Below, in pieces: positions 1 to 64,000 of a stretch of 64,000 bases of DNA. The notes under the pieces were generated by a model. The model saw only the letters and a program-made list of their open reading frames with translations. It made no database searches and had not been told where the DNA came from. How positions within the stretch are numbered: the stretch's first letter is position 1; every line of letters starts with the position of its first letter. Origin of the DNA: Laetmonice hystrix (lineage: Eukaryota); the NCBI GenBank assembly GCA_965235115.1, contig OZ249436.1, positions 26,910,001 to 26,974,000 on the forward strand, written 5' to 3'. A program made the translations under genes and the position numbers.

Positions 1-728
1 ATGTTATTACTAAAGTGCCCGTTTTTTGTGTTACAATACCCTCGGCACACCCGTCTGAAATCACACGCAGAGAATTGATGTTAGCACTGGCGGCGCTGTT
101 TTATAGCCGTTCATGACAAGGATCCTCGAGGATGGAACAGGAGGCCCTCATAATCCTCCACGATCAGCATCTCGGGTACCATTCGTGATGGATCCCCGCA
201 CTCGCAATCCAATGGCCATTTATCTGAGGACCGTCCTCATCCTGCTCCGGAGTCCTCGTCTGAGTCCTTGTGGGATTAGAGGGACTCAATCAAGGTCATT
301 AGATTAGGGGCATTCCCTTCTGTCGCCGCATGACGAGAAAGTACTTGAGGTCATTGATTAGCTATTCCTACTTCTGAAAGTGTGATGACGTACCGCATAA
401 TTACGATTCTTGTGGCCCAGATTGGATCAAATCATATTCATAATTCGGGAGGAAAATGGATCAGGATACCTTCATGTTTAATGTTTGACTGCCCTCTGAT
501 TGACGTCCGCACGATGGCGCTCGCGGGGGGACAGGGGACAGGGGGCTGGGGACTGGGGACTGGGGACCGGGAGGCAGAAGGACGGACTAAAATAATAATT
601 CATGAATGATTTTCTTCGAGAGCGTTTAGGGTCGTTTCTTTTTATTTAGGCGATTTCCGGTGTTACTAAAGTTGTTTCGGATGGGTCCATTTGTAGATTC
701 TTGTCTGCATGTGTGTGACTTGGTGTGA

Positions 729-831
729 AGAGAGAGAGAGAGACAGACAGACAGACCGGCAGAGAGAGACGGAGAGAGGGACAGACAGAGAGAGACAGAG
801 AGAGAGACAGACAGAGAGAGACAGAGAGAGA
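729..831. repeat. (GA)n/(GACA)n compound microsatellite
   Basis: Direct reading: agagagagag...gacagacaga runs. Confidence 0.95.
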
Positions 832-2034
832 ATGCCTTCTAACTGGTCCATCCCACATTGACCCGCATGTTGTGAACGTGCACGGTATACCATCCGTACT
901 ATAAAGGTCCATGCACGGACCCCCAGAATGTTACCAACTTATATTTTCCCCCTAAAGTTTGCAACCATATTTGGCAGAGTTATATGACGTCATTTGGCGG
1001 CGGAGATCAGCTCGATTGTTGCCCAATTGTTTGCAGGCGTTTGCCGAACAAGGCGCGCCACTGCCCGCGCTGCCCTCCTGCCCTCTGGCGGGCATGTTTC
1101 TTTGTCTTACCTCCCGCCACAGACCCACCAAGGGAGCGGCTGATACGATTAGTGCAAACTCGGCCGACCCAAAGGTTGGCGCACTGCACCAGCAAATCAA
1201 CTGCTTTTAAGCTTTTATTTCTTCATGGGAAAACATTAAGCAACATAACCCAATTTGCCCCCGCAATTTCACTTGACTCTTAAATTATGCAATATGTTTG
1301 GGCAATTCCTCAGCGCGAGCTGTCAAGGTTGATTTTCGCCTAGTCTTTCTTAGCAATTGAATTTTCTGTCGAGGCCGGCTTACAATGGGATTAAGCGAGT
1401 GCCGGTGGAGCTGCGATGAATAATCATTCTCTTAAGGGGCGAGTGATAATCTATGACGGGAGGTGCGGGGCACGAGAGCCGTGTCAGGGGAGGCATTTAG
1501 AGCGGGGTTGTGTCGGGCGGGCGGTGGGCGGCGGTGGCACCTGGCCGGCCGGGCAGGCGTCACCTCGGCCGCCGAGTCCGGCCGCCCACGGTGATGTCCG
1601 TCGGCACCCTCGACCTGACCGAATCCATCCATCCTATACGGCGGCCACCGGTCGGCTGGACGGCCACACATATACACTCGGTAATAGTCCTCTGGCCGTA
1701 TGGGAGGCTGGACCAGGAGTGAACTGCCGGCCACGGGTGTGTCAGGAGCCATCAAACAGCAAGGCTTCCAATAACCAAGGACGTGGGATAGCCACCACAA
1801 CAAGCCCGCAGACCACAGGACCACGCAGGCAGCCAAGCAGGCGCCCCGACTGCTTACACAGAGAGAAGTGCCATGAAAACGTTTTATACTTTCTTTATTA
1901 TCATTTATGTCCATTAACGTATTCAAGGCTAATGTTCCTTACATGTATCCTGCTGCTCGAAAATAAAATTATGAGATATTGTTGTGAAAACGGCATAGAC
2001 AACATTAGTGCAATCTATTATATAAAGAGCGGTC

Positions 2035-2469
2035 GACCAGGGTCGGGTCCCATAAATGTTATGTCAGAATTTAGATAGCCCATAATCACTTATGTCAAAT
2101 AGAAGTAACCGACGTAACTGACGTAAGGGGCTTATTTCTACGCAGGTGGAGCCTGCCTGCGTAACTTCCTAAAATAAGAATTAATATACGAAACTTTGAA
2201 TTAATGTAGTTTATAATGTTACATCAACATATATGAAGTTTCATGGTGGCACGAGGAACATACTCTATGTGGTGCCATTAAAGTTTTAATAAAAATTGAT
2301 GTAGCGTTGAAATAAAGGCCCACATCACGCCAAAGAAAAGTCCCTACCGAGGCTTTCCACTTGGACGGAGGCGGGCCTACGTCAAATCGGTATAAGAAGT
2401 AGCATTCTACTTCTTACGTCAACGCTACGTCAATTTTTAGGCAAACATTTATGGGCCCCGACCCTGGTC
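2035..2469. mobile_element. Non-autonomous TIR element (MITE), ~435 bp
   Basis: Left end gaccagggtcgggtcccataaatgtt; right end reverse-complements to gaccagggtcggggcccataaatgtt (26 bp, 1 mismatch). No coding capacity and no clean TSD seen. Confidence 0.8.
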
Positions 2470-5400
2470 ATCTCCCAAAAGTTAGCCAAACCTTAAAAAA
2501 AATAACATTTTCATAGGGTTACAGCCACCGCAAGTACTTTATGACAGTGACTGCAAATACACTGTTTTGTACTGTTGTCTTGTTATTTTCTTTTGTATCT
2601 TTCCTCAAACATTCTCGGCACATATAATTATCATTTCATTATATCACCAGTTATCTCGTAATGTCTATTCAATTGTTTTAATTGTTACCGTTTCGTATTG
2701 TTCTTGTTTACGTTGTCGGCGGCGGACATGCCTGTGCTCTACAATCAGATATACAGCCCCGGTTACACTTTGAAGTCTGCCGAGTCTCACAGCGGTCATT
2801 AAGAAGTGGGAGTTGACAAAACGTAAAAGGATTCAAATATCACAGGTAGCATGGTCTCTCAGGTATGTGGAAGCCAACAGGTCGACCCACCTGTCTGATT
2901 GTTGTGTCCATCCCTGTTTGACGGAACACCTTTTGTCCCATTCCGACATAGGATCATTAGGGAACTATATGTGTGCCTGAAATTACACGCAGCTCTCCCT
3001 GAACAAAGCTGAGTGTCCATATAGAGTTACCGCCAACAATTTTCCCATGCTCAGTAGTTGCTGTCTGTTGAGTTTATCGCTGGGCGCCAAGGACCATTGT
3101 GTCCATGGGTCTCCCGTAGGGCTGACACATGTGTTTGTATATAATGTACAGACTTGTTTGCAATCAGGTTGTCAACATGGCGAAGCCGATGCGCTTCCTA
3201 TGAATATACGTACATTGGGCAAGTATTGAAAATGGTTCTGCGCCCAGCATGGAAACCGCCAATTACCCATTGCCTAATTTCGCTGCCCCCAATAACTTAG
3301 CCGGACGACTAATGACCCGAAAATTGGCTAATTTGTACATCAAATGACAAAACCAGGGTGGGGGCAGCGCCTACCGGGGCACCACTCAAGGTCCACCAAT
3401 CGACCCACGGATGACTCCGATAAAGAAAACGTTAATGTTGTTGTACTTGAGTTTGAAAACTGCGAATTGCGCAGGAGCATTAGGCGCCAGGTCTGACTGG
3501 TCAATTAGGTGTGGGTACTACAAAGGGCGCTCAATTACCTGTTACCGCAACTCACTGGGAAGTCCCATTTGTTTCAGGCTTAGTTCCCGCTTTGCAGCCA
3601 ACAATACCCCCTAAGGACTTCACACAAAAGCGAATTCCTAAACACCTTTCTGCTACATATGGTGAGGAATGCGAGCTTGAGTTGCACTCACCTTTTTCCA
3701 GAGTGTTATGTACGATGGGCCTGCCATAGGCGTCAAGATGCTGTGCCTTTATTTGGGTCTCAGCGTGCCAAAAGGTGAGAGTGATTGCAATCTTTTGATC
3801 CCGTCCACGTCAGGTATTAGTGAGGGTCAAGTTGAGAGGTGCTCACACACCAGCAGAAAAAAAGAACTCCTACCGGTGGGGCCACAGGTAGTTTAACAAC
3901 CAGATCAACGTTCGAAGAACAGGTTCTCGGGAATAACTCTCTGTTTTCTTTATGTGTCTATAATAGGACCAAGAGTAGGTTCATGTTTGCTTTCCGGTTT
4001 GGTATATTTGGTATACACAATGATGCAATCACATATGTGCAGTGTATTTTGATTGCAGTGGAACTGAAGAGCTGGAGTCATATGAAGTTCGTTCTGTACA
4101 TTTTACTGCTTTTCTACAGCACTTACAGCACTGGTTGTATTTGTGAACATTGCCTGATTAGGACTGAGTTAGAAAAGGTACGATTCTAGCCCCCCCCCCC
4201 CCCCGAAGTTTGTCACTGTCACTCTGTCTGTCACTCCTATACTTCTGTCATGGTATATTCATGAAGATAGTGGAAACGTTTAAAACGAGTTCTTTGCGGG
4301 GCAGGGTTGGTTGAAGGCTGTATGTATACACACTGTTGATGACATGTGATCAGACATGTTTCGTTGTTAGTCTATTTGGTGAAAGGGTTATACAATGTAT
4401 AACAAATTACTGGACTATGCACCCCCCCCCCCACCCCTCAAAGCAACCACTGTCTCGCCCTTATCATTCCGAATGAAGACGTCTGTGTGAAAAAAGATAT
4501 CCAAATTTTGGAATATAAAAAAATCATGTACATAAACTTTATGTTTAGGTCGGTTGGTGGTTAGCGTACGTGTGCTTCTTTACGTCCTGTTCTATTATAG
4601 GCCTACTCAGTGATACGTGGCCAGCCGTACCAAACCATTACCAATGCCATTCTGCTGCTGTACCTGTATGTTCTGTTGGTGTGGGTGTTCCACGCTTCCT
4701 CTGAATTTAAAGAACAGAAACGAGATTTGTCAATAGAAGTGAATGTGGTGTTCGATCTCAGCTGATCGTTTCTTCTGGACTCTTTACGAAAAATGGGACA
4801 AATGTTTCAATGTTTGAGATATACCACATTTCCCCGAGTGTAAAAAATCATATTGTTCGATGACATCTTCTAAGAGTTGTTATATAAAATATAGGTAGCT
4901 AGGCCTACCACTCTTTTGCAAATTTCAAATGTCGTATGGTCGACTTTGGATCAGAAGGCATGCGCAATGCTGGTTGTGTCCTAGAATGTATATGGCGTTC
5001 ACAGCTGACAGAAATTCTTACCATCCAGTTGTTGACATTACAATAATACTGCACAATCAAACATATAAAGGAAGTGTCAAATGTTGGTATGTTGCGGTCA
5101 TGATGACTAAGCTGCGACCTTTACGACATGTCTTAACTCTTCATGCCATTTCTCTACATTCCGCACACTTTGGTGACCTTATGATTGTTTACAAAACTGT
5201 CGCCACACAAGTTCCCTAACTGTCTGATTACGTGACACGCCTGCATTAATAAGTTCCACTATTATATAGTGACAGCCTCTATCGATCCACAGAGTTGTGT
5301 TCCTCCAATCCCTGAGCAGGACATTACGAATAATCCCGAGTCTTGGGACATTAAAATAGGGTCGATATGTGTTTGATATATAATAGAGAGACCTGCCATG

Positions 5401-8400
5401 ATAATGCGTCAATTTGCCGAGACTGTACGTTGACGTCGCGGGCGACAATCGACCTTTTCCTATGCGTTCCATATTGACTAAATGACAATTAATCGATCCG
5501 CCTTGTCTTCCCTGCTACCATTTGAAGTTTTCACAAACATTTATAACACAATCACTTACAGTTGTCCCACGTGAATGGTTTCTGTGCGCGACAATCAATA
5601 GCAACATTAAGCAGGAATACCCGAAGCTCAATCAGTTCCATTGTAGAAGCTTTCTACCTTAATCTTTCCCTCTCTGATATTGATGTATGTATATGGATGA
5701 TTCTTCTATACAAGAGTTTCATCTGGGCTGATCAGTGACGTGCGCCTGGGATAATTGTGTTATAGGACGACCAACAGTCCTTCCTTACCCCCTCCCCCCA
5801 AATGCATCAAGAGATAAGACGTCATAAATAACGCTGCTGTGAGTAGGCATGTTTCAAACAAGGTGTCGTTTAGCTTTTGTTTCATCAGCTTATTTTCAAA
5901 CGTCTCCCGGTGATGTTTTTCTCTTCTCGGCTGATGACTGTCATCCTTCATGAATACAAGAAACGAGGGCTAACGTCCTAACGCGAGGGACACCCATTAG
6001 TGGCTATTGTCTTTGCCTTTGTCAATCAGTCAAGCGTGCGGACGTTTCCTAATCCAAATACTATACACCAATCCATGTAGGAATTCATGCAAATTCATGT
6101 AGGGTGTTATACGTAGTCGCTGTGTCGAGCGGATACATGGGCAAAGAGAACATTGAAATAGAACAAACTGCGTCACACATCCGCCCTCTTTATTTTCGAT
6201 TCGCCGGTCACATGGAGGGAGAGAGAGAAAAAAAGAAGGGATTTTCATCAAGCGGCATGCAAGATCTGTCAGAGCTGAAGGCCCGGGTTAAAGATGGTAT
6301 TGAATTTTCACACAGTGACTGACATGTGAACGGGCTGGCCTGACAGACACTGGTGGCGGGGTATTTCTAGTCGTTGTCGGCTGTATTGACACCGTTTACA
6401 AGCAGCTTGCCAGCCTGAAAGGTCGGGAAAGGAGCAGTGGCAGAGAATGGCTGGCCTCTAGACCGAGGGTGGCAGGAAATCTAGTCAGGTCCACTCTGGC
6501 GTTTGCGTGCAAAACAGTGTTAAACTAGATAAGAAATTCCCCGATGGCCTCCATGAACTGGGTGTGTGAATAGGGAGGGCCACTCTCCGGAATCAATGCA
6601 AGTGGTTGTGGATATGGTGGATCGAGAGAGCGGAGCAGGCTCCACGAAAACTGGAAACGTATGCAAGGACGAAACGGACTCTGAGTATTATTGTGATCTT
6701 TAATAAGGTTGAATAAGTTTATGAATTATAAACTAATCAATGATCTTTCAGCCTCACAAGGAGATTTCAATACAGAGAAAGTGTATGTATTTCTGCCGTA
6801 CGTTTTCAGCCGGGTAGAACTGATGTAAATACTGAAGTCGTGTTGTTTTGTTAGCACTGATCTTACGAATGAGAAATGAGAGACAGAAGGGAGGTGGTCA
6901 TTTGTCTCTCCAGTCGACTTCGTCGTCGATTCAGGACAGTCCCTGGAAAGATTCCCTGCCATAACTATATAATTACTGTACATGTGTATATCTTTTTTCC
7001 CATGTTATGCCTCATTTTAATTTACAGTTAGGGTATACTTTTGTACACAAACGTTGAAAACTATATAAACTGGTTATAAAAGTTTTCCGATGATTTTCAT
7101 TTTAAAAGACACCTTTTTTAGTTTAAAGTGTCCAACATTGTATTGCACCTACATGGATAGTTGAGTGCGAGTGTGTCCCTCATTCGAGGGAGGAGAGTAA
7201 AGGTGATAGCTGCTATTGACCTCGGGTTTTTGCCCCACTCTCCTTGCTGAAAGATCGCCAGGCCAAAGCCATCGATGATGAGTGGTAAAGAAAGTTGTAC
7301 GTTATGTGGCCGAAACCACATGTAGTGTGTTTGGTGAGAGGTATTCCGGTGAAAGCATGCATGCAAACCGCCAGCTGCCCAGCTTTAAGAGAACCCCACC
7401 GTGTCATTTTAGTTATTTCTGTTAATACATCAGACATGTCCATCAAAGTCGGAAGATCGATGGCCGAGAGCACCTCAAGGGGGATTTAACGTGTAAGACG
7501 GCTTCAAGTGGGAATTCCACTCTGCCATAGGGGGCTAAAATCCCCCCCCCCCTTTGGCCTCTGAAGTGGAAGGGCCTCCTTGAACCAACAGAGGTGACTG
7601 AATGACGCGCGGCTCACGAGTTCTCGCGTCGTCTCGCGAGGATAGGGTCCCCATTCAGAAAAATTCGCATAATCGTCCTCACACTCGTCGACACAAATAT
7701 TTGATGCTCGCGTCGTGTATTTGCGCGCGGTTTTTGTCTGTATGCCATAAACAGGGCGGGCGGCCTGGGTGCCTCGTCTCCTTGCGAGACCCCGCCGGTA
7801 ACGAGACTTGAATGCGGACTGTCAATCACGGGTTTCGAACCACCGGAGTGCTATTGTGTGCAGGGTTGGTCCCAACAATGGACCGCCGCTAATCAACTAA
7901 CTTGTCCCGCGACCCAGGGAGCCCAGGCAGTGTCCGCTCCGGCTCTGGATCGCTTGTTAAGGTGCCCCACGGGAGACTTCGTATATACGGGGCTCAGACG
8001 GACATCCAACGCCTGGGACTCCTTTCAGGGAAGGGAGCGAGGGAGGGGTGGCAGTTCTGTCCTTCATTGTGGAGGCCACTGTTGAGCTTTTGTCTGTGCG
8101 GTCGTGTCAGCATTCACCTGTCAACATTCCATCGCCGGTCGGTGCTCCCTGCTCGCCCCGGCGCCACCCCGGCACCCGGCCACCACCACGCCGAGTTAAA
8201 TTGTCGGGAGCCAAGCCCTGCATTCACCGGGGAGTGTGCCCCGTTCAGACCGCTCTCCCCACCCCACCCGCCCATCACCCCGCACCCCTCCATACATACC
8301 CCGGTCACATATCACCTGGAGTTTCCTGTATATCTTCTCCTGCCAATCACACTGAATGATTCTGAAGAAGACCATCCGTTGGGATTCCCACGGAAAATTG

Positions 8401-8412
8401 TGGGGTAGGGCG

Positions 8413-8480
8413 ACTTCCCAGGTGGTGTGACTGTGCTGAGATTCACACTTCCCAGGTGGTGTGACTGTGCTGAGATTCAC
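8413..8480. repeat. Perfect 34-bp tandem duplication
   Basis: acttcccaggtggtgtgactgtgctgagattcac occurs at 8413 and 8447. Confidence 0.95.
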
Positions 8481-9491
8481 AGTAGACGTTATCTTAATTG
8501 AGTCTTTAGTGAATGTTGAGGTTCAGATGAACACTAAAGATATAAATACCTATAGAAATCAAATTAGCGTTCAGTACATCGTCTTATCTTTAACTTCGTG
8601 TTATATGGTGTTCAGATATCTTATACACAGATGTTGCAATATAAAAGAAACCTGTATAGGTGTAACCTATATATTTTTCGTAATAATGGTAATCATTTGT
8701 TCCAAGGACAATTCCTACATGATATTCTATCCTTAGTTCGTGTTTAAGGTGGTATATGGTCCCAGAAAGAGGTTGGACGGTAATTGTGGTGTCCTGCAGA
8801 GAGCTATTCTTTTCCCGCTCTATCTATCATCAAACAGTACAGCCAGGAACGACATATTTCATCGTAGGCTTTTGATAAAACAACATTTCAAAGCGAAATT
8901 CGAAATATGTATCAAGAAATGACCCATGGAAACGTTGCATGTCATAATACCGTTATTGCTGTAATAAAAACTAGCTAATGGAACAAACTCAAAATGGCAG
9001 ACACCATCACTGAACAACGTAAATCAGCCAGTTAACAAAAAAGGTGGGGGACATAATATATTATTGCATATTGCGCTGATACTGAAATGGGAATTGTGCC
9101 CACTCGTATTTTCCTGGTCATACCTGCTCGCCACCCCCGTCCCCTTACCCCCCCCCCCCCCCCTGTCCTCGACAGCCCACCACTGTCTGCCCGTGCCTAA
9201 TATCATTACAGCCCGCAAGGCCTGTTTGTTCAGCTAACGAGATTAGCCTATTGTGCGCTCAGTAGACGAGTAAATATTTTCTTGTGGCCCATTCAGCCTG
9301 ATCATCGTTGTGGCAAACAGCATACAGAGGAACGCTATCGACCAATCGAGCTTCGATTGAGGCGGACATGAAAGTCCTGACAATCGACCGGTTGACACGC
9401 AGTCTCACGTGAGGCCCAGGTCCGACGGCCTGCCAGGCGCCCTGCGACTCCTGGCTCTCTCTCGCCACCCCCCCCCCCCATCCCCCCTGCC

Positions 9492-9542
9492 TCTCTCTTT
9501 CTCTCTCTCGCTCTCTCTCTCCCTTTCTCTCTCCCATACCCC

Positions 9543-9602
<60 letters not shown>
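9492..9602. repeat. (CT)n microsatellite
   Basis: Imperfect CT tract followed by a pure CT run at about 9549-9602. Confidence 0.95.
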
Positions 9603-9606
<4 letters not shown>

Positions 9607-12600
9607 GAAAGGAGAACACTGGGTCAAGTAATTTCTTTCTCTGAGTCAAACCTCCGTTAATTTCCCCGTCGCCAAGGAAGAGGTAATTTTTTGCAGCAAT
9701 TGCTAAATTTGTAGTTGGGTGCGGCATATTTTGATGGGGATCGATAACGTTCGACTGGGGATAATTGCAAGGCTCGCGTGGAGAGTAAAAAGTAATTGCT
9801 GTTGAACGCTGGCTCCCGATACAAACGTTTAGAAAACATTGGGCCCTGCTCATTTTTGACGCGCTTATTTTCCAGGCCGCTTTACCGTGGCAGTCGAAAG
9901 GCTACTGCTGGCGAGCACGCCATGATTGCTGAGTAATTGTCGGTCTCTCGACGGTAGCGAACACTCGGTCCGGTCCTTACGTGTGCTCCTTAAACTCGGC
10001 TATTTATTTAATGTATAATACCTCGATAATGTTCTCATTTGGGACTCTCGGATGTTGGCGAAAGGCCTTTAATACGCTTGAACACCGACCATCGTTCATC
10101 ATAGAGGGCGCAAGGCCGGGGCGGCACTACTTTCAGTGGCGATCAATCCGCCTCAATTTGGCCAAATTACGTACAAATTAGTCGTTGTCGTGTTGCGCAG
10201 GACGCATGCACGATCCATAGACCCCACCGGCTGCAAAAACGCACTCAACCGGCATAAATTCTCCTCCAAATTACCGACATTTTGCAAATTTGCAAGTACG
10301 ACCACACGATCCTGCAGCTTGTATCGATTCGGTTTGGCCGTCTAGCGGCTTTCCCTTCGCCCGCACACTTACAGCAATTTTCTCGTGAAATGAAAGAAGT
10401 AACCTCTTGCTCCTGCTACCCATAAAGAATTTATCTTCAGTAATGATTTTATTTGTACAGAAAATATTTGTCACGAAAGAAACTATGCTGAGATCAATAT
10501 ATTCTTGTTTTATCGCCCAGAAACGCGGACCGCCAATAAAATTTAGACTGTTTCTTTTGCGAGGAAAACCAATTCTGTGCAGGAGCTTGCGAGCGAGCTA
10601 TCGTTTGCCTTGCCCCCCTTTTGGCCACGAGGCCTACAGCCGACATTGGCGATAATACAGGGTAGTGGGCGCAGCACCCACTACAGCGACCTTGCCTCCG
10701 AGTGCAGTGATTGAATCTATTGATATTATAAGCTTTGATAACTGTCATTTGGTGGCAAATTGCCGAATCAATAGGCGGCTAATTTAATGAGACCACCGCC
10801 CCTCGCTCGCCCTCAGAGCGCCTCGGGGTCCGTCCCTGCCTCGTTGCCCAGCTAAATACCCACACCGAATCCACCACTGATTGAATTAAAATTTCGCCGA
10901 ATCGGATTAGAAAAATGAATAACTCCTTTGCTGTCGACCATGTTCGCGCCATTATGCGGTGTAAATGGATAAAGCGTCCATAAAATGGCCATTACATACA
11001 TGATTGGGTCGATAATGTGAGCTGGGTTGACGCAGTGGTATAATGTGAGCAGAGCCTGAGCTGACCAACAACGTCCGCCATGTACACACACACCCACACA
11101 CCGCCCGGATGTGGTGTACATTGGTTAAATATTATACGCTACCACCTATTACCTATACCTCACTCCTCCGTCTTATGTCTGAGAAGGTGATCATGTTATT
11201 TTATGACCCTAAAGCTAAAATTGAAAATGTTTGTTATGATGATGCTATACTATGATATCTGCATGAATCCACTTTATTCTGGTGTGGCTATTATTTAATC
11301 TGTTTATCATCACAAAGGCTAATATTATCATTATTGGTATAATCTATGAATAGTGTATTTCTACTCTTCCGTATTCTACTCCTGTCCGATTAAAGCACAA
11401 AATAAAAGGAAGCGTGAAGAAAAGTATCATTTCCATACACTACTGGCAGTGACTTACATCATAAGGAATGAGATACTGCAAAAATAACTTATCGTTGCTT
11501 TGTGTCTCCTCGCTCCATTCATATTTTAATCATCTTTCTCCCTTTCTCATCCTTCCTGTTTATTTATTCTTCTCTTCCCCCCTTTCATCCATTCACTCAG
11601 TTCACGTTCACTTATGAAAAGATTGAAGTCTCTATCGCTCGTCATTTTATCTGATTATAGAGAACATTTACAGATCTAAAAAGTGTTTATTCTCCTTACT
11701 ATTGTTTTTACTAATACAGATACCGTTCCAATTGGAGTATACAGCTTTGGCAAAACGTCCTATTGAAGTGAACGCATTCATAAATAATATTTTCATACAT
11801 CGTAAGAGCTTCTAAACCATTAATCAGTTCAGTCAATGTTCGGTGTACCGCATTTGATCACAAAGCTGGTTTATATGTTCGTTTCTTTGGATCTTTATTT
11901 TTCTCCGCTAAGTGAGATTCCTTTAATCATGTGTTCGCCCGTTGATGAGATGTTTTGTCGTATAATAGTGTTGTGCGTTCTATTTGTAAATTATGTCTGC
12001 AGACGTCAGCGACTGAAAAATCCTTTACGGTGAATTGGCAGTTATTAGGTTGGCATGATTAGTAGAAATCACAACGTCGCATTACGTTTGTCGTAAACAT
12101 TATGCAAACAAGCGGGAAAAACTCCAAATGCCTAGCAACAGCACGGCAGGACTGCGCATAATTCCAGGCACAGCGGCGGCATGCTTCTGGCGCCACCTAT
12201 AGCTGGACTAGGGAACCTTCGCTAGACTTTCCATTAATGACGTATTTAAGGCGGAATGCATGAGCCGGCGTGGCTCGGTCGTCACATGTACTCCTAACCC
12301 CAGTGTGTTGAGAGTTGAACCGGGACAGCACCCACTAGATGACCAACATGCCCATTACCAAGACAACGGACAACCTCTAGTTGCGTTCTCAGCCGATCCT
12401 ATGGCTCTCTTCCCAGTTCAAATATGGCGACCACTATCTTGGCACGCCACAGGCGCTAATTTTATTATTTCGTTCCATTAAGTTTAAACGAGGTGTAAAG
12501 CTTTTAAGATAGCGTAAAAGCCTTTTAGTGTAGCTTCTATAATTTCAGTTGCCAGCTAATCTCGGCTGAATTGGTGGCTAATAGGCGTGTTCCACGCGAA

Positions 12601-14820
12601 GCAAGCCGAAAAGCTTAGTGTTTTCTCAAAGTTTCGTCCAAACACCTAATTCGATTACCTGACAAATGGTGACGCTGCGCGAGTAGCAAAACTACGAATA
12701 ATATTTGGCCGGCATATTTTCACCGCAAGTGCTATCGATGCGAGAGAGAATATAAATCAACGGATTTCATCGTATTAGAGGTGATATTGTGTCTAAATGA
12801 ATTAATCATGAAAAATTGACCCGCAAGGATTTCTCGACACCACGAAAATTGCCCGAAGTAGGGGTGGAAGCTGGCAGCACTTAGCGGTTGCTTGCGAGAC
12901 GTTTTTAGTCAGCCGAGCTCGTGCCGGTAAAATGTCGCCAAATCAGAGGGCGGAAACTTCTGGTGGAGGCGGTAATGCGGCTGTGGTCATGCGCCCTGGA
13001 CCGGGTCCACTCAGCGAGTCCAGCTATAACGTTTCACACCTCACGCCCAACTCGCGCCGTTTCCGCCGATATTCGCGCCATTTACAATAATTTAGAAGGC
13101 ACTGCCGCCGGAGAATGGCACTGCTTCATTATTCGTATTATCTGAGAGAAATCTGATTAGTGGCGAATGCAATAATCGGGCGCTCGGAGGGGTCTGCGCT
13201 GGCGAAAAGTCGACAATATCCCGCCGTCATATTCCAGTCGTTTAAAAAATAATCCGCAATTTGATACGGACATCAGGGGGGAATTAGGCGCCTGATTGTC
13301 TTTGTTGTGTCCCTAGCGGATCCATTTCTTCGTTCTGGCACTAATGAGATTGATATGTTTAATAAAAACATGTTCGCCTCCACGCACAGAGCTGTTACTG
13401 CGTGCAGTGTCCAGGTGGGCGTGTGTTGGGAGAGTGAGGTCTGAGGACGGGCGGACGACCGGCCGGACAGACCGACCGACGGACGTATAGCGCTGTCCCC
13501 GGCCATGTGCCTTACCTCCACTCCAGTAGGGTGGAGAAAGGAGGGGGCAGGGCAAATTGCCGAGGCGGCCATAATGGTCTATAGCCACGACGTTGTTAGG
13601 TCTGATTGCCATTCATTGCAGCCGGGGAAAAATGGATTGCCAACACACACTGTCGTGTAAGGTAACTGAGGGAGACGTGGACTGTGCACGTCCCCCCCCC
13701 CCACATCACCCCCACCCCCACCATACACCCCCCCCCCCCCACCCCCTCCCTGTTCCCCGCCCCCTTTACTTTTGGCCGTATCCTGAGTCTTGTCACCACG
13801 TCGCGGTGACGCAGAGAGGGGGGCTGTGGAGGTCAATAAATGCACGTCGATACTTGGGCTCCCGCGTGACCCCATAAGTCGTGCCACTCTCTATGGTGTG
13901 GCTGTGTTTTGGTACACGCCAACAAATAGTTTGTGGTGGCGCCCCAAACGGCCATGTTGTTATACTACTTACATGGAGCGGCCAATCATTCACGGTTTGA
14001 CCTGCTTCACCTGGACTCTGGATACATCTCTCGCTAGGACAGACTAAGAGTGATCATCGCAGCACATCAAGGGCGCTCTGGACCATCCCTGTCATACAGT
14101 TTATTGTTCCGCTACAGTTTCCTAAAATGATCATTTTTAACCCGCTTTTTGTCACTTTCCCTCTCAGACTCCCATAATCTGGGACTCGTATCAGTATAAT
14201 ATGTCGACTAGAGAAAAACCGATTTATCAGTTACGCTGACCAGAATGGTTTCTTTGGGGGAAATAAAAACGTTCATTTGATCTTCAGCTTACACTGTTCA
14301 AATCGTTATGTTTTAATCTTAATCTTTAATTTGGAATCAACCCGACATGACATTATTTCAGCCATGATTTCTGGTGCATTGATTGGAGTAAATTCCGCTC
14401 GTGTACGGTAGCTACCATTGCGAACTTGTCCCGAGCTGATTGGTAAGTTTTGTTTTCAGCGGTCCCCCGCACGACAAGTGGCATGTTTGTGCTCGGTGGG
14501 GAGGGTTGTGATTGGCGGGTGGTCCGACCGGGTGGGGTTGGGAATCGATCAGTTGACAGGGGATGGTTGACAGGGGACCGGCACCGAGCCACAGCCCCAG
14601 GCCGCCGCGTCCGGCCCGCCCCGACTACATGGCACCAACTGGTCCTGCAGCACTGCGGCTTCAACTGACAGGTAAGCAGGTTCAGTGCAGCCACAGACCA
14701 AGGAAGCCATCGGGCCAGGCAGCGTCAGACCTATACTATATAGACAGAATTCGACCTAGATACTTAGGGCTCCTCAATCCCCTTCGTGTCACACGAGAGA
14801 GGGTTTACCGGGTACTTGCC

Positions 14821-14977
14821 CTTCTTCTTCATCTTCTTCTTCCTCTTTTTCTTTTTCTAAACAGCTCTGCAACGTACGTATTTGTTTGTGTGTTGTTTGC
14901 CATATGTTCTTTTTATCACTAAAAAACTAAATAAAATTATTTCTTCTTCTTCTTCTTCTTCTTCTTCTTCTTCTTCT
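14821..14977. repeat. (CTT)n tracts
   Basis: cttcttcttc runs at about 14821-14845 and 14941-14977. Confidence 0.9.
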
Positions 14978-15649
14978 AAACTCATTTTCTTGCCAAAAGG
15001 ACGTTTATGAATCTCTAGTTTTGTCAGCCCTAGGCAGTAAATAGATCGTTCTGATATAGTTTGTACTCTAGCGATCGTCGTCAAATAAGTTTGGTCTTCA
15101 CGGTTCCAGGTAAGTGGAAGTTCTAGCTAAACATGAAATGAAGAATAAGCCCTAAAATATTAATTTATTCCGCATTCCCGTTTTACCGTTTTTCAAATTT
15201 CATTGTTCACTCATTATAAAAATGAAAAATTGACTAGATTGATTCTTCAAAAATGTTCTTTAAACTATGTCACTCTTTGTTGCTCAATGATAATGCCAAC
15301 TTTCTAACACCATTCATCCCCCCCCCCTCCCCCCAACAACAACAACTGTTTTCCTTGTTCTTACAGCATGCAGCAGTCGAGTGAAGTCGGTTTACAAGAT
15401 AACGACACAGTATGCACGGCCGGCTGCTAGTTTGTCGTGGGGTAGAAAGGGTGACGAACTCGTCTGTTGAAAGGGTTGGGGTAGGACGGGTGTTAGAGGG
15501 GTGAGGGATTGACCCCGCACCGCCCCCACCCCCCGTCAACACGACTTCTCGCGTGAGCGGCCAGAAAACCTCGCCAGTTCTCGTTGCGGCGTGATTTCCA
15601 TCAAGATGGCAAAGGTTCGAGGTTTGTAAACGACGCTTCTATAATATAA

Positions 15650-15997
15650 CAGGCGTAGGAAGCTCTTTTTGGTTGGGGGGGGGGGGGGGCTGAAGGTGTG
15701 TGTGTGGGTGTGTGTGGGGTAATCCATGTCCACTGTAGGCGGGCCCTGGAGGGATTTTCTTCAGGAATGCCAGAGACACGTTTTCTGAGCATCTCGGAGC
15801 AAAAATCTCTCTCAAATCTATCAACAAAATTCCATCATTTTTAGGCGTGATACATAGAAAACCGCCATGAAACCCGCCTCGACCAAGAAAGCACCCAAAT
15901 GTTGGGGGGTTGAAACACACTTCAGCCCACCCACCCACACACTTTTGATATGGGGGGGGGGGGCTGACGTCCCCCCCCCCCGTTTCCTACGCCTATG
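15650..15997. mobile_element. hAT-like MITE
   Basis: Left end caggcgtaggaa; right end ttcctacgcctatg. Subterminal poly-G/poly-C tracts; tataac occurs at both junctions (partial TSD). Superfamily is inferred from the terminal motif. Confidence 0.65.
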
Positions 15998-16682
15998 TAT
16001 AACGTCGTTTGTTTGACATCGTCGGGCTCCAAACCTCAACAACTAATTGAGATCACAGTATTTTAATTTCCACTCTTTCCTTTATGAATTCATGCCATGC
16101 TAAATATCGTTGTTCGCCCCAATTTCTGGTTTAAGATTTCTGGTTTGGGTAATGTTCTGGTTACTTTTCGTAGTACAGAACCTCACAGCAATGCGGCGTA
16201 CAGTGAAAGATTCATTTTGTCGGAATACAATGTATGTATAATACGTTTAGTTACTGTATGGTGGCATTGCTATTACCCGCTGATGTTTAAAAATTGTTTA
16301 AACCGTTAAAAGATGTGTGAGTATGGAGCCGCGTTGAGGACACGAATAGAAAAAAGTTTCGCATCATGAGCATTTTCTGACTCCGCATATTAATGACATC
16401 CAAACATAAAAAGAAGAATGTATCCATATCATTGCATGTATAGGAGCATACGCTTGGAAGGAGTGGGCTTGGTAATGGCGAGTATATAAAAAACAGCTTT
16501 CTTGTTTCTTGCCAAAAAAAAGATGTTATATGTAAAAGGTCTACAAGATCATGTTTTCTCATGACGTCACATCCGGTGAACCTCACTCCAGTATGATTAA
16601 GATAAATGTCGTTCTCAGTCCGAGTTAAGGTGAAGATTTCGGCTCATTTCTTCATTTTATTTCACCCCCCCCCCCATTCACC

Positions 16683-16735
16683 CTATCTCTCTGTCTTTCT
16701 ATCTCTATCTATCTATCTTTCTCTCCTCCGTCCTC

Positions 16736-16790
<55 letters not shown>
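16683..16790. repeat. (CT)n/(CTAT)n microsatellite
   Basis: Direct reading. Confidence 0.95.
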
Positions 16791-16793
<3 letters not shown>

Positions 16794-17239
16794 GCTGTTA
16801 GTATAGTTTTGCCTTTGCTTACCTCTGTTGGCGGCTATATAATGATGTACGTAAGTATACTCTGATGGGACACCCACCCTCTCTCCCCAGCTCAGCCCTG
16901 TCCCGAGTTGCACGCCCCCTCCCCCACCCCCACCCCTTGTTATCCCATCACGAAAGGCAATCCGCCTGACATGCACGGCACCCCTCCACAATCACAGACC
17001 ACCGACATTACCCTCTGCTTCACTTACCCTGGCAACCAGACCCCTTTCACCTTAACATACATTTCAGGGGTCATTTGAGAAATTCATAAAATGGCGCAAT
17101 CTTAATATAAACGAGAAAATTGTTTTGGTGGCGCTGTAAACGGTCTGTTGAAGTCATGGCGGCAGCTGATGCGACAGGGCTGGTCTCTCACGCAATGAAA
17201 GCAGAGCAGGGGACGCCGGGTAATACTAAGATGTGCAGA

Positions 17240-17271
17240 TCTCTCTCTCTCTCCCTCTCTCTCTCTCTCTT

Positions 17272-17318
<47 letters not shown>
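17240..17318. repeat. (CT)n microsatellite
   Basis: Direct reading. Confidence 0.95.
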
Positions 17319-17320
<2 letters not shown>

Positions 17321-17748
17321 ATAATAAAGATTCAGTGTTTAAAGTGTAAGATACTGCCTCTACCCGGACAATAACAAAGATTATTTCCTTGAGTTCTAGC
17401 GGTTCGGCCAATTACATCCCACTTTTATACACAGACTGGCTACAATTATGTTTTGTAGTTTGGAGAAGGGTATAAAACCGGCTACCATCAGCAATTATCG
17501 CAGCACGATACATGTATTCGGTTTTTGTCATATTGTGTGCAAACGTATAATCTACTTTAGAGAAAGTCTTGTCTTTCGCACACTGGTTTTTGAGGATACA
17601 CACGAGTCTTGCCGTGTCCACGTTCCCATAACCTCAAGGATTCTAGTATGTTTCCCCGAGATGGCTGCTTAATTCACATGATAAAACGCCACAGCTTTAA
17701 TTACAGCGGACGTCATAACTTGAGTTTCATGGAAGTGAAATAGTGTAC

Positions 17749-19198
17749 TACAAGGACGTGTGCACCTACACCCAATCCAGAAATATTGTAATACAAAGAC
17801 GTGTGCACCTACACCCAATCCAGAAATATTGTAATACAAGGACGTGTGCACCTACACCCAATCCAGAAATATTGTAATACAAGGAAGTGTGCACCTACAC
17901 TCAATCCAGAAATATTGTAATACAAGGACGTGTGCGCCTACACCCAATCCAGAAATATTGTAATACAAGGACATGTGCACCTACACCCAATCCAGAAATA
18001 TTGTAATACAAGGACGTGTGCACCTACACCCAATCCAGAAATATTGTAATACAAGGACGTGTGCACCTACACCCAATCCAGAAATATTGTAATACAAGGA
18101 CGTGTGCACCTAAACCCAATCCAGAAATATTGTAATACAAGGACGTTTGTACCAACACCCAATCCAGAAATATTGTAATACAAGGACGTGTGCACCTACA
18201 ACCAATCCAGAAATATTGTAATACAAGGAAGTGTGCACCTACACTCAATCCAGAAATATTGTAATACAAGGACGTGTGTGCCTACACCCAATCCAGAAAT
18301 ATTGTAATACAAGGACGTGTGCACCTACACCCAATCCAGAAATATTGTAATACAAGGACGTGTGCACCTAAACCCAATCCAGAAATATTGTAATACAAGG
18401 ACGTTTGTACCTACACCCAATCCAGAAATATTGTAATACAAGGACGTGTGCACCTACACCCAATCCAGAAATATTGTAATACAAGGACGTGTGCACCTAC
18501 ACCCAATCCAGAAATATTGTAATACAAGGACGTGTGCACCTACACCCAATCCAGAAATATTGTAATACAAGGACGTGTGCACCTACACCCAATCCAGAAA
18601 TATTGTAATACAAGGACGTGTGCACCTAAACCCAATCCAGAAATATTGTAATACAAGGACGTTTGCACCTACACCCAATCCAGAAATATTGTAATACAAG
18701 GACGTGTGCACCTACACCCAATCCAGAAATATTGTAATGTAGAAGGACGTGTGCCCCTACACCCAATCCAGAAATATTGTAATGTAGAAGGACGTGTGCC
18801 CCTACACCCAATCCAAAAATATTGTAGTACAAGGACGTGTGCACCTACACCCAATCCAGAAATATTGTAATACAAGGACGTGTGCACCTAAACCCAATCC
18901 AGAAATATTGTAATACAAGGACGTATGCACCTACACCCAATCCAGAAATATTGTAATACAAGGACGTGTGCACCTAAACCCAATCCAAAAATATTGTAAT
19001 ACAAGGACGTGTGCACCTAAACCCAATCCAAAAATATTGTAGTACAAGGACGTGTGCACCTACACCCAATCCAGAAATATTGTAATACAAGGACGTGTTA
19101 CACCCAATCCAGAAATATTGTAATACAAGGACGTGTGCACCTAAACCCAATCCAGAAATATTGTAATACAAGGACGTGTGCGCCTACACCCAATCCAG
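17749..19198. repeat. 43-bp minisatellite, about 34 copies
   Basis: Unit aatattgtaatacaaggacgtgtgcacctacacccaatccaga; ccagaaatattg recurs at 17777, 17820 and onward (period 43). Highly homogeneous. Confidence 0.97.
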
Positions 19199-20976
19199 CA
19201 ATTTGTTGAAAGGAAGTCCACGCATATTTTGTCAGTCACCAAGAACTAAATGTTGTATCACGTCACATCTTTTGTAATAATTTATTGATATGATTGCATT
19301 CAATGAAAACCTTTTTGACATAACTTTTTTTTTGAAAATTAAACTGGAACTTTGTTCTCAATGTTTTCTTTAAAAACTTGAAGATTTGCTTTTAAAAGAA
19401 TGGCTTCAAGTTTGATGGCTGTGGTTCCGACGTGCACCTATATCGCTCGTCCCCCATCACGATTGGTTGCTGATTGGGCATCCGCCGTCATTTCATTTCA
19501 TAGGCAATCAATACGGTTAATTAAACCGTAACGCTTGCCACAATATGTTTCTCCATGGTGATGAAAACAAATAAGATCTGTTGACAGCTTGTGAAATTAC
19601 ACGTTCCGGTGCAAATTAAAAAGATCCTGGCGATATAATTAAATCGGCTAAAGTTGCGAAATTGTTACTGTTAATGATCCACGTTGAATTCGGCCTTTAA
19701 TCAAAGAGTTCCGTCCTGCAGTCTGTGCGAGAGCTAATGAACAATCAGTCGATTTATGTCACATGTCCCCTTGTCGCATTCAAAACGGCAATACGAATTT
19801 TCGTGGGCTAGCTCGCACTTGGAAAGTGTCTTCGTCATCTGACATAGATTAGAAGTGAACTCCGCGTAATGATAGCTCAAAATGGGCCATATTGGCAAAG
19901 ATCAAAGACATTGTCTGGCTGATAATGATGCAGAGTGGCAGGTTGTAAAATGCAGGGGGTGACTGTCCCGCCCACCAGCGTCACAGTGACAAGGGCACGC
20001 GCCAATCTTGTGTGACGTAATGAATCGGGCAGACGACATCACTTGTTCCATTCCCTGGAAAAACAAAGACTATACCTGCGACGCGGTGCGGTTGCTCTTT
20101 GATACTATTTAAATGCTCCTCTATGAAAAGGCATAGTTACGAATGAAGGACGGCAGATAACTATATCATGAACAACTTTACTGGAGGCAGCTTCATAGTG
20201 AAACAAACCTGTGTACGGTGCTGTTGCTCTTGGCGGGTTTATTATGAATGCTGAAATAGGCGTACTCTTTCCTCCAGAGAGGAGTAGTCTAGGAGCTAAA
20301 TCCCTGCTGCAGGTCGTACAATTACGTAATTGTTTAGGCGAAGCCGGGGAAGGAAACGTCCTCCGCTTGATCGGTTTTTAGACAGATCCAAATTAATGCT
20401 ATTAGCATTTTTAACATCAAACGTGAATTAAAATTAATGAAGGTCGCCGATTAATCAGATACTGATTCCGCAGATTCTTAGCTATAGCATAATTCAACAG
20501 ATCTGTGATTATTTTCATTTAAATTTATGTTTCAGCCTACCACATTTTTAAAAGATCATAGCATGATATTATACATGATATAAGATTTACTAGTGTACAG
20601 CTGATGTTGAAGTGCTATAGTATTGACCTAAATACATGTTAGTGAACGAGAACTAGTAGAGTCTACTGCCCTTCTCCCGAAACGTCATCAACAGGCAGTA
20701 AATACGACCCGGTTCAATTTCATCCCTATCATCCGATCATCTGCCGGATTAAGTGGTGAAGCCCCAAATACCACATGACCACCTTGATCTGTCGGTGTCA
20801 CGCGACCGGATTAATGTCATCCCGAGAGGTGTTTAATTAGAGGTGGCCTGCTGTGTTGATTAGGTGAGGAGTCGACATAATCAACTCTCAAAGTGAGCTC
20901 CTGAATCTTTATGTACATAAGTCATGAACGGCAGAGAGGTGCTTCACGCAGGAGGCACGACCTTGTATGAACATGA

Positions 20977-21136
20977 CAGGGCGTACTGAGGGGCAGTGGC
21001 CCCCTTCCCAGTAATTCTGGGAAAAAAATGTTGTTTTTGTGCCCTTTTTGAATTAGCCGAAATATGTCCTGAATGACGAATGCCCTTCGGAACCTTGGGA
21101 CTGGCCCTTAGTAATGTTTGGCTGCGTACGGCCTTG
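20977..21136. mobile_element. Short hAT-like MITE remnant
   Basis: Left end cagggcgtac; right end gtacggccttg (reverse complement caaggccgtac). Internal gcccc/tgccctttt motifs. No TSD seen. Confidence 0.4.
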
Positions 21137-21410
21137 GTAGACAATCTCGGCAGAGATTTTCAAGCAGATGACTTAGTGATGTGTTGGGGAGTTTCTCCTC
21201 AGTAGATGACTAGAAACCTGACGTCTACCTAGTCAAAGGTTATTAATTCCGTCGAGGTAGTTGTTGAGATAGTTCTGCTTGGTTGCCCGAACTCCTCCTT
21301 CCTATCTTTTACTTGGGTATTTATCGCCAGGGTTAGCTTTGCCCTTTCTCTTTAGCCCATTAGAAAGGTGGTGAATGGCCTTCACCTTGACACAGAGTCA
21401 TGGTCAACTA

Positions 21411-22215
21411 CCACTCGGCACACCTCAACTGACTGAAATCATGTCTCGGCTGTACGACGAAGGTCGCCATGTTGGGGAGGGGGGTGGGGTGGGGTGGGTG
21501 GCATTCGGAAAACCTCGACTCATCTTCCGGTCGCTTCGCTAGATGTGGTCTCGGACCTCGCAAGCCGTAGAGATATGACGTAGATTCCACGGGTTTGGGC
21601 ACATCACAACTCGCGTACTGCGCAAAGTAGTTCATAGATCGTCGGTATTCGGCCTAACGCGGGATGGTTCCTCGGGAAAGATGGATGATTTCCGAAGATT
21701 TGCAGTCTCCATCGTTCTTAGCAGCCGCGACACATTCAGTTTTGCAATATTTATGAAATCAGACCAGCTTTACCAGCATCGACATAAGAAATGACGTCAT
21801 TATGCCCGAAGGAATCCCGAGGGGATCCCGAGTGGGACAGCGCGTCCGTGGGACGGACGTTGACCTCCGTCTGATGATATAAACAATGCCAATAGGAATG
21901 TCAACATCTAAAAAAGTATGCCCTATAGAGACCTGAATAGATTTTCTTTCAAGCGGTGATCTGCTTTTAAACAAGCCACACAGTGCTTGTCATTCACCTT
22001 TGTCGTTGTGTCGGCCGTCGCCATTTTGACCACGTTGTGTCACGTGATAAAAGAAGATCCAACATGGCGACGACCGTGCGAGGGCCGAGAGGATCTGTCC
22101 CGAACAGTCCCGAGGTTGGCCGAATGGGGTGGGTGGGTGGCAAGGTCGGGATCAGTGGGCCGGATGTAGACAACAGCAAACTGAAAGTCCCATGATGCCG
22201 CCGTGCCGAAAGTGG
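21411..22215. mobile_element. Putative non-autonomous element with imperfect inverted ends
   Basis: ccactcggcac ... gtgccgaaagtgg; internal inverted pair gtcgccatgttgg (~21462) / ccaacatggcgac (~22059). The start resembles window positions 38-63 (ctcggcacacc...ctgaaatca). Confidence 0.3.
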
Positions 22216-22830
22216 AACACTTCCCACTTAATTAGCCTGTGTCGGACTTTACAGAGTTAGAATATCTTGTTTGATCGCAGGTGAAGAAGAGACTGCTTTG
22301 CCTCTGTAGAAAATTCGAGAAGGATAGGTATGTTGAGAAATTAGATTAGAACTATGTGCCTGTGCGTAGGGGGGAATTCGACTATTTACTGCTCATCTCT
22401 ACATCCGCGATGCCGCTTTACACGACTTTGCGCAAATCCTGGGGAAATGTCCGCTTCATACATCCGAGGCCTGCTTCGCCTCCGAATATGACCTAGAAAC
22501 AGCCAATCAGAAGCAGCGTCGGTGTTGCGAGTGGGTCAACTACCAAGATGACCTTCCTTGGCCGACAACCTCGACCCATCCTTCACCTCTCTGAAAGGTT
22601 CCGGAACCAGCCAAGGTGATTTGACGTCACCGAGCCGGCAGCGAATTTTTTCCCCCAAACGACATAGCAATGGGGAATATTTAGCGGCTTCTAATTGGCT
22701 GCAGGATAAAGTCAACCCCACTTGAGCGCTTTCTGACGGTCTGTGTCGGTATCAGTAAATTGGGTCAGACTCAGAAATGGGCCAATCAGAAGCCTCGAAT
22801 GCTATGACGTTTGGGAAAAAAGATTCGCGA

Positions 22831-23085
22831 GCCGGTGTGAACGGAATGTAAGTCCTCCGGTATTGAGGTCCGCTGGACCTGGATTCCTTAGTTATGCAGG
22901 TCCTAGTCATCAACGTCGTGGTATAAGACAATATAATTAAGAAAATTTAAATGAATTAGGGTTAAGATTAGGGATAGGATTATGAAGAAATAGGCAAATA
23001 ATACAACATCACGGACTTCAATTCCTAGGAATGCAGGTCCGTCAGACCTGCATTTCAGGGAGACCTACATTCCTGTCACACCGGC
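22831..23085. mobile_element. MITE with GCCGGTGT termini
   Basis: Left end gccggtgtgaacggaatgtaagtcc; right end reverse-complements to gccggtgtgacaggaatgtaggtct. Internal ttagggttaagattaggg tract and repeated aggtcc/ggacct motifs. Confidence 0.8.
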
Positions 23086-26000
23086 AGCCCCGGTACCCGT
23101 GTTGTTTCTTTATATTATTGCTGAGTATCTAGGTAGGCCTACCCCATCTGCAGCGGACCTCTTGTGGACTAGTCTCACCTATACTGCCGTGCAATGACAA
23201 AAGGAAGCAAGTCCAACTTTCATCAAAATCGACTTAAGTGTATATTTGGATTCAGGGAAGTAAGTCCTATCTATCAATGGGTGTATTTCTGCTAAACATC
23301 CTTCTATGAAGCTATCAGTCACATGACAGAAGGAAGCATTGAAACTTGAACTTTTGGACTTGCTTCCTTTTGTCATTTCACGGCAGTATAGTTTCCGAGG
23401 TTTCAGATGGGAAAACTGAGATGATGATGGTGAATCATTTCAAGCTCTATTTTCTGGATCAGCAAACAGGAGGAGTATGCCTGAACACCCGCTGCTGGAA
23501 GCATCCCTGGGAAAGAGTGTGGATTTTTAGACAGGCATATTAATGTATATAAAAGCCAGTTAATACAAAAAAATATATAGCTTTTCATAGAGATTCCTTA
23601 TTGGATTATTTTGTTTTGATTCGTGTCTTTCAAAGTTCAAAATAAAACACGATCACTCCTAAATGTTTCCTTCTAGATCGCATGTTTCAGCAGCGGTCAC
23701 ATTCGAGTGTTCGTGCCAGATCCCTACACCACAGCTGGTACGCCATCTGCAAACCCCAACACTAAACGTGTCAGAAACATCTCCTCAACGGCCGGTTCCC
23801 GCAGTACAGTCGACGAAAACAATGCCTCTCCCTTTGTAGATGACGTAACGCTCCCCAGGACCTTCACCTTTACCGCTCCTTCCCCAATTGTAGCATCACG
23901 TGCTCTTTTGTTGCAGCTGGCCGAGGCCGACTCGGGTTTTGAGTGACGACAGAGATTTAATTCCAAACCGGTGTTTCCCCTCGGGTATTTGGCATCCGGC
24001 AGGGTTTACACAAATACAATAACTTGTTTCGTGTTCTCGGTATAAAACACCAGAGCCAGTGGAAACAAATGAAATGTCAGATAAAAAGATCATAAAAGGC
24101 AATCAGAACGTGGCACAAGTGCTGGGTGCCTGGAGTGTGGGAGCGTGCAGGGTGCGCCTGTGGACAAGTGGGTATTGTTTGATTACCGGAAATGACCAAC
24201 TAAAGAATTCGCGCCTGTGCAGAAATAATACATGTACCCATACATGTATTAATCTATACACACATAATTATCTATGTATTCTTACAAATATAAAAAGTCT
24301 AATAGTGAAACGCACCTGTATGAATAGATGCATCCACTTTATCAAATCTAAAAATAGTTACATGGGGAGCACACAGACATAGACTACTTGCCTTGCATAC
24401 ATAACATGCATATCCACCCAACTAGCTGTATTCATACATTCTATTTACATAAGTATAGGTATGCAAGTAGAAAGAGCCCGTGTTTCGTCTGTTATGGCGT
24501 CACAATCCGTAACCATCTGGCCTCTGCGGCCTTTAGATACTAGTTACCCGAGTCGCCACGTGGTCTACAATTGTTGGGGTTCAGCGTGGTCCTCATGTGC
24601 ACCCTAATTAGCCCCCAAGAGGAAGAATCACATAAACCCTTTGCAATATGATCCTCGTATCGACTGGCAGGCCTCGTTCGTGTTTGTGCATGGGTAAACC
24701 AACATATGCCGGTTTATTCTTGTACAAAGTATCTATTTCAAAGGAATTTGTGTCACCTCAGAAAAAAGAAATCGGTTCGTTTTGTTTTGGAGCTTTTCAA
24801 AGTCGATGTTATGATAGAGGTTAAATTTGTTAGGCTCTAACGGGCGATTTTATGTGAAACATGATATCGAACTAGTTAATTTAGGTACTCTCGTGTAACA
24901 ATCTATGAGATTGAGCAACAATAATACTTATCTTTCAATCGCACGGTTTACACCCCATCTTTAATTCTTTCATTCTTCGCGCTGTGTAATCTTTATTTTC
25001 TCCTGAATGCATCACATATATCTTAAGGATGGCCCTGTTTTCTCCGTTTGTGGACGGAAGCACCATACAGTTTCCGGACTTCTTGAATTGAAATCTCAAT
25101 CTTTTATCAATGTTAAAGCCCCTCTGTGATATCTTGCTGTGCCCTACTCGAGCCAAGAAATTACACTTTTACACAGGGTGTTCAAAAAAAAGACTTTCAT
25201 ATACAGACTATTATGCCTACATGCGTTCAATTTTGCAGTAGGCCGGCAGGGTGTGCCCCCCCCCCCTGTATGTATAATGTACAACTCACCCGACTCCCTC
25301 CCTATACATCAATATCTGTAGGTGACTCGACAAGGTGCTCGTCGGCAGTCATGACCGCCCTGAGTCTCTCTCGACCTCAACGCTTCATAAAATACTCATT
25401 GTCGAGCTGTGACCATGCAGTATCCTCAATGGGCCAACAGGGGCATATTCATTGGAAGACAACCCTTTACATCTAATACTCTTCAAGTCGAGCTCAGCTG
25501 ACTGACGGTGGCAGTGCCACTCAGACCCGAGGTCTTCATGTAAGTGGAAGTGTAAGCTCGATGGACCTAAGAGAGACTCTCCACCCAAAAGCATAATGAG
25601 CTTACAGTCTCCTATCGCTTTCGCTGCTCTTCACCGAGTCAAAACCCCCTCATAACAGCGCGCCGAAATTACACGCCCAATAATAGCAACGCCAAATGGT
25701 TTGTTAAACTTTTTCAAATCCGATTCAAAAGAGTGGGTCAGGTCGGCCCACCTCTCTGAGCGCTGGCTCTCAGCGACTAAACGGTGAGGCTAAACAATGG
25801 GCAGAAGGGGGAGGGAGAGGGTGGGAATTATTTTAAATATCCTTCCACCCTCTGTGAGGGGTTTAATTTACCACCTGGGGTTTAAGCCGTTGAGCGGATC
25901 CGCTGAACCCAGCGTCAGGGCCATCATTTTGGTCCTCAACTCGACGACTCGGGTTCAAAGTACAAAAAGCTTCATAGACTTTCAATTGTGATACAAAAAA

Positions 26001-26461
26001 ATCTGAACGCTGGACTGACAAAGGTGATTGAGGTGTACTGTGTGAGCGTGTCTTTGATTGAGAAAATGTATGGTTTAACAAATAGTTCAGGGTTAATTAC
26101 ATCGGAAGAAGAACAGAGGTGAATCTGAACAGAATGATCAAATTTATACAAAAATTGTCCAAATGGTTAATGACTACTATAATCAAAACATATAATATAA
26201 TTTTCAGTTAGCTCGGTGTAAGGTTTTAAAGACAAAGCATGGTACAAGCGCTTCATCTGATTGGGCTAGTAAGTATTTTATTTTTCAATTCAGACTAAAT
26301 TTAAATAGGTAGTAAGCAGGGTGGTAAACTATGCTTTCGTTTTGTCCGGAAACCAGTCGAGAAAATCCGAGTATGGCTTGGGACTTGGGACTAATTGAAA
26401 GGTTAAAAAATAGACTTTACACATCATCTTTTGTATCATTCCATAATGGTATAGGCCTACA

Positions 26462-26625
26462 CATGGGCGTATGGGGACTCTAGTTAAGGGGGGCAGAGGT
26501 TTTGATTTCCCCGAAGTTCTCAGTCCGATTTCTTTCTTTTTGCTTGGCCCGAATGTTCCCCACTGTTTTGCACGAATTGGAGGGGGGAGTTGCCCCCCTG
26601 CCCTCCCCCGACCCGCACGCCTATG
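26462..26625. mobile_element. hAT-like MITE
   Basis: catgggcgtatgggg ... cccgcacgcctatg; gcctaca lies on both flanks (near 8-bp TSD ggcctaca/cgcctaca). Confidence 0.65.
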
Positions 26626-26900
26626 CCGCCTACATGATTATGGAATACCCTCCCTGTAAGGGGGTGTGTACAACTCTGGTAAGCATATCTCATCTAGTTT
26701 CACAGGTTTGGGGCTAACATTGCCCGCTTTTACTTTAACAATATTTTCTAATACTTCAACAAAAACATATACATGGTCAAGTGCAAGTGTCAATCTATAA
26801 CTTATACTCTTTCAGTTTCCTGACGTTTAAAGTACATGCCGTTTATATAGGCCTACCCCTGGAACCCACACCCACACCCCCTGGGCCATGTATTCATTTC

Positions 26901-27781
26901 TAACCAACCAATCAATACCCAAACCTGACCTTACCAACCAATCAATACCCAACCCTGACGTTACCAACCAATCAATACCCAACCCTGACCTCACCAACCA
27001 ATCAATACCCAACCCTGACCTTACCAACCAATCAATACCCAACCCTGACGTTACCAACTAATTAATACCCAACCCTGACGTTACCAACCAATCAATACCC
27101 AACCCTGACCTCACCAACCAATCAATACCCAACCCTGACGTTACCAACTAATTAATACCCAACCCTGACGTTACCAACCAATCAATACCCAACCCTGACC
27201 TCACCAACCAATCAATACCCAACCCTGACCTCACCAACCAATCAATACCCAACCCTGACGTTACCAACCAATCATACCCAACCCTGACGTTACCAACCAA
27301 TCAATACCCAACCCTGACCTCACCAACCAATCAATACCCAACCCTGACGTTACCAACCAATCACACCCAACCCTGACGTTACCAACCAATCCATACCCAA
27401 CCCTGACGTTACAACCAATCATTACCCAACCCTGACGTTACCAACCAATCCATACCCAACCCTGACGTTACAACCAATCAATACCCAACCCTGACGTTAC
27501 AACCAATCATTACCCAACCCTGATGTTACAACCAATCCATACCCAACCCTGACGTTACAACCAATCAATACCCAACCCTGACGTTACCAACCAATCAATA
27601 CCCAACCCTGACGTTACCAACCAATCAATACCCAACCCTGACGTTACCAACCAATCAATACCCAACCCTGACGTTACCAACCAATCAATACCCAACCCTG
27701 ACGTTACAACCAATCATTACCCAACCCTGATGTTACAACCAATCAATACCCAACCCTGACGTTACCAACCAATCAATACCC
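26901..27781. repeat. 30-bp minisatellite, about 30 copies
   Basis: Unit taccaaccaatcaatacccaaccctgacgt, with tgacctc and 29-bp variants. Confidence 0.97.
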
Positions 27782-28182
27782 ACCCGTCACGTTGTACCCC
27801 CAAAAATCAGGATTCAAACACCTGGGGAAAAACAGAAAGCTGATAGAAGCGGATCTACGGAAGAATTAATCGCCTTTATCCGAGCAGATAATCCGATTCG
27901 ATCTCGGCTTTTTTTAACAGGATTAGACTTACCTGTCTGCATAAATGTTGATCCGCAGGTTTGCCATGTTAACCTGGTTAAAGGATATATACCATTAGGG
28001 TCATGAATATTCACAGGGAGATTTAGCGGCTGACGGTGTCATCCACTGATAATCTTCGATTATACATATAGGCCAACACCGCTCCCCTTTATTAGATTTT
28101 GGACTTAGCTATGAAAACTTTGGAAACATGGCCTTTTGTCAAATATATTTTAATATTCTTTTAAAACCGTCCGAGGGAAGCT

Positions 28183-28333
28183 GAGAGAGAGGGGAGAGAG
28201 AGGAGAGACAGAGAGAGGAGCGAGGGAGAGGGGGGAGAGATAGAGAGAGAGAGAGAGGGGAGGAGAGAGAGAGAGAGGAGAGGAGAGAGAGAGACAGAGA
28301 GAGAGAGACAGACAGACGGCGAGAGAGACAGAC

Positions 28334-28377
<44 letters not shown>
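28183..28377. repeat. (GA)n/(GACA)n purine-rich microsatellite
   Basis: Direct reading. Confidence 0.95.
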
Positions 28378-28378
<1 letters not shown>

Positions 28379-31300
28379 TGGTGATTTTAGGCGGCAACCA
28401 AGGCCAAAAAGATAAAACAAGAAAATAATTCAGGTGATGGTGTGAGGAAATAAATCCCTTAATCTCGTGGAAGTGACTGCTGTAAAACAAAAATAAAATA
28501 ATTTTATGGTAAATTAAGTCCACAAAAGGAAAAGAAAAGTCGGGCACATGGCTACATGATGCTCCTCTGTAAATGATTCACGCGGGAGGTGCACTCCCGA
28601 GCGCTACGCAAGCGACACCTACCGGGAAAGGGGAATTCAGATTAAACTTCAACGAGGTGTGAATCGGTCTTGATTTCGGAATAGAACTGAAAATGGTTCG
28701 AGAAGCGGTACTCTAATTTCCCCCCAATTTATCTATTTTCAGTTAATGGGGTTCAACCAAAGGCGACTGACGAATACAAAGCCATGCAGGTGTATGAAAT
28801 ATCTATAATTATAGGCCCGAGTATTATAGTCAATCCGAGGGATTTTGAAGTTTGAATGTGATGTCACTTCACTGTGTGAACTTTCAATTTTGAAGTAGGG
28901 TTCTTGGGTCAGAAAATAATATATGGATGCCACCAATATCACTTTGTACTTGGCAATCTCCATACAACTGACTTCCAAACTACCCCTTTTTATCAACCTG
29001 TACGGGATCTATACCTCTGATATAAACATGACCCTGTCAAATGTTGAATATTTCAGATACCGTATATGTAACCAAAGTAACTGACTGTAACAGGCCAAAA
29101 GGCGTGACAGAAGAACTCCGTTACGATTAAACTTAGTCTTTTATTGTGGTTGGTCTTTTCTTCATAAAAGACAATTAAATCAAATAAGCTTTTTCTATAT
29201 CATATTATCAGGGTTACTAGGACCTCCATGTAGGCTATATTCACAAAATTGGCAAAAATCAAAAATCATCGCCCGCCCCGCTTTTTGTTCGTGGTGAATC
29301 GTCGGGAGAGGTTGAAAACTTTCATACACTATATAGGGGTGTGGGAAGGTGACCCTTACTCCCACCACCCACCCCCACCCCCCACCCCCCACCCCCAAAC
29401 CCCACAATCGTTTTTCACAGGAAACATTAGGACCATCGAAAGCTTCAACCTGTTTTACGCACACATACCACCCACCCACCAGCCACCGAGACCTTCCCAG
29501 ACCCAGAGTACACACAACGTATCCCTAAAGATCGCGAATACAGCGCCGCGCCGCCTCACCGTCCGCTCCGTATATTAGCTGCGGTTTCAACGTCGCGCTT
29601 CTATTGTAAAATCCTCTAAATTCACCAATTGAGCGTTTGCGTGAAAAGTGAAAGGTTCAGACCCAGTGGTGAGGGGAAATGAAGTAATTTGTTGGCAGAC
29701 AGCTGGACAGCGCACACAAAAGAGGGCGGATAATTGTGGTAATGACGCGTTATTTAGTGGACAAAGGGGGGGGAGGGGTTGGTGGATGGCCGGGTTGGTG
29801 GCAGGGTGGGCGGCCCCCACTGCCGACAGCCTTGGCCCGTGAAAACCCCTCAACACCACCCCTCCACCCAGCCACCACACCCCCGACTCTAACGAAGAGA
29901 GCACATGCACTGTAACATTTTAATCAACACCAACATTAGCAGGGCTTCTCAATAATGCGGGCCCGTATACTTCAACGTTTCATTTGGTTCATTCCTACTG
30001 AACGTTATACAATGGCTATCAATACCAGAAATTTACAATTTTAGACAGGAGACATGGGTCGCTAATGTTAAAAGCATCAAGAGTTAAAGAAGCACGAACT
30101 TTATCATACACCAACAACAAAACAATTGACATTTCCTAGTCATTATGTTACTATACGACGTAATTTTATTTTCTGATAGTGGTTCACACATCAGGGCTAC
30201 ATACTGAGAAGCTATTTCAGATGTCTCTCCTATAAGTACACCATGGAAAGCAAACCCTCACAAATCTTTGACAAGTTTAGCTTTAGCCTTGCAAATCGTT
30301 CGAAGCTCATCCACTAAAACGTTTTCACTTAATGGACAGTAAGGTTGTAACCGTTGTCTTATCACACATCAAATCGCAACCGCCATGACTGAAATGGACC
30401 TAATCATGGCAATTTGCTCTCAGTGGACCTGACCTAGCTTAGATCGAGATTACCTTTGTCACCAGACCGGGCTGTTTTCAAACAGATCCGGCTCATTGTA
30501 GAGAAGGAAAATGTGTTTACAAGTAGTCTGAATGCTCAGATTTACGTATCAAAACTGATGGTTGTATTACGACGATTCGATGGGGGTCAGCAAATTATCT
30601 TAGGGGTGCGTTTACTTTTCAAACCAAACCATGCATGAGAAGTGAGAAACAAAATTATGGTTGATTTGGAGAAATGGACGCAGACACGTGGGCTGATGGG
30701 GTTAGAGAGTGTTATCCTGTATCAGTGGGGGTTAATGTTACGAAAACAAATCTTCAGGGTGATCCATAGGCCTATCCGAGCAAACTATCAGTATAGAATC
30801 TAGGGAAATAAATACGTAGGCCTACATGGGGAGTCCCTATACAAGTTGGGGGTGGTGGTGAAGAAGAAGGGAGGATTGTTTATTAAGTGTCAATCCAGGA
30901 TAAAAGTGGCCTAAAAAAATAATTTTCTTCAAACTTACGTGGTCTATCGTGGGAATAGTGGGTCCCAGGAACCACCCCTACATACGCCACTGCATGCCTT
31001 TAGAGTAGATAGACTCCTCTATATATACTTAGCCCCTTATAGGTTCGGCGTAGAGCCTAGTTCACGTCCTATGAGGACAGTAACGTTCGCCGTCCACCAG
31101 AAGCACATAAAGGTTGAAGGTGTGCTACATCGGTGAGCCTTGGGCAAATTGTAAATTATCTGTCCAAGGGAGAGATAACGCGACGGCTCACCAGCAGCGC
31201 TTGGTGTCCTCTGTTCAAGATAACAATGAACTCGTCCTGACATCTGGTGGCAGGAGATGGAATCAGCTCCCATGGGAGCAGTGACGTAGGCCTATGGCAT

Positions 31301-31563
31301 ATAGCATAATGCAAAGACTGGCAAAACAGTAGAACTTTTGAGCCTATATTCCTTGATACCAAAGTCAAAGTTCGTAGTATTGACTGCATAAAGTCTGTAA
31401 AATTCTGCCTTGGTTCTATTTATCTGGCCCGGCCGGCCGGCCAACTTTGCTATGGTTGGCCGTGGTGAACAAAAATCAAGAATGCATCTCACCGAAAACA
31501 TAGAATCATGTATTGGTGATTTTCAATTTTACGGCCAATCATAACAGTGAAATGCCTAAATCG

Positions 31564-32123
31564 GCAGGTGTGATGTGGTAAAGTGACCCCGTGGTAAAGT
31601 GACCAGGGGTCAATTTACCACGTGGTAAATCGACCCCCAGGTCACTTTACCACAGTGGAAAAGTGACCTCCCCTGTGGAAAAATGACCCAGGTTGAATAA
31701 CATAGATATTAGGCATAACGTCTTTACATTGGAATCTATCGTTATTTTCCTGCTTCTTGGTATTTTTCAACAGTTTTGACACATGTTCAGCAGTACTCAC
31801 TTTCGCGATTTGCGCAAGTTTAAAAGGGCAAACCAGCAGATACGGGTGCTACCTGTACGCCCCTCGGTTAGGGTTAAGGTAAGTTTAGGGTTAGGTCTAT
31901 TTGAATTAACACTATTTGCAAATTGCGCACATTGACAAATTGAGTACGACATGTGAACAAAAACATCCTTTTGTATCCTTTCTATAAATATCAAAAATAA
32001 ACAGAACAAGAAATGTCTTAACTTTTCCTTGATGGTCAGATTACCACAGGGAGGGTCACTTTTCCACTGTGGAAAACGGGGGGTCAATTTACCACGGGGG
32101 TCAGTTTTCGATGTGACACCGGC
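31564..32123. mobile_element. MITE with long imperfect TIRs (G[C/A]GGTGT-type termini)
   Basis: Left end gcaggtgtgatgtggtaaagtgacccc...ccacagtggaaaagtgacctcccctgtgg; right end reverse-complements to gccggtgtcacatcgaaaactgacccccgtggtaaattgacc...ccacagtggaaaagtgaccctccctgtgg. Central ggttagggttaagg tract. Confidence 0.8.
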
Positions 32124-32602
32124 CGGCCGGGCCAGTGGATAAGGGCCCGTATTCATAAAAGCAGACCGAATAAGTAGGCCTACTCACTTAAATTAGGCAC
32201 TCCGAATAAGTCGAATTCAATATGCTAAGTTATGTCGTGCAAACCACCGGAAATGGCCCCTACATTATTGACAAATTGAGTACGACATGTGAACAAAAAC
32301 ATCCTTTTGTATCCTTTCCATAAATATCAAAAATAAACAGAACAAGAAATGTCTTAACTTTTCCTTGATGGTCAGATTACCACAGGGAGGGTCACTTTTC
32401 CACTGTGGAAAACGGGGGGTCAATTTACCACGGGGGTCAGTTTTCGATGTGACACCGGCCGGCCGGGCCAGTGGATAAGGGCCCGTATTCATAAAAGCAG
32501 ACCGAATAAGTAGGCCTACTCACTTAAATTAGGCACTCCGAATAAGTCGAATTCAATATGCTAAGTTATGTCGTGCAAACCACCGAAAATGGCCCCTACA
32601 TT
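31931..32602. repeat. 336-bp tandem duplication (31931-32266 / 32267-32602)
   Basis: Near-identical copies with two substitutions seen; the duplicated ORFs in the track are offset by 336. Confidence 0.95.
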
Positions 32603-32714
32603 TAAGACACCTCCGAGGCTGTATTAAATTTAGGCAGCTTGATCATCGCGCTGAAATTCTGTCATTGTTGGGTCATCCTCACCAGTATTGCACTCATCTT
32701 CTGTGAGAGAAGCT

Positions 32715-32813
32715 ATGGAGGCTGAGGTAGAGGGTATCCGCCTGTAACAAAACAGTATGAAATGGAGGCTGAGGTAGAGCTAGGTCTCCGCCTGTAACAA
32801 AACAGTATGAAAT
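32715..32813. repeat. 47-bp period tandem duplication
   Basis: atggaggctgaggtagag...tccgcctgtaacaaaacagtatgaaat occurs at 32715 and 32762. Confidence 0.9.
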
Positions 32814-33566
32814 CACTGTAGATTCTATTGTACAAAATAAGAGAGGTAAAAATGAGCTATTGCTATATTGTATCCTTCAATTCAATAGAGACGTTTCGCT
32901 TTTAGACTATGCTGGGGTGATAATTAATCGTTGTTTGTGTACGGAATTGTGATGTGGTCATTTTGCTGTCATTGTGTACCATTATTGTAACTCACTAGGC
33001 TAACCCTTTCGATATAAAGGGTTAAGTTGCGTCACCATGGGGAATATTTTAAAAATATTAGAAGCAAATGGTAATTCACATAGCACAGTTGAATATTATT
33101 ACAAGACGTGCGCGCCCTGTCCTTGGCAGGTTGCCTAACTCCAGGAAATCAACCGAAACCACAAGGAAATGTGACATAATATTATCACTGTAAAAAAAAT
33201 ACCGTGGTTTTTACGGAAAATTACCGTTTTCTTGCACGGTAAATTACCGTTATTTGAAATACGGGGAAATATAGTTCAGTCAACACTCACAAGGTGGCGG
33301 AACACGGATTCACTTCAAAGTAACCAAGCACGAGTTGACTTTCTACCCCGACGTGTCATATAATAGGGCCTACCTGCGAAAGCCGGCTAATGCGACCACG
33401 TGCATAATATTAATAATACGGAGTGTCTACTGCCAAAGTACTTTGGGTGGAAGACGACCAAAACGCTATTGTCAAAGTACCAATCAGAAGCTTTGTTACA
33501 TATGACCTCGATTTATTGGCGCCAAGACTAGGACCAGGAGGTGCCATCTTGACTAGTCCTGCTATA

Positions 33567-33733
33567 ATGAAGCTGGGTGACACGTTTCCGACGGACCATA
33601 GCTTTTCTGAGGCATTTGACCAGTACAAGCAGGGTCAGAATGTTGTTTATCACATATACGCCTCAGAAACTGTGAAGACGTATCTAAAAAAACACCCAGG
33701 AAGACAAGACATACGGATCCCAGAGGGGATAAG
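33567..33733 (+). pseudogene. First-exon relic of a MULE transposase-like gene (ZSWIM3/FAR1-like N-terminal region)
   Basis: ATG at 33567 gives MKLGDTFPTDHSFSEAFDQYKQGQNVVYHIYASETVKTYLKKHPGRQDIRIPEGIR, ending at donor AG|GTTAGT. The pattern M.LG..F....F..AF..Y resembles, from memory, the ZSWIM3-type N-terminus of animal MULE proteins. It lies just inside the left TIR. Confidence 0.55.
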
Positions 33734-33860
33734 GTTAGTACATTTCTACATTATTTGACATGATTAACGGTAACTCAGAGCGAAGTTAAAATCATTTTGC
33801 CATGATTGTTACAGGGGTGCAACAAGGCAAGACCTTAGCTATTACAGGTGTGATTATGAT

Positions 33861-35003
33861 ACGCCCTACCCCTTGCTGCCACAGTACTTTGGCAGTAACA
33901 ATGCAGCCTAACGCCTTGCCCCTTGCTGCCACAGTACTTTGGCAATAACAATGCAGCCTAACGCCCTACCCCTTGCTGCCACAGTACCTTGACAATAACA
34001 ATGCAGCCTAACCCCCTACCCCTTGCTGCCACAGTTACTTTGGCAATAACAATACAGCCTAACCCCCTGCCCCTTGCTGCCACAGTACCTTGGCAATAAC
34101 AATGCAGCCTAACGCCCTGCCCCTTGCTGCCACAGTACCTTGGCAATAACAATAGAGCCTAACGCCCTACCTCTTGCTACCACATTACTTTGGCAATAAC
34201 AATGCAGCCTAACGCCCTACCCCTTGCTGCCAAAGTTACTTTGGCAATAACAATACAGCCTAACCCCCTGCCCCTTGCTGCCACAGTTACTTTGGCAATA
34301 ACAATGCAGCCTAACCCCCTGCCCCTTGCTGCCACAGTACCTTGGCAATAACAATGCAGCGTAACGCCCTGTCCCTTGCTGCCACAGTACCTTGGCAATA
34401 ACAATGCAGCCTAACCCCCTACCTCTTGCTACCACATTACTTTGGCAATAACAATGCAGCCTAACGCCCTACCCCTTGCTGCCACAGTACCTTAGCAATA
34501 ACAATGCAGCCTAACCCCCTACCCCTTGCTGCCACAGTTACTTTGGCAATAACAATGCAGCCTAACCCCCTGCCCCTTGCTGCCACAGTACTTTGGCAAT
34601 AGCAATGCAGCGTAACGCCCTGCCCCTTGCTGCCACAGTACCTTGGCAATAACAATGCAGCCTAACCCCCTACCTCTTGCTACCACATTACTTTGGCAAT
34701 AACAATGCAGCCTAACGCCCTACCCCTTGCTGCCACAGTACCTTGGCAATAACAATGCAGCCTAACCCCTTACCCCTTGCTGCCACAGTTACTTTGGCAA
34801 TAAAAATACAGCCTAACCCCCTGCCCCTTGTTGCCACAGTTACTTTGGCAATAACAATGCAGCCTAACCCCCTGCCCCTTGCTGCCACAATACTTTGGCA
34901 ATAACAATGCAGCGTAACGCCTTGCCCCTTCCTGCCACAGTATCTTGGCAATAACAATACAGCCTAACGCCCTGCCCCTTGCTCTCACATTACCTTGGTA
35001 ATA
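33861..35003 (+). repeat. 50-51 bp tandem array, about 22 copies (left arm inside the MULE)
   Basis: Unit gcctaacgccctaccccttgctgccacagtaccttggcaataacaatgca. Confidence 0.97.
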
Positions 35004-35166
35004 TCTCATCAGAAACCATGCCATCTGTCATTTCAGTTAAAATTGATAGACTCTTTGATTACTTCCACTGTAACCATAAACTTTACCATTTATGGCAAAG
35101 AGACTGATCAATTTGGTAAAAATAAAATTGATTTATTGATGAGTGTCGACATTCTTGTTAATTCAG

Positions 35167-35400
35167 AATGCAGATGCACTCGTGAGAGGAGTGGCACCTC
35201 CATCACTCACGCAGCTCCACGTACCAGACTACCGCCAACATACGTACCAGCAGTCCTTGGCCGAACCATTCAAATGACTGTGGAGCGAGGGACTGCACAG
35301 GGACTGGCCGCGCCAAAAAATCCAGTGCGACAATTGTCATGTCTGGTTTCATTATCAATGTGAACAGCTTAGACAACGGAAACCAAAGCTGACAACATCG
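35167..35400 (+). pseudogene. Degenerate exon: C-terminal end of a Ulp1/SENP (peptidase C48)-like domain plus a partial PHD finger
   Basis: After acceptor ttcttgttaattcag|, the frame reads NADALVRGVAPPSLTQLHVPDYRQHTYQQSL (compare the SENP tail pattern AD.....P..FTQ.H.P..R). Shifted frames then give CGARDC (35279) and IQCDNCHVWFHYQC (35320), a PHD C4HC3 core. A stop and frameshifts are present. Confidence 0.7.
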
Positions 35401-35411
35401 GTTAACAAATT

Positions 35412-36980
35412 GTTACTGTGGCAGCAAGGGACGGGGGGTTAGGCTCTATTATTATTGCCAAGGTACTGTGGCAGCAAGGGGTAGGGGGTTAGGCTGCATT
35501 GTTATTGCCAAAGTAATGTGGCAGCAAGGGGCAGGGCATTAGCTGCATTGTTATTGCCAAGGTACTGTGGCAGCAAGGGGTAGGGCGTTAGGCTGCATTG
35601 TTATTGCCAAAGTAATGGTGCAGCAAGGGGTAGGGGGTTAGGATGCATTGTTATTGCCAAGGTACTGTGGCAGCAAGGGGTAGGGGGTTAGGCTGCATTG
35701 TTATTGCCAAGGTACTGTGGCAGCAAGGGGTAGGGGGTTAGGCTGCTTTGCTATTACCAAAGTACCCTGTGGCAGCAAGAGGTAGGGGGTTAGGCTGCTT
35801 TGCTATTACCAAAGTACTGTGGCAGCAAGGGGTAGGGGGTAAGGCTGCATTGTTATTGCTAAGGTACTGTGGCAGCAAGGGGTAGGGCGTTAGGCTGCAT
35901 TGTTATTGCCAAGGTACTCTGGCAGCAAGGGGTAGGGGGTTAGGCTGCTTTGCTATTACCAAAGTACTGTGGCAGCAAGATGATCGAGGTAGGGGGTTAG
36001 GCTGCTTTGCTATTACCAAAGTACTGTGGCAGCAAGGGGTAGGGGGTAAGGCTGCATTGTTATTGCCAAGGTACTGTGTCAGCAAGGGGTAGGGCGTTAG
36101 GCTGCATTGTTATTGCCAAAGTAATGGTGCAGCAAGGGGTAGGGGGTTAGGCTGCATTGTTATTGCCAAGGTACTGTGGCAGCAAGGGGTAGGGGGTTAG
36201 GCTGCTTTGCTATTACCAAAGTACTGTGGCAGCAAGGGGTAGGGGGTTAGGCTGCATTGTTATTGCCAAGGTACTGTGGCAGCAAGGGGTAGGGGGTTAG
36301 GCTGCTTTGCTATTACCAAAGTACTGTGGCAGCAAGAGGTAGGGGGTTAGGCTGCTTTGCTGTTACCAAAGTACTGTGGCAGCAAGGGGTAGGGGGTAAG
36401 GCTGCATTGTTATTGCCAAGGTACTGTGGCACCAAGGGGTAGGGCGTTAGGCTGCATTGTTATTGCCAAGGTACTGTGGCAGCAAGGGGTAGGGGGTTAG
36501 GCTGCATTGTTATTGCCAAAGTAATGTGGCAGCAAGGGGCAGGGCATTAGCTGCATTGTTATTGCCAAGGTACTGTGGCAGCAAGGGGTAGGGCGTTAGG
36601 CTGCATTGTTATTGCCAAGGTACTGTGGCACCAAGGGGTAGGGCGTTAGGCTGCATTGTTATTGCCAAGGTACTGTGGCAGCAAGGGGTAGGGGGTTAGG
36701 CTGCATTGTTATTGCCAAAGTAATGTGGCAGCAAGGGGCAGGGCATTAGCTGCATTGTTATTGCCAAGGTACTGTGGCAGCAAGGGGTAGGGCGTTAGGC
36801 TGCATTGTTATTGCCAAAGTAATGGTGCAGCAAGGGGTAGGGGGTTAGGATGCATTGTTATTGCCAAGGTACTGTGGCAGCAAGGGGTAGGGGGTTAGGC
36901 TGCATTGTTATTGCCAAGGTACTGTGGCAGCAAGGGGTAGGGGGTTAGGCTGCTTTGCGATCACCAAATTACTGTTGCCA
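35412..36980 (-). repeat. 50-bp tandem array, about 31 copies, inverted relative to 33861-35003 (right arm inside the MULE)
   Basis: Unit tgcattgttattgccaaggtactgtggcagcaaggggtagggggttaggc, the reverse complement of the left-arm unit. Confidence 0.97.
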
Positions 36981-37566
36981 CTGGTTTCCACTTTTTCCAA
37001 GTGTTCCATATTACTATACAGATTCAGGCCAAATTACCGCAGGCTGTTTTACTGTAACTCGCGAAAGAAGTTCCGAAAGGCTTTTTTTCAGGGTTACACA
37101 GTTTCGCATGTTAATTGGCATCTCCAAATTATATAGGCCTACATGTATATAAGTAGGCCTACATTACCTTGACTACGTCAGCAAACTACGAGTATACCTT
37201 TTGCTTTTTACACCTAAGATTTTCTCCACACCGACAGTTGTAATTCTCTATGTCCAATGTGAAGGGTCGTTGGCAATAAAGCTCATGTTCAAAATATAGT
37301 ACCACTTGACTTCCTGACTTTATTCTGTCAATAAACGTCATGTTAAGACAGCGTCACCTGACAAAGTACTTCGCCATCGAAAATGTCCCTGTGTGTCATG
37401 AAAAAGTGTGTCAAAACTAAATCTCAGGTCCAGAGATTTCATGTTCCCAGACAAAAAGGACGTTGGCTCAGTAGGTCATGCTTATAAATTGTAGTACATG
37501 TATAGACCTAATCACACTTTTTCCTGTCAAAGTAGGCCTACTTTGGTATTAAAAACCGTATTGATA

Positions 37567-37719
37567 CAGGGCGGATGCGGGATTTAGGAAGGGGCGGGGT
37601 TAAGGGAAGAATTTTCTGGGGGAGAGGAGTAGTCATGGACAATTAAGACAGTTTTAAGGGTGAAAAAAAAGACAAAATTGGCTAGGGGGGTTAACTCCCT
37701 ACCCCCGGATCCGCCACTG
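37567..37719. mobile_element. Small hAT-like MITE inserted in the MULE
   Basis: cagggcggatgcggga ... cccggatccgccactg (reverse complement cagtggcggatccggg). No clean 8-bp TSD. Confidence 0.6.
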
Positions 37720-40700
37720 ATATAACGCGATAATAGTCTGAACGTCCCCTAACAACTTTTGTGCTTTCACACTTCAGTGTATGTGTACCCATAGACTTTG
37801 GTAACAGCGCTTCCAGACAAAGTTCTTCGTCCACATGTGCAATAAGAGTTCCTGATAAAGTTGCTGCCAAAGTACTTTGATACTGAAGCTCACGGTCTTC
37901 TGCACAATCGTGTGGCTTTATAATGCGGACACAGTACTTTGTTACATGCATCAACCCCGAGTTGACCGTATACATGTTTCTTGCTTCCAAAGTACTTTGG
38001 CAGGATCAGGCAACAAGCAGTTTGTAAGCCAGTCGCCCATTGGTACTTTGGCAGCAATTACCCTGGCTTGTTGCTGCCAAAGTAGAAATACTGTATTTTG
38101 ATTGGTACTTTGGCAATAGCCTTTTGGTGGTCTTTCGCCCAAAGTACTTTGGCAGCAGCCATTGCCTTAATAATAATATTGATACAGTCTTTGTCACAAA
38201 GTGTAACGTGGAATGTCAAATTGGGACCTAATTATGAAGTGGGATTCATCAACAGCTTTTGAAAACATCCTCTTTAGAGGCTAGATGACCTTATTATATA
38301 GGCCTATGTATTGACTCCTTGGGTAGGAAAGTCCAAGATTTCACGCGGAGTAGCCCCTTTTGCTGCAGACGTTTGAACTTTTATACGAATGGACCTGTTG
38401 GGACTCGTCCGGTTCGCACCGAGACTGGCTCAAAACGAAATCGATTCGATATGTTTGCCCCCCCCCCCCCTCCCTTCGCCCGGGCTTCGTTAATTGCGGC
38501 TTTTCCGTTTTCCCCCCGTGAAATTTACGGCGGTAATTCAGCATTTTTACCTGAAATTCACGGTAATCTACCGGCAGCCCATGCAGCTGCCGGGATTTTT
38601 ACTGTAAAAAACGGGATATTTTTTTCAGTGTAGGTCTAAGCCCTTAGCAACCACTTGAGAAGCTTCCCCTGACTTTGCGCGGGGTAGGCCTACTGAATAA
38701 AGTGGGACACATAGGCATAGAGTCTAAGCTTGTTTATAAATCTCAACTTACGCAGGCTTACCCCACCTACCTCAGTAGACTGCACTATATAGATTTGAGG
38801 GGTCTTAAATTAAGACGTTTTATGAATACGGGCCCTGACAATGGAAGCCGAGAGAAGTGAAAACTTGGGTTTTACGTACAAGTTATGCTTAATACATTAT
38901 TTCCCACCAGAGGTCGCCTATGACATGAATGGTTTGCTTACTCGCCGTCTGAGGGCCGATCAACTGCTGGTCAACTCTATACTTCCATCAGGCTCGTATA
39001 GTAGGCCGAAGGGGTCCACACAACCAACACCTTCCCCACACTCACTACCACAGGGTGATGAAACGAATGGGGCCTATTGTGACCCGGGCCCCAAGGGGAA
39101 TGACAATGATCATAAATGATGATAAGATGACTCGATTTCCCAACCCCTATAATATGGCTAACTGGCCGTGTGACTTTAACCCTAACCACTCAGCCAACAC
39201 CTTCCCCCCTCTTTCCAATCCCAATGATATGGTTGACTGGCCCTCAGATGTTACCCCTAACCACTCAGCCAACACCCTTCATGTTCCCAATCCCCATGAT
39301 ATGGCTGACTGGCCCTCACTCATTACCCCGAACCACTCAGCCAACACCCTCCCTCTACCCAATCCCCATGATATGGCTGACTGGCCCTTAGACATTACCC
39401 CGAACCACTCAACCAACACCCTCCCTCTTCCCAATCCCCATGATATGGCTGACTGGCCCTCAGACATTACCCCGAACCACTCAGCCAACACCCTCCCTCT
39501 TCCCAATCCCCATGATATGGCTGACTGGCCCTCAGACATTACCCCGCACCACCCAGCCAACACCCTCCCTCTTTCCAATCCCCAGGATATGGCTGACTGA
39601 CCCTCAGACATTACCCCGAACCACTCAGCCAACACCCTCCCCCTTCCCAATCCCCATGATATGGCTGACTGGCCCTTAGACATTATCCCAAAGCACCCAG
39701 CCAACACCCTCCCCCTTCCCAATCCCCATGATATGGCTGACTGGTCCTCAGACATTACCCCGAACCACAGAGCCAACACCCTCCCTCGACCCAATCCCCA
39801 TGATATGGCTGACTGGCCCTCAGACATTACCCCGAACCACTCACAGCCAACACCCTCCCTCTTCCCAATCCCCATGACATGGCTGACTGGCCCTCAGACA
39901 TTACCCCGAACCACTCAGCCAACACCCTCCCTCTTCCCAATCTCCATGATATGGCTGACTGGCCCTTAGACATTACCCCGAACCACTCAGCCAACACCCT
40001 CCCACTTCCCAATCCCCATGATATGGCTGACTGGCCCTTAGACATTACCCCGAAACACTCAGCCAACACCCTCCCTCTTGCCAATCCCCATGATATGGCT
40101 GACTGGCCCTTAGACATTACCCCGGACCACTCAGCCAACACCCTCCCTCTTGCCAATCCCCATGATATGGCTGACTGGCCCTTAGACATTACCCCGAACC
40201 ACTCAGCCAACAGCCTCTCTCTTCCCAATCCCCATGATATGGCTGACTGGCCCTTAGACATTACCCCGGACCACTCAGCCAACACCCTCTCTCTTCCCAA
40301 TCCCCATGATATGGCTGACTGGCCCTTAGACATTACCCCGAACCACTCAGCCAACAGCCTCCCCCTTCCCAATCCCCATGATATGGCTGACTGGCCCTCA
40401 GACATTACCCCGAACCACTCAGCCAACACCCCCCCTTCCCAATCCCCATGATATGGCTGACTGGCCCTCAGACATTACCCCGAACCACCCAGCCAACACC
40501 CTCCCTCTTCCCAATCCCCATGATATGGCTGACTGGCCCTTAGACATTACCCCGAACCACTCAGCCAACAGCCTCCCCCTTCCCAATCCCCATGATATGG
40601 CTGACTGGCCCTTAGACATTACCCCGAACCACTCAGCCAACACCCTCCCTCTTGCCAATCCCCATGATATGGCTGACTGGCCCTTAGACATTACCCCGAA

Positions 40701-43700
40701 CCACTCAGCCAACAGCCTCCCCCTTCCCAATCCCCATGATATGGCTGACTGGCCCTTAGACATTACCCCGAACCACTCAGCCAACACCTTCCCTCTTCCC
40801 AATCCCCATGATATGGCTGACTGGCCCTCAGACATTACCCCGAACCACTCAGCCAACAGCCTCCCCCTTCCCAATCCCCATGATATGGCTGACTGGCCCT
40901 CAGACATTACCCCGAACCACTCAGCCAACACGCTCCTTCTTCCCAATCCCCATGATATGGCTGAATGTCCCTCACACATTACCCCGAACCACCCAGCCAA
41001 CACCCTCCCTCTTCCCAATCCCCATGATATGGCTGACTGGCCCTCAGACATTACCCCGAACCACTCAGCCAACACCCTCCCTCTTCCCAATCCCCATGAT
41101 ATGGCTGACTGGCCCTCAGACATTACCCCGAACCACTCAGCCAACACCCTCCCCCTTCCCAATCCCCATGATATGGCTGACTGGCCCTTAGACATTATCC
41201 CAAAGCACCCAGCCAACACCCTCCCCCTTCCCAATCCCCATGATATGGCTGACTGGCCCTTAGACATTACCCCGAACCACTCAACCAACACCCTCCCTCT
41301 TCCCAATCCCCATGATATGGCTGACTGGCCCTCAGACATTACCCCGAACCACTCAGCCAACACCCTCCCTCTTCCCAATCCCCATGATATGGCTGACTGG
41401 CCCTCAGACATTACCCCGCACCACCCAGCCAACACCCTCCCTCTTTCCAATCCCCATGATATGGCTGACTGACGCTCAGACATTACCCCGAACCACTCAG
41501 CCAACACCCTCCCCCTTCCCAATCCCCATGATATGGCTGACTGGCCCTTAGACATTATCCCAAAGCACCCAGCCAACACCCTCCCCCTTCCCAATCCCTA
41601 TGATATGGCTGACTGGTCCTCAGACATTACCCCGAACCACAGAGCCAACACCCTCCCTCGACCCAATCCCCATGATATGGCTGACTGGCCCTCAGACATT
41701 ACCCCGAACCACTCACAGCCAACACCCTCCCTCTTCCCAATCCCCATGATATGGCTGACTGGTCCTCAGACATTACCCCGAACCACAGAGCCAACACCCT
41801 CCCTCGACCCAATCCCCATGATATGGCTGACTGTCCCTCAGACATTACCCCGAACCACTCACAGCCAACACCCTCCCTCTTCCCAATCCCCATGATATGG
41901 CTGACTGGCCCTTAGACATTACCCCGAACCACTCAGCCAACACCCTCCCTCTTTCCAATCCCTATGATATGGCTGACTGACCCTCAGACATTACCCCGAA
42001 CCACTCAGCCAACACCCTCCCACTTCCCAATCCCCATGATATGGCTGACTGGCCCTTAGACATTACCCCGAAACACTCAGCCAACACCTTCATCCCTTCA
42101 CAGTCTCCATGATATGGCCGACTGGCCCTTAGACATTACCCCGAACCACTCAGCCAACACCCTCCCTCTTGCCAATCCCCATGATATGGCTGACTGGCCC
42201 TTAGACATTACCCCGAACCACTCAGCCAACACCCTCCCACTTCCCAATCCCCATGATATGGCTGACTGGCCCTTAGACATTACCCCGAAACACTCAGCCA
42301 ACACCCTCCCTCTTCCCAATCCCCATGATATGGCTGACTGGCCCTCAGACATTACCCCGAACGACTGAGCCAACACGCTCCCTCTTCCCAATCCCCATGA
42401 TATGGCTGAATGTCCCTCACACATTACCCCGAACCACTCAGCCAACCCCCTCCCTCTTCCCAATCCCCACGATATGGCTGACTGGCCCTTAGGCATTACC
42501 CGAACCACTCAGCCAACCCCCTCCCGCTTGCCAATCCCCATGATATGGCTGACTGGCCCTTAGACCTTACCCCGAACCACTCAGCCAACACCTTCATCCC
42601 TTCACAATCTCCATGATATGGCCGACTGGCCCTTAGACATTACCCCGAACCACTCAGCCAACACCCTCCCTCTTCCCAATCCCCATGATATGGCTGACTG
42701 GCCCTCAGACATTACCCCGAACGACTGAGCCAACACGCTCCCTCTTCCCAATTACCATGATATGGCTTAATGTCCCTCACACATTACCCCGAACCACTCA
42801 GCCAACCCCCTCCCTCTTCCCAATCCCAACGATATGGCTGACTGGCCCTTAAGCATTACCCGGACCACTCACAGCCAACACCCTCCCTCTTCCCAATCCC
42901 CATGATATGGCTGACTGGCCCTTAGACATTACCCCGAACCACTCAGCCAACACCCTCCCTCTTTCCAATCCCCATGATATGGCTGACTGACCCTCAGACA
43001 TTACCCCGAACCACTCAGCCAACACCCTCCCACTTCCCAATCCCCATGATATGGCTGACTGGCCCTTAGACATTACCCCGAAACACTCAGCTAACACCTT
43101 CATCCCTTCACAGTCTCCATGATATGGCCGACTGGCCCTTAGACATTACCCCGAACCACTCAGCCAACACCCTCCCTCTTGTCAATCCCCATGATATGGC
43201 TGACTGGCCCTTAGACATTACCCCGAACCACTCAGCCAACACCCTCCCACTTCCCAATCCCCATGATATGGCTGACTGGCCCTTAGACATTACCCCGAAA
43301 CACTCAGCCAACACCCTCCCTCTTCCCAATCCCCATGATATGGCTGACTGGCCCTCAGACATTACCCCGAACGACTGAGCCAACACGCTCCCTCTTCCCA
43401 ATCCCCATGATATGGCTGAATGTCCCTCACACATTACCCCGAACCACTCAGCCAACCCCCTCCCTCTTCCCAATCCCCACGATATGGCTGACTGGCCCTT
43501 AGGCATTACCCGAACCACTCAGCCAACCCCCTCCCGCTTGCCAATCCCCATGATATGGCTGACTGGCCCTTAGACCTTACCCCGAACCACTCAGCCAACA
43601 CCTTCATCCCTTCACAATCTCCATGATATGGCCGACTGGCCCTTAGACATTACCCCGAACCACTCAGCCAACACCCTCCCTCTTCCCAATCCCCATGATA

Positions 43701-46700
43701 TGGCTGACTGGCCCTCAGACATTACCCCGAACGACTGAGCCAACACGCTCCCTCTTCCCAATTACCATGATATGGCTTAATGTCCCTCACACATTACCCC
43801 GAACCACTCAGCCAACCCCCTCCCTCTTCCCAATCCCAGCGATATGGCTGACTGGCCCTTAAGCATTACCCGGACCACTCAGCCAACACCCTCCCTCTTG
43901 CCAATCCCCATGATATGGCTGACTGGCCCTCAGACATTACCCCGAACGACTGAGCCAACACGCTCCCTCTTCCCAATCCCCATGATATGGCTGAATGTCC
44001 CTCACACATTACCCCGAACCACTCAGCCAACCCCCTCCCTCTTCCCAATCCCCACGATATGGCTGACTGGCCCTTAGGCATTACCCGGACCACTCAGCCA
44101 ACACCCTCCCTCTTGCCAATCCCCATGATATGGCTGACTGGCCCTTAGACATTACCCCGAACCACTCAGCCAACACCTTCCCCCCTCTTTCCAATCCCAA
44201 TGATATGGTTGACTGGCCCGCAGATGTTACCCCTAACCACTCAGCCAACACCCTTCATGTTCCCAATCCCCATGATATGGCTGACTGGCCCTCACTCACT
44301 ACCCCGAACCACTCAGCCAACACCCTCCTTCTACCCAATCCCCATGATATGGCTGACTGGCCCTCAGACATTACCCCGAACCACTCACAGCCAACACCCT
44401 CCCTCTTCCCAATCCCCATGATATGGCTGACTGGCCCTTAGACATTACCCCGAACCACTCAGCCAACACCCTCCCTCTTTCCAATCCCCATGATATGGCT
44501 GACTGACCCTCAGACATTACCCCGAACCACTCAGCCAACACCCTCCCACTTCCCAATCCCCATGATATGGCTGACTGGCCCTTAGACATTACCCCGAAAC
44601 ACTCAGCCAACACCTTCATCCCTTCACAGTCTCCATGATATGGCCGACTGGCCCTTAGACATTACCCCGAACCACTCAGCCAACACCCTCCCTCTTGCCA
44701 ATCCCCATGATATGGCTGACTGGCCCTTAGACATTACCCCGAACCACTCAGCCAACACCCTCCCACTTCCCAATCCCCATGATATGGCTGACTGGCCCTT
44801 AGACATTACCCCGAAACACTCAGCCAACACCCTCCCTCTTCCCAATCCCCATGATATGGCTGACTGGCCCTCAGACATTACCCCGAACGACTGAGCCAAC
44901 ACGCTCCCTCTTCCCAATCCCCATGATATGGCTGAATGTCCCTCACACATTACCCCGAACCACTCAGCCAACCCCCTCCCTCTTCCCAATCCCCACGATA
45001 TGGCTGACTGGCCCTTAGGCATTACCCGAACCACTCAGCCAACCCCCTCCCTCTTGCCAATCCCCATGATATGGCTGACTGGCCCTTAGACCTTACCCCG
45101 AACCACTCAGCCAACACCTTCATCCCTTCACAATCTCCATGATATGGCCGACTGGCCCTTAGACATTACCCCGAACCACTCAGCCAACACCCTCCCTCTT
45201 CCCAATCCCCATGATATGGCTGACTGGCCCTCAGACATTACCCCGAACGACTGAGCCAACACGCTCCCTCTTCCCAATTACCATGATATGGCTTAATGTC
45301 CCTCACACATTACCCCGAACCACTCAGCCAACCCCCTCCCTCTTCCCAATCCCCACGATATGGCTGACTGGCCCTTAAGCATTACCCGGACCACTCAGCC
45401 AACACCCTCCCTCTTGCCAATCCCCATGATATGGCTGACTGGCCCTTAGACATTACCCCGAACCACTCAGCCAACACCTTCCCCCCTCTTTCCAATCCCA
45501 ATGATATGGTTGACTGGCCCGCAGATGTTACCCCTAACCACTCAGCCAACACCCTTCATGTTCCCATTCCCCATGATATGGCTGACTGGCCCTCACTCAC
45601 TACCCCGAACCACTCAGCCAACACCCTCCCTCTACCCAATCCCCATGATATGGCTGACTGGCCCTTAGACATTACCCCGAACCACTCAGCCAACACCCTC
45701 CCTCTTCCCAATCCCCATGATATGGCTGACTGGCCCTCAGACATTACCCCGAACCACTCAGCCAACACCCTCCCTCTTCCCAATCCCCATGATATGGCTG
45801 ACTGGCCCTCAGACATTACCCCGAACCACCCACCCAACACCCTCCCTCTTTCCATTCCCCATGATATGGCTGACTGACCCCCAGACATTACCCCGAACCC
45901 CTCAGCCAACACCCTCCCCCTTCCCAATCCCATGATATGGCTGACTGGCCCTTAGACATTATCCCAAACCACCCAGCCAACACCCTCCCTCTTCCCAATC
46001 CCTATGATATGGCTGACTGGTCCTCAGACATTACCCCGAACCACAGAGCCAACACCCTCCCTCGACCCAATCCCCATGATATGGCTGACTGGCCCTCAGA
46101 CATTACCCCGAACCACTCACAGCCAACACCCTCCCTCTTCCCAATCCCCATGATATGGCTGACTGGCCCTTAGACATTACCCCGAACCACTCAGCCAACA
46201 CCCTCCCTCTTTCCAATCCCCATGATATGGCTGACTGACCCTCAGACATTACCCCGAACCACTCAGCCAACACCCTCCCACTTCCCAATCCCCATGATAT
46301 GGCTGACTGGCCCTTAGACATTACCCCGAAACACTCAGCCAACACCTTCATCCCTTCACAGTCTCCATGATATGGCCGACTGGCCCTTAGACATTACCCC
46401 GAACCACTCAGCCAACACCCTCCCTCTTGCCAATCCCCATGATATGGCTGACTGGCCCTTAGACATTACCCCGAACCACTCAGCCAACACCCTCCCACTT
46501 CCCAATCCCCATGATATGGCTGACTGGCCCTTAGACATTACCCCGAAACACTCAGCCAACACCCTCCCTCTTCCCAATCCCCATGATATGGCTGACTGGC
46601 CCTCAGACATTACCCCGAACGACTGAGCCAACACGCTCCCTCTTCCCAATCCCCATGATATGGCTGAATGTCCCTCACACATTACCCCGAACCACTCAGC

Positions 46701-49700
46701 CAACCCCCTCCCTCTTCCCAATCCCCACGATATGGCTGACTGGCCCTTAGGCATTACCCGAACCACTCAGCCAACCCCCTCCCGCTTGCCAATCCCCATG
46801 ATATGGCTGACTGGCCCTTAGACCTTACCCCGAACCACTCAGCCAACACCTTCATCCCTTCACAATCTCCATGATATGGCCGACTGGCCCTTAGACATTA
46901 CCCCGAACCACTCAGCCAACACCCTCCCTCTTCCCAATCCCCATGATATGGCTGACTGGCCCTCAGACATTACCCCGAACGACTGAGCCAACACGCTCCC
47001 TCTTCCCAATTACCATGATATGGCTTAATGTCCCTCACACATTACCCCGAACCACTCAGCCAACCCCCTCCCTCTTCCCAATCCCAACGATATGGCTGAC
47101 TGGCCCTTAAGCATTACCCGGACCACTCACAGCCAACACCCTCCCTCTTCCCAATCCCCATGATATGGCTGACTGGCCCTTAGACATTACCCCGAACCAC
47201 TCAGCCAACACCCTCCCTCTTTCCAATCCCCATGATATGGCTGACTGACCCTCAGACATTACCCCGAACCACTCAGCCAACACCCTCCCACTTCCCAATC
47301 CCCATGATATGGCTGACTGGCCCTTAGACATTACCCCGAAACACTCAGCTAACACCTTCATCCCTTCACAGTCTCCATGATATGGCCGACTGGCCCTTAG
47401 ACATTACCCCGAACCACTCAGCCAACACCCTCCCTCTTGCCAATCCCCATGATATGGCTGACTGGCCCTTAGACATTACCCCGAACCACTCAGCCAACAC
47501 CCTCCCTCTTGCCAATCCCCATGATATGGCTGACTGGCCCTCAGACATTACCCCGAACGACTGAGCCAACACGCTCCCTCTTCCCAATCCCCATGATATG
47601 GCTGAATGTCCCTCACACATTACCCCGAACCACTCAGCCAACCCCCTCCCTCTTCCCAATCCCCACGATATGGCTGACTGGCCCTTAGGCATTACCCGGA
47701 CCACTCAGCCAACACCCTCCCTCTTGCCAATCCCCATGATATGGCTGACTGGCCCTTAGACATTACCCCGAACCACTCAGCCAACACCTTCCCCCCTCTT
47801 TCCAATCCCAATGATATGGTTGACTGGCCCGCAGATGTTACCCCTAACCACTCAGCCAACACCCTTCATGTTCCCAATCCCCATGATATGGCTGACTGGC
47901 CCTCACTCACTACCCCGAACCACTCAGCCAACACCCTCCTTCTACCCAATCCCCATGATATGGCTGACTGGCCCTCAGACATTACCCCGAACCACTCACA
48001 GCCAACACCCTCCCTCTTCCCAATCCCCATGATATGGCTGACTGGCCCTTAGACATTACCCCGAACCACTCAGCCAACACCCTCCCTCTTGCCAATCCCG
48101 ATGATATGGCTGACTGGCCCTCAGACATTACCCCGAACCACTCAGCCAACACCCTCCCACTTCCCAATCCCCATGATATGGCTGACTGGCCCTTAGACAT
48201 TACCCCGAAACACTCAGCCAACACCTTCATCCCTTCACAGTCTCCATGATATGGCCGACTGGCCCTTAGACATTACCCCGAACCACTCAGCCAACACCCT
48301 CCCTCTTGCCAATCCCCATGATATGGCTGACTGGCCCTTAGACATTACCCCGAACCACTCAGCCAACACCCTCCCACTTCCCAATCCCCATGATATGGCT
48401 GACTGGCCCTTAGACATTACCCCGAAACACTCAGCACACACCCTCCCTCTTCCCAATCCCCATGATATGGCTGACTGGCCCTCAGACATTACCCCGAACG
48501 ACTGAGCCAACACCCTCCCTCTTCCCAATCCCCATGATATGGCTGAATGTCCCTCACACATTACCCCGAACCACTCAGCCAACCCCCTCCCTCTTCCCAA
48601 TCCCCACGATATGGCTGACTGGCCCTTAGGCATTACCCGAACCACTCAGCCAACCCCCTCCCTCTTGCCAATCCCCATGATATGGCTGACTGGCCCTTAG
48701 ACCTTACCCCGAACCACTCAGCCAACACCTTCATCCCTTCACAATCTCCATGATATGGCCGACTGGCCCTTAGACATTACCCCGAACCACTCAGCCAACA
48801 CCCTCCCTCTTCCCAATCCCCATGATATGGCTGACTGGCCCTCAGACATTACCCCGAACGACTGAGCCAACACGCTCCCTCTTCCCAATTACCATGATAT
48901 GGCTTAATGTCCCTCACACATTACCCCGAACCACTCAGCCAACCCCCTCCCTCTTCCCAATCCCCACGATATGGCTGACTGGCCCTTAAGCATTACCCGG
49001 ACCACTCAGCCAACACCCTCCCTCTTGCCAATCCCCATGATATGGCTGACTGGCCCTTAGACATTACCCCGAACCACTCAGCCAACACCTTCCCCCCTCT
49101 TTCCAATCCCAATGATATGGTTGACTGGCCCGCAGATGTTACCCCTAACCACTCAGCCAACACCCTTCATGTTCCCATTCCCCATGATATGGCTGACTGG
49201 CCCTCACTCACTACCCCGAACCACTAAGCCAACACCCTCCCTCTACCCAATCCCCATGATATGGCTGACTGGCCCTTAGACATTACCCCGAACCACTCAG
49301 CCAACACCCTCCCTCTTCCCAATCCCCATGATATGGCTGACTGGCCCTCAGACATTACCCCGAACCACTCAGCCAACACCCTCCCTCTTCCCAATCCCCA
49401 TGATATGGCTGACTGGCCCTCAGACATTACCCCGAACCACCCACCCAACACCCTCCCTCTTTCCATTCCCCATGATATGGCTGACTGACCCCCAGACATT
49501 ACCCCGAACCCCTCAGCCAACACCCTCCCCCTTCCCAATCCCATGATATGGCTGACTGGCCCTTAGACATTATCCCAAACCACCCAGCCAACACCCTCCC
49601 TCTTCCCAATCCCCATGATATGGCTGACTGTCCCTCAGACATTACCCCGAACCACTCAGCCAACACCCTCCCTCTTCCCAATCCCCATGATATGGCTGAC

Positions 49701-52700
49701 TGGCCCTCAGACATTACCCCGAACGACTGAGCCAACACGCTCCCTCTTCCCAATCCCCATGATATGGCTGAATGTCCCTCACACATTACCCCGAACCACT
49801 CAGCCAACCCCCTCCCTCTTCCCAATCCCCACGATATGGCTGACTGGCCCTTAGACATTACCCGGACCACTCAGCCAACACCCTCCCTCTTGCCAATCCC
49901 CATGATATGGTTGACTGGCCCTCAGATGTTACCCCTAACCACTCAGCCAACACCCTTCATGTTCCCAATCCCCATGATATGGCTGACTGACCCTCACTCA
50001 TTACCCCGAACCACTCAGCCAACCCCCTCCCTCTTCCCAATCCCCACGATATGGCTGACTGGCCCTTAGGCATTACCCGGACCACTCAGCCAACACCCTC
50101 CCTCTTGCCAATCCCCATGATATGGCTGACTGGCCCTCAGACATTACCCCGAACGAATGAGCCAACACGCTCCCTCTTCCCAATCCCCATGATATGGCTG
50201 AATGTCCCTCACACATTACCCCGAACCACTCAGCCAACCCCCTCCCTCTTCCCAATCCCCACGATATGGCTGACTGGCCCTTAGGCATTACCCCGAACCA
50301 CTCAGCCAACACCCTCCCTCTTCCCAATCCCCATGATATGGCTGACTGGCCCTTAGACATTACCCCGAACCACTCAGCCAACACCTTCCCCCCTCTTTCC
50401 AATCCCAATGATATGGTTGACTGGCCCTCAGATGTTACCCCTAACCACTCAGCCAACACCCTTCATGTTCCCAATCCCCATGATATGGCTGACTGGCCCT
50501 CACTCATTACCCCGAACCACTCAGCCAACACCCTCCCTCTACCCAATCCCCATGATATGGCTGACTGGCCCTTAGCCATTACCCCGAACCACTCAGCCAA
50601 CACCCCCCCTCTTCCCAATCCCCATGATATGGCTGACTGGCCCTCAGACATTACCCCGAACCACTCAGCCAACACCCTCCCTCTTCCCAATCCCCATGAT
50701 ATGGCTGACTGGCCCTCAGACATTACCCCGAACCACCCAGCCAACACCCTCCCTCTTTCCAATCCCCATGATATGGCTGACTGACCCTCAGACATTACCC
50801 CGAACCACTCAGCCAACACCCTCCCCTTCCCAATCCCATGATATGGCTGACTGGCCCTTAGACATTATCCCAAACCACCCAGCCAACACCCTCCCTCTTC
50901 CCAATCCCCATGATATGGCTGACTGTCCCTCAGACATTACCCCGAACCACTCAGCCAACACCCTTCCACTTCCCAATCCCCATGATATGGCTGACTGGCC
51001 CTTAGACATTACCCGGACCACTCAGCCAACACCCTCCATCTTGCCAATCCCCATGATATGGCTGACTGGCCCTTAGACATTATCCCAAAGCACCCAGCCA
51101 ACACCCTCCCCCCTTCCCAATCCCCATGATATGGCTGACTGGTCCTCAGACATTACCCCGAACCACAGAGCCAACACCCTCCCTCGACCCAATCCCCATG
51201 ATATGGCTGACTGGCCCTCAGACATTACCCCGAACCACTCACAGCCAACACCCTCCCTCTTCCCAATCCCCATGACATGGCTGACTGGCCCTCAGACATT
51301 ACCCCGAACCACTCAGCCAACACCCTCCCTCTTCCCAATCCCCATGATATGGCTGACTGGCCCTTAGACATTACCCCGAACCACTCAGCCAACACCTTCC
51401 CCCCTCTTTCCAATCCCAATGATATGGTTGACTGGCCCTCAGATGTTACCCCTAACCACTCAGCCAACACCCTTCATGTTCCCAATCCCCATGATATGGC
51501 TGACTGGCCCTCACTCATTACCCCGAACCACTCAGCCAACACCCTCCCTCTACCCAATCCCCATGATATGGCTGACTGGCCCTTAGCCATTACCCCGAAC
51601 CACTCAGCCAACACCCCCCCTCTTCCCAATCCCCATGATATGGCTGACTGGCCCTCAGACATTACCCCGAACCACTCAGCCAACACCCTCCCTCTTCCCA
51701 ATCCCCATGATATGGCTGACTGGCCCTCAGACATTACCCCGAACCACCCAGCCAACACCCTCCCCTTCCCAATCCCATGATATGGCTGACTGGCCCTTAG
51801 ACATTATCCCAAACCACCCAGCCAACACCCTCCCTCTTCCCAATCCCCATGATATGGCTGACTGTCCCTCAGACATTACCCCGAACCACTCAGCCAACAC
51901 CCTCCCACTTCCCAATCCCCATGATATGGCTGACTGACCCTCAGACATTACCCCGAACCACTCAGCCAACACCCTCCCCTTCCCAATCCCATGATATGGC
52001 TGACTGGCCCTTAGACATTATCCCAAACCACCCAGCCAACACCCTCCCTCTTCCCAATCCCCATGATATGGCTGACTGTCCCTCAGACATTACCCCGAAC
52101 CACTCAGCCAACACCCTTCCACTTCCCAATCCCCATGATATGGCTGACTGGCCCTTAGACATTACCCGGACCACTCAGCCAACACCCTCCATCTTGCCAA
52201 TCCCCATGATATGGCTGACTGGCCCTTAGACATTATCCCAAAGCACCCAGCCAACACCCTCCCCCCTTCCCAATCCCCATGATATGGCTGACTGGTCCTC
52301 AGACATTACCCCGAACCACAGAGCCAACACCCTCCCTCGACCCAATCCCCATGATATGGCTGACTGGCCCTCAGACATTACCCCGAACCACTCACAGCCA
52401 ACACCCTCCCTCTTCCCAATCCCCATGACATGGCTGACTGGCCCTCAGACATTACCCCGAACCACTCAGCCAACACCCTCCCTCTTCCCAATCCCCATGA
52501 TATGGCTGACTGGCCCTTAGACATTACCCCGAACCACTCAGCCAACACCCTCCCTCTTCCCAATCCCCATGATATGGCTGACTGGCCCTTAGACATTACC
52601 CCGAACCACTCAGCCAACACCCTCCCACTTCCCAATCCCCATGATATGGCTGACTGGCCCTTAGACATTACCCCGAAACACTCAGCCAACACCTTCATCC

Positions 52701-54121
52701 CTTCACAGTCTCCATGATATGGCCGACTGGCCCTTAGACATTACCCCGAACCACTCAGCCAACACCCTCCCTCTTGCCAATCCCCACGATATGGCTGACT
52801 GGCCCTTAGACATTACCCCGAACCACTCAGCCAACACCCTCCCACTTCCCAATCCCCATGATATGGCTGACTGGCCCTTAGACATTACCCCGAAACACTC
52901 AGCCAACACCTTCATCCCTTCACAGTCTCCATGATATGGCCGACTGGCCCTTAGACATTACCCCGAACCACTTAGCCAACACCCTCCCTCTTGCCAATCC
53001 CCATGATATGGCTGACTGGCCCTTAGACATTACCCCGAACCACTCAGCCAATACCTTCATCCCTTCACAATCTCCATGATATGGCCGACTGGCCCTTAGA
53101 CATTACCCCGAACCACTCAGCCAACACCCTCCCTCTTCCCAATCCCCATGATATGGCTGACTGGCCCTCAGACATTACCCCGAACGACTGAGCCAACACG
53201 CTCCCTCTTCCCAGTCCCCATGATATGGCTGAATGTCCCTCACACATTACCCGGACCACTCAGCCAACACCCTCCCTCTTGCCAATCCCCATGATATGGC
53301 TGACTGGCCCTCAGACATTACCCCGAACGACTGAGCCAACACGCTCCCTCTTCCCAATCCCCATGATATGGCTGAATGTCCCTCACACATTACCCCGAAC
53401 CACTCAGCCAACCCCCTCCCTCTTCCCAATCCCCACGATATGGCTGACTGGCCCTTAGGCATTACCCGGACCACTCAGCCAACACCCTCCCTCTTGCCAA
53501 TCCCCATGATATGGCTGACTGGCCCTTAGACATTACCCCGAACCACTCAGCCAACACCTTCCCCCCTCTTTCCAATCCCAATGATATGGTTGACTGGCCC
53601 GCAGATGTTACCCCTAACCACTCAGCCAACACCCTTCATGTTCCCAATCCCCATGATATGGCTGACTGGCCCTCACTCACTACCCCGAACCACTCAGCCA
53701 ACACCCTCCCTCTTCCCAATCCCCATGATATGGCTGACTGGCCCTTAGACATTACCCCGAACCACTCAGCCAACACCCTCCCTCTTCCCAATCCCCAAGA
53801 TATGGCTGACTGGCCCTCAGACATTACTCCGAACCACCCACCCAACACCCTCCCTCTTTCCAATCCCCATGATATGGCTGACTGACCCCCAGACATTACC
53901 CCGAACCACTCAGCCAACACCCTCCCCCTTCCCAATCCCCATGATATGGCTGACTGGCCCTTAGACATTATCCCAAACCACCCAGCCAACACCCTCCCTC
54001 TTCCCAATCCCCATGATATGGCTGACTGTCCCTCAGACATTACCCCGAACCACTCAGCCAACACCCTCCCTCTTCCCAATCCCCATGATATGGCTGACTG
54101 GACCACAGACATTACCCCGAA

Positions 54122-54583
54122 TAGCCGGGTCCCCAGCTCTATATTAACTTCGTATATAGAGCCTGGCGTAGGCCAATCGAAGCGAGCATTGTGATTGGCC
54201 CATCGAAAACATGGACGCCAACGAGGTATAGTTCCGTACCCTCCGTATTTCTCCAACAAGACACAAATATTTTCATCAATCCCTTTAAAATACAAGTGTT
54301 AAATGTCCTCGCTTTTCTGGATGTAAACATAGCGTCAGCAGTCCCACCACCTGCTACGGTCTGCATACGCAGGGGCATGTTGCTATTGTTGGCCACTCCC
54401 GGCCACGCTCCAAGCAGAAGTCAATCACTCTGTTAACGCTGACCAACGGACCGGAGGCGGAAGTGATTAGCTCCGAGGCGGAAGTGCTTGGAGATCACCA
54501 CTTCCGTTTTACAGCTTTCTGTTAGCCATCACCGGGCCTAACATCAAGCGGATGCGTATGGTAAGGCGGCGGGGACCAGGCTA
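54122..54583. mobile_element. 462-bp non-autonomous DNA transposon with TAG...CTA ends and 9-bp TSD (AcademH-like or MULE-like)
   Basis: TIR tagccgggtcccc / ggggaccaggcta; TSD taccccgaa at 54113-54121 and 54584-54592, splitting a satellite monomer. Confidence 0.88.
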
Positions 54584-54749
54584 TACCCCGAACAACTCAA
54601 CCAACACCCTCCCTCTTCCCAATCCCCATGATATGGCTGACTGGCCCTTAGACATTACCCCCGAACCACTCAGCCAACACCTTCCCCTCTTCCTAATCCC
54701 CATGATACGGCTGTCTGGCCCTAAGACATTCCCTCAAACCACTCAACCA

Positions 54750-55120
54750 AATTCATCATTGTTGATTTTTACTATAGTCATTCAGTTACAACAAGACAAG
54801 AATTATATGTGTGCAGGGGTGGCGTCGTGACACAGTGCAGATATTTCATCTGAAGGGTCAACTCCCACAAACTTTTTTTCACTGTTTTCTTTTGTGATTT
54901 TTTGGGTATTTTTCCCCTTTTCTTCTATACTACCACCTCCAACCACCCAGAGTGACGCTCCAGTACAGCGAAATCAAATTAACCTTGATATAAACACCCA
55001 GCAGACATATCTCAGTACTGCGACATCCATTACCCACAAACTTTTGTTTCATTTTTTTCTCTTTTGATTTTTTGGGGCTATTTTTCGTTTTTCTTCTATA
55101 CTACCACCTCCAACCAATCC
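54750..55120. other. Non-satellite spacer of the macro-repeat (second copy at about 60014-60384)
   Basis: AT-rich unique sequence with an internal diverged direct repeat cccacaaactttt...cttctatactaccacctccaacca (~54864 and ~55033). Confidence 0.85.
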
Positions 55121-58100
55121 TATATCCCCCTTCCCAATCCCTGACATGACTGATTGGTCTTCAGACATTCCCTCCAAACACTTAGCCGACATCTCATCCC
55201 CTTCCCAATCCACATGCTGTGGCTGTCTGGCCCTCAGACATTACCTCTAACCACACAACCAACACCTTCCCCACACTCACTCCCACAGGGTGATGAAACG
55301 AATGGGGCCTATTGTGACCCGGGCCCCAAGGGGAATGACAATGATCATAAATGATGATAAGATGACTCGATTTCCCAACCCCTATAATATGGCTAACTGG
55401 CCGTGTGACGTTAACCCTAACCACTCAGCCAACACCTTCCCCCCTCTTTCCAATCCCAATGATATGGTTGACTGGCCCTCAGATGTTACCCCTAACCACT
55501 CAGCCAACACCCTTCATGTTCCCAATCCCCATGATATGGCTGACTGGCCCTCACTCATTACCCCGAACCACTCAGCCAACACCCTCCCTCTACCCAATCC
55601 CCATGATATGGCTGACTGGCCCTTAGACATTACCCCGAACCACTCAACCAACACCCTCCCTCTTCCCAATCCCCATGATATGGCTGACTGGCCCTCAGAC
55701 ATTACCCCGAACCACTCAGCCAACACCCTCCCTCTTCCCAATCCCCATGATATGGCTGACTGGCCCTCAGACATTACCCCGCACCACCCAGCCAACACCC
55801 TCCCTCTTTCCAATCCCCAGGATATGGCTGACTGACCCTCAGACATTACCCCGAACCACTCAGCCAACACCCTCCCCCTTCCCAATCCCCATGATATGGC
55901 TGACTGGCCCTTAGACATTACCCCGAACCACTCAGCCAACACCCTCCCTCTTCCCAATCCCCATGATATGGCTGACTGGCCCTCAGACATTACCCCGAAC
56001 CACCCAGCCAACACCCTCCCTCTTTCCAATCCCCATGATATGGCTGACTGACCCTCAGACATTACCCCGAACCACTCAGCCAACACCCTCCCCTTCCCAA
56101 TCCCATGATATGGCTGACTGGCCCTTAGACATTATCCCAAACCACCCAGCCAACACCCTCCCTCTTCCCAATCCCCATGATATGGCTGACTGTCCCTCAG
56201 ACATTACCCCGAACCACTCAGCCAACACCCTCCCACTTCCCAATCCCCATAATATGGCTGACTGACCCTCAGACATTACCCCGAACCACTCAGCCAACAC
56301 CCTCCCCTTCCCAATCCCATGATATGGCTGACTGGCCCTTAGACATTATCCCAAACCACCCAGCCAACACCCTCCCTCTTCCCAATCCCCATGATATGGC
56401 TGACTGTCCCTCAGACATTACCCCGAACCACTCAGCCAACACCCTTCCACTTCCCAATCCCCATGATATGGCTGACTGGCCCTTAGACATTACCCGGACC
56501 ACTCAGCCAACACCCTCCATCTTGCCAATCCCCATGATATGGCTGACTGGCCCTTAGACATTATCCCAAAGCACCCAGCCAACACCCTCCCCCCTTCCCA
56601 ATCCCCATGATATGGCTGACTGGTCCTCAGACATTACCCCGAACCACAGAGCCAACACCCTCCCTCGACCCAATCCCCATGATATGGCTGACTGGCCCTC
56701 AGACATTACCCCGAACCACTCACAGCCAACACCCTCCCTCTTCCCAATCCCCATGACATGGCTGACTGGCCCTCAGACATTACCCCGAACCACTCAGCCA
56801 ACACCCTCCCTCTTCCCAATCCCCATGATATGGCTGACTGGCCCTTAGACATTACCCCGAACCACTCAGCCAACACCTTCCCCCCTCTTTCCAATCCCAA
56901 TGATATGGTTGACTGGCCCTCAGATGTTACCCCTAACCACTCAGCCAACACCCTTCATGTTCCCAATCCCCATGATATGGCTGACTGGCCCTCACTCATT
57001 ACCCCGAACCACTCAGCCAACACCCTCCCTCTACCCAATCCCCATGATATGGCTGACTGGCCCTTAGCCATTACCCCGAACCACTCAGCCAACACCCCCC
57101 CTCTTCCCAATCCCCATGATATGGCTGACTGGCCCTCAGACATTACCCCGAACCACTCAGCCAACACCCTCCCTCTTCCCAATCCCCATGATATGGCTGA
57201 CTGGCCCTCAGACATTACCCCGAACCACCCAGCCAACACCCTCCCCTTCCCAATCCCATGATATGGCTGACTGGCCCTTAGACATTATCCCAAACCACCC
57301 AGCCAACACCCTCCCTCTTCCCAATCCCCATGATATGGCTGACTGTCCCTCAGACATTACCCCGAACCACTCAGCCAACACCCTCCCACTTCCCAATCCC
57401 CATGATATGGCTGACTGACCCTCAGACATTACCCCGAACCACTCAGCCAACACCCTCCCCTTCCCAATCCCATGATATGGCTGACTGGCCCTTAGACATT
57501 ATCCCAAACCACCCAGCCAACACCCTCCCTCTTCCCAATCCCCATGATATGGCTGACTGTCCCTCAGACATTACCCCGAACCACTCAGCCAACACCCTTC
57601 CACTTCCCAATCCCCATGATATGGCTGACTGGCCCTTAGACATTACCCGGACCACTCAGCCAACACCCTCCATCTTGCCAATCCCCATGATATGGCTGAC
57701 TGGCCCTTAGACATTATCCCAAAGCACCCAGCCAACACCCCCCCCCCTTCCCAATCCCCATGATATGGCTGACTGGTCCTCAGACATTACCCCGAACCAC
57801 AGAGCCAACACCCTCCCTCGACCCAATCCCCATGATATGGCTGACTGGCCCTCAGACATTACCCCGAACCACTCACAGCCAACACCCTCCCTCTTCCCAA
57901 TCCCCATGACATGGCTGACTGGCCCTCAGACATTACCCCGAACCACTCAGCCAACACCCTCCCTCTTCCCAATCCCCATGATATGGCTGACTGGCCCTTA
58001 GACATTACCCCGAACCACTCAGCCAACACCCTCCCACTTCCCAATCCCCATGATATGGCTGACTGGCCCTTAGACATTACCCCGAAACACTCAGCCAACA

Positions 58101-59385
58101 CCTTCATCCCTTCACAGTCTCCATGATATGGCCGACTGGCCCTTAGACATTACCCCGAACCACTTAGCCAACACCCTCCCTCTTGCCAATCCCCATGATA
58201 TGGCTGACTGGCCCTTAGACATTACCCCGAACCACTCAGCCAATACCTTCATCCCTTCACAATCTCCATGATATGGCCGACTGGCCCTTAGACATTACCC
58301 CGAACCACTCAGCCAACACCCTCCCTCTTCCCAATCCCCATGATATGGCTGACTGGCCCTCAGACATTACCCCGAACGACTGAGCCAACACGCTCCCTCT
58401 TCCCAATCCCCATGATATGGCTGAATGTCCCTCACACATTACCCGGACCACTCAGCCAACACCCTCCCTCTTGCCAATCCCCATGATATGGCTGACTGGC
58501 CCTCAGACATTACCCCGAACGACTGAGCCAACACGCTCCCTCTTCCCAATCCCCATGATATGGCTGAATGTCCCTCACACATTACCCCGAACCACTTAGC
58601 CAACCCCCTCCCTCTTCCCAATCCCCACGATATGGCTGACTGGCCCTTAGGCATTACCCGGACCACTCAGCCAACACCCTCCCTCTTGCCAATCCCCATG
58701 ATATGGCTGACTGGCCCTTAGACATTACCCCGAACCACTCAGCCAACACCTTCCCCCCTCTTTCCAATCCCAATGATATGGTTGACTGGCCCGCAGATGT
58801 TACCCCTAACCACTCAGCCAACACCCTTCATGTTCCCAATCCCCATGATATGGCTGACTGGCCCTCACTCACTACCCCGAACCACTCAGCCAACACCCTC
58901 CCTCTACCCAATCCCCATGATATGGCTGACTGGCCCTTAGACATTACCCCGAACCACTCAGCCAACACCCTCCCTCTTCCCAATCCCCATGATATGGCTG
59001 ACTGGCCCTTAGACATTACCCCGAACCACTCAGCCAACACCCTCCCTCTTCCCAATCCCCAAGATATGGCTTACTGGCCCTCAGACATTACTCCGAACCA
59101 CCCACCCAACACCCTCCCTCTTTCCAATCCCCATGATATGGCTGACTGACCCCCAGACATTACCCCGAACCACTCAGCCAACACCCTCCCCCTTCCCAAT
59201 CCCCATGATATGGCTGACTGGCCCTTAGACATTATCCCAAACCACCCAGCCAACACCCTCCCTCTTCCCAATCCCCATGATATGGCTGACTGTCCCTCAG
59301 ACATTACCCCGAACCACTCAGCCAACACCCTCCCTCTTCCCAATCCCCATGATATGGCTGACTGGACCACAGACATTACCCCGAA

Positions 59386-59847
59386 TAGCCGGGTCCCCAG
59401 CTCTATATTAACTTCGTATATAGAGCCTGGCGTAGGCCAATCGAAGCGAGCATTGTGATTGGCCCATCGAAAACATGGACGCAAACGAGGTATAGTTCCG
59501 TACCCTCCGTATTTCTCCAACAAGACACAAATATTTTCATCAATCCCTTTAAAATACAAGTGTTAAATGTCCTCGCTTTTCTGGATGTAAACATAGCGTC
59601 AGCAGTCCCACCACCTGCTACGGTCTGCATACGCAGGGGCATGTTGCTATTGTTGGCCACTCCCGGCCACGCTCCAAGCAGAAGTCAATCACTCTGTTAA
59701 CGCTGACCAACGGACCGGAGGCGGAAGTGATTAGCTCCGAGGCGGAAGTGCTTGGAGATCACCACTTCCGTTTTACAGCTTTCTGTTAGCCATCACCGGG
59801 CCTAACATCAAGCGGATGCGTATGGTAAGGCGGCGGGGACCAGGCTA
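59386..59847. mobile_element. Second copy of the 462-bp TAG...CTA element
   Basis: Same TIRs, same TSD taccccgaa and same host monomer variant; offset 5264 from the first copy; one substitution noticed (acgccaac vs acgcaaac). Confidence 0.88.
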
Positions 59848-62800
59848 TACCCCGAACAACTCAACCAACACCCTCCCTCTTCCCAATCCCCATGATATGG
59901 CTGACTGGCCCTTAGACATTACCCCCGAACCACTCAGCCAACACCTTCCCCTCTTCCTAATCCCCATGATACGGCTGTCTGGCCCTAAGACATTCCCTCA
60001 AACCACTCAACCAAATTCATCATTGTTGATTTTTACTATAGTCATTCAGTTACAACAAGACAAGAATTATATGTGTGCAGGGGTGGCGTCGTGACACAGT
60101 GCAGATATTTCATCTGAAGGGTCAACTCCCACAAACTTTTTTTCACTGTTTTCTTTTGTGATTTTTTGGGTATTTTTCCCCTTTTCTTCTATACTACCAC
60201 CTCCAACCACCCAGAGTGACGCTCCAGTACAGCGAAATCAAATTAACCTTGATATAAACACCCAGCAGACATATCTCAGTACTGCGACATCCATTACCCA
60301 CAAACTTTTGTTTCATTTTTTTCTCTTTTGATTTTTTGGGGCTATTTTTCGTTTTTCTTCTATACTACCACCTCCAACCAATCCTATATCCCCCTTCCCA
60401 ATCCCTGACATGACTGATTGGTCTTCAGACATTCCCTCCAAACACTTAGCCGACATCTCATCCCCTTCCCAATCCACATGCTGTGGCTGTCTGGCCCTCA
60501 GACATTACCTCTAACCACACAACCAACACCTTCCCCACACTCACTCCCACAGGGTGATGAAACGAATGGGGCCTATTGTGACCCGGGCCCCAAGGGGAAT
60601 GACAATGATCATAAATGATGATAAGATGACTCGATTTCCCAACCCCTATAATATGGCTAACTGGCCGTGTGACGTTAACCCTAACCACTCAGCCAACACC
60701 TTCCCCCCTCTTTCCAATCCCAATGATATGGTTGACTGGCCCTCAGATGTTACCCCTAACCACTCAGCCAACACCCTTCATGTTCCCAATCCCCATGATA
60801 TGGCTGACTGGCCCTCACTCATTACCCCGAACCACTCAGCCAACACCCTCCCTCTACCCAATCCCCATGATATGGCTGACTGGCCCTTAGACATTACCCC
60901 GAACCACTCAACCAACACCCTCCCTCTTCCCAATCCCCATGATATGGCTGACTGGCCCTCAGACATTACCCCGAACCACTCAGCCAACACCCTCCCTCTT
61001 CCCAATCCCCATGATATGGCTGACTGGCCCTCAGACATTACCCCGCACCACCCAGCCAACACCCTCCCTCTTTCCAATCCCCAGGATATGGCTGACTGAC
61101 CCTCAGACATTACCCCGAACCACTCAGCCAACACCCTCCCCCTTCCCAATCCCCATGATATGGCTGACTGGCCCTTAGACATTATCCCAAAGCACCCAGC
61201 CAACACCATCCCCCTTCCCAATCCCCATGATATGGCTGACTGGTCCTCAGACATTACCCCGAACCACAGAGCCAACACCCTCCCTCGACCTAATCCCCAT
61301 GATATGGCTGACTGGCCCTCAGACATTACCCCGAACCACTCACAGCCAACACCCTCCCTCTTCCCAATCCCCATGACATGGCTGACTGGCCCTCAGACAT
61401 TACCCCGAACCACTCACCCAACACCCTCCCTCTTCCCAATCCCCATGATATGGCTGACTCGCCCTTAGACATTACCCCGAACCACTCAGCCAACACCTTC
61501 ATCCCTTCACAGTCTCCATGATATGGCCGACTGGCCCTTAGACATTACCCCGAACCACTCAGCCAACACCCTCCCTCTTGCCAATCCCCATGATATGGCT
61601 GACTGGCCCTTAGACATTACCCCGAACCACTCAGCCAACACCCTCCCACTTCCCAATCCCCATGATATGGCTGACTGGCCCTTAGACATTACCCCGAAAC
61701 ACTCAGCCAACACCTTCATCCCTTCACAATCTCCATGATATGGCCGACTGGCCCTTAGACATTACCCCGAACCACTCAGCCAACACCCTCCCTCTTGCCA
61801 ATCCCCATGATATGGCTGACCGGCCCTTAGACATTACCCCGAACCACTCAGCCAACACCCTCCCTCTTGCCAATCCCCATGATATGGCTGACTGGCCCTT
61901 AGACATTACCCCGAACCACTCAGCCAACACCTTCCCTCTTCCCAATCCCCATGATATGGCTGACTGGCCCTCAGACATTACCCCGAACCACTCAGCCAAC
62001 AGCCTCCCCCTTCCCAATCCCCATGATATGGCTGACTGGCCCTTAGACATTACCCCGAACCACCCAGCCAACACCCTCCCTCTTCCCAATCCCCATGATA
62101 TGGCTGACTGGCCCTCAGACATTACCCCGAACCACTCAGCCAACACGCTCCTTCTTCCCAATCCCCATGATATGGCTGAATGTCCCTCACACATTACCCC
62201 GAACCACTCAGCCAACCCCCTCCCTCTTCCCAATCCCCACGATATGGCTGACTGGCCCTTAGACATTACCCGGACCACTCAGCCAACACCCTCCCTCTTG
62301 CCAATCCCCATGATATGGCTGACTGGCCCTTAGACATTACCCCGAACCACTCAGCCAACACCTTCCCCCCTTTTTCCAATCCCAATGATATGGTTGACAG
62401 GCCCTGAGATGTTACCCCTAACCACTCAGCCAACATCCTCCCTCTTCCCAATCCCCATGATATGGCTGACTGGCCCTCAGACATTACCCCGAACCACTCA
62501 GCCAACACCCTCCCCTTCCCAATTCCATGATATGGCTGACTGGCCCTTAGACATTATCCCAAACCACCCAGCCAACACCCTCCCTCTTCCCAATCCCCAT
62601 GATATGGCTGACTGGCCCTCACTCATTACCCCGAACCACTGAGCCAACACTCTCCCCCTTCCCAATCCCATGATATGGCTGACTGGCCCTCAGACATTAC
62701 CCCGAACGACTGAGCCAACACGCTCCCTCTTCCCAATCCCCATGATATGGCTGAATGTCCCTCACACATTACCCCGAACCACTCAGCCAACCCCCTCCCT

Positions 62801-64000
62801 CTTCCAAATCCCCACGATATGGCTGACTGGCCCTTAGACATTACCCGGACCACTCAGCCAACACCCTCCCTCTTGCCAATCCCCATGATATGGTTGACTG
62901 GCCCTCAGATGTTACCCCTAACCACTCAGCCAACACCCTTCATGTTCCCAATCCCCATGATATGGCTGACTGACCCTCACTCATTACCCCGAACCACTCA
63001 GCCAACCCCCTCCCTCTTCCCAATCCCCACGATATGGCTGAGTGGCCCTTAGGCATTACCCGGACCACTCAGCCAACACCCTCCCTCTTGCCAATCCCCA
63101 TGATATGGCTGACTGGCCCTCAGACATTACCCCGAACGACTGAGCCAACACGCTCCCTCTTCCCAATCCCCATGATACGGCTGAATGTCCCTCACACATT
63201 ACCCCGAACCACTCAGCCAACCCCCTCCCTCTTCCCAATCCCCACGATATGGCTGACTGGCCCTTAGGCATTACCCCGAACCACTCAGCCAACACCCTCC
63301 CTCTTCCCAATCCCCATGATATGGCTGACTGGCCCTTGGACATTACCCCGAACCACTCAGCCAACACCTTCCCCCCTCTTTCCAATCCCAATGATATGGT
63401 TGACTGGCCCTCAGATGTTACCCCTAACCACTCAGCCAACACCCTTCATGTTCCCAATCCCCATGATATGGCTGACTGGCCCTCACTCATTACCCCGAAC
63501 CACTCAGCCAACACCCTCCCTCTACCCAATCCCCATGATATGGCTGACTGGCCCTTAGCCATTACCCCGAACCACTCAGCCAACACCCTCCCACTTCCCA
63601 ATCCCCATGATATGGCTGACTGGCCCTTAGACATTACCCGGACCACTCAGCCAACACCCTCCCTCTTGCCAATCCCCATGATATGGCTGACTGGCCCTCA
63701 GACATTACCCCGAACCACTCAGCCAACAGCCTCCCCCTTCCCAATCCCCATGATATGGCTGACTGGCCCTCAGACATTACCCCGAACCACCCAGCCAACA
63801 CCCTCCCTCTTCCCAATCCCCATGATATGGCTGACTGGCCCTCAGACATTACCCCGAACCACTCAGCCAACACGCTCCTTCTTCCCAATCCCCATGATAT
63901 GGCTGAATGTCCCTCACACATTACCCCGAACCACTCAGCCAACCCCCTCCCTCTTCCCAATCCCCACGATATGGCTGACTGGCCCTTAGACATTACCCGG

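What the first reader, a model, noticed from the sequence alone, without database searches (positions are those of the whole stretch)
33419..38166. Mutator-like element whose own TIR palindrome is amplified into two inverted internal arrays (foldback-like architecture)
Seen: each TIR carries the palindromic core TGCCAAAGTACTTTGG(CA). The same core (tgccacagtac[c/t]ttggca) is the centre of a 50-51 bp unit repeated about 22 times on + (33861-35003) and about 31 times on - (35412-36980). These form ~1.1/1.6 kb inverted arms around a ~410 bp spacer that holds the Ulp1/PHD exon. Single motif copies are also scattered at about 37360, 37526, 37865, 37930, 37985 and 38040. Established: transposases bind repeated motifs in TIRs, and foldback elements are MULE relatives with modular repeats. 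Inference: these are massed transposase-binding sites placed internally, apparently intronic rather than terminal. They could act as a transposase sink or enhancer, a hairpin/siRNA source for self-silencing, or a route from transposon to satellite DNA.
Basis: partly seen in the sequence, partly recalled or inferred. Interest (0 to 1): 0.8.

Follow-up and report, generated by a model that had tools for sequence, protein, structure and literature searches.

The report
Mutator derivative with exon-flanking inverted arrays
This is a 4.7-kb gutted jumping gene, likely of the Mutator type and repeated in its genome, with two opposed runs of a 50-base repeat likely grown from its own end motif, one in a likely spliced-out intron and one behind the last exon, so it is a rearranged form of known foldback elements whose repeats are predicted to form an RNA hairpin only before splicing.

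Summary
The structure is real. Element 33419-38166 has a perfect 9-bp target duplication, 66-bp TIRs (88%) and two inverted 50-bp arrays (22.7 and 30.8 units) that share the TIR motif. Contigs from four runs of one sample show a multi-copy family and support the inverted layout. It is a non-autonomous deletion derivative: half a ZSWIM3_N domain, a frameshifted PHD finger, no DDE core. Ulp1 was not confirmed.

(1) Only the left array is intronic: a likely RNA run joins exon 1 (33733, GT) to 35167 (AG) and runs from the PHD exon into the right array. (2) The arrays are degenerate: 0 of 52 units keep both CAAAGTA half-sites and 26 keep one, and the core varies as much as the linker, whereas the dispersed TIR/subterminal copies conserve it. 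The likely working sites are therefore the dispersed ones; the arrays are likely slippage-grown by-products with weak binding at best.

Close precedents exist (Tetris, Rehavkus, Muta1, Galileo, VANDAL). What differs is the internal, exon-flanking position, which predicts a ~1.1-kb hairpin in pre-mRNA that splicing removes. Verdict: new variant of a known kind, moderate interest.

The parts
33410..33418 (+). left copy of 9-bp target-site duplication TTAATAATA
33419..33489 (+). left TIR; outer palindromic site at 33431-33448 and inner half-site at 33470
   Evidence: 66 bp, 87.9% to right TIR
33567..33733 (+). exon 1 coding part (ATG 33567); first ~44 of 102 positions of ZSWIM3_N; ends at GT donor 33734. 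Covered from 33441 by contigs of likely RNA run X4
   Evidence: (E 8.9e-5, below cut-off)
33734..35166 (+). intron as spliced in X4 (GT..AG); contains the exon-2 stump and the left array
33815..33860 (+). exon-2 stump after AG acceptor 33813-14, in frame with exon 1, cut sharply by the left array (inferred deletion breakpoint)
   Evidence: P0001 keeps the same intron/acceptor region
33861..35003 (+). array A1, 22.7 units of 50-51 bp, 5-unit higher-order repeat; sharp left edge, decayed right edge; intronic
35167..35442 (+). last exon coding remnant: unassigned 36-aa frame (35167-35274), then a PHD finger split over two frames (35186-35320 and 35317-35439); the second frame runs into A2 and stops at 35440-42
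   Evidence: (PHD E 4.8e-6)
35412..36985 (-). array A2, 30.8 units, inverted to A1; starts at the end of the PHD; inside the X4 transcript (3' untranslated part)
36986..38095 (.). unique 3' segment with dispersed motif copies (37359, 37525, 37865, 37934, 37985, 38043, 38075), denser towards the right end; AATAAA at 37275 and 37330
38096..38166 (-). right TIR with half-site at 38105 and palindromic site at 38137-38154
38167..38175 (+). right copy of the 9-bp target-site duplication

Best explanation
The element is a non-autonomous deletion derivative, likely of a Mutator-type (Rehavkus/foldback-like) transposon, that would be moved in trans by a family transposase likely binding the CAAAGTA half-sites in its TIRs and subterminal region, while its two 50-bp arrays likely grew by slippage from one such palindromic site and now sit on either side of the last exon. 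SHOWN: TSD, TIRs, motif identity, array layout, multi-copy contigs, and a GT-AG joint from exon 1 to the last exon that removes A1 and keeps A2. INFERRED: one internal deletion from exon 2 into A1 removed the transposase core, so in the parent both arrays lay at the 3' end of the gene. The arrays had one origin, then expanded separately (private variants and higher-order repeats), perhaps with some exchange. They are not held to the binding consensus, so they would add at most weak, avidity-type binding (26 intact half-sites). PREDICTED: unspliced RNA folds A1 on A2 into a ~1.1-kb imperfect duplex with the 3' splice site in its loop; splicing removes one arm, so the mature RNA has no long duplex and encodes only a 61-residue stub that is probably inert.
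For: TSD and TIR. ZSWIM3_N half-domain and PHD, no DDE ORF. Unit matches TIRs and subterminal sites beyond 200 of 200 shuffles; best match 21 of 23 at the site near 37985. Dispersed copies: only 2 of 20 mismatches fall in the 7-bp core (p 1e-6); core 7-mer 16 times in 2,031 non-array bp against 5 in 34,388 bp outside. Arrays: 0 of 52 units with both cores, 26 of 52 with one; core variability 0.065 vs linker 0.051 in the 41 ungapped 50-mers. Unit differences within arrays 4.9/5.3 vs between 5.5, Fst-like 0.07, p 0.017; longest exact repeat 121/300 bp within, 76 bp between. Splice joint seen from both sides in X4, with no X4 cover at 33756-33843 or 35006-35157 where X1-X3 have cover; X4 contig running PHD exon into A2, and A2 into the 3' unique part. 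Single contigs at depth 2,100-4,200 over exon 1, intron and spacer, against about 27-50 for the shallowest listed; 8 X3 records with the right-TIR start and discordant flanks. MFE: 1,083 of 1,143 A1 bases pair with A2, longest helix 76 bp.
Against: No full-length parent or DDE transposase was found, so superfamily and the parental position of the arrays are inferred. The ZSWIM3_N hit is below Pfam's cut-off (23.4 vs 27.8 bits). X4's kind is not on record, and its contigs differ from the window at sites not seen in X1-X3 contigs (33526, 33575, 35207, 35262, 35371), so they likely come from another copy. All four runs are one sample of one study and may be the window's source. No listed contig bridges the exon-2/A1 junction, and the A1 inner-end contig has 30 unique bases, one short of the tool's bridging rule. 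The core-conservation test uses a consensus taken from the TIR, which is partly circular. Half the units keep an intact half-site, so real binding is not excluded.
Confidence: 0.65

Rival explanations
1. The arrays are selected secondary transposase-binding sites (enhancer or sink), as in Muta1 and Galileo, and helped this derivative spread.
For: The motif is confined to the element; 26 of 52 units keep an intact core and most others differ by one base. More subterminal repeats raise Muta1 binding and excision (PMC5499845, passages); Galileo TIR repeats bind the THAP domain (PMC3688188, passages). The arrays appear shared by high-depth family contigs.
Against: The core is no better conserved than the linker; no unit has both half-sites; the substituted positions are invariant in the 18 dispersed copies. 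The arrays lie 0.44 and 1.2 kb from the ends, while the tested repeats lie within TIRs. One X3 contig of a relative leaves the PHD into 255 bases unlike the laid stretch, which included A2 units.
Confidence: 0.2
2. The inverted arrays are kept because the pre-mRNA hairpin feeds small-RNA silencing or editing that restrains the family, with splicing speed setting the dose.
For: Predicted 1.1-kb duplex; the family is likely transcribed, and A2 stays in the spliced RNA as a potential target. Long MULE inverted repeats are linked to siRNAs (PMC6446971, section 6 part 1).
Against: No small-RNA data; any inverted pair of arrays folds like this, so the fold shows no selection; spliced contigs exist, so the hairpin does not block the acceptor; X4 differences show no A>G excess (1 of 7 listed changed places; contigs are insensitive to this).
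Confidence: 0.08
3. A1-spacer-A2 is a separate foldback element or satellite fragment inserted into the MULE, with the 50-mer living independently in the genome.
For: The A1 left edge is sharp. Rough depth arithmetic gives 3.6-12.6 kb of array per exon-1 equivalent against 2.7 kb here, so some 50-mers may lie outside copies like this one.
Against: The spacer holds an exon spliced to exon 1 of the same element; the unit carries the host element's own TIR motif; the outer edges are unlike each other and A2's is decayed; the depth excess is under fivefold and the estimate is crude.
Confidence: 0.05
4. The inverted orientation is an assembly artefact.
For: Arrays of 90% identity are hard to assemble; no listed contig spans the element; the runs may be the window's own sample.
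Against: Contigs join spacer to A2 in the window's orientation in X1, X3 and X4, A1 to spacer in X3 (depth 2,755) and A2 to the 3' segment in X4; each array has private variants.
Confidence: 0.02

Closest known systems
Rehavkus elements (Mutator superfamily in the broad sense; PMC6446971 passages and section 6 part 1; 10.1101/2024.12.02.626372 and PMC10218199 passages)
   Same: 9-bp TSD, TIR within 26-400 bp, PHD finger, minisatellite at the C-terminus before the 3' TIR; tandem repeats in inverted orientation.
   Different: In Tribolium Rehavkus the arrays are described in the inverted termini; here they are internal, the outer segments (442 and 1,181 bp) share only the 66-bp TIR and short motifs, and coding exons lie outside the left array. 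No transposase core to place it in the clade.
Tetris of Drosophila virilis (PMC4079207, passages)
   Same: Non-autonomous, 8-10-bp TSD, inverted internal tandem arrays set in from the ends, whose unit shares 37 bp (~80%) with the outer TIR domain; proposed Mutator; seeds satellite DNA.
   Different: Tetris arrays are part of long symmetric TIRs (flanking domain up to 866 bp) around a non-coding middle; here the flanks are asymmetric and the arrays bracket a spliced exon.
Muta1 of Aedes aegypti (PMC5225508, PMC5499845, passages) and Galileo (PMC3688188, PMC3573991, passages)
   Same: Repeated binding motifs, palindromic terminal motif (Muta1), secondary sites in tandem repeats shown to bind transposase.
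   Different: Their repeats lie within the TIRs; here the array copies deviate from the conserved core and lie 0.4-1.2 kb inside. Galileo is a P-superfamily element.
VANDAL/VANC of Arabidopsis (PMC5735166, passages)
   Same: A MULE whose short protein-binding motif accumulates by tandem-repeat formation in non-coding parts, introns included.
   Different: The motif is read by the anti-silencing protein VANC and arrayed in the same orientation; no such gene was found here, and the arrays are inverted and derived from the TIR motif.

Membership tests
Mutator/MULE superfamily | 8-11-bp (usually 9-bp) target-site duplication | tested here: met
   TTAATAATA both sides
Mutator/MULE superfamily | terminal inverted repeats | tested here: met
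   66 bp, 87.9%
Mutator/MULE superfamily | MULE-type DDE transposase in the family's autonomous member | not testable with these tools
   This copy has no core ORF; no full-length relative found; no genome held
Mutator/MULE superfamily | N-terminal zinc-finger DNA-binding domain of MULE transposases | tested here: inconclusive
   ZSWIM3_N positions 1-44 of 102, E 8.9e-5, below cut-off; the same weak hit in P0001-P0004. The link between ZSWIM3_N and MULE transposases is recalled; PMC10236294 passages tie only the SWIM domain to MuDR
Rehavkus | PHD finger at the end of the coding region | tested here: met
   PF00628 E 4.8e-6, 26.9 bits vs cut-off 24; frameshifted in the window
Rehavkus | minisatellite at the C-terminus, before the 3' TIR | tested here: met
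   The PHD frame runs into A2 and stops at 35440; definition from PMC6446971
Rehavkus | tandem repeats located in both long inverted termini | tested here: not met
   Outer segments match only over 66 bp plus short motifs; exons 1 and 2 lie outside A1
Rehavkus | transposase in the Rehavkus clade | not testable with these tools
   core absent; Repbase not available
Foldback elements (Tetris / type-2 foldback) | long inverted arms made of tandem repeats able to fold back | tested here: met
Foldback elements (Tetris / type-2 foldback) | arms form the termini or are continuous with symmetric flanking domains | tested here: not met
Ulp1/Peptidase_C48-carrying MULE | Ulp1 protease domain | tested here: inconclusive
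   No Pfam hit on the 35- and 45-aa frames, 0 PDB hits at E 10, no relevant Atlas hit, no homologue. The 36-aa frame resembles a SENP/Ulp1 C-terminal tail only from recall
VANDAL/VANC anti-silencing system | element-encoded VANC-type protein binding the arrayed motif | tested here: not met
   No such ORF in the element

The most novel reading that the evidence does not exclude
A Mutator-type family has built, from its own transposase-binding palindrome, a split hairpin across its last splice acceptor: one arm in the intron, one in the 3' untranslated part. Unspliced transcripts would then form a kilobase duplex that feeds silencing or editing against every family member, while spliced ones escape. 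This would be a splicing-gated self-limiter that also leaves dozens of weak transposase sites on the DNA.
Probability: 0.1. Interest if true: 0.7.

Novelty: new variant of a known kind. Interest (0 to 1): 0.4.

Why it matters
Most parts are known: MULE foldbacks amplify TIR-derived repeats, and some seed satellites. This family offers a clean test of why. It carries conserved dispersed sites and degenerate arrayed sites of the same motif in one element, so binding and excision assays can separate selection for binding from neutral slippage. The intron/3'-untranslated split of the arms also lets one test whether splicing controls dsRNA output from a transposon. If neither effect is found, it is an ordinary non-autonomous MULE with minisatellites.

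Tried and rejected
No genome is held, so the genome-wide BLAST was not possible. No RNA holder is listed on record; X4's RNA nature is my inference.

Full-length transposase searches were all blank: protein collection; metagenomes; GTDB; viral. One search gave 5 hits: 4 short exon-1-like peptides and 1 unrelated bacterial surface protein (P0005, dropped). The DNA around P0001-P0009 could not be fetched.

DNA patterns: 0 hits in metagenome and viral contigs; 1 hit in a Limnohabitans contig, rejected as chance (0.15 expected; only a 17-bp match). Atlas searches were uninformative. Rfam: 0 hits. Earlier findings by place, sequence and one word search: none.

Rejected: NDCG as proof of Ulp1 (it precedes a Cys four residues on and the PHD half); the X3 'opposite strands' joint 34931-35426 (array units that fit both arms); a link to the window's 43-, 30- and 72-bp arrays (scores 11-18).

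Literature: searches showed no description of inverted TIR-derived arrays flanking a terminal exon. The library lacks Repbase Reports and most subscription papers; Marquez and Pritham 2010 and the sea-urchin TU papers were not read; I opened no supplements, and the Tribolium preprint's Fig. S15 schematics could show a similar layout.
Full report
Observation. The element runs from 33419 to 38166, flanked by the perfect 9-bp duplication TTAATAATA. Its TIRs align over 66 bp at 87.9%, and beyond that the two outer segments share only short motif hits. Tandem Repeats Finder gives 22.7 units at 33861-35003 and 30.8 units at 35414-36957, period 50, in opposite orientation. The half-site TGCCAAAGTAC with up to one mismatch occurs 91 times in the element and never in the other 59 kb. 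A unit dimer aligns to each TIR and to the right subterminal region better than 200 of 200 shuffles, best 21 of 23 bases near 37985, and better than all 463 control tiles. The perfect 18-bp palindrome is in neither TIR nor array.

Coding remnants. Exon 1 (ATG 33567) matches the first 44 of 102 positions of Pfam ZSWIM3_N (E 8.9e-5, below cut-off); 35317-35390 matches PHD (E 4.8e-6, above cut-off). There is no transposase core. An in-frame exon-2 stump starts at 33815 and is cut sharply by A1 at 33860, whereas A1's other edge and A2's outer edge are decayed. I infer one deletion from exon 2 into A1, which would put both arrays at the 3' end of the parent gene. The PHD is split by a frameshift that most DNA contigs lack (an extra A at 35314), but the frame before it ends in a stop at 35272-74, so the exon looks decayed. 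Ulp1 found no support; the 36-aa frame's likeness to a Ulp1 tail is recalled, not tested. Four short relatives were found among 1.84 billion representatives, and four more in their clusters; all are short exon-1-type peptides from ENA contigs. P0009 begins with LPKYF, which is how the TIR motif reads in one frame of the window, a hint that the motif is shared by an element only 45% identical in exon 1.

Other copies and RNA. Four runs hold the stretch, all from one sample of one study, kinds not on record. In X1-X3 single contigs cover exon 1, the intron and the spacer at depth 2,100-4,200, against about 27-50 for the shallowest listed contigs, and 8 X3 records carry the right-TIR start with discordant flanks. 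This indicates a multi-copy family, perhaps of order 100; the tool warns that depth is not copy number. Contigs join A1 to the spacer (X3, depth 2,755, 30 unique bases), the spacer to A2 (X1, X3, X4) and A2 to the 3' segment (X4). No listed contig bridges exon 2 and A1. X4 (58 million letters) behaves as RNA: one contig joins 33733 to 35167 exactly at GT..AG, seen from both sides, and X4 has no cover at 33756-33843 or 35006-35157. A 356-base X4 contig runs from the last exon into A2. So A1 is intronic and A2 is in the transcript. The spliced frame ends after 61 residues. X4 differs from the window at several sites absent from the DNA contigs, so another copy is likely the one transcribed. One X3 contig leaves the PHD at 35367 into 255 unlike bases whose first 30 read, by hand, as VQPKPFTCTR, an intact-looking PHD end; this suggests a relative without A2 at that spot. 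Rough depth arithmetic gives 3.6-12.6 kb of array per exon-1 equivalent against 2.7 kb here: no sign of a vast independent satellite, but some excess is possible.

Are the arrays binding sites? The 18 dispersed half-sites have 20 mismatches, only 2 of them in the core CAAAGTA (p 1e-6), and the core occurs 16 times in 2,031 non-array bases against 5 in 34,388 outside, rising towards the right end. That is the pattern of a real binding motif, although the consensus came from the TIR. In the arrays 0 of 52 full units keep both cores and 26 keep one; the 18-bp core varies as much as the linker (0.065 vs 0.051, 41 ungapped units). Units differ little more between arrays than within (5.5 vs 4.9 and 5.3; Fst-like 0.07, p 0.017); each array has private variants and its own higher-order repeat, and the longest exact match is 76 bp between against 121 and 300 bp within. 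This fits one origin followed by separate slippage growth, without clear selection for the motif.

Mechanism. Most likely the element is moved in trans by a family transposase that reads the TIR and subterminal sites (inferred from the TSD, motif conservation and the Muta1 and Galileo experiments). The arrays would add weak avidity at most. In unspliced RNA 1,083 of 1,143 A1 bases are predicted to pair with A2, longest helix 76 bp, with the acceptor in the loop; splicing removes that arm. Whether the duplex is diced or edited is untested, and any inverted array pair would fold this way.

Comparison. Rehavkus elements have a 9-bp TSD, a PHD finger and a minisatellite before the 3' TIR (PMC6446971, passages and section 6 part 1), with tandem repeats in inverted termini that can expand into satellites (10.1101/2024.12.02.626372 and PMC10218199, passages). 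Tetris has inverted internal arrays whose unit derives from its outer TIR domain (PMC4079207, passages). Muta1 repeats raise binding and excision (PMC5499845, PMC5225508, passages), Galileo repeats bind transposase (PMC3688188, PMC3573991, passages), and VANDAL motifs form arrays in introns (PMC5735166, passages). Passages of PMC3169594, PMC10236294 and PMC13359780 were also read; they add that foldback structure arose repeatedly. The element works like these but fails the 'arrays in symmetric termini' test, and its transposase clade cannot be tested, so I file it as a probable non-autonomous MULE, Rehavkus-like, not as a Rehavkus or classical foldback. Eight searches showed no element with inverted TIR-derived arrays flanking a terminal exon, but Repbase, subscription papers and supplements were not seen. 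Two earlier scan notes on other genomes describe foldback MULEs filed near Rehavkus; they are unchecked leads.

Verdict. Real, multi-copy, and mostly explained by known biology. The new points are the internal, exon-flanking position of the arms, the likely spliced transcript that keeps one arm, and the contrast between conserved dispersed sites and degenerate arrayed ones. New variant of a known kind; interest 0.4.

Noticed in passing
window 33186-33226 and 38591-38630: A short imperfect inverted repeat starting CACTG brackets the element further out, and the flanks are themselves multi-copy; the element may be nested in an older DNA transposon.
   Followed up: partly
window 39137-63998: A 25-kb satellite of 72-bp units (342.6 copies) starts 1 kb to the right of the element; unrelated to the 50-mer.
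   Followed up: partly
window 17737-19206, 26903-27793, 31931-32602: Further arrays: 43 bp x 34, 30 bp x 30, and a 336-bp tandem duplication at 99%.
   Followed up: no
run X4 contig laid at window 35163-35194: A second contig (depth 14) joins a different 26-base stretch, absent from the window, to the same acceptor; joined in phase 0 it keeps the 36-aa frame open. It may be the parent's upstream exon or another copy's intron end.
   Followed up: partly
run X3 contigs at window 35118-35367: A low-depth relative about 92% identical over the last exon, and a contig that leaves the PHD into different sequence with an intact-looking terminal Cys region.
   Followed up: no
P0009 (ENA contig, unnamed): A predicted protein starts with the TIR motif read as LPKYF, 33 residues before its exon-1 homologue, hinting at the same motif in a distant relative.
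   Followed up: partly
window 33417-33758: The exon-1 frame is open from the very start of the left TIR (113 codons without a stop); probably chance.
   Followed up: no
window 33404-33491: Summed contig depth over the TIR is 4-12 times that over exon 1, more than two ends per copy might give; short TIR-only derivatives may be common, though overlap of short contigs inflates this.
   Followed up: no
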